64,000 bases of DNA, taken from positions 95,542,001-95,606,000 of the forward strand of contig OX597822.1 of assembly GCA_951406725.2 (NCBI GenBank). Direction: 5' to 3'. Shown piece by piece: positions 1 to 64,000 of the stretch. Below the pieces are notes generated by a model that worked only from the letters and a program-made list of their open reading frames with translations, had not been told where the DNA came from and did no database searches. Position 1 is the first letter of the stretch, and each line of letters starts with the position of its first letter. The position numbers were made by a program, and so were the translations under genes. The DNA is from Octopus vulgaris. Its lineage: Eukaryota.

Positions 1-160
1 GGGATGAAGGCTTGGGACAATGTTGGTGATGACATGTTGGGACCCATTCCTGTAGAGAATGGTGTCAAACAGGTTGACATCCTTGCTGCTTTTCCTCATT
101 TCTTTTTTTGCTAAGGTTAGCTCTCTGGGAACATATGCCTCCAGAGCCATTGAAGAAACT
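1..160 (+). mobile_element. Degraded RTE-type LINE reverse transcriptase fragment
   Basis: Frame 1 reads GMKAWDNVGDDMLGPIPVENGVKQVDILAA, resembling the RTE RT motif GM.A.V...G..S.PF.V..GVKQGC.LAP; the frame then degrades. Confidence 0.6.
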
Positions 161-540
161 GTAGTCATCAACTGATCAAGATTGCAAGCACTTCCAAAAC
201 AAAATTAGACAATACAACGCTGCACTACAGACGACATCATTTAGAGTTACAAGAGATTTAACTGAGCCAAGATTCATGCAAACTTTCAAGATCCAAGGTC
301 AGATTTATCATCATGTTGGATCTCTACTACATCTGTCAAATGAATCACCAAAACCGGCCTTTCGTTGTTTATAATCTGTACTTGTTTTTTGTTTACGAAA
401 TAAGCTACACAAAGCGTGTTTCTGAATTATGTGTATTTACTTTATACACATATATGATTTGAAACCTCTGTGTAATCTAGACGGCGTTTTTAAATTTCAT
501 TATTTAACCCAACTATTTAACCCAAGCTGGGTACATCTGC

Positions 541-578
<38 letters not shown>

Positions 579-595
579 TTATTTATTTATTTATT

Positions 596-755
596 ATTAT
601 TTGAGGGAATAAAATCCAAACTTACAAGGAAAAAGAATTCTATTTAGAAATACTAAATCAAATTCCACACAATATAATATATATATAAAATATTAGAAAA
701 AACCCACCTTAAATCAATTCAAAATGAATAATTAAATTACACCATCTAGAAAATT

Positions 756-760
<5 letters not shown>
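596..760 (-). mobile_element. Probable PLE terminal-repeat fragment beside (TA)n
   Basis: Its reverse complement matches aattttc.agatggtgtaatttaat downstream of the 867-953 hammerhead (~1046-1071). A related copy lies at ~63753-63832. Confidence 0.5.
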
Positions 761-827
<67 letters not shown>

Positions 828-866
828 TAAAGTATATTTATTAATTAATTGTTCTATTATAATTTT

Positions 867-953
867 AACCTGATGAGCGACTATATTTATATGCAAGTGA
901 TTTCTCTACTACTATAAGTATTTCTTAAATATAGCAGCGAAACACGTGTCGTT
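867..953 (+). ncRNA. Minimal type-I hammerhead ribozyme in a Penelope-like terminal repeat
   Basis: Stem I AAC(867-869)/GTT(951-953); CTGATGA 870-876; stem II GC..CTATATTTA/TAAATATAG..GC; GAAA 939-942; palindromic stem III CACGTG; GTC triplet with predicted cut after 950. Confidence 0.85.
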
Positions 954-1069
954 TTTCTACCTATTATATACATTATATTATTTTTGTAACTTACTTAATC
1001 TTTGCCTTTTAATTGTTATTTTAATTTTAACTTTTCTATTATATGTAATTTTCAAGATGGTGTAATTTA

Positions 1070-1125
<56 letters not shown>

Positions 1126-1404
1126 AGTAGTAACAACAGATTATGCTCCACCTTAATAACAGAACCAAACGTAATTATCTGATGGAGAATGCAGGGGGAC
1201 ATCTATATAAGTAATTCATCGATTATTTCATTTTAGATTTATTGCACATTTCGTTATTTTCAGATTTGTATTGCTAATGTGCACAGTAATCGCCAGTTGG
1301 CCATCACTCATTAACAGAGAACAAGTCAATTCAATAAGAAGTAAATGGAAAGGAATTAAAATGAGAGGAATGAAGCGGTAAAAGTAGGAAGGTCGAGAAG
1401 GATA

Positions 1405-1450
<46 letters not shown>

Positions 1451-2031
1451 CGTGTGTGAGTGTAAGAGAATGAGAGAGAGTAAAAAGTTAGATGTGTGAG
1501 GCGAACGATATGTGAGGAAGGTAAAATTTCGGAGAAGCGTGTTAGGAGAAAAGCAATGTGTCAAACAAGGCAAAAAGAAAATGTGAGGGTCTCAAGAGGA
1601 ATGAGAGAGCGAAAACAATAAGTAGAACAGAACGAAGAGGAGATAATGAACAACGGTCTGAAAATAACTATTGTTCCATCCAAACACGCATTACACGCGA
1701 GCATCCAGACACGCGTACATATATAGCAACAAATACAATTCTCTTAGATAAAGTTGTAGAACAAAGCACTATGGAGTCTATAAACAGTGAATAACAGAGC
1801 ATGCAAACATACTCTGCGACCATATGTACGCATACACGCATACACGCATACATATAGACGTCGCAGCAAAGAGCATAGCGTCATAATACCCCTATATGCG
1901 TAGATGCATGTATATATATATAGGCATCCATACAGACGATCATACATGTGCTTTCATGCAGTCATATCCTGCAAAAATCTTGGCTACATTTACATTTATA
2001 AATCTATGTATACAAAGACCCAGACAAACGC

Positions 2032-2085
<54 letters not shown>

Positions 2086-2117
2086 GTATATATATATATC
2101 TATATCTATATCTATAC

Positions 2118-2170
<53 letters not shown>

Positions 2171-2351
2171 CATACATATATATATATATCTATGTATATA
2201 TATATTTGGTAAAATAGAAAGATGAATAATCTTGTTGCAGATTAATCAAAAGTTTAACCGATACCTTGGTAGCAAAAATCACGGCAGAAGAAAGCACGGT
2301 TGGAGATAAAACCTTTTGGTGTTGCAACCGTGCGTTGGTGCGGATAATTGA

Positions 2352-2389
<38 letters not shown>

Positions 2390-2454
2390 CATATATATAT
2401 ACATATATATACATATATACATACATATACATATATATATATATAATATATATA

Positions 2455-3635
2455 CGAGGAGTATTCACTAGAAATGTCCCTTGACAACTTCCCAAGGACT
2501 GGGATAAGCGAAACTTGACATAACCACCACCAATAGGGACACTCACCTCTTCCATCGCTTTACGCAGCTGTCAAGACCTCGTCTGAAGAAGTCGGCAGGT
2601 CGCATCTGGAGTCAAAACTTTATCTAGGAAATAAGTTTATCATCTGAAAAGTCCTTCCCCTTCAAAAAGGACTTCATGGTTGGAAAGAGGTGAATGTCTT
2701 CGTGCGAGGTCGGAAGAGTAAAGGGGATGAGGAAGGAGTTCATAGCCGCAGGAATTTGCTTTCTTCTTGGCAACATGCACATTGTGAACTGGGGCGTTGT
2801 CTTGGAGGAGGCGGACCCCTTTGGTCAATATGCCACGCATCTGCTTTGATGGCGTCCCGCAATTTCTACAGCAGAAAAGCATATACCTCGTTAATAGTGG
2901 TGCCCTTTGCCAGAAAATCCACCATCACTACTCCGCGCTGGTCCCAAAAGAATGTGAGCATCACCTTGCCTGCTGAAGGTCGGACACGTGCCTTCTTTGG
3001 AGGTGGTGAGTTATCATGCTTCCATTGCTTCGACAGCAGTGCAGTCTCAGGATCACAGTGATGAACCCATGTTTCATCCTGTGTGATAAATTTGCCGAAA
3101 ATTCCTCCTCGTTTTCTTGGTACATTGCCAAAAGAGTCTGGGAGCAATTAACACGTTCCTGCTTCTGAAAAGTTGTGAACATCAGGGAAGCCCATCGTGC
3201 AGACAACTTCTGCATATGCAAATGATCGGGAATATTTTTTTCCACGGACCCTACACTTCTCTTCACTTCTTGGGCTAGTTGCCGAATAATTATGCGGCGA
3301 TCCTCCAAAATGTCGGCTTCACGAATAGTGTCGTCATGAATGGCGGAATGTGGTCGTCCAAGAATAGGAGTTTCCACCGATGTCTGACCATATTTGAACT
3401 GACGATGCCAGTTCTTGACTACGTCGTATGATGGTGCATCGTCACCATAAACTTCTTTCATTTCACCGAAAGTCTCTATTGGTGTACGACTGTTCACCAA
3501 TGGGATCCAAGTGGCGCAACTCCGATGGAAGAGGAATGTGGATCGCAAGAGGGATTATGGTGAAAAATGAAACCTATTTAGATACATTCTATGATAGAAT
3601 TTCGGTCAGCCTATGATCTTTTCAGCTGACCCTCG
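2455..3635 (-). mobile_element. Mariner (DD34D) DNA transposon with frameshifted transposase
   Basis: Degenerate TIRs cgagga.../...ccctcg. ORF pieces contain the HTH region, SARWAS (WVP motif), ITQDETWVHH, LLQDNAPVH and LPHPLYSSDLA. Confidence 0.92.
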
Positions 3636-4744
3636 CACACGCGCATACATCTGATGCAGCTATAGTAGAAAAGAATACGGGCTCATATACATACCTGTAA
3701 ATTGATGTATGCATATAGGCACACGTACTTATATGCTCCCCACAAAATCTGTAGGATTTGGTCGAGGTTAGGAAAAAAGTTTGTGCTATTTGAATTTGAT
3801 GTATAAAGGAATGTAAAAACAGGGATTGTACAATTCTACGATATCAGAAATAGATTCAAACAGTCATCTCAAGTATCAATAAAACTGCTGAAGATGATGC
3901 ACGATTGAGCAAATGTTGTTTACAGACTAATGATTGAAGGTGCAAACCTTATAATGGAAAACTAAGACTCTTGTTATGGTTGTTGTTTTGTTTTGACAAA
4001 GCAGAACTACGATCGAAAGCGCTTCAGCCATGGCCATTCTATCCTTAACTCAATTAATGAGTAGCTATCATTACACCACCTAATGAGATCAGCACTTTAG
4101 AAAAGTTAATAGAGTATAATTTGAGGGAAATTAGCTGTAATGTCTAGCAGGTTAAGGTAACCACATTGAAGGTCCCCCGTTGGTAATTTGTTAGTAAACA
4201 CTGTTAGCTGTTCGCATAGAATGACAATAATACTGTTCATCTCCAAGCGAGAATTCCTCGTTAGTAATATGATCGTACTTGCTAATCTTCGATAATATTC
4301 TGAGGCTGTTTTGATGGGAAACATCGATGCAACTTGTAAATTAATACTGATGTACAGCAGTTCCGTGAGCCAAGAACTGTCGTTCATTAAAGTGAATGGC
4401 CTCTGTCACCAGTACAAATTGTTTGTTATGACGTTTGGATTTTATTTGAAATATTAGGCTTTAATACTATGCTTTAAAACGGCTTAATACACGTAATACA
4501 CAAAACCTCTGCACATAGACAAGTCTATATATATATATATATATATAAGTGGTTGAATGAATTATCTTAGTATGGATAATTCGATTAACCGATACCTGGG
4601 TAGCAAATTCACGTCAGAAAAACACGGTTGAAGCTACATGCCAAGAGCAGAGATCACGTGCTTTCGTGTGGAAATTTGTGTGTTTTTTTTATACAAATAA
4701 ATGAAAGAATGGAGTTGAACGACGATTTAACAAAATTCCTTTAT

Positions 4745-4825
4745 TCTCGACATATGTTTCGAAGGCTGCATATTCCTAATTTCGAAGGAATAAAGGGTGC
4801 ATTATGCCGCCTTCTCATCAGGAAA
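4745..4825 (-). ncRNA. Minimal type-I hammerhead ribozyme
   Basis: Minus strand reads UUUC-CUGAUGA-GAAGGC...GCCUUC-GAAA-CAUAUG-UC-GAGA. Confidence 0.88.
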
Positions 4826-4972
4826 GACAAGGAACCCATGTCAGCATCAAGATGAACAAAAACTCTTAGATGACTGCCCACACGGAGTCCAAAAACTCTT
4901 AGATGACTGCTCCGTATGGGCAGTTATCTAAGAGTTTTTGTTCATCTTGATGCTGACATAAGTTCCTTGTTT

Positions 4973-5053
4973 TTTCCTGATGAGAAGGCAGCATAATGCA
5001 CCCCTTATTCCTTCGAAATTAGGAATATGCAGCCTTCGAAACATATGTCGAGA
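4973..5053 (+). ncRNA. Minimal type-I hammerhead ribozyme
   Basis: TTTC; CTGATGA 4977-4983; GAAGGC/GCCTTC stem II; GAAA 5038-5041; CATATG palindrome; GTC with cut after 5049; GAGA. Confidence 0.88.
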
Positions 5054-5420
5054 ATAAAGGAATTTTGTTAAATCGTCGTTCAACTCCATTCTTTCATTTA
5101 TTTGTATATATATATATATAAAGAGAGAGACAGAGAGAGAGAGAGAGAAACAGAGAAAGATACATATATATACGTACACTCATCCTTTCATTTATTCCTG
5201 TACTGGCTTCAGTCATTGGACTGCGACCATTGTAGGTCACCGGCTTCCCGATTACGTCCATCTCAGTATATTTTTAAACGCGATGGTCACTTTATCGTCG
5301 TCTATTTACCGAAACGGCAATTTGACAGGTTTTAAACGTAAAAACAGATGTAGACACTTATGAACCCTCACCTATATCTATAAATGTGTAGACGCATATA
5401 TATATATACATATACATATG

Positions 5421-5546
<126 letters not shown>

Positions 5547-5563
5547 TATATACATATATATAA

Positions 5564-5674
<111 letters not shown>

Positions 5675-5694
5675 TATATATGTATATATGTAGG

Positions 5695-5805
5695 CTCGAA
5701 ACGTTACAGACTTTTTCAATTCCCGAGCGCTATACTAATACATCTGTTTGTTTTCTACACCACCTGTCTTCGTCATTTGTTTTTTCATGAATTCTTCCCC
5801 CCCAC
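5695..5805 (+). mobile_element. PLE-like terminal-repeat fragment in (TA)n, retaining only the 3' half of a hammerhead-like motif
   Basis: Begins ggctcgaaacgtt; homologous to the reverse complement of 40965-41076. Confidence 0.55.
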
Positions 5806-5920
5806 TATATATATATATATATATATATATATCTGTGTGTGTGTGTGCGCATGTGCGTGTGAGTGTGAATGAGTGTCTTTGCGCATATATATATATATAT
5901 ATATATACGTATATAAAAGT

Positions 5921-5971
<51 letters not shown>

Positions 5972-6018
5972 GTACATATGTATTCATATATGTACATATA
6001 TATCTTTATATAATTGTG

Positions 6019-6050
<32 letters not shown>

Positions 6051-6315
6051 CGTCTGTGTGTGTGTGAACATAAATAATAGTAAGGGTATTTGTTGCATCC
6101 TTCAAATACGTCAGGAATATGCATAGTTAAGCCACCTCTCTCTCTGCAGGCTACAAAATCAAAGGTAAATGTTAGCTACGAAAGTGTATGAAGTTAAATA
6201 ACTTTCGAACAACTTCCTTATGGCAGCCAAGTGATGGACGTAACATAATCTATACGATATGCAACTATATCATAATTCTGGTTGAAACATAACTGTTTTC
6301 ATGAAGAAATATTTA

Positions 6316-6498
6316 CAGGAGTGGCCGTGTGGTAAGTAGCTTGCTAACCAACCACATGGTTCCGGGTTCAGTCCCACTGCATGGCATCTTGGGCAAGTGT
6401 CTTCTGCTATAGCCCCGGGCCGACCAATGCCTTGTGAGTAGATTTGGTAGACGGAAACTGAAAGAAGCCTGTCGTATATATGTATATATATATATATG

Positions 6499-6543
<45 letters not shown>

Positions 6544-6761
6544 TGTGCCTGTGTTTGTCCCCCTAGCATTGCCTGACAACCGATGCTGGTGTGTTTACGT
6601 CCCCGTCACTTAGCGGTTCGGCAAAAGCAAACGATAGAATAAGTACTGGGCTTACAAAGAATAAGTTCTGGGGTCGATTTGCTCGACTAAAAACGGTACT
6701 CCAGCATGGCCGCAGTCAAATGACTGAAACAAGTAAAAGAGTAAAAGAGTAAAAGAGAGTA
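6316..6761 (+). mobile_element. tRNA-derived SINE, family A
   Basis: A box tggccgtgtgg, B box gggttcagtccc, internal TA/TG microsatellite, (gtaaaaga)n tail; many copies in the window. Confidence 0.85.
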
Positions 6762-6804
6762 CATAAAAGTACACAATTTTTTGCGTATCCATATGTATAT
6801 GTGT

Positions 6805-6853
<49 letters not shown>

Positions 6854-7060
6854 GCTTTTGCTACTTATAGACGTATCCATTTTAACCAGCGTCTGTATTC
6901 GGCTTTCGTTTGAACTGCATCTTTAAAGTGTCATAACGGGCACACGCATACACACACAAATACGCACACACGCGCACACAGATATGCATATATGTGAATA
7001 TTTCCCTCTATCCCTATCTATCTATTCATGTATGTATATATGTGGATGTATGTATTTTTG

Positions 7061-7103
<43 letters not shown>

Positions 7104-7141
7104 TAGATAAATAGATATATATACATATACATCCATACATG

Positions 7142-7172
<31 letters not shown>

Positions 7173-7230
7173 GTGTATAAACATATACTTACATACATAT
7201 ATATATATATATACATATACACACACACAC

Positions 7231-7266
<36 letters not shown>

Positions 7267-7357
7267 GTATCGATATGTCTATATCTATCAATCCATCCAT
7301 CTATTTATCTATCTATCAATCTATCTATCTATTTATCTCTCTCTCTCTCTCTCTCTC

Positions 7358-7389
<32 letters not shown>

Positions 7390-7393
<4 letters not shown>

Positions 7394-7699
7394 TTGATCA
7401 CGTGACCGACCAGGCTATCAGATGTTGCTACACATCGCTGGTCACAATGCGCTCCGCATTGTTTTACCCTTCAAATGACGCCACCCCGCTGGCTAAGCGA
7501 GCAGGCCAACAGAAGAAAGAGTGAGAGAAAGTTGGTGGCGAAAGAGTACAGCAGGGATTGCCACCACCCCACTGCCGGAGCCTCATGGAGCTTTAGATGT
7601 TTTCGCTCAATAAACACTCACAACGCCCGGTCTGGGAATCGAAACCGCGATCCTACGACCGCGAGTCCGCTGCCCTAACCACTGGGCCATTGCGCCTCC
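7390..7699 (-). mobile_element. tRNA-derived SINE, family B (tail type 1)
   Basis: Minus-strand head ggaggcgcaatggcccagtggttagggcagcggactcgcgg...gtttcgattccc; same family at 30757. Confidence 0.85.
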
Positions 7700-7748
7700 C
7701 CCCCCACATATGTATATTAATCGGTAGTGTAGTTAAATTAGCCTTATC

Positions 7749-7954
7749 TATTTCTTTACTACCCACAAGGGGCTAAACACAGAGGGGACAAACAAGGACA
7801 GACAAAGGGATTAAGTCGATTACATCGACCCCAGTGCGTAAATGGTACTTTATTTATCGACCCCGAAAGGATGAAAGGCAAAGTCGACCTCGGCGGAATT
7901 TGAACTCAGGTCGACTTTGCCTTTCATCCTTTCGGGGTCGATAAATAAAGTACC
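7749..7954 (-). mobile_element. SINE family C with a terminal fold-back
   Basis: Family C body plus a perfect 47-bp inverted repeat, 7844-7890 and 7908-7954. Confidence 0.8.
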
Positions 7955-8169
7955 TTTACTTCCATTCCTTGTACCGCACTGCATCTAAAGCAGATACGCA
8001 GAAACGACTGTTACTTTGCCACGTGACAATAGAAGATCATTGCTGGTCAGAAACTCAGATTAGTTAGTATTCAAAATTACACACCCACACACTTTATTTT
8101 TACTCGTACACATACAGATTTTATTGCATAACTGCAGCTTCTCTGTCTTTGTTCTCTAATAATGTTTCT

Positions 8170-8210
<41 letters not shown>

Positions 8211-8262
8211 TTGCAATGAAATTCTGTAGAAATACGTTTCTTCATGTTTTCTAAAACATATA

Positions 8263-8680
8263 TCTCTTTTTCTCTTTTCTCTTTTACTTGTTTCAGTCAT
8301 TTGACTGCGGCCATGCTGGAGCACCGCCTTTAGTCGAGCAAATCGACCCCGATACTTATTCTTTGTAAGCCCAGTACTTATTCTATCGGTCTCTTTTTGC
8401 CGAACCGCTAAGTGACGGGGACGTAAACACACCAGCATCGGTTGTCAAGCAATGCTAGGGGGACAAACACAGACACACAAACACACACATATATATATAT
8501 ATATATATACATATATACGACAGGCTTCTTTCAGTTTCCGTCTACCAAATCCACTCACAAGGCATTGGTCGGCCCGGGGCTATAGCAGAAGACACTTGCC
8601 CAAGATGCCACGCAGTGGGACTAAACCCGGAATCATGAGGTTGGTTAGCAAGCTACTTACCACACAGCCACTCCTGCGCC
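8263..8680 (-). mobile_element. SINE family A
   Basis: Reverse complement of the 6316 element. Confidence 0.85.
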
Positions 8681-9180
8681 TATATAATAATTATGAAAAA
8701 TAAAATTCTCGAAAAATTGTAAACACATTCTTTTCTTCTCTAAAAAAGAATGAAGTCGATATAGTTCTGTGTTCAGTCTCACTTTGGATACATATTTTCT
8801 ATTTTATCACCCGGAACGACCAAAGCCTTGTGTGCGGATTTGGCAGATGGAGACTAAAAGAAACCCGTTGTATATTTGTATATATCTATGTGCATAGGTC
8901 TTGATGTTTGCACTTGACAGTTAGTTTTGGTTTGTTTCTCTCACAGTGACTTAGCGGTTTGGAAAACGGAAAACAGGTAGGATAAGTAGCAGATTTTAAA
9001 AACAAGTTCTGAGGTCGAGTTGTTCGACTAAATCTTGGAAGACCATGCTCCAGCATAACCACAATCTAACGATCGAAAGAAGTAAAAGATATAAGATGAA
9101 AGAACTATTTTTAGTATTTGCAACTTGTTCAAAATTATTGCGCATCATTAAATATCTGACATTATTCTGATTGATAATAA

Positions 9181-9357
9181 TCATTATCAACTTGAAATTT
9201 GAAGGCATGATAAAAAATATATCTGTTCATATTTAGTCTGTAACAGCACAGATGGAAATTATTCAAATTATTGAGTACTTCCGGTTTATCTTATAGAAGG
9301 TTAAACGTACACTCGGAAATTCTTTCATCATGCCTTCGAATTTCATGTTGATAATGA
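9181..9357. repeat. Hairpin / MITE-like inverted repeat
   Basis: tcattatcaacttgaaatttgaaggcatgat pairs with atcatgccttcgaatttcatgttgataatga. Confidence 0.6.
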
Positions 9358-9407
9358 ATAATATTAATTAGCTTAACGTCATACATTTTAATTCCTTTTT
9401 AAGAACG

Positions 9408-9635
9408 GTAGAACTCAAAGCAGATGAAGCTATAAATAAAACGTATAAATATTTGTTTAACAAAGCTCTTTGGATAGAAAAAGGTGAAAGGCTACACGCA
9501 GTTGAGTGCCAATTATGTTAGCAGGAAATAAGGGATCGCGTCCAACGGGCACTCTTCAACTTTATCTATCCGAAGGGATTTTTAACTTAATATTTAAACG
9601 CTATTATTTATAGCTTTATCTGCTTTGAGATCCAC
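9408..9635. repeat. Hairpin / MITE-like inverted repeat
   Basis: ctcaaagcagatgaagctataaataa pairs with ttatttatagctttatctgctttgag; the inner gagtgccc/gggcactc also pairs. Confidence 0.65.
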
Positions 9636-10379
9636 TTTTTCAAAAAATAATTATTTCACATTCTCTTGAAGTATATCGATTCTTATGACGTAAACAACAT
9701 ACATTTTCATGTTGTGGAATGATTATATACATATTTTAAAACGGATGGGATATGAGCTCGTTTTCTGAGCAACTAAAATTCAAAATATTTTTATCCAGAG
9801 TATCATCATCAACATCTTCCAAGTGTATGTCCACAAAATTTCATTAAAATGCACATTATTAAGAATGTTGTAAAAAAAACTTGTCGATGGTGACAAGGCA
9901 CAAAATTATAGTTAATCTTAAACATACATGTTAACGAATAGTTTTTGGCCATTCATCATTTTGAGATGCACTTGGATATATCATTAAAGATGACTCTTTG
10001 GGCATTTCGAGTCTTTCATAAATCGGTTTTAGGATTTCCTGCCAGGGTTGATCAAGTCCCAGTTTGTGTTCATTTAGCACTATTCCAGCCATGTAGCACG
10101 GTCTCTTACCAAGGCTTTCACTTACTTCTGATCCACAAGCATCTTGAAGAAATCTTTGCTACATTTATATCCAACTTGAAGGCCCCTCGTCAACTGATAC
10201 CTACGATGTCCAACATGTCGTAGGTTCTGCTGAGGGACTGGTTTGTAAACCTTCTTTATCTTAAATCTTCTTTGACATCCATTGCTTTGGCATAGCTCCA
10301 TCTCCTTAACATAATTCAATCTATTTCTTTCGCTTTCCTTCTCAATATCCTTCACAGGGGCTGGAGAATTCTAACAGAA

Positions 10380-10885
10380 TCACCCAGTAGGATTCTTCTG
10401 AGATCAGCACCAAGTTTGGAATCTTCAATGTTGAAACGGCAGTTCTAGAATAGCGCGTACACCCACACACTTACACAGATACTGTACTCTCCTTGATACG
10501 AAGCCAATAATTAAATTATTCCGAGCGATAGCAATTTCTACACATTTTTATCTATAAGTAACAGCAGATAGAAAAAAGTACCAAAGAGACTTCTGGATGG
10601 TGCTCCACTTGTTACTGTAGGGTTTTCAGATAAGTCGCCGGTCGCTTCCACTTTTGGAGTTTGGTACATATTGAAATCAAACATCCAAGTAGCGTTAAAT
10701 GTTAATAGCATTAAATGTCTTTCAAAATCTTTGACCTTCTCGAAACACACAGTGAACCTTTGTTCTGGAAGAGAAATTATTTTCAAGATGTGGATTTCAT
10801 AGTCATGTTCTGGGAGTTGTTTTAGTTCTATGTATTTTTCCATCGCTGAAACTGTATTTGGTGCTGGTGAAACAATTCTGTTCAT
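10380..10885 (-). mobile_element. Possible highly degraded hAT transposase C-terminus
   Basis: Weak resemblance only (EQRF...F.R.L.L, a frameshifted STYLC-like stretch, RTAVSTLKIPNL). Confidence 0.3.
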
Positions 10886-11702
10886 TTAAAGAATATCTTA
10901 AAATCTGTCTGCTTTATATTTACTCTCCAAGAACGTTGAAAAACTCTCTAGTTTGCTCACAGCATTCTATTTATACAAAATGGTATAAAAACAAAGTGGT
11001 ATAAAAAAAATACTTCCAGGTAGTGTCCCAGCTTGGCTGCACTCTGAGGACTGATACAGGTAAAAGAAGAAAGGCTGCTAAGAATTTTGTCCGGCGTGGT
11101 AACAACCTACATTGTCACTATATGAGACACAGTATCAAGAGCCCAATAATCTGATTGTGTAATACAGAAAATGAGCTTGCATTGTTGGTGATCATTCAAA
11201 CCAACGACTTACGTTTGCGTCTAGTATATCTTTAAATTAGCGCATAGAAAGATTTTGTTAGGTATTGATTTGTGTTTACGAAATATATTCTAGATTTGAC
11301 ATACTCTAAAGGATATTTGTATACCTTAGAGGATATTTATATACCCTGAATGCTAATCAGATCTCCCAGAAGGAAATGGTGACTATCGTTACAAATATCT
11401 CCGAATAACCTGTTGATTCTTATCGTAGGTTAACACAAGAATCAACACAAGAATCACCAGAATAGTCATCCGGAAATAGATACAGGATATCTAATTTAAT
11501 ATATTTATTTTGTTTAATATCGTGTTGTGTCACCGAATAATGTTTTGCTTTCGTATGGAAAACATAACCAAATCAAATATTATCACACTCTCTATCTATC
11601 CGTAAATGCAAGTAGCTACTACGTATTCGTATATGTAGGAATACATGTATGCATATATCCATCCATCCATCCAACCATATATACATACATACACACATAT
11701 AT

Positions 11703-11764
<62 letters not shown>

Positions 11765-11792
11765 GCATGTATGCACACACACACATATATAC

Positions 11793-11822
<30 letters not shown>

Positions 11823-11827
<5 letters not shown>

Positions 11828-12009
11828 ATCCAAACAAGAAAGCACAAAAAAACCACAACAACGCGAGGACTTGGAACAAATATAGTATTATTGGACACTC
11901 AGGAAAGAAGGAAAGAAGGAGGGTTTAACATTTCGAGCGGAGCTCTTCGTCGGAAACACAGGAGAAGGAAAGATCCAGAGAAGGGAAGACAGAGGGAAAA
12001 AATCGTCAA
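11823..12009 (-). mobile_element. PLE-like terminal-repeat fragment in (TA)n, with hammerhead variant at 11923-11957
   Basis: Minus strand GUUU-CCGACGAA-GAGC-UCC-GCUC-GAAA-UG-UU-AAAC; homologue at 30403-30600. Confidence 0.65.
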
Positions 12010-12362
12010 TATATATATATTTATCGCATATATACATACACACACATATATGTATGTAGAAATGTGTGTATGTATAGTTGTTTCAATAGTGGATGTGCAT
12101 TATTTACTGGTTAGGGTGGTACAATCATGATCACAATAATGTGGTTACATTTCCTGGACCAGAGAATACATTCTGTTTTTTTAGCAAAACACTTCATCTC
12201 ACGATACACCAATTCATTCAGCTGGCTAACATGAATAATCCGTAGACGGACTGGCGTCCCGTCCAGTGGTGAAATATACACGCCACAGAATCCTGGAAAC
12301 CGTACCTATAAGCCTATGGTTCTGGAAGGATCTTTGATCCTTTTTTATATTTATATTTATAT

Positions 12363-12755
12363 AGGCGCAGGAGTGGCTGTGTGGTAAGTAGCTTGTTTAC
12401 CAACCACATGGTTCCGGGTTCAGTCCCACTGCGTGACACCTTGGGCAAGTGTCTTCTACTATAGCCTCGGGCCGACCAAAGTCTTGTGAGTGGATTTGGT
12501 AGACGGAAACTGAAAGAAGCTCGTCATATATATGTATATATATGTGTGTGTGTGTGTCTGTGTTTGTCCCCCTAGCATTGCTTGACAACCGATGGTGGTG
12601 TGTTTATGTCCCCGTTACTTAGCGGTTCGGCAAAGAGACCGATAGAATAAGTACTGGGCTTACAAAGAATAAGTCCCGGGGTCGAATTGCTCGACTAAAG
12701 ACGGTGCTCCAGCATGGCCGCAGTCAAATGACTGAAACAAGTAAAAAAGAGAGTA
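12363..12755 (+). mobile_element. SINE family A
   Basis: ggcgcaggagtggctgtgtggtaag head, homologous to other family A copies. Confidence 0.85.
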
Positions 12756-12868
12756 AAACAAAAAAAAATATGTGTAGACACACACACACAGATGCACACA
12801 CAAACACACACGCACACACAGACTTACAAGTACCAGTCTCCGTCTTCTTTGTATGAGGAGTAGGTATA

Positions 12869-13262
12869 TCTTTATATATAAAACTAAAGTTGTGTGAGAG
12901 TCTGTCTCCGACGATTTAGATTCCTAACTACTCCCACATTTTGCGGTGCAGTGTAACCAAAAGCGGGTATCTTATAGTCGTCATTCATATCGAGCCCTTC
13001 TGGGTATTAGCGCGAGTCTACGATTTAAAAAAAAATTACCATCATTCTTTCCCATTTTTAATGCATTTTTTTTGCTATTATATAAAGGAAGTAACTCTCT
13101 AAAAATGTATTATTAAATCTCAGAACGTAAAAAGCTACAGTAACACCACCACCCCCCTTTGTGGTTTGCCATATTGAGATGGCTATTATACTTTACATCT
13201 CTAAAAATCCTAATATAGTTATTTCCCTTACAAACCCGAGCAACGCCGGGCGATACTGCTAG
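12869..13262 (+). mobile_element. Non-autonomous Helitron
   Basis: A|TC(tttatatataaa) start, subterminal hairpin cccgagcaacgccggg, CTAG|T end, no TSD. Confidence 0.85.
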
Positions 13263-13534
13263 TTCTAGTTATATCAGCTTCGAAATTGTGATTTTCGAAG
13301 GCCAGTAATAGTTTCCTATATATATATAGTAGCTGGAATAGCTGGAGTATTACCTTATCTTCATTTCCCCGTCCTTTAGCCTATGATTCGTCTAAACCGA
13401 AATGTTTGTATGGATGGCTCTTATGTAAATCTCTGATTAATGTTATTGGTTTTAGCTGATCGTTCTCCTCCTCCTTCCACTCCATGTTTTCTCTTCTTTT
13501 TTCTTCCTGATCTCCTTCACCTTTTTCTTGTCTT

Positions 13535-13750
13535 CCTTCTTCTTCTTCTTCTTCTTCTTCTTCTTCTTCTTCTCTTCTCCTCCTCCTCCTTCTTCTTCTT
13601 CTTCTTCTTCTTCTTCTTCTTCTTCTTCTTCTTCTTCTTCTTCTTCTTCTTCTTCTTCTTCTTTCTCCACTAGTACTACTAGCTCCACTCCCACCATCTA
13701 CATTTCCATTATTATTATTATTATTATTATTTTTATTTTTTTAATTTCTT

Positions 13751-13840
<90 letters not shown>
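13535..13840. repeat. (CTT)n and (ATT)n microsatellites
   Basis: Directly visible; source of the poly-E/F/S/I ORFs. Confidence 0.95.
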
Positions 13841-13841
<1 letters not shown>

Positions 13842-16650
13842 CTTTTATCACCTTTGCACAGCTTCTAACGCTGGAGATGTACTACAGTGTCAGCTGCTCA
13901 ATAGCAGCGAACTAAAGTAACACCTCTTATTTTTCGAGCATCTTCCGGAATATTCGAGCGGTTCCAAGCAGTGCTGTTTTCTGCAAGTGCTCCATTCTTA
14001 TTGCAGCCCATATTTGTTCCACGTAATTCTTGAGATTTTTGCTCACTGTTCCCAGGGCTCCGACAATTATTGGTATTACTGCTACCTTTTTCATCGACCA
14101 CAACTGCTTAACTTCCCAAGCTAACCTGTCATACCTCTCGACTTTTCTTTCTTTCTTATCGCATACCTTGTCAGCTGGGAATGCTATATCTATGATCCAG
14201 CATAGTTTGTTTTCTTTCTCAATTAATACTATACCTGGCTTCCTATTCTTTATCTCATGGTCGCACTGAATCATAAAACCCATAGGATTTTTCCAATTCT
14301 ATTTTCCACAATGCCTTCAGGTTTGTAGTCGTACCAATTTTTGGCTCTGTCAAGTCCATACTTGTGGCAAAGTGTCCAGTGGACAAGCCTGGCTATATTA
14401 TCGTGACGTCTCTTATATTCCTTCTGGGCTAGTGGCATACATTGGCTGGTAATATGCCATACGGTTTCACCGTTTTGTCCACAGATTCTGCACTTATCAG
14501 TTGCTGCTGTGTTGTCTATTCTGTATTTTATGTAGTTTGTTCTTAGTCCTTGCTCTTGGGAAGCACAGATTAGAGCCACCGTTTCCGGTTTTAAATCACT
14601 TTTAGTCATCCACAGCCATCTTTTTTCTCTGTCTGTCTTACCTTCAACATCCCTATGAAATTGACCATGAATCATTTTCTTTACCCACCTATTTTCAGTT
14701 TCATTCGTTTTCAATTTCTTGTATAGTGATTTATCTTTACAATCTTTCATCCTACTCAAGCCTGACCTTCTTACCTCCAGTAATAGCGGTTCTGTGGAAT
14801 TTTTTCCATACCATACTATGTTGTTTTCATCTGCTCTAATGCTGTGTTCACACCCAATAAGTCCTCTCCCCGCTCTTTTTCTTGGTACATACAGTCTGTC
14901 TGTCACTTTTTGGGTGGAGTGACCCATATCTACATAGCAACTTCCTTGTCTTTCTGTCTAAGCTGTTTAATTCGTCTACTGTCCATGCGATTACTGCTGC
15001 TCCATATCTAAGGAGTGAAACCGCCCAGGTGTTGATAGCTTCGATCTTATTCCGTCTGTTTAATTTCGATTTAAGTATCAGTCTCAGTCTGCGCAAGTAT
15101 TCCACCTTAAATTTTTCTGCCATTTCTTTCGCCACCAATTTATCCATTTCCCAAATCCCCAAGAACTTATAGCCCGTCTCTTCTATCTGCTTCATAACCT
15201 CCCTCAACAATATCGTTAGCCCGTCCATACATTTGATTTTGCTCCTCTTCAAGACTAATTGATACACCACACTTTCTCAGTCCGAACTCCATTCTGATAT
15301 CAACACTGAAGGTATACACCGTATCAACGAGGGAACTGACTTGGACTTCATCTTCACTATAAAGTTTCAGGTCATCCATGAATAACAAATGGTTGACTTT
15401 TTATTGGCGGCTTTTGAATACATACACAGTTTTTGCTTTTCTCAGAATCAGTGTCAGTGGTATCAAGCACAGTACAAAGATCAGTGGGGACAGGCAGTCT
15501 CCTTGGAAGATGCCACTCTTAATTTCTACTGTCCCTAAACTTCTTCATGTGCTGTCAGGTCCGTCATCCAATTTGCCATACTTTTCCCAAGCAATTGCTC
15601 AACATTCGATGCAATCCCAAATAGGTTCATACACTCCATAATCCAAGAATGAGGGATGATATCGTACACCTTACGATAGTCGATCCATGACATAGCTAAG
15701 TTACTTTTCCTCCTCTTGCAGTCTCTAAGTACAGTTTTATCTATCAGGAATTGATCCTTGGTACCTCTGCACTTACGTTTGCAACCCTTCTGCCCATGTG
15801 GCAGGACTACATTTTTTCTAAATGTTCGTACATTGACTCTGCGGGTATTCCAGTCAATAACTTCCGCATAAGTGGCAAACAGGATATCGGCCTGTAATTG
15901 CCTACCGTATTACCTTTTTCGATGTTTTTCAGGCACAGCACTGTCCTACCCAATGTCAACCACACTGGTGTTGCTTAGTCGGCATTTAGGAAGGTGTTGA
16001 GTTGCTCACATTCGCCAAATCTTTTGATCCAGTAGCCTTGAACTCCATCGGGTTCCGGGGCCTTCCAGTTACTCATGTTTTTATTACTGACTAGCAGTAT
16101 CGCCCGGCGTTGCTCAGGTTTGTAAGGGAAATAACTATAAAGCATTTTTAGAGAGTTATAGCCAAAAAATAGCAAAAAAATGGAAAAAAAAATGATGGTA
16201 AATTTTTTTTTTTTGAGAGTTAAAAAAGGTGGAGTTGCGTCCCCTAGACGGTCTGTGGTTTGGGTTTCTGATTCTCGACCCCATGTCGAATTTATCGATT
16301 TTTTTCAGAACTGGGGGAACTTTTCAAAATTTTCGCTGCGTTAGTTTTGAATTATGACATTGGGCTATGCGTGTGTCAAGTTTCATCAGAATCGGTTGAA
16401 AGCCGTGGTCAGGTGAGGGTACGAGAAAACAGACACACAGAAACACGCACAGACAAACTGCCGTTTATATATAGAGAGATTTCTTTTACTTCCCTAACTG
16501 AAATGACTAGTTCTGCCTGTTTTGGACAGACTACTGTTTGTTTCAGTTCTTGCAACCATTCAACATCCTCCTTGTGCTCCTTGTTTTTGCTCCTGATGTC
16601 ACTCCAAAACCTTTGACTTTCAATCTTATCTGGTATCAACTTTTCACCTG
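13841..16650 (-). mobile_element. 5'-truncated R4/Dong-like LINE (RT, CCHC knuckle, restriction-like endonuclease), decayed
   Basis: Minus-strand pieces WKAPEPDGVQGYWIK, LFMDDLKLY, YKFLG, CRICGQNGETVWHITSQC...RRHD, RKPGIVLIEK...IIDIAFP, QKTALLGTARI. The 3' end abuts (TAA)n. Confidence 0.92.
16091..16479 (-). mobile_element. Non-autonomous Helitron inserted in the LINE
   Basis: Minus strand A|TCTCTCTATATATAAA ... hairpin ... CTAG|T. Removing it restores the LINE frame (EVKEI-SNKNMSNWKAP). Its 3' ~60 bp are shared with the 12869 Helitron. Confidence 0.9.
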
Positions 16651-16651
16651 T

Positions 16652-17010
16652 AGTGGTTGCAAGTACTGATTTTACTGAGGAGATCTTCTGTACTCACACA
16701 GACATCTGGTGACATATCTATGACAGGTCGTAATACCCGTGAGAGAAAGTAGGACAGTCTATAATTGTTGGAGATATTCGCTCCGTAAACTGGTCGGGTT
16801 GGGGCCCCAAGACAGGGTTTATGTAGTATTTATGATCTTTGCGTAACTCGTATAATGTAGGAACATCATCCGACTGATCGTTGGATGCTTGGAAATTGTG
16901 TGTAGTCTGTTTCTTAGGTTGGTGTATGTTGCACCACATTCCCATGTGTGGATTGAGGAGTTTTTCCACTCTTTGATGTTCCTGAGATGCAACTTCTCTC
17001 ATGCTACTGA
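16652..17010 (-). mobile_element. Penelope-like reverse transcriptase fragment
   Basis: VPTLYELRKDHK, then after a frameshift TRPVYGANISNNYRLSYFLSRVLRPVIDMSPDVCVSTEDLLSKI, matching the PLE RT P.LY.L.K.HK...RP...LS..L...L.P......ST motif. Confidence 0.7.
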
Positions 17011-17074
17011 TGTGTTGTTTCGAGGCCAGTAGCCCGCAAGACTCGACACAGACAAAGTAAACCAGAGTGAAGGA

Positions 17075-17660
17075 GAAGAATGGCTCAAATGTTCTGGTCT
17101 ACAAGCTGAAGCAGAAGGTTGAATTTTAAATGCACAGGACGATTGCCTAGCTTTTAATATTCAGACAAAAATGTAAACGAGGTATTAACATCAAGTCCAG
17201 ATTACGTAATCATAGAGACTATTGAATGCATTATGAAGGCAGTGAGCTGGCAGACACGTTAGCACGCCGGGCGAAATGCGTAGCCGTATTTCGTCTGCCG
17301 TTACGTTCTGAGTTCAAATTCCGCCGAGGTCGACTTTGCCTTTCATCGTTTCGGGGTCGATAAATAAAGTACCAGCTACGCACTGGGGTCGATGTAATCG
17401 ACTTAATCACTTTGTCTGTCCTTGTTTATCCCCTCTGTGTTTAGCCCCTTGTGGGCAGTAAAGAAATATATTGAATGCATTATTTCCGGCGGCTTCCTTC
17501 TAGCCAATTCTGAATATGTGTAAAGACACTATCGATTTAGCAGTCACATCATCTGAGCATTATACTGACACCTAGCGGATAAGAAATGTTATAATAATCT
17601 ACCAAACACGTTACATGACAATATCCTGATCACCATTATGTCGGATATACATGTTCCGAC
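17075..17660 (+). mobile_element. Degraded RLE-LINE C-terminal fragment interrupted by a SINE
   Basis: WLKCSGLQAEAEG*ILNAQDDCL, ETIECI/ISG...LANSEYV*RH and ITIMSDIHVPTDH motifs. Confidence 0.65.
17236..17468 (+). mobile_element. SINE family C with target-site duplication
   Basis: Full-length copy flanked by the direct repeat tattgaatgcattat. Confidence 0.9.
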
Positions 17661-18610
17661 TGATCATCATTAAGTAGGGTATACATGTTCCGACTGATCA
17701 CCATTATGTAGGATATACATGTTCCGACTGATCACCATTATGTAGGATATACATGTTCCGACTGATCACCATTATGTAGGATATACATGTTCCGACTGAT
17801 CATCATTATGTAGGATATACATGTTCCGACTGATCACCATTATGTAGGATATACATGTTCCGACTGATCACCATTATGTAGGGTATACATGTTCCGACTG
17901 ATCACCATTATGTAGGAGATACATGTTCCGACTGATCATCATTATGTAGGATATACATGTTCCGACTGATCACCATTATGTAGGATATACATGTTCCGAC
18001 TGATCATCATTATGTAGGATATACATGTTCCGACTGATCATCATTATGTAGGATATACATGTTCCGACTGATCATCATTATGTAGGATATACATGTTCCG
18101 ACTGATCACCATTATGTAGGATATACATGTTCCGACTGATCATCATTATGTAGGATATACATGTTCCGACTGATCACCATTATGTAGGGTATACATGTTC
18201 CGACTGATCACCATTATGTAGGGTATACATGTTCCGACTGATCACCATTAAGTAGGATATACATGTTCCGACTGATCATCATTATGTAGGATATACATGT
18301 TCCGACTGATCACCATTATGTAGGGTATACCTGTTCCGACTGATCATCATTATGTAGGATATACATGTTCCGACTGATCATCATTATGTAGGATATACAT
18401 GTTCCGACTGAACACTATTATGTAGAGTATACATGTTCCGACTGATCATCATTATGTAGGATATACATGTTCCGACTGATCACCATTATGTAGGGTATAC
18501 ATGTTCCGACTGATCACCATTATGTAGGGTATACATGTTCCGACTGATCACCATTATGTAGGATATACATGTTCCGACTGATCACCATTATGTAGGAGAT
18601 ACATGTTCCG
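17627..18610 (+). repeat. 34-bp minisatellite, about 29 copies
   Basis: Unit tgatca(c/t)cattatgtagg(a/g)tatacatgttccgac, head-to-tail with no spacers. Confidence 0.97.
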
Positions 18611-19216
18611 CATGTTCCGACAAACACGCACACATTCAGCCCGCGCATGCGCACACACACATGGCGCATATACAATGAATCCCTAAATGAACAACACATG
18701 AAGAACACAGTATGACAAATAGAGCATTGAATTAAGACTTAAAGGGAAATTACGTAATCATAGAGACTATTGAATGCATTATGAAGCCAGTGAGCTGACA
18801 GAAACGTTAGCACGCCGGGCGAATTCAATAGTCTCTATGATTACGAAACTTCGCATTTTTTTTCATTAATCGGAAGAAAAAGGAGAGAAATCTTGCAAGA
18901 TAAATAGACATTGAAAAAATCGGGGAGAAGAGCCAGAAACCAGGTGAGAATGCTATTCTACAAATGAAGTTAAAAAGCGAGGAATGTGTGTGTGTATATG
19001 TGTGTGTGTGTCTGTGTTTGTGCCTGGTGTGAGTGTGTGTGTGTGTTTATGCATGTATAAGAGTGTAGTTGTGTCTGGAAACGGGATTAAGGGGAGCGAT
19101 ATGTGTGTGTTAGTGAGATGTAGTGTGTGAACAGTGGTGTACAAGCATGAAAGTATGGCATTGGTTAGTGGGTGTATGGTTGCTGATACATATGTATGTC
19201 AATGTATGTAATCTCT

Positions 19217-19465
19217 TTCTTTACTACCCACAAGTGGCTAAACACAGAGAGGACAAACAATGACAGACAAACAGATTAAGTCGATTATATCGACCCCAGT
19301 ACGTAACTGGTACTTATTTAATCGAACCCGAAAGGATGAAAGGCAAAGTCGACCTCGGCGGAATTTGAACTCAGAACGTAGCGGCAGACGAAATACCGAT
19401 AAGCATTTCGCCCGGCGTGCTAACGATTCTGCCAGCTCGCCGCCTTATGCCAGCTCGCCGCCTTA
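19217..19465 (-). mobile_element. SINE family C with duplicated head
   Basis: Family homology; tgccagctcgccgcctta occurs twice in tandem. Confidence 0.85.
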
Positions 19466-19955
19466 GTCAATGTATGTAATGTCAATGTCAATGTATGTAA
19501 TCGTTCAGTGGGTGGTGTGAAACCGTGCATATAAAGAGATGAAAGGCGCGTGTGAATGACAGGAAATAAAGTATTGATAAACACATGGTTTAGAAAAAGA
19601 AAGGTGCGTGAAAAAGTAGTAAGGGTGTGAGATCGATTAAAAAAAAACAAAAAAAAAAAAAAAACGAAGGAAGGGTTAAACTAAAATTTGAAAGTGTGGG
19701 ATATTGTATGAATTCTGTGAATCGAAGAAAATTTTAAGTAATTGGTTACAATTACGCAACAATGGCAAATGTCCGGGGAGTTTAGAAGAGTGTCCATAGA
19801 ATAATAAGAAACTAAAGAAAAATCTACGAACAATGTCTGAGTTGTTCATCTTTCTGCGGTCTATAAAAATAAATACCAATCTAGCACTAGGGTCAAATTT
19901 ACCGATTAATGCTTCTCCTTAAAATTTCCAATCATGTGCCTAAATTAGAAACATA

Positions 19956-19987
<32 letters not shown>

Positions 19988-20474
19988 GAGTGAGCGAGCA
20001 GAGCATGCCATCAAAGTGACACTGGGGTAAAATATACGAAGCCCAGTATACCCATCATGACTACCCGTCTGATAAAGGTACACCAGGCACATGCATCACA
20101 ACCATATGTGCGCGACATGGTGATCTCATATCAAGATAAACAGCACATGACCTTGCAGGTGGGGCCCAGTTAGAATTTTCTTCAGATCGAGTAACCCATC
20201 CCGCTCAAAAGGTCCCTGAATAAGGGTTGTTTAAGGACGTTGAACGAAACACCCATGTTTCCAGAGGTGAATTATTCAAACCCCAAAGAATCCTTCTCAA
20301 CACATGGCTATGATGCTCCCCCACTACTTCTGCTCGCGATCAGAGATGCACGTATCGTCAGCCACTAAGGGACATGCTCAACTGGTTAAGGTCAAACAAC
20401 TGACAAGCAAATCTGTGGTATTGAGCAGAATATTTGCTGTAGCCCATCTTTTATACCAAGACAAAACAATGTAC
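19988..20474 (-). mobile_element. Retroposon 3' end with (AAT)n tail, embedded in an AAT microsatellite
   Basis: Same sequence in reverse complement at 47066-47250 and 49008-49191, each ending ...ctcactc(aat)n. Confidence 0.7.
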
Positions 20475-20500
20475 CATTAATATTATTATTATTATGATTA

Positions 20501-20900
20501 TTATTGCTAGCTGACAGAATCGTTAGTACACCGGACAAAATGCTTAGCGGTATTTCGCCCGTCGCTACGTTCTGCGTTCAAATTCCGCCGTGGTCGACTT
20601 TGCCTTTCATCCTTTTAGTCAAGTATTGGGGTCGATGTAATCGACTAATCCCCACCCCAACAAATTTCAGGCCTTGTGTCTTTATTAGAATGAGTTATTA
20701 TCAATTATTGCTAGCTGACAGAATCGTTAGTACACCGGGCAAAATGCTTAGCGGTATTTCGCCCGTCGCTACGTTCTGCGTTCAAATTCCGCCGTGGTCG
20801 ACTTTGCCTTTCATCCTTTTAGTCAAGTACTGGGGTCGATGTAATCGACTAATCCCCACCCCAACAAATTTCAGGCCTTGTGTCTTTAGTAGAATAAGTT
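20501..20900 (+). repeat. Tandem duplication (204-bp period) of a SINE C copy
   Basis: Two near-identical units starting at 20501 and 20705 share the same internal deletion; this explains the repeated 237-aa ORF. Confidence 0.9.
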
Positions 20901-20901
20901 A

Positions 20902-20956
<55 letters not shown>

Positions 20957-20973
20957 TATTGTTGTTGTTGTTG

Positions 20974-21034
<61 letters not shown>

Positions 21035-21051
21035 TATTGTTGTTGTTGTTG

Positions 21052-21085
<34 letters not shown>

Positions 21086-21229
21086 GGTGGCGAGCTGTCA
21101 GAATCTTTAGGACGCCGGGCGAAATGCCTAGCGGCATTTCGTCCGTCTTTACGTTCAAATTCCGCCGAGGTCAACTTCGCCTTTCATCCTTTCGGACTCG
21201 ATAGATTAAGTAGGTGATTGCATTAACCA

Positions 21230-23420
21230 AAAATAATACGATCCTAAGATAACAACAACAGAAATTAATATAAATCTGGCCATTGTGGGTTTAGTAAAAT
21301 TAAACATGAACATTAATATAATCAAGTTTAATGAAATAACATAGAAATAGCCACAGTAGATACATAGAAGTGTGGGTATTGTTTCTCAAATGCTCATATA
21401 TCATATCAAGACACAAAGATAATAAGGAAAAAAAGCTTAAATAAAAATAACAATTGTCAATGAATAAATAAGAAGGGATATGTAATACAAAATATATTTT
21501 AAAAAAAGCGAAAACAGAAGTACCTAAAATTGAAGAACATCTGAAGTTAATTATTTATTCTCGCAAATTCGCAGTGAATCTGTCGGTATGAAAACGATAA
21601 GGTTGTACACAAAATAGATCGAATTCAGATGAAATACAGTTTCATCAAAACATGGGTAAGAAGTAAGCTTTCACTAAAAATCGTAAGAGAAAGAATGGCT
21701 TTAACATTGCATGACATGACTTCCCCAGACATATATCCTTAGAAACATTAACCACGGATAATATAGCACCAGTAAGCAATTACATTAAATGCATCTTGAG
21801 TAAATGGCGAACTGTGCTACTGATCACCGTTAACCATCATGATAAGCTCAATACGACTTGAATCGAGATGCTACTGGAGGACAATCAACGAACTTTTGAC
21901 AGCCTCAGTTTGTACGCCATACATTATAAACAACTAGAAACGCTAGACTGTGCAAAGGTTTACTAAAGAAATTGACATGTTTCGAATTAGGAAAATGTGC
22001 CAAAGGATCCGTGAAAGGAAGAAAATTAAGAACGCTAGCATAACGTTAGATAAAGGAACGGAAATAAGGAGATTAGAACGAATATAGAATTTACAAATAC
22101 ATACAAACTAGCTAACTAGACAGAATACACCATGCATGTACATGAAAGGAAAGCTTAGAAAGAAAATTGTAGGCTTATTATAATATAAAATAAAGCAGAA
22201 ATACATGAAAAGTTATAGTATCAGATAAAAAAAAGGGATCTTTTCGGTTTGACCGGCAGTTTTTTAAAATAATTTCCACGTAACTAAACACTTTTAAACT
22301 TCGTATAATGGTAGAATGTGTTTATAAAACATCTTTTTCTCTTGGCTTTATTGAGAAAATTCTATAGTTTGTAAGATATTTGTTATTTTTTTCTTCAATT
22401 TCTGCAATTTCAACCAATCAATGACGTCTATTAAGGGGAAAAACATTCTGTGTCGTATGAATATATCCCTCGTTTAGAAACAAATTGGGTTTATTTACAT
22501 TTTTTAAGAAAAAAAGATACCCTTGCCCCCACCCCTAACCCTAACCCTAACCCTAAAACAGATTGAAATTCAATAGATCGATACTAGGGTCATAATAATG
22601 GGTGACAATTTCATATGACACCGCTAGAAAAAACTGTCGTTCAAACCGAAAAGATCCAAAAAAAGTACTGTAGCCATTAAAGTGATAAATTACAGTTATA
22701 ATTTTCTCAAGTAGACACTAAATGAATTAACAAGAGTTGACAGAAAATGAGAAAAGTGAAGTAAGAATTGCCTTCAGAATACACCATTTAATCCTGGCAT
22801 CATATTTACTATAAATACAAGCAAATAATGCTTGTATGAAAAAAGAAATGCAAGCAATTAGTGATTATATGAAAAAAAATACTAGCAAATAATGCCTGTA
22901 CGAAAATAGAAACCTATTATAAAAACTCAAAGATATCTTGTGAGGGACAATGGAAAACTGATATAAATAGCTAAAAGACACGAAAAAAATACTAAAATCA
23001 GTTTTAAGCTTTCAATGAGGCCAGCAACTGCTATACAGAGGACTGAAATGACGCACTTATAAGAAGAAAGGAGAAACAAGAGAAACTGAATAAATTCTAA
23101 AACTAGAATAATGCGGCAACAGAATACTATGATAAAATGGTGACTAGAAAAGCATCTACATGGCCAGTACCTGAAAAGACAGAACAGGGTGAAAATATGC
23201 GTAGGTAAATTGTTGCACTGGGCAAGACTTAAGGATTGTTGACTGTACAGCAGAAACCAACAAAATTATGTAATGAAGCAGAATACATCAAACAGATGTA
23301 AAATACGCGGAGGCTGAACCAAAAATATTAATCACGTTGCCTCTCGTTATACTATATTACTTAATCAAGAAAGAATATATCTAAGACATGACAGTTACAT
23401 TTATCACACACAAAACATTA
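21230..23420 (+). mobile_element. Heavily degraded R4/Dong-like LINE
   Basis: Scattered remnants in the expected order: FELGKCAK, YKY, KHLHGQY, CKIRGG*TKNINHV...YLRHD; many stops. Confidence 0.6.
22236..22657. mobile_element. MITE with ~30-bp TIRs, 8-bp TSD and internal (CCCTAA)4
   Basis: TIR ggatcttttcggtttgaccggcagtttttt / aaaaaactgtcgttcaaaccgaaaagatcc; aaaaaaag on both sides; ccctaa x4 at 22533-22556. Confidence 0.85.
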
Positions 23421-23864
23421 TGCAATCAAATATAAACAGAGAAAACAATACTCTGGGCTGTGGCAGTCCGCGCAGACGATAATATTTCTAAATGAAATAA
23501 AGAAATTATCCAAATATAGCAAGAATGACGTATGCATTGCATTGATTCTTAATACGGTTCGGAAGACGCGGTCGTGCATATACTGTTGAATTTCACATTT
23601 AGAGAATAACATCTCCTTTAAGACAATGTATATTCACAACACAAAGATTCGTTGAACTAAGGAGACTGCGAGACACTGTAGAATTTCGTCCTGGTTGTGT
23701 CTCTTGACCAGAAATGGCCTGAACTCTTTGTATGACCACCCTCCTTGTACATAACTCCCTGTCCCCCTACATGGCCTTGCTTTTGCTTTTTGAGCCAATA
23801 AAAATTGAATTGAATTGAAAAGATCTACACAAATATTGTTGCTCCTTGTTTATGGAGGGGAGGA

Positions 23865-24245
23865 AGCACTCGGTCGGTTACGACGACGAGGGTTCCCGTT
23901 GATCCGAATCAACGGAACAGCCTGCTCGTGAAATTAACGTGTAAGTGGCCGAGCACTCTACAGACACGTGTACCCTTAACGCAGTTCTCGGGGATATTCA
24001 GCGTGACCCAGAGAGTGACAAGGCCGGCCCTTTGAAATACAGGTACAACAGAAACAGGAAGTAAGAGTGAGAAAAAGTTGTGGTGAAAGAGTACAGCAGG
24101 GATCACCACCATCCCCTGCCGGAGCCTCGTGGAGCTTTAGGTGTTTTCGCTCAATAAACACTCACAACGCCCGGTCTGGGAATCGAAACCGCGATCCTAT
24201 GACCGCGAGTCCGCTGCCCTAACCACTGGGCCATTGCGCCTCCAC
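23865..24245 (-). mobile_element. SINE family B (tail type 2) with TSD
   Basis: tRNA-like head at the right end; direct repeat gctccttgtttat on both flanks. Confidence 0.9.
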
Positions 24246-25160
24246 GCTCCTTGTTTATAGAACTCAGTTAAAACAAATTATTTGCGGATGCGTGCTGATG
24301 GCTGCCAAACCGATAATAATTCAAGTGTACGAAAAACACTGAGAATCAAAGCAATGAAGTAAATATTCATTCTTATTACATCTTGCCAGATTCGAACGTG
24401 AATGAACCAATCGTTATTGTATTTTGTTCATGGAGAACACCTTGTTCTTTCAGACAATGTGTGTTTACAGTTCACTCGATTTATCGAACCAAGAAAAACC
24501 TTGAGACTCTGAGATGTTTCCTCTGGTTGTATCTCTTCAGAGAAAGATAGCCCAGGATGAATAATCTAAATAAGAATTGTGGATCTCGTTTATAGAATCC
24601 AACAAATATATATTAATAGAGATAACTATAACAATAGGTGCCGCGGGAATGATTGAAGACGACTCAGACATTTGTCTGACATTTGTCAGACACAGCAAAA
24701 CACTCAGAATTACTGATGAAAGCAACAGTCTAGACAATGTTAAGGATGAACACAATTTAACATCACTAGGCACGACGAAGATAAGTATGTTATATGCAAT
24801 GAGTACTTTCAGAGAAGCAGGTAAATGTAAAACGAAAACAAAACACTGCACGTACATAATACACACAGAAAAGCGAAAACGCATATTAAAAATGAAATTA
24901 TCGAATAATATTAACAAAACTTTTATTGTCCGCAACAACAGAGATATCAAAAGCACCATCAACAACAAGAATATTGATGATAATTGCTGAGTTTAATTTA
25001 ATCAAAATATTGGATTTTAGGGTAAAGTTTAGTCTGTTACAGCGGCTCCAGTACCTGGCTGGTACTTTATTCTAGCGACATCACAAGGATGAATGGTAAA
25101 GTGGAGGAACAAACAGCACACCAGAAACCACCAAAAGTTTACTACTACTACTACTACTAT

Positions 25161-25215
<55 letters not shown>

Positions 25216-25343
25216 GATGCTGCTGCTGCTGCTAACACAAGTGATGATGATATTGTCTTCTAATTTTCGCACAAGGCCAGCAATTTTGAGGGAAGGGGTT
25301 AAGTCGATCACATTATCCTGACTTGAACTTAATTTTATCGAAA

Positions 25344-25425
<82 letters not shown>

Positions 25426-25427
25426 TA

Positions 25428-25476
<49 letters not shown>

Positions 25477-25508
25477 TAATAATAGTAATAATAATAATAA
25501 TAATAATG

Positions 25509-25554
<46 letters not shown>

Positions 25555-25559
25555 TAATA

Positions 25560-25590
<31 letters not shown>

Positions 25591-25611
25591 ATATTATTAT
25601 TATTATTTCAA

Positions 25612-25976
25612 ATATTTGCCACAAGAGCAGCTTGGGGGCAGTGGGATGAGTCGATTACATCAAACGCAGTGTTCAATTGGTACTTATTTTATTGGCCCCC
25701 CGAAAGGATGAGAGGCAAATTTGAACCCAGAACGTAGCGACGAGCGAAATACCTACTTCTTTACTGCCTACAAGGCGCTACACACAGATGGGACAAACAG
25801 GGACACACAAATTAGATTAGATCGACTCCAGTGCGTAACTGGTACTTAATTTATCGACCCCGAAAGGATGAAAGGCAAATTCGACCTCGGCGGAATTTGA
25901 ACTCAGAACATAACGGCAGACGAAATACTGCTAAGCATTTCGCCCGGCGTGCAAACGATTCTGCCAGCTCGCCGCC

Positions 25977-26024
<48 letters not shown>

Positions 26025-26248
26025 TTAATAATAATTTCTACTAAAGGCACAAAGCTTGAAATTTGTGGGGGAGGGGACTAGTCGATTTCATCAACTCCAG
26101 TGTTTCACTGGTACTTCATTTATCGACCCCGAAAGTATGAAAGACAAAGTCGACCTCGGCGAAATTTGAACTCAGAATTTAGCGACAGGCGAAATACTGC
26201 TAGGCATATCGCCCGGCGTGCTAACGATTCTGCCAGATCACCGCCTTA

Positions 26249-26318
<70 letters not shown>

Positions 26319-26445
26319 AAGCAAAAAAAATAATAGTACTTTCTACTGAAGACACAAAGCCTGAAATTTTGTGGGAGAGGGCTACTGGAATTAATCGACT
26401 CCGATGCGCAACTGGTACTTATTTCATCGATCCCGAAAGGATGAT
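25612..26445 (-). mobile_element. Cluster of SINE family C copies among (AAT)n and (AGT)n tracts
   Basis: Repeated tcgaccccgaaaggatgaaaggcaaagtcgacctcggcgg core. Confidence 0.8.
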
Positions 26446-26586
26446 GATGATGATGGTGAAGATAATGATCGTGATGGTGATTATTTTTTATATGCCAATG
26501 GGCGTCAGATGAAGAGGACTTTATAAAGACAGGTGAAAAGTCATTGTGGGAATTCACATAAAATTTGGGTGGTGAAGAAAGAGAAT

Positions 26587-26626
<40 letters not shown>

Positions 26627-27068
26627 AATAAAATAGATTCTATGCATAGTATAAAATATTGCAACTACAAGAAAGCTGTGGTCTTCCTGATAAGGATAAG
26701 GATAACTGATAAGGATAACTGGAACCCGGACATAAATATATACCGCTCTGGATCCTAATGTAAGCGTTATTAATGACACTTTAGAAATTAGTATGAAGTA
26801 ATATAATGTACTATTGACAATGTATATTTGCATCTAGGTACTAATTTGTGTATGTTTATTATCACAATATTGAGTCGAAAAACTGAGACATTGGATGTAG
26901 AACACATATATATGTTTACTAATTTATATTATTTACTTATATCATTATGTATATGTATATTTTTATATGTATAAGAGTGTGAATATATGCACTCATATGT
27001 ATATGTTGTATTATGGGTATGCACCCACACCCATGTGGGTATATATGTAGACTGATTTATATTACATA

Positions 27069-27195
27069 ATCTCCGAAGAGGCCTTATGATATTTTTGTAA
27101 ATGTCTCATTTATATCTATATATTGACCTACCATAAAGGGCTAATATTGGTAAAATGAGACATACTTATCTACATGGCCGAAACAGCTGTAAGAT
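27069..27195 (+). ncRNA. Type-I hammerhead ribozyme with U4C core and long stem II
   Basis: ATCT/AGAT stem I; CCGAAGA 27073-27079; GGCC/GGCC stem II enclosing atgtctcattt/aaatgagacat; GAAA 27180-27183; CAGCTG palindrome; GTA triplet. Confidence 0.75.
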
Positions 27196-28013
27196 GTAAT
27201 CTATACTTATATTTATATTTACTTATATTTATATTCTCTTTTATATATATTCTACTTATTATACAACATTACTTTTTTATGTACACTTTTTTATGTACAT
27301 TCATTTATGTACACTGATTTGTTCTGCTTTTATATCTAACCCTACAGTCTCTTATGTGGTGGTTTAATAAAGTATGTGATTGAGTATTATCTGGTAATTG
27401 ATATTTGATTTAGATGTATTTCTCCATTTTCTTATCTTGTATTAGTAATTTGTGGTAAATCATTTTACCTTTGCCCATATAATACAGTAAATGAATTGAT
27501 TACATCGCAATCATTAACATTTATGTATTAACTTTGTTGGGTACTTCACTAGCAGTATATTGGATATATGTTATCCCATGGAGGGTTGCATTTACAACCC
27601 CTATCTCAATTTGTGTATATATATATATATATGTATGTATATATGTATGAAATACATATATATATATATGATGTATCTAGCGTCATTAATAACCCCTAAT
27701 CCTAAAATTTATTTTTCTTTTCCACCACTCTCTATCTATATACCCCTCAACTCCCCTTTCGAATATGCTTAGTTCTCCACAAAATCATTCCACCTTTAAT
27801 TTATTTTCTATCAACATCTCAAATGTAAAATTATTCCTCGAAGACAGAAGCTGGTATTATCTGATTTTCTGTATGAAATGTATTTAATATTTTTTGTGTA
27901 TCGACTTGCCTAACTTGATCTTACATTTACTCCCCTACCTTCTCAAGTTTAGATCTCTTCAGCATTACGGAGTCTATTCTATACGGAGAACATCTATCTC
28001 TTGTCTATAAACT

Positions 28014-28045
<32 letters not shown>

Positions 28046-28950
28046 GCATACATTTAATATATATGTATGTATATTATAAATATATATATGTAAGTATATT
28101 ATAATTGTGAGAGTTTGGGGAGTGTTTGTGGACGAATGAATGAATTTGATGTTGCTCAAAGTGGTACGGAGCCAGCAGGATACGGCGGGGTAAACCAGAA
28201 AATGCAGTTGAATTCTATCCCTTGACTCGAGCATACATAGACCGAAACTCGCCTCTTTGAGCTGGGAAATGAAGGAAATGCTTGGTGTGTGTCTTATTGT
28301 GCCTACCCCTCCTAAAAAATAGGGAATAGGCCTGGATATATATATACAAAAAATGTATATTATAAGCAGCGATAAGCAACTATTCACCCTGTGGCTAGGA
28401 AAAAAAGAAAGATTAAACGATCTCTGATGAAGAACTAAACACTGCAACTTGTCACGTAGATTTCTGAGGTTCTGATCATAGACAGGAAAATATATGGTTT
28501 AGATAAGGTATCTGCTTTTCAAAATGAAACTGAAAATATATGTTTACGAAAGACACGCTAAATTTACCATTTATCACTATTTATTCAAAAGACTGTTTAT
28601 TACTATTATTAATTAACTTAACTCTGCAATATACATCCAACATCTTTTCAGTTGAATAGCGTAATTCGTATAGCACAATTTCTGTAGAATCATCAACAAA
28701 TTCAATAGCACCATCCACACAGGACATACATACATACATACATACATACATACATACATACATACATACACACTTACATACACACACATTCATATATGTA
28801 TATACACACACTCACCCCCACACAAACTTATGATGAATGGCTGTTGCTATTAAATTTGATCCTGCAGGAATCAAACTGTATGTATGTATGTATGTTTGTA
28901 TGTATGTATGTATGTATGTATGTATGTATGTATGTATGTATGTATGTATG

Positions 28951-28981
<31 letters not shown>

Positions 28982-29801
28982 ATAATATATATATATATAT
29001 ATATAGATATATACATATATATATACATACATATATACAAACAAACAAATGTGTATAAATAGATACATACATACATAGATTTATTTATTATATGTATATG
29101 CATCTGATATCTAATATCTAATGTCTAATATATATGTTTATAATACATGCATCACGCTATGGAATATCACACAAAGCACACATATACACGCTTACTTACA
29201 CACGCAGAAACACGTCATATACTCTATGTAACGAACATCCAATGAAATAACAGAATTCAAACACATACACACGCACACATAACATAGGACGAACGTTTAT
29301 ATAACACAACCTACACAGCGCATACATTACACAATCTCCATCCGAATCTTCCGTATATAACACGACACCCACAACGTATCTCGAATCACGGGTAATCATC
29401 CAGAACAAACATTGCACATATTCTACTCAAATAAAGTAGCAAAACGATAACAAATATCACCAGAAAGAACGAAGAAATATACTCCACTACAACACAATAT
29501 TAAATAGAAAAGAAAAAGTATTATAGAAGAAAATATTTACACTTGCAAAAGAAAAGAATGTCGCACGCAACCCAGTGATAGGACGCTGACAGAAACGTAA
29601 CAGAAACAGTTTGAGAATGCTTTGAGAAACAAAAAAAACACTGTTATGGTTTATTCAGACTCATACATTCCTGCCATGACAAACCCATTTTATTTTCAGA
29701 CCAACACGTACTAACGATTTTTTAAGATGTAGTTTAAGGGTGTTTTAGAAGGTATTTCTAGCTGGCCGAGCGACTATCTGAAAGCCTCCCCACCCACCAA
29801 G

Positions 29802-29924
<123 letters not shown>

Positions 29925-30094
29925 GATTATATTCACATATTACTTGATAGGTTTGTTCGTAGAATTTTTCCCCGGCATGCCCTATATCACTGGGTAGATT
30001 TTGCGTCTGCGCAGAGGTTTGAAAAGTTAAGATTTACAAATTGTTTAGATCAACACATGGTCTAACGCTCTGTGCATCTCGAATTAACAAAGGC

Positions 30095-30174
30095 GTCTCG
30101 CTGATGAAACCGGCCTTAGCAAACATATTCTGTCTGTTTTGCTAGAAAGAGGTAGAAATTGATCAGTCCGGGAT
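30095..30174 (+). ncRNA. Type-I hammerhead ribozyme, slightly decayed
   Basis: GTCTCG/CGGGAT stem I; CTGATGA 30101-30107; ACC/GGT plus tagcaaa/tttgcta stem II (first pair mismatched); GAAA 30155-30158; TTGATCAG near-palindrome; GTC. Confidence 0.78.
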
Positions 30175-30522
30175 ATATCGTTAATGGTAAATGTTTTTGA
30201 TTTTCACTCTCGATGAATTTATCCCCTTTTTTGTGTCCCTAGCACTTGGCATCCTTATTTGGGAGCCCTTAATTATATTTCTATATGAATAATATTTTTC
30301 TATATGAATAATATTTTGTCTAATGACTAATTCGTCTTTTGTGCTGGGCCACTGGTAGTAATCTATATTATTACCCTTTTTTGATTATATATATATATAT
30401 ATAGTTAATCCAAACAAGAAAACACAGAAAAAAAAAGAGAAAAAAAGAGAAAAAAAAACACAGCAACGCAGGACGTGGAACAATTAAAGTATTTTTGACG
30501 CTCAGGAAAGAAGGGAAGGAGG

Positions 30523-30557
30523 GTTTAACGTTTCGAGCGGAGCTCTTCGTCGGAAAC
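30523..30557 (-). ncRNA. Ultra-minimal hammerhead-like variant
   Basis: GUUU-CCGACGAA-GAGC-UCC-GCUC-GAAA-CG-UU-AAAC within a terminal-repeat fragment (30403-30600) next to (TA)n. Confidence 0.6.
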
Positions 30558-30683
30558 AAGGAGAAGGAAAGATCCCAGGGAGGGAAGACAGAGGAGAAAA
30601 TATTTGAGCTGGTGGTGCTTAAGAGATCACATATCCAGTACCGCTGCCGTAGTCTTCTTTAGAGAGACTTAGAAATAAAAATA

Positions 30684-30756
<73 letters not shown>

Positions 30757-31030
30757 GTGGAGGCGCAATGGCCCAGTGGTTAGGGCAGCGGACTCGCGGT
30801 CGTAGGATCGCGGTTTGTGAGTGTTTATTGAGCGAAAACACCTAAAAGCTCCACGACGCTCCGGCAGGGGGTGGTGATCCCTGCTGTACTCTTTCACCAC
30901 TCTTTCTCCCACTCTTTCTTCTGTTGGCCTGCTCGCTTAGCCAGCGGGGTGGCGTCATTCGAAGGGTAAAACAATGGGAACGCGATGTGTAACAACATCT
31001 GATGGTCTGGTCGGTCAAGTGATCACGTGA
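30757..31030 (+). mobile_element. SINE family B (tail type 1)
   Basis: Homologous to 7390-7699, with internal deletions. Confidence 0.85.
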
Positions 31031-31150
31031 TATATATATACATATATATATACATACATATATATATATGTATGTATGCATGTATGTATGTATATATATA
31101 TATATGAATTTATGTATGTATATATACACGTATATATATGTGTGTCTGTT

Positions 31151-31241
<91 letters not shown>

Positions 31242-31449
31242 ATGTGTGTGTCTAAATAGGAAACAGTTTTAACACGCACTATCGTACATTCGTACGATAG
31301 AAATGTAAAACTAAATAGAACTTTTTTAACTGATTTTGTCAATTAAAAGAAATTGCATGAATTGATTAAGGCAACTCTTTCTCTGTAATATTCCTTCATT
31401 TCTTCTTCGTTTCAGGATGGTAAATGGTTCCAAGCTGTTACCAAATACC

Positions 31450-31867
31450 TATTTCTTTACTGCCCACAAGGGGCTAAACAGAGAGGGAACAAACAAGGAC
31501 AAACAAACGGATTGAATCGATTACATCGATCCCAGTGCGTAACTGGTACTTATTTAATCGTCCCCGAAAGGATGAAAGGCAAAGTCGACCTCGGCGGAAA
31601 TTGAACTCAGAACGTAGCCGCAGACGAAATACCAATTTCTATACTACCCACAAGGGGCTAAACACAGAGAGGACAAACAAGGACAGACAAATGGATTAAG
31701 TCGATTACATCGACCCCAGTGCATAACTGGTACTTATTTAATCGACCCCGAAAAGATGAAAGGCAAAGTCGACCTCGGCGGAATTTGAACTCAGAACGAA
31801 AAAGGCAGACGAAATACCGCAAAGCATTTCACCCGGCGTGCTAACGTTTCTGCCAGATCGCCGCCTT
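31450..31867 (-). mobile_element. Two tandem SINE family C copies
   Basis: Family homology. Confidence 0.85.
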
Positions 31868-31899
31868 GGACGAAATTGAACTGTTGATGAAATTGAGGG

Positions 31900-32900
31900 T
31901 GCAATATGTGTGACATCTATAAAAGGTTTCAAGTTATTTGCAGAAATGATCCCATTGGCAAGAGCAATGTGAGCAGAAGACTGAAGTTTAAAGAAGAAGA
32001 AACCAATATTGCAGACAAACCATACAGTCGGAGGCTATGAACTGTGACCATCGACACTAATCGTCTCCGAGTGGAAGAATTGATTTGTATGGTCATCTGA
32101 ATCACAAGCTTAAGCTTGTTGAACATCTAGGCTGTGATTCCAATGCATTACAGAAGATTCTGGAAAGCGTGTGCAAAGTAGCTGACACTCGAATTGAAAG
32201 GGAGAGGAGTGAAATCTGCTCTGATCTGCTGGAAGCGTTTCAAGCCAATGAAGACACGGTTTTCTTTAGGTCGGTGATATGGTATGAAACGACGGTGTAT
32301 CTTTATGACCCGGGAATACGGATCAGTCCATGAGACAGCGTCTCAACTCTTCTGCAAGGCCTAAGAATTTAAAGATCTAGCGATCGGTACTGAAAATCTT
32401 GCCCAGTATTTATTTTTTTATTGATGAATATAGCAAAGACATATTCACCTTAATTTCCTGGAATATGGTTATACTGTGAACGGTGAGCATTATATGAAGA
32501 TAGTCAAAAACGCTTAGACAGGTCAGCAATAAGAAGAGACAGAACAGAAACCTGAAAATGAACCAAATTCACCATGATAATGTGCAACTAAACACATCTT
32601 TGGTAACAAATCAGGTAAAAACTGGATTGATCAGTAGTCTTTCATATTATGATACAGCTCAGATTTCATCTACTTTTCAACTCCGATTTCCACTTGCTCG
32701 GTCCAATGAAGGGCAACTTTCGGAGCCAACGAACTGATGACAATGACGAGGTGAAACACTAGTGGTGAAAACCTGGGTACAACAGTGTACAGCTGAATTT
32801 TTTGGAAGAAGATTTGAGATTTGGATTCATTGATGTCACAAATGTATTGTTTATTGTGTAGTACCTTTGTGTAGAAGAAGAATTACACAACGAACTGGTA
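31900..32900 (+). mobile_element. Highly degraded mariner transposase
   Basis: RSEICSDLL...FFRSVIWYETTVYLYDP (DETW..YDP motif) and HHDNV (HDNA motif). Confidence 0.65.
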
Positions 32901-34435
32901 CAGTCAGAACTACCTCTGTGAAACACATTGTGTTCTGTCTTATGAGTATTTAACGACATTTTCATTCATTCTTTAAGCATATAATATAGGGTATGTGTGG
33001 TTTTTGAATTTTAAATTTGTGTTGCAACTATCATATCATTGTGGGTGAAGTTGCTCGTGTATTATTCTAATCTCATTGGTCAACTAATCTTGTAATCTGA
33101 TAGTACTTAAATGACGTCTTCAAAATAACCCCATCTTTTCATTTATGATCCAGCATAGCCGTATAAGTCCAGATCAAAACATCACTCCATTCTTTGTTAT
33201 AAATGTAGTAATAAAGAATAATACATATAGCTCCTCAGAATGTACCAGGACACACTCATAAATATTTGTATGTTCATGATGAGAGTGAGTTTCCCCCTAA
33301 ATTCAAAATATCTGTAGTCAAATCGCCCATTTTTTTTAGAAGAACTGTAAATGTTTTCACCAAAGAATCCTTAAATAAGGAAATCTTATGTATAAAACAA
33401 GTATAAACCGATAATGGTTTCCTTAACAGATTAATAAAAGATTACATAGAATAATGCAAGAATAAATGCACCCACACTGATACAACTGATGTAGCACACA
33501 CTAAACAATTTGTATACCACACATATTGTGTTCCAGAAGAACCAGAGGCATTTTGGTTACAAAATGGATGACTGCGTCATTACAATATAATTTAAGAGAA
33601 TAAAGCAGAACAAATGTATGATACCCAACCACCAGAAGCTTTTTCGATATCGTACAATAACATCAAAATGAAACCACAGACTGGCAAACCAGAAATTATA
33701 GTTCAGACAACCAATGTAAAACAGAAACATTATGATTCAAACTATTATATCAGACACACAAGTACGGCACGTTTTTGTTGGTTGACTATGCATTCACAAA
33801 AAGCTACCGTACATCGTTATAATACAGAAAACGAAATAAACTTAGATAGAAAAAAAAAAACATTCCTTGACAGTGCTACAGTGTTTTCTTCGTAGAATAC
33901 CACAAAAAAGAAGAAAAAAAATAACTATATCATTTTTACTAACAGTGAAATACAAGTCAAAAGTCAACAGAGATAAATCATACGTAAAATAAATGAAGAC
34001 ATCAAGATACTGCTGGAAAATTTTGCTCCGGAAGCAGCTACAGTTACTAAATATATATTCAATTCCCTGTACGAGACACTCTCCGAGTTCGTATTGACCG
34101 CTTTGTGTTATACAGGAAATGAAAACAGTGTCTGGTCATGTTGGTTACAATATACATAAACACTCATACATACACTTACACAAACATACCTAGGTATGTA
34201 TTTTTTTTCTATCTTATTGTTATCTTTCACTTGTTTCATTTATTGGACTGCAGTCAAGAAGGGGCAATATTTTGGAGGGTGCAGTTGAAGAAATCGACTC
34301 CACTACTTGTCTTTTTTATGTCTGCTGCTTAATTTGTTGGCCTATTTTTCCCCGAACCACAAAGTCACAGAGATTCAAACAAAGCAGCGCCGATTGTCAA
34401 GCAGTGGTAGGGAGGAGAAACATTCACCCACACGG

Positions 34436-34488
<53 letters not shown>

Positions 34489-34773
34489 TACAGACACACA
34501 TACATACATACACACACACACACACAAACATACATACATACACACACACACATACATACACACACACATACGCACACACACACACACAAACATACATACA
34601 CACACATACATACATACACACATACGCACACACACACACACATAAACATACATGCATACACACACATACATACATACACACACACACATACGCACACGCA
34701 CACACATAAACATACATGCATACACACACATACATACATACACACACACATACGCACACACACACACACACAT

Positions 34774-34810
<37 letters not shown>

Positions 34811-35107
34811 CATATATAGTGTTATCCCGTAAATAATGTGTTTTTTTTCAATTACATGAACTAAAAGTCAGAGGGGGACAGGATAAACTACCTGCATCAA
34901 CTTGCTATAAAAGCAGGTTGCAAATTTACCTTATTGCTTATTCTTAGTGCATGTTTTGAAGAATGCATTTCAATTTTAACAGTAATTTTTTCAAAGCTAT
35001 AATTGAAGTGACAAAGGAGCACATTCGGCATATTGTGCTATATGAGTTCAATAAAGGCAACAATGCAGGGTAAAGTGCGAGAAATATTAATGCAGTATAT
35101 GAATGAA

Positions 35108-35436
35108 TGACCCCCTTCGGTCAGACACTGACCATGGGTTTGCACCTAGAGAGTTACCCTCTGAGGCACAAGTCTGGGCAAGGTTGTTTTTTTATGGAAG
35201 ACCAGCAGTCGCCCATGCATACCGGCCTCCCCTCTCCACGTCACCGATGTTGTCCAAGGGAAAGGCAAGGGCCGATACAGCTTGGCACCTGTGAGGTCGC
35301 AACTCATTTCTACAGCTGAGTGAACTGGAGCAACGTGAAATAAAGTGCCTTAATCAAGAACACAACACGCAGCCCGGTCCGGGATTCGAGCTCACAACCT
35401 CACGATCGTAAGCTCGACGCTCTAACCACTGAGCCA
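35108..35436 (-). mobile_element. tRNA-derived SINE, family D
   Basis: Minus-strand head tggctcagtggttagagcg...ctcgaatccc; second copy at 58089-58429. Confidence 0.85.
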
Positions 35437-35792
35437 ACAATAAGCGTATGTCAGTGTCGACAGTGGTTCTCGAAAGTGGGAGCCGGAAGTTACTGCCTAG
35501 AAGACAAACCTCATCCTGGAATTTCTGTAGAGCTCGACGAGGACGTTCTGAAAACTCTGGTGGAACAAAATCCCATCATAATTGTAGAGGAACTGGCAGA
35601 GAAGCTTGGATTTGGTTATTCAACCATTCATAGACACCCATGTGCCATCCGAAAAGTCAGCAATTTTACTCAATGGGTTCCTCACAAACTTTTCGAGTCT
35701 ATTCATGGGCAGAGAGTGAATGTGTGCTCTTCTTTGCAGTTACGTCTCACGAATGAACCATTTTTGAACCGAATTGTGACTGGTGACGTAAA

Positions 35793-36179
35793 GTGGAGGC
35801 GCAATGGCCCAATTGTTAGGGCAGCGGACTCGCGGTCATAGGATCGCGGTTTCGATTCCCAGACCGGGCGTTGTGAGTGTTTATTGAGCGAAAACACCTA
35901 AAGCTCCACGAGGCTCCGGCAGGGATTGTGGTGATCCCTGCTGTACTCTTTCACCACAACTTTCTCTCACTCTTACTTCCTGTTTCTGTTGTACCTGTAT
36001 TTCAAAGGGCCGGCCTTGTCACTCTCTGTGTCACGCTGAATATCCCCGAGAACTACGTTAAGTGTACACGTGTCTGTGGAGTGCTCAGCCACTTACACGT
36101 TAATTTCACGAGCAGGCTGTTCCGTTGATTCGGATCAACCGGAACCCTCGTCGTCGTAACCGACGGAGTGCTTAAGAAA
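35793..36179 (+). mobile_element. SINE family B (tail type 2) inserted at the first catalytic Asp motif of the mariner
   Basis: Direct repeat ggtgacgtaaa on both flanks. Confidence 0.9.
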
Positions 36180-37836
36180 GGTGACGTAAAATGGGTTCTC
36201 TCTAAAAATGTCAAGGGCTGGAGACAATGGGAAAAGACAGTGGGGGAAAGGAAAAACACCGGCACCCGAGGTCTTCATACCCGGAAGGTGTTGTTATATG
36301 TTTGGTGAGATATGAAAGGTTTAGTCCACTTTGACCGATTAATCCAAAACCCAACGATAACAAAGGAGATTTACTGTGAGCAGCTTGAGCAGCTTAAGTC
36401 AGTGCTAAAAGAAAAACGACTATCGTTGATTTCAAGACGAAAGGTGTTCTTCCATCAGGATAATGTTCGGCCACATACAGCGAGGATGACATTCCAAAGG
36501 CTGGAGCAGTTTGAATGGGAACCGATGCCCCACCCAGCATATTCGCCGGACATTGCCCCATCTGATTATCATTTATTCCGCTGTCTTCAAATCCTTTGGA
36601 TCGAAAAGATATGGATTCTACAGACGAGGTCAGAACAGTAGTGGAGGAGTATTTTTCGTCACGGACAAGTGAATTTTGGAAGAGGGTCCTTGCAAGTCTG
36701 CCAGATAGATGGAAGAGCATTGTAGAAAATGAAGGAGAGCAAATTTTAGATTATAAAAGAACCTTTTCTTAATTTTGAAAAATATAGGAAGTATTAAAAA
36801 AAACGCATTATTTACGGGATGACCCAATATATATGTGGACAGGCTTCCTCACAATCACCGGCAACTTAATTCACTGTGTGTGTGTGTGGGGGGGGGGGTG
36901 TATGTGTAAAGGCACGTGGCCAGTAATTAAGCTGTACTTCTTGTCGCTCCAGTCTTCTCAGGTGCAAATAAAAAAACTTTCAACGGATTGACGTTCTGTT
37001 CAACAGGGATGTTTTTCTCTCGGTCACTCTTTCGTCATGGAAACCATGTAATCGGAACCATAAGCTCATGGACGTATATATGCATGTTTATATTCATGTA
37101 TGTATGTATGTATTTATGTATAAACACAAACGCATAAAAGCAAAGACGACTAATATATGGTCTCAAAAAGATTAATAGACAAGCAGGCCGATAGCTTAGC
37201 TAATACATAAATCGAGAGAAAAGATAGAACAGCTCGCTATAGCATGCTAGACAGATCAATAGACGGTTAAGAGAAATAAAATACGTGTAATATATCTTTA
37301 TGGATTACATGACAAATAACATTGAATCACAATAATGTGAAAAAAATCCCATTAAACTAGCAAATCTGAACTTGCTATTAACATAAATCTGAATAATTAT
37401 TAAATAATTTGTTTCCATATTAGAAATCAGCGACATATTCCATAGGATTGTATTAACTAGGGAGAAAAATAAATGTTTCGTCAACTGCTGCATGTTACGT
37501 CAAACTGTTATGATTAATATATTTGGAAGAAATCTATCCAACCGGGCGGTTTTCTCTTACAGTATATATATGAGTTTGTTTTATGTACGCACACAGGCAC
37601 AAACAGATGCAGACACACATGTATGCGCATGCGCGCGGGAGTATGAATATAAATATATAGGTATTGTGTGTCACTATACACATGTGTGTGTTTGTGTAAA
37701 TATGTGTGTGTATGTGTAAATATGTGTGTGTGTATGTCTCTCTCTCTCTATATATATACACACACATATACATGTATGAAAAATTGTGCGTACATGTACA
37801 TATATAGACATATGTTTCTATATATTATATTATGTA

Positions 37837-37975
<139 letters not shown>

Positions 37976-38680
37976 TCGCACACACACACACACTTTCACA
38001 GGCAGCACACACACACGCATACACACACATATACATATAGAATGTTGGATGGAGGTGTTGCGTTTTGAAGTATTTTTTGTGTTTTACTAAGCTCTGAGTT
38101 TCAACTCCACCGAGGAGTCCATGAAACATTTCCAACTCAGGGTGTTGGATTAGTAAAACTGTTAAACCATTGAGCGAGGTGCCTCGCGATATCTGTTCTC
38201 ACCCTTTATATTCTGATAACGATCCCTACTGTATCTACTTGAAGCAGCAGTCTTCCTCTTGGACAAGAATGAAAAGAGGGGAAATTTCTTCTACAAAAGG
38301 AAGTCTTACCCATATCTGTACGTACAGATGCTAATTCATTGTTAGCTTTGAACAAACTTATGTAACATACATGCATAGATACATACATAAATACATACAT
38401 ATATCTACATATATACATTTATGGATACACATACACACACGCACACACACGCACGCACACACACGTACGCACTCACACACAGACAAACATACACACACAC
38501 ACAAACATACACACACACACACATACACACACACACATAAAACAGCGTGAAAGATTGCTTGATGGTACATATCAGACTATAGCAGTATCGTCCAATAATT
38601 GCGTTATCATACATGAAGCTTCCCGTAACTCACATTTAAAGCCTGCGATTATTAAATGATTATATATATATATATATATA

Positions 38681-39261
38681 GGCGTAGGAGTGGATGTGTG
38701 GTAAGTAGCTTGCTTACCAACCACATGGTTCCGGGTTCAGTCCCACTGCGTGGCATCTTGGGCAAGTGTCGTTTACTATAGCCCCGGGCCGACCAATGCC
38801 TTGTGAGTGGATTTAGTAGACGGAAACTGAAAGAAGCCTGTCGTATATATGTATATATCAGGAGTGGCTGTGTGGTAAATAGCTTGCTTACCAACCACAT
38901 GGTTCCGGGTTCAGTCCCACTGCGTGGCATCTTGGGCAAGTGTCTTCTGCTATAGCCCCGGGCCGACCAATGCCTTGTGAGTGGATTTGGTAGACGGAAA
39001 CTGAAGGAAGCCTGTCGTATATATGTATATATATATGTGTGTGTATGTTTGTGTGTCTGTGTTTGTCCCCCTAGCATTGCTTGACAACCGATGCTGGTGT
39101 GTTTACGTCCCCGTCACTTAGCGGTTCTGCAAAAGAGACCGATAGAATAAGTACTGGGCTTACAAAGAATAAGTCCCGGGGTCGATTTGCTCGATTAAAA
39201 GGCGGTGCTCCAGCTTGGACGCAGTCAAATGACTGAAACAAGTAAAAGCGTAAAAGAGTAA
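38681..39261 (+). mobile_element. SINE family A with tandemly duplicated 5' half
   Basis: The ~175-bp head is present twice, at 38681 and ~38859. Confidence 0.85.
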
Positions 39262-39565
39262 TATACATATACAGGATAAAGTCATGTAGATTCGTAAGGC
39301 CGATTTATCGCACTCTGAGGCGTATGTATTCCTCCCTCGTAGGGATGCCTGTATGTCACCGGATCACTCATTTCTGCCAGTCGAATGGACTGTAGCTACG
39401 TGATACCAAGTGTTTTGCCGAAGGACACACTGCATTGTTCGTTTCAGGAATAGAATCCACAATATTACGATCATGAGTCCAATATCCTATATATATATAT
39501 GTTCGGCAAAAGAGACCGATAGAATACGTACTAGGCGTTAAATTGCTATACAACAGAAATTATAA

Positions 39566-39941
39566 TTGTTATATTTCGGAATGGTCATTTTGCCAGTTTA
39601 GCCAATAAAAACACACGCACTATATATTTGGTGTTACTTTGCTTCAGTGTTATTTATTTTTTTACATTAATCTTAATCTTATTTCGGCCAGGGTTCTTTC
39701 GTCACACTCCTGTGACCGCATCAAAATGGCTGACAGTTAGTAAGGAGAGACACAAATTAGAAAGAAGAAAACAAAGGACCACTGATGCGGTCACAGGAGT
39801 GTGACGAAAGAACTCTGGCCGAAATAAGATTAAGATTAATGTAAAAAATAAATAACACTGAAGCAAAGTAACACCAAATTTATAGTGCGTGTGTTTTTAA
39901 TTGGCTAAACTGGCAAAATGACCATTCCGAAATATAACAAT
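39566..39941. mobile_element. Inverted pair of PLE-like terminal repeats
   Basis: Arms 39566-39723 and 39783-39941; same family at 56477-57388 and 60288-60460. Confidence 0.75.
39779..39818 (+). ncRNA. Hammerhead-like variant with CUGAUGCG core
   Basis: CCA-CTGATGCG-GTCAC-aggagt-GTGAC-GAAA-GAAC-TC-TGG; repeated at 57230-57269. Confidence 0.5.
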
Positions 39942-40120
39942 GTCTGTTTTAACACACGACTTCACATAAAAAATCTTGCACATCAAATATATAAACGTAG
40001 CAAATATAATTATAATTATTATCATAATTTTTATTGTGTGGCAATTTAACGCTGTTATTATTTGCTGGCCACTAATATCATTGTTGTTATTACCAATTAT
40101 TTATATTTACTGCTATTTAC

Positions 40121-40593
40121 TGGTTGTATACTGTCAACATAACGTGACAGTCCCATAAAGGGAATTACACCACCGCTATTTAGCCCTTGGAAGCATCGAC
40201 GCTTCCTGTCGGCTTTGACACGTTTCCTGTGTCCTTATAACCACTCCATCGCTCCACCACGGCTCATGTCTCTCTGAGACATTTAGAAATTCAATATTTC
40301 TAATTTCGGTAACCAGTGAATAGATTTCACTGTAAATACATATATTTGCGAAGGCTTGACAGGCAACTCAACTAGCAGGACTTGCTACCCTGGACTGATG
40401 ACGAGAAAGACTCAGAAACATGCATGTCTTCAGGTGCTAGTCCCAGCCGGTGGGGGTGCTTGCCTCCCCTTCGCAAATATAAGGACACAGGAAATGTGTC
40501 AAAGCCGACAGGAAGCGTCGATGCTTCCTAGGGCTAAATATCGGTGGTGTAATTCCCTTTACGGGACTGTCTCGTTATGTTGACAGTATACAA

Positions 40594-40596
<3 letters not shown>
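40121..40596 (+). mobile_element. Short PLE-like insertion with a 5' inverted partial terminal repeat
   Basis: Arms 40121-40239 and 40478-40596 are reverse complements, with a hammerhead between them. Confidence 0.75.
40389..40434 (+). ncRNA. Type-I hammerhead ribozyme
   Basis: CCTGGA/TTCAGG stem I; CTGATGA 40395-40401; GAG/CTC stem II (first pair C.A); GAAA 40415-40418; CATGCATG palindrome; GTC with cut after 40428. Confidence 0.85.
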
Positions 40597-40673
<77 letters not shown>

Positions 40674-40904
40674 TAAAGTTTGAGTGTTCAAATTCTTCAT
40701 TCCCCTTATCATCAGTATTGTATTTCACACTCTAAGTGGCCAAGAAAGAAACTGTAACGTTGGATGGGAGCTAAAAGAAGTTTACCAAAAACCGCACCAT
40801 CAGAAGGGACCAGCCTTGGCATCTTTCTCAGAGAAATCCTGTATCTGTCTTGATATTATGTCTCTCCTCTTACTGTATATTTATATATATATATATATAT
40901 ATAT

Positions 40905-40964
<60 letters not shown>

Positions 40965-40965
<1 letters not shown>

Positions 40966-41135
40966 GGCAGAGTTTACGAAAAAAAAACAACAAAAGACGA
41001 AGACAGGTGGTGTACAAAACAAACAGATGTATTAGTATAACGCTCAGGAATAGAAAAAGGCTTTCACGTTTCGAGCCTATGCTCTTCTACAGAAAGGGAC
41101 TCAGAAAAAACAAGGAGAGAAACAAGGAGAGAGAA
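40965..41135 (-). mobile_element. PLE-like terminal-repeat fragment in (TA)n, with hammerhead-like variant at 41061-41096
   Basis: Minus strand CUUU-CUGUAGAA-GAGC-AUAG-GCUC-GAAA-CG-UG-AAAG. Confidence 0.55.
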
Positions 41136-41497
41136 AAAAATATATATATATTGATAAAAATGGTAAGACAACAAATGAATGAAAGATACCTCGATATTAT
41201 GTAAATAGAAGAATTTATCTGTAAATGTAATTTGTGACAATTATTCGGTAGCCATGGTTAAACTCCGAGTTTGGGATGCCGAGGTGGAGATTCACGCCGC
41301 CAAGAGATGGCGGCGTGGATTTCCACCGGCAAGTCGAGTACTACATATGTTTCCCACAAACATTGATTTAATTCTGAGAGCTTAAATATGCAGTGAGAAA
41401 CTTTCAGTAACTACGTATTGGCATCTGCCGCAGTGTTGTGCAAACATGTATGTGTGGATGTATGCGTAGGCGTATGTACGTATGGTTGTATATATGT

Positions 41498-41727
41498 TTC
41501 TTTACTACCCACAAGGGGCTAAACACAGAGAGGACAAACAAGGACAGACAAACGGATTAAGTCGATTATATCGACCCTAGTGCGTAACTGGTACTTATTT
41601 AATTGACCCCGAAAGGATGAAAGGCAAAGTCGACCTCGGCGGAATTTGAACTCTGAACGTAGCGGCAGACGAAATACTGCTAAGCATTTCGCCCGGCGTG
41701 CTAACGTTTAAGCCAGCTCGCCGCCTT
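41498..41727 (-). mobile_element. SINE family C
   Basis: Full-length; flanked by gtatggttgtatata repeats. Confidence 0.88.
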
Positions 41728-41757
41728 GTATGGTTGTATATAGATGTGTGTGTGTGC

Positions 41758-41788
<31 letters not shown>

Positions 41789-42382
41789 AATGTTTGTGTG
41801 ACTGTGTGCGTGCATGTAGCAATGCATGTACATGCATTAATAAATAATTTTTTTTTTAAATGTAAAATTTAGGTGAATTGAGTACACCGAAAACAAACTT
41901 TTGAGAGAGAGAGAGTGAGGGGGGGTTGGCGGAGTGAGGTGAGAAAGAGCTAGAGAACGTGAGTGAAAGAGAGGAAGTGAAAGATAAAGATAAAGAAAAA
42001 GAGAGATAGAGAACGACAGAGAAAGGGAGAAAGAGGGATTGAGGGATAAGGAGAATAATATCAAGTGAATTGTGAAATTGAAATGATGTGTAGATTACAA
42101 GAGCCCGAGGAAGTTGTTTATCTGCCCGTCAATCTTGATTTAGCAGATCTATGAACAGTAGTCCCCGTGGGGTTTATTAAGGGCACAGAGAAGTAAATTA
42201 TCCGATACGTCGTTTTAAAGGAATAATAGTTGTGATTTGAAGATCAAGGTTGCCTTTTCTAGCATGTCCTCAACTTCGTAATCTCGCTTTTATCCGTTCG
42301 ATACCGAATGATTAAATAGAAAGAGGGGTAGTCTTGTGTAGCTGGATTTGTATGTATTGGGGGAACATATGTGAATGTAGAG

Positions 42383-42702
42383 AAGGCGCGTGGTTTAGCG
42401 GTTAGGGTAATCGGTTAACGATCGCAAGATCGCGAGTTCAATTCCCGGGGGCGCGTTGTGTCCTTGAAGACGATTTATTTCACGTTGCTTCAGTTCACTC
42501 AGCTGGAAAAAAAGATGAGTAGTACCTGTTTTTCAAAGGGCCAGCCTTGTCACATCATGTGTCACGTTGAATCTCCATGAAAACTACGTTATGGGTACGC
42601 TTGTCTGTGGAGTGCTCAGCCACTTGCACGTTAGTTTCGTGAGCAAGCTGTTCCGTTGATCAAATCAACTGGAACCCTCGTCGTCGAAAGTAACGGGGTA
42701 CC
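42383..42702 (+). mobile_element. Diverged SINE related to family B
   Basis: tRNA-like head (tggtttagcgg...gagttcaattcc) with the type-2 tail. Confidence 0.75.
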
Positions 42703-43790
42703 AATATGTACGAATGTGAATATTTGTGTTTAGGGATGAGTGTGTGTGTGAGAGGGAGGGAATGGTAGAAAGAAAGAGAGAGGGGAAGATACAAAGAAGG
42801 AAAGAGAGAGAGAGTTAGTGTGACATTCAGGTTATCTTTAATTCAATGAGTTACTAGAAAAGAAGAGCAAACCTTTTCCAAAGAAGTTTCAAAGGGGAAA
42901 AAAAAGTGAAAATGTGTTTATTATCTCGAATAATAATACTTGTTTCAAATTTTGGTACAGGAGAAGCTATTGAAGAGAAAAAGAGGAGGCTGGTTAATTA
43001 CATCCACCCCAGCACTTCTCTGGAGCTTTATTTTATCGACCCCGCCCCCATAACGGATGAAAGGCAAAATTGACCGCGGCGGACTTTGAACTCAGAACAT
43101 GAAGCGTTGGGAGAAATGCAGCCGAACATTTTGTCCGATGAGCTAACGATTATGTTATTTGGTGGACTTAATGATATTAAAAGCTGAAAAATCGTTTTGA
43201 ATTTTCGCATAAGGCCAATAGTTTTAGTGGTTGGACGTTAACCAATTACATCGCCAGCAATACGCAGAGCGGTGCTTATTTTATCGACTTCGAAAAATTC
43301 AGCGGAATTAGAAGTCAGATTGCAAAGAGCCGAAAGAAATACTTCAACTCATTTTGTTTGATCTCGTGCGATCCTACTAGCTTGCCACTCTAATGGCGAT
43401 GATGATAACAACTCTTGCTGAGTTGAACGTGAACGGTTTTGAGGGGAGGGTGAAAGTCAATTACATAGACCCAAGTACTTGATTGGTGCTTATTTTATCG
43501 ACCCCGAAAGATAAAAGACAATCTATCTCGACCGAAATTTGAACTCAGAACGTAATGAACTAAAATGAACGTCGCTAATTATTTTGTCCGTCACGCTAAG
43601 GATTCTGCTTGTTCACTGACCTAATGATGACGACGACTGCGACAGCTACGACTACAACGACGGCGATGATTACTATGACGACAACGACAGTAGTGATGAT
43701 GATGAAGAGGATGACGACGACAACGACATATTCAAGGAATTTCGATAAATCGTCTTCATTTGGGAAATTAAAAATGGCGTCAATACATGA

Positions 43791-44210
43791 GGCGCGGGAG
43801 TGGCTGTGTGGTAAGTAGCTTGCTTACCAGCCACATGGTTCCGGGTTCATTCCCACTGCGTGGCATCTTGGGCAAGTGTCTTCTACTATAGCCTCGGGCC
43901 GACCAAAGCCTTGTGAGTGGATTTGGTAGACGGAAACTGAAAGAAGCTCGTGATATATATGTATATATATATATGTATGTATGTGTGTGTGTTTATGTGT
44001 TTGTGTTTGTCCCCCCAACATCGCTTGACAACCGATGCTGGTGTGTCTATGTCTCAGTAACTTAGCGGTTCGGCAACAAACACCGATAGAATAAGTACTG
44101 GGCTTACAAAGAATAAGTCCTGGGGTCGACTTGCTCGACTAAAGGCGGTGCTCCAGCATGGCCACAGTCAAATGACTGAAACATGTAAAAGAGTTAAAGA
44201 GTAAAAGAGG
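43791..44210 (+). mobile_element. SINE family A
   Basis: Family homology. Confidence 0.85.
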
Positions 44211-45890
44211 AAAGACGTGATGTTTTATTTAAATGTTATCTTATTTTATATTTTTTACTGCTAAGTGAAGTAGAGAAGGACAGCCCAAATGAAACTACTT
44301 TTAAGGGCTTCTGAGACGGGTTTCAGGAAAAGAGGAAGTTATCTCCATATCTGGGACCTAGGTCGAGAGCTTGCAATAGTATGAATTCCGATAAAGGCAG
44401 TTGAGTTATTAAACCAAAAAACTCGGTAAAGAGCCAAGAAAATTATTTTACCAATTAACTAAATTAGCTTCTTACAGCGATGACTTATTTAAATTTAGAA
44501 ATGTCGACTAAATTCAAATTTCAAATCCTGTCGGGACCTAGTTTGCTTTTTATACTTTCGGAATTTATAAGAGGAGTACCAGTCAAGTACTGCATTCAAT
44601 TTGATTGACGTACAGTATCGTCAAAAGCGGCGAAAGACGGAATTGACAGTGTGCTGATGATAATGGCCGTGACTGTTGTAGCATTAGCTGCAGTTTTTGG
44701 TAAAGTCCTTTCTGGATACAAACCGGATTCCATATTTGTCTCTCGTAATTCATACTGGTGTTGATTTATTCAACTCTACAAGACTGTCCGCTGGCAGAAT
44801 TGCTAGCTCACCGGATAAAATGCGTCGCGGCATTCCGGCCGTCTTTATGTTCTGAGTTCAAATCTTGCCGAGACCGACATTGCTTTTCACCCTTTCGGAG
44901 TCGATAACATAAAATCCAGTCGAGCATTGGGGTCGATATAATCGCCTAGACTAGATCCCCTCCCGTAAATTGTAAGGACTTGTGCTTGTAGTAGAAATGA
45001 TTTATCCGACTCTACGCCTACCTAAACGGAAGCTGGCAAAATCATTTAATTTCATCATTTTATATTTTAGTTAGTTTATACACCAACCTCTGGGGTTTAT
45101 AATACTTTTCTTTAACTTGTGATCGGACAAAGTACCAGTAATACGCTAGATAATTTTGAATTAACTATAACTGTCCTCTAAAGTCTTGATATTTTCTTGC
45201 CTTGTGTCATTTGATATTTCTAAATTTAAATAAGTCCAAAGTAAGGCATGGCTGTGTGATAAGAAGTTTGCTTCCCAATCACATGGCTGTAAATTCAGTT
45301 CCACGTGGCACCTTGGGTAAGTACCTCCTATTGTAGCACCTAGTCGACCAAAACCTTGTAAATGGATCTGGTAGACAGAAACTGGAAAAGCCCCGTCGTA
45401 TAAGGTATACAGTGAAATGTCCACGAGGTGAAGATTTTCTGGGATTGGTTCAGGTAATTGTATGCAGTATGTAATTGATTCTTATTTCATCGATTTTAGA
45501 ATGGTAGCGGATGGAAGAGTAAAGAGGATACAAATAGGAATTGAACTTAGGACACTGGTTTACAAACCTTACTATGACAGGGCGAAAAATTTATTTATCC
45601 CCGGTTTTCTAAAATTGTAAAGAGATTGAAATAGGACCTAAAGGGAATGTAGAATAGAGGGCTGGGACTAAAAACAGAAATTATGGTACTGTAGAAACTG
45701 GGAGAGAGAGAAAGGCAGAGAATGAATAGGTTGTAGGAAAGAATAGCAGTTAAGTAAGACATAATGATACAAAGATCGGCATCGACTGTTGCTATCTTAC
45801 AATCAAACATTTAATTGGGAATGCTTAATGAGAGAAGACCTTATTGGTCTTCCATCATTCGTATTGTAGTCTATATGGACTGGAAGCATT

Positions 45891-46220
45891 CACAGCCTGC
45901 TCGTGAAATTAACGTGTAAGTGGCTGAGCACTCCACAGACACGTGTACCCTTAACGTAGTTCTCGGGGATATTCAGCGTGACGCAGAGAGTGACAAGGCC
46001 GGCCCTTTGAAATACAGGTACAACAGAAACAGGAAGTAAGAGTGAGAGAAAGTTGTGGTGAAAGAGTACAGCAGGGATCACCACCATCCCCTGCCGGAGC
46101 CTCGAGGAGCTTTAGGTGTTTTCGCTCAATAAACACTCACAACGCCCGGTCTAGGAATCGAAACCGCGATCCTACGACCGCGAGTCCGCTGCCCTAACCA
46201 CTGGGCCATTGCGCCTCCAC
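45891..46220 (-). mobile_element. SINE family B (tail type 2)
   Basis: Family homology; gtagtctatat repeated on the flanks. Confidence 0.85.
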
Positions 46221-46717
46221 GTAGTCTATATAAAGATGTGTCATAGAGGGAAGGCGCCTAGCCTCGTAGTTTGGATCGTTATAATAAATTCGTAAGTTCG
46301 GGGATTCTAGACCGAGCGGCACTTCTTACAAGTTGCTCTGAAGGACTCAGCTGCAATGAATAACAGAGGGACACTGATGCGGTCCGCTCTCCCTCCAGCC
46401 ATCTCTTTCAGGGCGTTTTACGATAGCTTGCAACTACAGTAGCATAAAAAAAAACAATTAGCGAAATCATGTTACCAAGACAAGTTGTTTTGCTATACTT
46501 GCTTGAACCTGAGAGTTGGGAGTACGTTACTGAACGTGATAAATCTCAATGAATTGCAAGGAGACGGGAGTGGGAGAAAAAAATATCGATCGAATCAACC
46601 TCAGGAGGAGGAGGAAAGACAAGTTGACCCCATCGGGAATTGAACTCGGAACATAAAGAGCCAGAATGCAATGCATCTTGCTCGATGCCCTATGATTATA
46701 TCAACCCACCACCTTCT

Positions 46718-46823
<106 letters not shown>

Positions 46824-46882
46824 TAATAATAATAATAATAATAATAATAGTAATAGTAATAACAATAGTAATAGTAATAATA

Positions 46883-46963
<81 letters not shown>

Positions 46964-47269
46964 GTAATAATAATAACAATAGTAATAGTAATAATAATAG
47001 TAATAATAATAATAATAGTAATAATAATAATACTACTACTAATACTAATAATAATAATAATAATTAAACTGGGCTCCACCTACAAGGTCATGTGCTGTTT
47101 ATCTTGATATGAGATCACCATGTCGCGCACATATGGTTGTGATGTAGTGCCTAGTGTACCCTTATCAGACATGTAGTCATGATGGGTATACTGGGCTTCG
47201 TATATTTTACACCAGTGTCACTTTGATGGCATGCACTACTCTCTCACTCAATAATAATAATAATAATAA

Positions 47270-48117
47270 TCTATATTTAAGAGATGAGGAATTATGTACA
47301 TTATTTACATTCAACGGATATTTATCCTCATCTTGTTTGTTGTTAACACGTTTCGGTTGATATACCCTCCAGCCTTCATCAGGTGTCTTAGGGAATTTCG
47401 AACCTAGGTTCTCATTCCTAATGTATTTTTCAATGTTGTTGTTGTTGTTGTTGTTGTTATTATTATTATTATTATTAAGGTCACTGCCTGGAATCGAACT
47501 AGGTATCTTGGGGTTAGTAGCTCGCGCTCTTATCCATCATGCCATATGCCCGTGGGTAATTAAGGAGTGAATTTTTAGGGCTTATTAATCTAATATTTTC
47601 CTATCCTTCTTTAATATCCGTTCCCATATGCTGTTCATATCTGCACTTGGTCTGCTTAGGAGGTTGTTGTGTCCTAGCATATGTGCTGCTTCTTTTAGTT
47701 TTCGTATTTACCAGTAGTGTTCTCTGTCTATTATTTTAACTTCATCCCACCGGGGGAGGTGAACATGTATGGAAAAATGGAGACCACCTCCCCCTGTGTT
47801 AGGAGAGACCGAGCGCAGATATGAATAGCATATGGGAACGGATATTAAGGAAGGATAGGAAAATATTAGATTTATAAACCCTAAAAATTCACTCCATATC
47901 GCGTAGTGGTTAAGAGCGTGGGCTACTAAACCCAAGATTCCGAGTTCGATTTCAGGCAGTGACCTTAATAATAATAACATGGAAAAATACCTTAGGAATG
48001 AGAACTCAGGTTCGAAATTTCCCCAAGACACCTGGTGAAAGCGGGAAGGTATATCAGCCAAAACGTTGTGTTAACAATAAACAAGATGAGGACAAATATC
48101 CGTCAAATGTAAATAAA
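47270..48117 (-). mobile_element. Truncated Penelope-like element: GIY-YIG C-terminus between inverted terminal repeats, each with tRNA-like and hammerhead motifs
   Basis: Minus strand 47600-47765 reads HLPRWDEVKIIDREHYW*IRKLKEAAHMLGHNNLLSRPSADMNSIWERIL. Hammerhead-like motifs at 47345-47386 (-) and 48028-48071 (+). Confidence 0.82.
47895..47964 (+). promoter_or_regulatory. tRNA-like segment with Pol III A/B boxes inside the PLE terminal repeat
   Basis: tcgcgtagtgg (A box), gggctactaaaccc (anticodon-like arm), gagttcgatttc (B box). Inverted homologue at 47479-47551. Confidence 0.65.
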
Positions 48118-48650
48118 AATGATGTCAAATTTTAGCACAAGGCCAGAAATTTCAGAGGAGGGGTAAGTCGATTAGATCGAACCCAGTGTTCAACTAGTAC
48201 TTATTTTATCGACCCGGAATGAATAGGCTCGAGGTCGGAAATTTGGTGGATGGGAAAGTCGATTATTTGGAGCCCAGTACTTGACTTGGACTTATTTTAT
48301 CGAACCCAAAGGGATGAGAGGCAAAGTCCGTCTCGGCGGAATCTTAGATATCTGAACGTAAAGACGGAATAAATTCTGCTAAGTTTGGCGTCTTACTATC
48401 AATTCTGTCTGTTCGCCGCCTTTGTAATAATAACTATTTCGTGTTTTGGCACAAGGCCAGTAATTTCGTGGGAGGGTATGAGAGTCGATATCGATCACCA
48501 GTGCCCAACTCGTACTTATTTTATCAACACCGAAAGGATGAAAGGCAAAGTTGACCACAGCGGAATTTGATCTCAGAAAGTAAAGACGGACGAAATGCCG
48601 CTAAATATTTTTTCCCGACGTGCTAACGATTCTGCCAGCTCGCCACCTTT

Positions 48651-48698
<48 letters not shown>

Positions 48699-48699
48699 G

Positions 48700-48730
<31 letters not shown>

Positions 48731-48752
48731 AATGATAATAATAATAATAATG

Positions 48753-48791
<39 letters not shown>

Positions 48792-48824
48792 GTAATAGTA
48801 ATAACAATAGTAATAGTAATAATA

Positions 48825-48905
<81 letters not shown>

Positions 48906-49191
48906 GTAATAATAATAACAATAGTAATAGTAATAATAATAGTAATAATAATAATAATAGTAATAATAATAATACTACTACTAATAATAATAATAATAAT
49001 AATAATTAAACTGGGCTCCACCTACAAGGTCATGTGCTGTTTATCTTGATATGAGATCACCATGTCGCGCACATATGGTTGTGATGTAGTGCCTAGTGTA
49101 CCCTTATCAGACATGTAGTCATGATGGGTATACTGGGCTTCGTATATTTTACACCAGTGTCACTTTGATGGCATGCACTACTCTCTCACTC

Positions 49192-49222
<31 letters not shown>

Positions 49223-49224
<2 letters not shown>

Positions 49225-50074
49225 CTATATTTAAGAGATGAGGAATTATGTACATTATTTACATTCAACGGATATTTATCCTCATCTTGTTTGTTGTTAA
49301 CACGTTTCGGTTGATATACCCTCCAGCCTTCATCAGGTGTCTTAGGGAATTTCGAACCTAGGTTCTCATTCCTAATGTATTTTTCAATGTTGTTGTTGTT
49401 GTTGTTGTTGTTATTATTATTATTATTATTATTAAGGTCACTGCCTGGAATCGAACTAGGTATCTTGGGGTTAGTAGCTCGCGCTCTTATCCATCATGCC
49501 ATATGCCCGTGGGTAATTAAGGAGTGAATTTTTAGGGCTTATTAATCTAATATTTTCCTATCCTTCTTTAATATCCGTTCCCATATGCTGTTCATATTTG
49601 CACTTGGTCTGCTTAGGAGGTTGTTGTGTCCTAGCATATGTGCTGCTTCTTTTAGTTTTCGTATTTACCAGTAGTGTTCTCTGTCTATTATTTTAACTTC
49701 ATCCCACCGGGGGAGGTGAACATGTATGGAAAAATGGAGACCACCTCCCCCTGTGTTAGGAGAGACCGAGCGCAGATATGAATAGCATATGGGAACGGAT
49801 ATTAAGGAAGGATAGGAAAATATTAGATTTATAAACCCTAAAAATTCACTCCATATCGCGTAGTGGTTAAGAGCGTGGGCTACTAAACCCAAGATTCCGA
49901 GTTCGATTTCAGGCAGTGACCTTAATAATAATAACATGGAAAAATACCTTAGGAATGAGAACTCAGGTTCGAAATTTCCCCAAGACACCTGGTGAAAGCG
50001 GGAAGGTATATCAGCCAAAACGTTGTGTTAACAATAAACAAGATGAGGACAAATATCCGTCAAATGTAAATAAA
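49223..50074 (-). mobile_element. Duplicate of the 47270-48117 Penelope-like element
   Basis: Part of the tandem duplication. Confidence 0.82.
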
Positions 50075-50607
50075 AATGATGTCAAATTTTAGCACAAGGC
50101 CAGAAATTTCAGAGGAGGGGTAAGTCGATTAGATCGAACCCAGTGTTCAACTGGTACTTATTTTATCGACCCCGAATGAATAGGCTCGAGGTCGGAAATT
50201 TGGTGGATGGGAAAGTCGATTATTTGGAGCCCAGTACTTGACTTGGACTTATTTTATCGAACCCAAAGGGATGAGAGGCAAAGTCCGTCTCGGCGGAATC
50301 TTAGATATCTGAACGTAAAGACGGAATAAATTCTGCTAAGTTTGGCGTCTTACTATCAATTCTGTCTGTTCGCCGCCTTTGTAATAATAACTATTTCGTG
50401 TTTTGGCACAAGGCCAGTAATTTCGTGGGAGGGTATGAGAGTCGATATCGATCACCAGTGCCCAACTCGTACTTATTTTATCAACACCGAAAGGATGAAA
50501 GGCAAAGTTGACCACAGCGGAATTTGATCTCAGAAACTAAAGACGGACGAAATGCCGCTAAATATTTTTTCCCGACGTGCTAACGATTCTGCCAGCTCGC
50601 CACCTTT

Positions 50608-50758
<151 letters not shown>

Positions 50759-50915
50759 TAATAATAATAATAATAATCCTTTCTATTAAAGGCACAAGGT
50801 CTAAATTTTAGTGGGAGGGGGACTAGTCGATTACATCGAGCTCAGCACAGTTTGAACTCAGAGCACGAAGACAGATGGAATGCCGCTAAGCATTCAGTCC
50901 GGTGCGGTGACCATT

Positions 50916-50980
<65 letters not shown>

Positions 50981-51595
50981 TAATAATAATAAAGATTGCA
51001 AATTTTGGCTCAGGGCTAGCAGTTTTTAGGGGAGCGGCAGGTCGATTACATCGAATCCCAATATTCAACTGGTACTTAATTATATCGATCCAAAAAGCAC
51101 TCAAAGCAATGGTAACCTGAGCGGTATTTTAACTAAGAATGTTAAGAGCGGGAAGATATGTCGCTAAGCATTTCTGTGGTGATCAAATGATTATGTCAGC
51201 TCCCCAACTTTGATTATAATAATTACGATAATATTAATAATTTATAACAAAGTGAGTGGTATCGAATCAGTGTAATTAAACACACCTTTTAACTGATACT
51301 TATGTAATCGGTGCGAACGACAAAATGAAAGGACAATTAGGTGCTAAGTAATTTGAACTTAGAACATGAAGTTTAGCACACAAATATTTTCATCTTACTT
51401 CCTTTGAGAATAATAAGAGAAAATGAGAAATAGTTAGACAGTAATAACAGAAAGAGAGATAGTCAAGTTGATTCATCGATCGATCGGTCGAAAGGTAGGA
51501 AAAAAAAAAGAAAAACCAACGATAAACCAGATAAAAAGAATGACATACACCACCCTCATACACAGATGCACACACACACATACACACACACACAT

Positions 51596-51630
<35 letters not shown>

Positions 51631-51908
51631 CACACACACAACTCACGCACTCACATATACATACATACACACACATACAGACACATATATATATACATAT
51701 ATATATGTATGTATATATATACATAGATATATATATATATGTATATATATATAAATATATACATACGTATGTACATATATACATGTATACATATATAATA
51801 TATATATACGTACATGCATACATACACACACACATATATACACACATACACACACATACATACATACATATATACATATATATATAAATATAAATATATA
51901 TATATGTA

Positions 51909-51951
<43 letters not shown>

Positions 51952-51954
51952 ATA

Positions 51955-52045
<91 letters not shown>

Positions 52046-52815
52046 TATACATATATATATAAACTTATCTACCTGCAAAGGGGAAAATGAATTCAATAGT
52101 ACATAAGCATAGGGCATATATGTTTTTTTCTGTGTTTCAGGTGTTCCGTTATTCATACGATTGAGTAATGGGTAGCGTGACACTCGAGAGATAAAGTTAA
52201 AGAAGCTTCAGGCGATGATGATGCTGATGATGACGACCATCATGATTAGAGTGATGATGATGATGATGGCTATTGCGATGATCATAATAATAACAACAAC
52301 AACAACAAAAACAAAAATGGTATGCATGTATGCATGTATGAAAGTGTAAAGACCACCAGGTATGAATATGCAGACTTAATTTTTGAGTATATCTATATTA
52401 AACTATAAGACACAGCTGGAACCCTTAAAATGCATATGACTCTGCGTGTGTGTGTATCTGTGTGTGTATGTATACATGATATGTATATATATATATATAC
52501 ACATACATACATACATATATATATGTGTGTATGTGAGTAACACATATCCTTACCATATGCCTGTGTGCAGATGCGTGAGTCGATATGTTTTTGAATATAT
52601 GTGTATATGTATATATACACATATATGTATATACACGTATATGCAATGTATGTATGTGTGTATGTTTTAATATTTAAGTATGTCCAAATTTTATATATAT
52701 ATATATATATATGTACATATGTATGTACATTTACAATTATACGCATACACCCCCTCATACACACACATACACATACATACATATACATACATACATACGG
52801 AGTAAACAGTTCCAT

Positions 52816-52847
<32 letters not shown>

Positions 52848-52956
52848 TATTTACATACACGCACACACACACACATACATTATATGTGCATATGTATATA
52901 TATAAATATATATATACATATATGTTTACATTATATGTGCATATATATATATGTAT

Positions 52957-53002
<46 letters not shown>

Positions 53003-53879
53003 ATTACACACTGCTGTCTATAAGATAGAGATTCAAGAACAGACAGAAAGACAAGCAGATTGATTGATAGATGTATGTATAGTAGAGAAAGCGTGCGTGT
53101 GAGAGAGGGAGGAAGAGAGATGAGAGATTGGGAGAAAGAAAGAGAGAGAGAGAGAGAGACTTAGGAAAGAAAATAGAGAAGAAAAGAGATAACAGGGAGA
53201 GAAAGAAAGTGGTGAGAAAGTGGTGAGGGAGAGTTGTTTGTTATTCAATCTGAGTAAAGTAAAAAAGTTGCGAAACACACACTCTACTCTCACACTCTCA
53301 CACTCAGAAAGACAGTTATATGCACCCCGATGTACACTTATATATACACACACACAGACTCATGTACCGGCACGGAAACACCTGTATATATACAGATGCA
53401 CAATCGTGCACGATTATTAATGAATCTGCACAAGCACTCACACGCACGTGTACGCAGAAACGGACACACGGACACACGCAGAACACACGCAGAACACACG
53501 AAACATATAAAAAAGAAGAAAAAAAAAAAACCGTAGCCGCAATATCTCTGTCTCTTTAATTCATATGTATATATGCATGCACATGCACAGACGCGTTTTA
53601 CACATGCACACGAATACATGCACCATGTGTTGCTGTTGCTTTCAGTGTGATTCCCCACAAACGTATACGCACACATATAAATTCACGTTTGTATACAGGT
53701 AAACATATATATATATACATGAAAAAAAATAAACAAAAAGCAAAAAAAAACAAAAACAAACAAACAAACATATATACACGCACAAACGTACGTCCGCACA
53801 GAAGCGCACATGCAAACTAACAGATACACATACACACATAAACACGCATGTTCACATAAACACACACAAACTCACGTAG

Positions 53880-53910
<31 letters not shown>

Positions 53911-53962
53911 AACTCTGATAGACAAACACACTCGCACACTCGAACACATGCACGCACACAGT

Positions 53963-53996
<34 letters not shown>

Positions 53997-54429
53997 AACT
54001 CTGATAGACAAACACACTCGCACACTCGCACACATGCACGCACACAGTCAAACAAACACACATGCAAAAAGTGATGCGCGCACATTTACAGTTGCCATAC
54101 ACACACATACACACAAGCGTACACACACACACAAACATCACACAAACTACTTATTTAAAAAATACATCAAAATATATTAAATAATTTACTAACCTCTCTT
54201 TAAAATTATTTAAAGTTTCCGGTATCGAATCCTATCAAAGCCGTTCACCATTGGAGAAGGCGTGAGTTGTCGTCTGCTATGAGAAACTGAGAGAGATGCA
54301 GTGGTTCTATCGTCTGTTGTTTGTACTACACCTGGTTATATTGTAATGAGTGTAGGCAACATAGCGTCTTTATGGTGAATGAGAGAGTAGCAGCGGAATA
54401 GAGGAACGGTGTGAGTAGCAGAATGAGTG

Positions 54430-54881
54430 GGTGACTGGAATGGATAAAGGAGAAAGTGTAAGAGGTAAAGGACAAAAAGATAGAGAGAGAGAGGCAAAGA
54501 GAGACTGATGATATAGTGAGAAGAAGGTGGGGGTAGTGATTGATGATATAGTAAGGAAAAAGGGAGAGACAGTAAGAGAGTCAATGATATTGTAAGAAAA
54601 AGGAAAGGAAAATGAGAGAGATGAGACGTACTGATGATGTAGGGATAAGATAGGGAGAGAAAGGGATTAACGATATACAGATGAGAAAGTGAGGAAGAGA
54701 GTGAGAGAGAAGAGAAGAGAAGAGGAGAGTGATATGAGAAAGGATACAATATATTGGTGTTAGAGAGTAGGCGAATGGGAAAATATAGAAAATGTTTATG
54801 AGAGAGGTTGGAAAATAGTGGGTGAGGAAAAGATAATAAGAGAGAGAGAGAGGGGGGGTAGAGAGAGAGACAGACAGGGAC

Positions 54882-54920
<39 letters not shown>

Positions 54921-55339
54921 GGGAGAGAAACAGGGAAAGAGAGGCGGTTGGAGAGAAAGGAACAGGGAGAGGAAGGAAGAAAATATAGAGAAGCTCGTGG
55001 TGGCGTGAGAATTTGCCTGGGGGAGAGGGAGATAATCAGAAAGAGAAAGACAAGAGAAAACTTTGAATTGGAGACAGTAGGAGAGTAATGGCGAAGAAAA
55101 GACAAAACGTGATGTGAGAGTTAAAGGAGAAAAGTGGGGTGGATATGGATGACTTAAATAGATATGGGAGACTTCAATGGGTGGTGTTAGAGGAAGATGG
55201 AGGCGATGAAGCGGGAAAGACCATAAAGAATGTAAAAAAAAAATAAGAGTGATAGGAAAAAGGTGTTGATTTTAGAGATATATGAAAGAATGAGGCAGAG
55301 TGAGAGAGCGCGGAATATGTAAAATGACAAAGAGGGTGA

Positions 55340-55380
<41 letters not shown>

Positions 55381-55703
55381 AAATGTAAAATGGTAAGGAG
55401 CATGAAGGAGTGAGAGAGTGGAAATAACGAAGTAGGAGAATAATAGAGAAAGATAGAGGTAGACAAAGATATAGAGAGATTGGGCAGAAACGGAAAATGA
55501 ATAAATGAGATTTGAAATAGAGAGGAGTGGAAGATATATAAAAACATAATAAAGAGCGAGACACCAAAGTTGACAGAGAGATGTGAGAGATATAGAATGA
55601 CAGAGATAGAGACTTCGGTGGGATAAAGTGAGGATAAGTGAAACTGTAAGAAAAAAAGCGAGAAAGAATAGTTAAAAACGAAAGTGAAGGGAAGTTGATT
55701 CCC

Positions 55704-55759
<56 letters not shown>

Positions 55760-55760
55760 A
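54430..55760 (+). repeat. Purine-rich (GA) low-complexity tract
   Basis: Strong A/G bias with (GA)n and (GAAA)n runs. Confidence 0.85.
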
Positions 55761-55886
55761 CAAACATATATATACACGTGAAATTCCAATGAAAGAGCAT
55801 TGGTTCTAGGTTAGAAACCGGCTTTTTCTCTATTGGCACAAAAATCTAGAACTGAAACTGAACGACGACAAATATATATATATATA

Positions 55887-55936
<50 letters not shown>

Positions 55937-56017
55937 CAAACACGCACACACATACACATGTATGTGTTTATGTGCGTATGTGTCTTTTTATCAATCTATC
56001 TATCCTTTATATATATA

Positions 56018-56066
<49 letters not shown>

Positions 56067-56094
56067 ATATATATATATGTGTGTGTGTGTATGT

Positions 56095-56158
<64 letters not shown>

Positions 56159-56189
56159 ATATACACACACACACATATATATATATATA

Positions 56190-56402
56190 TGTGTAGCTTC
56201 TGTAATTTGTCTAATTGTTGCATCTGATCTATGATCGGATAATATTTTAATTTCTATGTTATTGATTGAGGGTTAGTAACTCTGGCCGAAATAAGATTAA
56301 GATTAATGTAAAAAATAAATAACACTGAAGCAAAATAACACCAAATATATAGTGCGTGTGTTTTTATTGGCTAAACTGTCAAAATGACCATTCCGAAATA
56401 TA

Positions 56403-56483
<81 letters not shown>

Positions 56484-56691
56484 TTCGGAATGGTCATTTT
56501 GACAGTTTAGCCAATAAAAACACACGCACTATATATTTGGTGTTATTTTGCTTCAGTGTTATTTATTTTTTACATTAATCTTAATCTTATTTCGGCCAGA
56601 GTTACTAACCCTCAATTAATAACATAGAAATTAAAATATTATCCGATCATAGATCAGATGCAACAATTAGACAAATTACAGAAGCTACACA
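56190..56691. repeat. ~500-bp near-perfect palindrome centred on (TA)n
   Basis: Arms 56190-56404 and 56477-56691; I saw one mismatch. Confidence 0.92.
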
Positions 56692-57386
56692 CATAATAGA
56701 AAATAAACCTAACCTGAATAGTAAACAAGAATGGAGCACTAACACACACCACAACATATGACGATAGAGGATCCTGAAAACATAATAAATACACAGATAA
56801 AAATAAACTAATAGAAATAAATAACTATATATATATATATGTATACATATATATATTTCGATTCGATTTATTATTATTATTACTAGTATACATACATACA
56901 TACATACATACATACATACATACATACATACATACATACATACGTACAAGCATATGTAATGATAATGATAAGTGGATGTAAACACATGAACAAAATAAGA
57001 ATAAACAAAAACAACAAAAAAAAACAAAAAAAAAACAAAATACAAATTACATGAACATATATAAAGAGAAGATACAAATACTACAGGCATCCCCCCCACA
57101 TACACACACTAAATAAACATAGACGCACATAGAGATATAAGCATGCGCAAATGAAGACATACAATAGAAATACAAAATGGCTGACGGTTAGTAAGGAGAA
57201 ACACAAATAAGAAAGAAGAAAACAAAGGACCACTGATGCGGTCACAGGAGTGTGATGAAAGAACTCTGGCCGAAATAAGATTAAGATTAATGTAAAAAAT
57301 AAATAACACTGAAGCAAAATAACACCAAATATATAGTGCGTGTGTTTTTATTGGCTAAACTGGCAAAATGACCATTCCGAAATATA

Positions 57387-57388
<2 letters not shown>
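56477..57388 (+). mobile_element. PLE-like insertion in (TA)n: inverted partial repeat, body, full terminal repeat
   Basis: 56477-56602 is the reverse complement of 57262-57388; hammerhead-like motif at 57230-57269. Confidence 0.75.
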
Positions 57389-57468
<80 letters not shown>

Positions 57469-57799
57469 AACAAATAACAACGGATGGATAGTGGCTCGCT
57501 CACTACAGCAGTTTCAGATGTGCTTTTTATTAATGAATAGAGTTATAACAGGTGACAAAAATCGTTTTCATCAGGTGATTATATGCACGAATTAAACATT
57601 TTATAAAAAAGACATTCCACGATGATTCCCTGGCAAACTTCGCCCAGAGTTCATAAAATGGCATATAATTGAATTCGTTGGATTGTCTTCTTTTTTTTTT
57701 TTTAAAGTTTTAATCCGTGCTTATATTCACCTGGAGAAAACTTTTTTTTTTACCTGATGTAATAGCCCTATTCATCAATAAAATCACGTCGGGACCAGC

Positions 57800-58075
57800 T
57801 GTAGTGAGAGAACCACTATCTATCTGTTGTTATTTTCGGAACTTGTAATTAGCGTGGAGCTGTAGTGAAGTACAATTGGTGCAGTGTTTGTGCCGAGGTA
57901 CACCCTTGTGACTCGTGGTATATTCAGTCGGACGCTTGTGACCGTACATGCAACTGGAATATTGATCCGTATGTATTCCTCTAATGTTGCTTTGTATATG
58001 ATAGCTATTTCCTTGACCCGGCCATGGTGCTTTACCATTTAAGGACCTGATTCGCTTGAATCCTGAGCTTTTACA
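57800..58075 (-). mobile_element. Possible degraded PLE GIY-YIG endonuclease fragment
   Basis: Frameshifted SLNGK...IIYKATL resembles CPLNGKC...IIYKA of PLE endonucleases. Confidence 0.45.
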
Positions 58076-58088
58076 TAGAATGGGTAAA

Positions 58089-58429
58089 GACCCCCTTCGG
58101 TCATGAATGACCATGGGATTGCACTTAGAAAGATACCCTCATAGGTACAAGTCCGGGCAAGGTTGTTTTTATGGAAGACTAGCAGTCGCCAGAGTATACC
58201 AATCCCCCCTCTCCACGCCACCGATGCTACCCAAGGGAAAAGTAAAGGCCGATACAGCTTGGCACCAGTGACATTGCAACTCTATTCTACAGCTGAATGA
58301 ATTGGAGCAACGTGAAATAAAATGTCTTGCTCAACACAACACAACACAACACACAGCCCGGTTCAGGAATCGAAACCACTATGTCGTGATTGTGAGCACG
58401 ATGTTCTAACCAATAAGCCATGCGCCTTC
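58089..58429 (-). mobile_element. SINE family D
   Basis: Homologous to 35108-35436. Confidence 0.82.
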
Positions 58430-59992
58430 ATATATATATTTTAAAATCTAGGGAAAAGGCATTGCTCATAGCGCATTACAGACCCTCTGGGACTGGTGGG
58501 GGGTGGGAGAAGGAATGCATCTTGAAACAGGACACCTAACCCGAATTCCTGCAACAAAGTGGGATCCATTAAAAGTAACCGAAGTACTAAGTGGAGGCGA
58601 CAAGTTAAGCCTCTCATCCCAATTGGGCAAGAATCGGAAAACATATTGTAAAGTATATTTGTCCAAGGTGTATTTTAAGTAGTGATCTAGCTATTATGTT
58701 GCTTTACCGTTATGCATACATACATACATACATACATACTTACATATATGGTGGCTGACCCCTCGTTATCGAGTATGGCCATTGCACGAAGCTTAATCAA
58801 TGTTGTTATCGTGCAATGCCTGTGCAAGAAGATTGTTTTTGAAAGTGAGGAAAGGCTGTGCACTGAGTCAATCCCACTCACTAAGCAACACCAGCCTTAA
58901 TCCGAAAAGAAGAACAAGTCAACATCATCGGTAACCACTGAGCCGCAGGTTTTATGTCGGAGTTATCCCAGTTACCTGAGTTACCATCTCCTAGAATGAT
59001 GCCCTAACAAAGGCTAGGAGTCCTTCACTCCCAATGGTTTAACCGCACGATCGGGTATTCAGTCCAATTATTTCTATGTCCCCGCGCATGGTACAGCTTT
59101 AAGACATTTATTGGATGGCCGTTGACTCTCAAGAGTTCCCCCGCCCTTTGACGGTTTTGCTTTTCATCCCTCAGGATGAAAAACATACATACATACATAT
59201 GTGTGTGTGTGTGTGTGTGTTGTTTTATAGTTTTACTGTTTTACCTGTTTTAGTCATGTGACTGCGGCTATGCTGGAGCACCGCCTTATATATACATATA
59301 TAACTGAGAACGAAGGGGAGAGTGGAGATTTATTCAAATCCAAAACTTTTATTTGAAAAATGTTTTCTACAGCATATATAACAACGACCAACACATGTTT
59401 CAATTACAGCAACAACGCATTGCTCCGTATACAATTATGCATCCTAGTCGCTGTAATTTCATGAAGGGTCCATGACTTACGACGTTTTCAAGGTGAACTG
59501 TTTCAAACACGCTTCTTGCGATGGTATTCAGTTGAAGGTTATAGCCTTGTTTTAAAGTCAAATTGAATTCTGGTCTTCTAATCACCCCTAATGGAATCAT
59601 AATAAAATGTTTATTCATATTACAATTAATTTAGCACCTTTGTTCACACTTTAATGTAAGGAGTACATTATTTATTCAGAGGTAATTCACTTATATATAT
59701 ATATATAACTTATAAACAAGGGCAACAGAAAATTATTTCTATGCCAATATGCTAATAACAGACTTTTAAATCGTCAATTTCCACATATTATTATACCCAC
59801 TACAGAAATACGTTGTGCTGAAATCGAGGAAAGCTAGCCAACAGAATTGTTTTTAAAAAGTTCGTTATTATTTCGGAATTAATCTCATAATAGATTTTTT
59901 CCTCTTCAGTAGAAAATATAATTTTAACCTTTAAAGGTACTTTAATATGCTGCCACTTTTTTGATGAAATTTTTTCTATAAAAAAACTTCAT

Positions 59993-60048
<56 letters not shown>

Positions 60049-60072
60049 CATACATACATACATATATAAATA

Positions 60073-60111
<39 letters not shown>

Positions 60112-60170
60112 AACATATATACATACATATATATACACACACACATATATATACATACATATATATATAT

Positions 60171-60222
<52 letters not shown>

Positions 60223-60465
60223 GTGTATGTATATATATGTATGTATGTATATATATATGTGTATGTATATATATATATATATATAATCGTCACACTCCTG
60301 TGACTGCATCAGTGTTCCTTTGTTTACTTCTTTCTTATTTGTGTCTCTCCTTACTAACCGTCAGCTATTTTGTATTTCTATTGTATGTCTTCATTTGCGC
60401 ATGCTTATATCTCTATGTGCGTCTATGTTTATTTAGCGTGTGTGTGGGGGGATGCCAGTAATATT

Positions 60466-60496
<31 letters not shown>

Positions 60497-60497
<1 letters not shown>

Positions 60498-60898
60498 GTG
60501 GCTGTGTGGAAAGTAGCTTCCTTACCAACCACATGGTTCCGGGTTCAGCCCCACTGTGTGGCAACTTGGGCAAGTGTCTTCTACTAAAGCATCGGGCCGT
60601 CCAAAGCCTTGAGAGTGAATTTGGTAGACGGAAACTGAAAGAAGCTCGTTCTATATATGTATATATGTATGTATGTGTGCATGTATATGATTGTGCGTCT
60701 GTGCTTGTCTCCCCGACATCGCTTAAAAACCGATGCTGGTGTATTTACGTCCCCGTAAACTAGCGGTTCTACAAAAGAGACCGATAGAATAAGTACTACT
60801 AGGCTTACAAAGAATAAGTCCTGTCGATTTGCTCGGCTGAAGGCGGTACTCCAGCATGGCCACAGTGAAATGACTGAAACAAGTAAATGGGTAAAAGA
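60497..60898 (+). mobile_element. SINE family A, diverged
   Basis: Family homology. Confidence 0.8.
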
Positions 60899-61166
60899 AC
60901 ATATTTTATACACACATACACACACATGCTTGTTATACCTGCTCCATGAATTTCAGGTGTTTTAACATCTGGTGCTTTGATGGGATGCTATAGAGTAATC
61001 TCCACCACGACAGACACGCCGCCATCCCGCAAACACATGAAGCATATACATTAAGTACAGTATGCGTGGTTGATAATGTTTATTACACTAGCGTTGCTTC
61101 TATTTTATATTTAAATATATCCATATATGTATGTGTGTATGTATACGTACACACACACACACACAC

Positions 61167-61227
<61 letters not shown>

Positions 61228-61229
<2 letters not shown>

Positions 61230-61468
61230 CGTAAAGTATATTAGCCATCTCAATATGGCCAACCACAAAGGGTGGGTGTTACTGTAGCTTTTAGCCCCAG
61301 GAAATCATCGTCTCCAGCTGGGTTTAAACACACTTTATGTGCTCTTTAAAAGCTGGAAGTGTGTCTAAAGCCAGCTGGAGACGATGATCTCCTGGGGCTA
61401 AAAGCTACAGTAACACCCCCCGCCCCTTTGTGGTTGGCCATATTGAGATGGCTAGTATACTTTACGTT
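61228..61468. mobile_element. Inverted pair of terminal-repeat 3' ends (PLE-like) beside (TA)n
   Basis: Arms ~61228-61335 and ~61357-61468; related to 63885-64000 and, more distantly, to 40478-40596. Confidence 0.6.
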
Positions 61469-61512
61469 GTCGGGCGGTTACTGTTTACATCTAGTTCAGA
61501 GATTTACTATTG

Positions 61513-61562
<50 letters not shown>

Positions 61563-61690
61563 CATGCATACATATACATGCATACATACATACATGCATA
61601 CATGCATACATACATACATACATACATACATACAGACATACATACATACATACATACATACATACATACATACATACATACATACATACA

Positions 61691-61720
<30 letters not shown>

Positions 61721-61721
<1 letters not shown>

Positions 61722-61972
61722 TAGGTTGGTGTATAATTATTGCGGCTTTTTGTCAATAAATTTTATTCAACAAAAACAATAACAACATGTGACAAAAACA
61801 TATTTAAATGATTATTTCGACCGGCTGCCAAGCAAATGTGAAGCCGTAATTGAATTAGATGCTGAATATGCTCGGGAATAATCATTTAAAGATGTTTTTG
61901 TTAAATGTTGTTATCGTTTTCGTTGAATGAAATTTATGGAAAAAGAGCCGCAATAATTACGCACCAACCTAA
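61721..61972. mobile_element. Mariner-derived MITE with Hsmar1/MADE1-like TIRs
   Basis: ta|ttaggttggtgtataattattgcggc ... gccgcaataattacgcaccaacctaa|ta, with ~70-bp imperfect arms. Confidence 0.85.
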
Positions 61973-61996
61973 TACATACATACATACATACATACA

Positions 61997-62032
<36 letters not shown>

Positions 62033-63091
62033 CACATACAAACATACATTCATACATATATACATACATACATACATACATACATTCATACATACATACA
62101 TACATACATACATACATTCATGCATACAAACATACATTCATACATATATACATACATATAAACATACATTCATACAAACATACATTCATACATACATTCA
62201 TACATACATATAACCATTTGTCCATCTGGATTCTTGACTTACAAACGTAAACATATGAAAACCACAGTAATAAAGAAGTCCAATAAGAAAAGATCGTTTA
62301 AGTGGAAAACACTGTTACATTTCAATAATTTCATGCAGGGCTGACGTGAAAGTATATGCTCAATCGGCTTACAAAATTCGATCTTACAATTCGAACATAT
62401 TCAAAATAAAAAGAGAAATGCATAAATTTCACATAGTTCATTCTTTAATTGTGTTCATAATTAAATTGTGATCAACAGCTGTTTCATGAGGTAAAGATGA
62501 CTAATTCCATAATTACGTAATTGCCATATAGAATTAGTTAATTAAAGTTAATTCATTTAAAACTGAATAAATTTTATAAGCTATAATTAACCATTTCATC
62601 GCGAATATTATGTATTGTATTTAATCAGAAAACGGTTATTGCTTTAAATACAGCAAGGCGAAGGAAACACAGAGAAAAGTAAAAAAAATAATAAAAAGGC
62701 TAAATACATACAAATGCAATTACAGACACACATACACACATGTCTGTCTGTCTGTCTTTATGTATATATGTATACATACTAATTACCCACACTTCTACAC
62801 ATATAAGCAAAATGTAAGCAATCCTTATATAGATAGATATATAAATGCACAAATAAATAGCTATATATACAGTCATCCATCCATACATACACATTCCAGC
62901 ACGCATAAGTAAACTTACACACGTGGACCTAACAGAGAAACACTCAGCTGAGACGCGTCCGCGCCCGCGCCCGCGCACACACACACACACACACATGTAC
63001 ATATACTCATACACACATCTACGCAAATATATGTATATATATGCACATATATACAACCACACGCATATACGCACACAGACATATTCATACA

Positions 63092-63138
<47 letters not shown>

Positions 63139-63337
63139 TCTTTACTCTCTTTTTATTTGTTTCAGTTATTTGACTGCAGCCATGCTGGAGCACCGCCTTT
63201 AGTCGAGCAAATCGACATCAGGATTTATTCTTTGTAGGCCTCGTACTTATTCTATCGGTCTGTTTTGCCGAACGGCTAAGTTACGGGACGTAGACACACC
63301 AGCATCGGTTGTCAAGCGATGTTGGGGGACAAACACA

Positions 63338-63385
<48 letters not shown>

Positions 63386-63535
63386 CATACATATATATGA
63401 CGGGCTTCTTTCAGTTTTCGTCTACCAAATCCACTCAAAAGGCTTTGGTCGGCCCGAGGCTATAATAGAAAACACTTGCCAAGTTGCCACGTAGTGGGGC
63501 TGAACTCGGAATGATGTGGTTGGTAAGCAAGCTAC
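63139..63535 (-). mobile_element. SINE family A
   Basis: Family homology. Confidence 0.82.
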
Positions 63536-63691
63536 ACACACATACACACACTCATACACTCACGCACACAAACATAAGTTTACATATGCATATAGCTATT
63601 AATATAGTCTTACATACACGTAAAAATTATGTATTCAGAGACCTACACAATCAAACACAAACAGCCCTAGGCAAGTATATATATATATATG

Positions 63692-63753
<62 letters not shown>

Positions 63754-63828
63754 TATTTGAGGGAATAAAATCCAAAACTTACAAAAAAAAAAAAATCAAT
63801 TTAGAAGTACTAAATCAAATTTCACACA

Positions 63829-63888
<60 letters not shown>

Positions 63889-64000
63889 GTGGATGCTACT
63901 GTAGTTTGTAGCCCCAGGAAGACACCTCCTCCAGCTGGCTATAGACACACTTTCTGTGCACTATCAGTATTTGCAAAGGGAAGCCATCCTTCCCGTCTTC

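Follow-up and report, generated by a model that had tools for sequence, protein, structure and literature searches.

The two inverted repeats at positions 47270 to 48117 of the analyzed DNA stretch from Octopus vulgaris (64,000 nucleotides of contig OX597822.1; here, the window) are dead fragments of one family of Penelope-like retrotransposons (PLEs), and the terminal repeat of this family has a tRNA-like unit, with A and B boxes, as an integral component. On the basis of the genome-wide pile-up of 5' ends at this unit, the unit likely marks the start of the element RNA. We lean slightly toward the reading that the unit is tRNA derived and serves as an internal, probably RNA polymerase III (Pol III), promoter, with an RNA start approximately 5 to 7 nt upstream of it.

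The arms are arranged head to head and are identical at 275 of 307 ungapped columns (89.6%), with a long 3' tail on one arm only. The left arm, on the minus strand, runs from 47761 down to its end at 47270. It begins with the 3' end of an open reading frame (ORF) encoding a putative GIY-YIG C terminus (WDEVKIIDREH...RKILD; 47582..47761; one premature stop in this copy), a peptide also present in natural open frames (L163 and L098) and in protein relatives P0001 to P0004. The spacer from the stop codon to the tRNA-like unit (47552..47586) would contain the start, at about -7 to -5 in a numbering where the unit's first G is +1; its family version includes TATAA at -34, which overlaps the stop codon, TCACT at -19, and a TGCCC-AC-GGGCA palindrome. 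The spacer is followed by the unit (47479..47551; A box at 47544-47534 and B box at 47500-47490, both with substitutions), an AAT/AAC tract (47434..47478), the ATG of the element ORF of the next, tandem unit (47413..47415; frame continuous through the ribozyme), a minimal type I hammerhead (47345..47387), and start-of-ORF sequence to the distal (long-tail) 3' end (47270..47344), all on the minus strand. As read from the sequence, the inversion junction (47764..47805, plus strand) combines a sense ORF piece (47764-47798) with 7 nt of opposite-strand element sequence. The right arm (47806-48116, plus strand), which lacks 16 nt (-13..+3) at the inferred start, comprises the ORF end and spacer (47806..47894), positions +4 to +73 of the unit (47895..47964), a short AAT tract (47965..47979), a minimal hammerhead (48027..48072; predicted cut after 48067), and sequence to the proximal (short-tail) 3' end (48073..48116).

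Both ribozymes are damaged, the left one by the absence of 3 nt at the cut and a stem II mismatch and the right one by A6>G and G12>A, and neither arm has a run of four T's on the sense strand between unit and ribozyme. An earlier, sequence-only reading had described the cassette at these coordinates in both arms, the missing TTTT, and the mutated state of both ribozymes, and was right on all of them. It did not mention a 1,957-bp block that is tandemly duplicated next door (98.7% identity), so that a second copy of the complete two-armed insertion lies at 49224..50073; this is either a recent duplication or an assembly artifact. The duplicated blocks (46719-48660 and 48661-50655) are bounded by long AAT microsatellites. 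Another repeat, present at 47067-47270 and 19967-20171 (94% identity between them), ends in AAT; the AAT tract of the former received the two-armed insertion, and the same repeat flanks three other loci (L183, L219, and L266). No target site duplication was recognized around the tRNA-like unit or around the window insertion.

The family was rebuilt by a stepwise upstream walk through the genome. The element is approximately 2.7 kb long, has an 819-codon open frame in the column majority, and is ordered as ORF end, unit, AAT tract, in-frame ATG, hammerhead, and ORF start. Its terminal repeat has roughly 20,000 genome copies; three exact 21-mers gave 7,895, 4,006, and 1,029 genome matches (reversed controls, 0). 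All copies seen were decayed (about 7 to 12% off the column majority), with no intact element among them. A reverse transcriptase (RT) domain was detected in natural copy L108 (PF00078; E = 2e-10), and protein relatives at 51 to 68% identity carry PF00078/PF28514/PF26215. The C terminus is probably of the GIY-YIG type: natural copies show the motif CVYSIPCSCGRLYKGET...EH...H and align to relatives, three of which carry PF01541; Pfam on the family's own copy gave no GIY-YIG match. No extra zinc finger motif was seen by eye in the RT-endonuclease linker.

The cassette is found both after the stop codon and, in partial tandems (L124, L214, L228, and L230), directly before the ORF start; it is therefore a pseudo-LTR (pLTR). 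The pLTR hallmarks of PLEs (feature list in PMC8557442) are present, i.e., partial tandems, an inverted 5'-truncated arm, and an optional tail of 30 to 40 nt. Inverted arms, tails, the hammerhead, and its overlap with the ORF are standard PLE features. The in-frame ATG lies 35 nt upstream of the ribozyme core, and natural copy L152 stays open for >200 codons. Relative P0003 (53% identical) has the same ribozyme-encoded peptide. At its residues 18 to 41, the hammerhead is encoded in frame, and the peptide, judged from the protein, is compatible with a compensated stem II. A metagenome scan with P0003 found no DNA of relatives, all 30 P0003-derived loci were of the same family, and the matches of P0053 contained many of the same places again, followed by weak long-frame matches. 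Since these loci included no sister PLE family devoid of the unit, the family provides no empty-site control. The AAT tract of the terminal repeat has itself been a target for later insertions (L055, L057, L297, L303, L316, and L320).

The unit directly follows the stop codon in 66 of the 68 copies that reach this codon, all recovered with queries other than the unit; the other two keep its first five bases. When the unit was the only query, 45 of 58 loci had a ribozyme part within 330 nt, 4 had one beyond a later insertion, and 9 ended in or just past the AAT tract; none of the 58 had another body, i.e., an independent SINE form. From the presence of the unit in both arms, it had been argued that the unit belongs to the repeat and is not a later SINE insertion. 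The conclusion stands on the family data: members lacking the unit are not the majority, and no copy of it flanked by a target site duplication and matching an independent SINE was seen. The two-arm argument itself is weak, because both arms probably derive from one insertion event.

By its boxes, its length, and its likeness to host tRNAs, the unit is tRNA-like, without an intact cloverleaf. The consensus sequences of the A and B boxes are TRGCNNARYGG and GWTCRANNC, and the family majority matches both near perfectly and at tRNA spacing. Among host tRNAs, tRNA-Arg(TCG) was the most similar (z = 7.7 against shuffles). ARAGORN did not call the unit at default settings and called some copies Ser(ACT)-like at a 90% threshold; Rfam gave no match at E ≤ 1 for the unit or the ribozyme. 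The unit folds no better than shuffles (z, +0.5 to +0.9). It is no functional tRNA gene, with a decayed cloverleaf and no downstream T run, which host tRNAs mostly have. No donor was found in a partial sample of host tRNAs, in which the best of 30 loci and the heads of four other repeats scored alike (56 to 62). The host's remaining repeats resemble octopus SINEs. The unit shares with SINE2 elements a 5' tRNA-derived head with A and B boxes; it does not form such a lineage, having no body or tail of its own and subfamilies that are common to short and ORF-linked copies.

The least biased sample of 5' ends consisted of the first 30 positional matches for each of two exact 21-mers, with 5 shared loci removed and ends read by eye. 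Among its 35 distinct copies reaching +12, 32 end at -7 to +12, one ends at -19, and two extend into the ORF. Sets ranked by similarity were consistent with this distribution (25 of 28 copies end there, 0 of 28 pass -25, and 2 of 9 pass in a third set). Upstream of the unit, 28 copies extend by a mean of at least 329 nt, and the loss is at most about 0.3% per nt. After correction by match rates (30/83, 20/70, and 25/60), the three 21-mers correspond to about 21,800, 14,000, and 2,500 genome copies, i.e., a drop of approximately 5.7-fold over 70 nt, compared with 1.6-fold over the preceding 55 nt plus the tract. In sequencing runs from three other organisms, matches also stop at -7 and fold back, and the unit is joined to the ORF end in contigs of three organisms; summed contig depths, which are not copy numbers, fall at the boundary. 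Two copies (L152 and L205) have their start at the unit and extend into the ORF, by approximately 1.2 kb in L152, and the unit precedes the ORF start in three of the partial tandems (L214, L228, and L230). Three of the five ORF-start copies that reach the unit pass it, and therefore read-through tandem RNA exists too. In a control, a second hammerhead repeat group, A/B boxes were found in 0 of 19 correctly oriented loci and T runs in 20 of 20, and the 5' ends were scattered.

Given a real start at the unit, Pol III would be the better candidate by a fair measure, because the A and B boxes are intact while the cloverleaf is decayed and because the element has no T4 run. The start would lie 12 to 14 nt upstream of the A box. 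T4+ runs number 0 in 2,723 nt, against an expectation of 2.5 to 4.7 (P = 0.030, 0.008, 0.012, and 0.067 under four null models), and T4 runs are near expectation in LINE ORFs of four families from the same genome. G4 runs are absent as well (P = 0.03 to 0.28), and the T4 deficit is a weak sign of Pol III. In one raw RNA-seq data set of a related organism, the two strands are equally represented, and no point stands out at which molecules start or stop, a pattern expected from read-through of embedded copies. Also counting against Pol III, an uncapped RNA of approximately 830 codons would need translating, and Pol III elements have been argued to stay under 1.3 kb (PMC10886601). Ribozyme-linked cap-independent initiation has been reported for viruses, where the ribozyme lies upstream of the coding region (PMC13725137). 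The full version of the Pol III reading is doubtful as a package; it would have the whole 2.7-kb RNA (mRNA and template) made by Pol III from a captured tRNA promoter, free of T4 and translated without a cap, and would include a fossil trace of RT jumps over the element's own ribozyme cut.

The most serious alternative, which we consider possible without thinking it probable, keeps the start site and assigns it to Pol II through TATAA at -34, with the unit in the 5' untranslated region (UTR) either as a fixed passenger or as a helper that binds TFIIIC. TATAA lies 27 to 32 nt upstream of the piled-up ends, a capped RNA would solve the translation problem, and the weakness of the T4 deficit also favors Pol II. 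The known PLE promoters are moreover of the Pol II type, with Inr/DPE in Drosophila virilis Penelope (PMC2377424) and TATA plus TCACT in Adineta Pen2a (PMC3846280). The intact A/B boxes in a decayed cloverleaf do not fit this alternative, and the Inr-like TCACT at -19 is too near TATAA; only two copies (L303 and L068) end near TCACT, and an Inr start at -17 was rejected. Furthermore, an upstream TATA is often found in tRNA genes too, and no intron is needed. Of the three roles that the sequence-only reading had offered for the short RNA (promoter, primer, or SINE-like parasite), the promoter has thus gained indirect support from the 5'-end pile-up, with Pol III favored as the polymerase and Pol II as its rival, and nothing was found in favor of the primer.

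It is improbable that no start exists here and that the ends pile up instead because the TGCCC-AC-GGGCA palindrome makes cDNA on a longer tandem RNA stall or snap back, or because the RNA is processed there. Many copies do fold back exactly at the palindrome, and self-priming at 5' palindromes has been proposed for other PLEs (PMC3846280). The stem, however, is just 5 bp long, the same end window is used by copies without an inverted arm (e.g., L041, L043, L048, L049, L051, L054, and L064, and further L174, L179, L311, and L319), and inverted arms arise at many other positions too. As for processing, RNase P was rejected: it would cut at +1, many ends lie at -7 to -2, and the cloverleaf is decayed. 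The occurrence of palindromes at the 5' ends of other PLE pLTRs with no tRNA unit reported in the available text (PMC3846280) counts against the promoter reading.

The 3' ends of 186 copies, obtained from queries without the tail and with the tract counted as one position, fall mainly at +210 to +229 (89 copies) and at +240 to +249 (74 copies), and 2 lie at the cut. The two sites are approximately 55 and 85 nt past the cut and about 120 to 130 and 155 nt after the ATG, and both lie inside the ORF start. At the 5' ends there is a slight excess at the cut (13 of 127), and the cut-to-cut tandems of Sm-alpha and non-LTR retrozymes were not found. With only 2 of 186 copies ending at the cut, ribozyme-ended RNA is therefore not what gets inserted, contrary to the proposed short Pol III RNA ending at GUU.

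The predicted hammerhead is of the minimal PLE type (extra base between 9 and 10.1, G10.1-C11.1, and palindromic 15.2-16.2), which needs a dimer for cleavage (PMC4209133). Its core is intact in 152 of 338 sampled copies, and the sole frequent non-CpG core change affects N7, a free position that coincides with a third codon position. Any deletion at the cut was found in 53 of 225 unbiased copies, compared with 1 to 11 in 4-nt windows elsewhere, and a precise 3-nt loss was found in 24 of 225, compared with 8 in neighboring perfect AAC repeats. This recurrent in-frame deletion (family position +162 to +166, corresponding in the left arm to window 47349-47350) is independent of subfamily and ORF linkage (p = 0.06 to 1) and also occurs in another organism's RNA (217 reads at a depth of 3,968). 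The hot spot suggests some cleavage in vivo, and the 3-nt loss may result from a jump over the nick at a GU match, which would remove just these bases; DNA slippage is another possible source. A GTTGT-GTTA-ACAAC sequence at family position +165 to +178 may form a hairpin in competition with stem I of the ribozyme, and it is lost in several larger deletions.

Four markers define two subfamilies (mutual p ≤ 3e-8) and are equally represented in short and ORF-linked copies (p = 0.83, 0.86, 0.58, and 0.08). The best reading of the short copies is that they are cDNAs made from the 5' end of the element RNA itself, not a separate parasite; with internal initiation, their ends would so map the RNA start. 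We regard it as very unlikely that the short unit of tRNA head plus hammerhead has master copies of its own and is, as an independent SINE-like parasite, mobilized by the Penelope protein. Such a parasite would fit the approximately 5-to-1 excess of short over ORF-linked copies, their SINE-like anatomy with retained A/B boxes, and the 9 of 58 tRNA-query loci that end in or just past the AAT tract. Against it, the four linked markers do not separate short from ORF-linked copies, and all nine tract-ending loci have an inverted arm, a fold-back, or an ORF link upstream; in addition, the template of Poseidon_Ac (PAc), an Anolis element of the Penelope/Poseidon clade, must include ORF sequence beyond the part that is copied (PMC11167929), and solo copies lack such sequence. 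Least credible of all is a Pol III RNA of 170 to 200 nt, hammerhead ended at GUU and used as a primer or transposing unit as in Sm-alpha: the intact cores, the N7 position of the frequent change, and the deletion hot spot are in its favor, but copies almost never end at the cut, monomers bounded by cut sites were not seen, and the minimal ribozyme needs a dimer (PMC4209133). The RNA-seq reads, from libraries that could not reveal it, also contained no end of this kind.

We propose the following mechanism. Transcription would start approximately 5 to 7 nt upstream of the unit, probably by Pol III from the unit. By analogy with Anolis PAc, reverse transcription would begin inside the RNA, approximately 120 to 155 nt past the ATG, and copy back to the 5' end. 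Initiation from the first junction would yield the abundant copies of approximately 250 nt that end at the start site, and the cDNA would often fold back on the small palindrome there to form the inverted arm. Initiation from a later junction of a tandem RNA would yield ORF-containing copies like that in the window. The RNA template would be mostly uncut by the ribozyme; when it is cut, we infer that the enzyme jumps the nick on the 2-nt GU match and leaves the 3-nt deletion. The unit probably goes back to a single arrival, in which a short insert of tRNA origin with an AAT tail entered the 3' UTR of an ancestor.

Of the known systems, PAc resembles the octopus family in several respects (PMC11167929). 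It has a single ORF with RT followed by GIY-YIG (putative in the octopus family), pLTRs in partial tandems, a hammerhead that overlaps the ORF start and is run through uncut, and two 3' ends approximately 30 nt apart inside the ORF start; its RT initiates internally at two sites, with uncut RNA as the main substrate. Unlike PAc, the octopus pLTR starts with the tRNA-derived A/B-box unit and an AAT tract, its ATG lies upstream of the whole ribozyme, and its family has a recurrent deletion at the cut, while the PAc RNA-seq, as described, has no reads ending there (PMC11167929). D. virilis Penelope (PMC2377424) and Adineta Pen2/Pen3 (PMC3846280) likewise have an internal pLTR promoter, an inverted 5' arm, and a palindrome at the pLTR 5' end, but their promoters are of the Pol II type (Inr/DPE; TATA plus Inr), Penelope has an intron, and no tRNA is mentioned in the available parts of these papers.

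Schistosoma Sm-alpha/Sj-alpha also place Pol III boxes before a hammerhead (review, PMC6765202). Sm-alpha is, however, noncoding and released from multimers by its ribozyme, whereas the octopus cassette is the terminal repeat of a coding element with ends that ignore the cut. TRIMp3 elements (Cassandra, Helenus, and Ajax) similarly have, within a terminal repeat, a captured Pol III promoter that derives from a small RNA and was probably acquired via SINE insertion (PMC10886601). They are nonautonomous, noncoding LTR elements of <1.3 kb with a primer-binding site and a polypurine tract, whereas the octopus family encodes a PLE ORF in an autonomous element of approximately 2.7 kb; the resemblance is thus one of working principle only. 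Animal non-LTR retrozymes are short hammerhead repeats related to PLE pLTRs (PMC7229834; bioRxiv 10.64898/2026.07.22.740005); they form tandem arrays of cut-to-cut monomers, unlike the mostly solo or head-to-head octopus copies, and the accessible part of the preprint makes no mention of tRNA or Pol III. RTE-1_DAn and relatives are autonomous retrotransposons with a tRNA-like sequence, but they are LINEs, not PLEs, and the position and function of that sequence are not given in the accessible text (PMC5786205). Within the open literature covered, no PLE carrying a promoter of tRNA type was found; Repbase, Dfam, subscription papers, or supplements (e.g., the PMC13282606 repeat library) may contain the family.

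The very few PLE promoters that have been dissected are of the Pol II type, and autonomous retrotransposons are assumed to be beyond the reach of Pol III (PMC10886601). A high-copy PLE that maps its RNA start to a tRNA-derived unit would make this assumption testable with one reporter. For repeat annotation, it matters that SINE-looking repeats can be by-products of internal reverse-transcription starts. The cut-site deletion is also relevant to the question of in vivo cleavage by PLE hammerheads and to what the enzyme does afterward.

Two other repeat groups were observed in the course of the analysis. A very young LINE family (e.g., G000:C16:45338131) has many equal-score copies and 949-amino-acid open frames. 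The second hammerhead group (L411 to L430; e.g., G000:C1:12574780) has 36 exact pattern matches and no PLE ORF within 1.5 kb (tblastn), and three of its loci (L421 to L423) share >1.2 kb at 96 to 97% identity.
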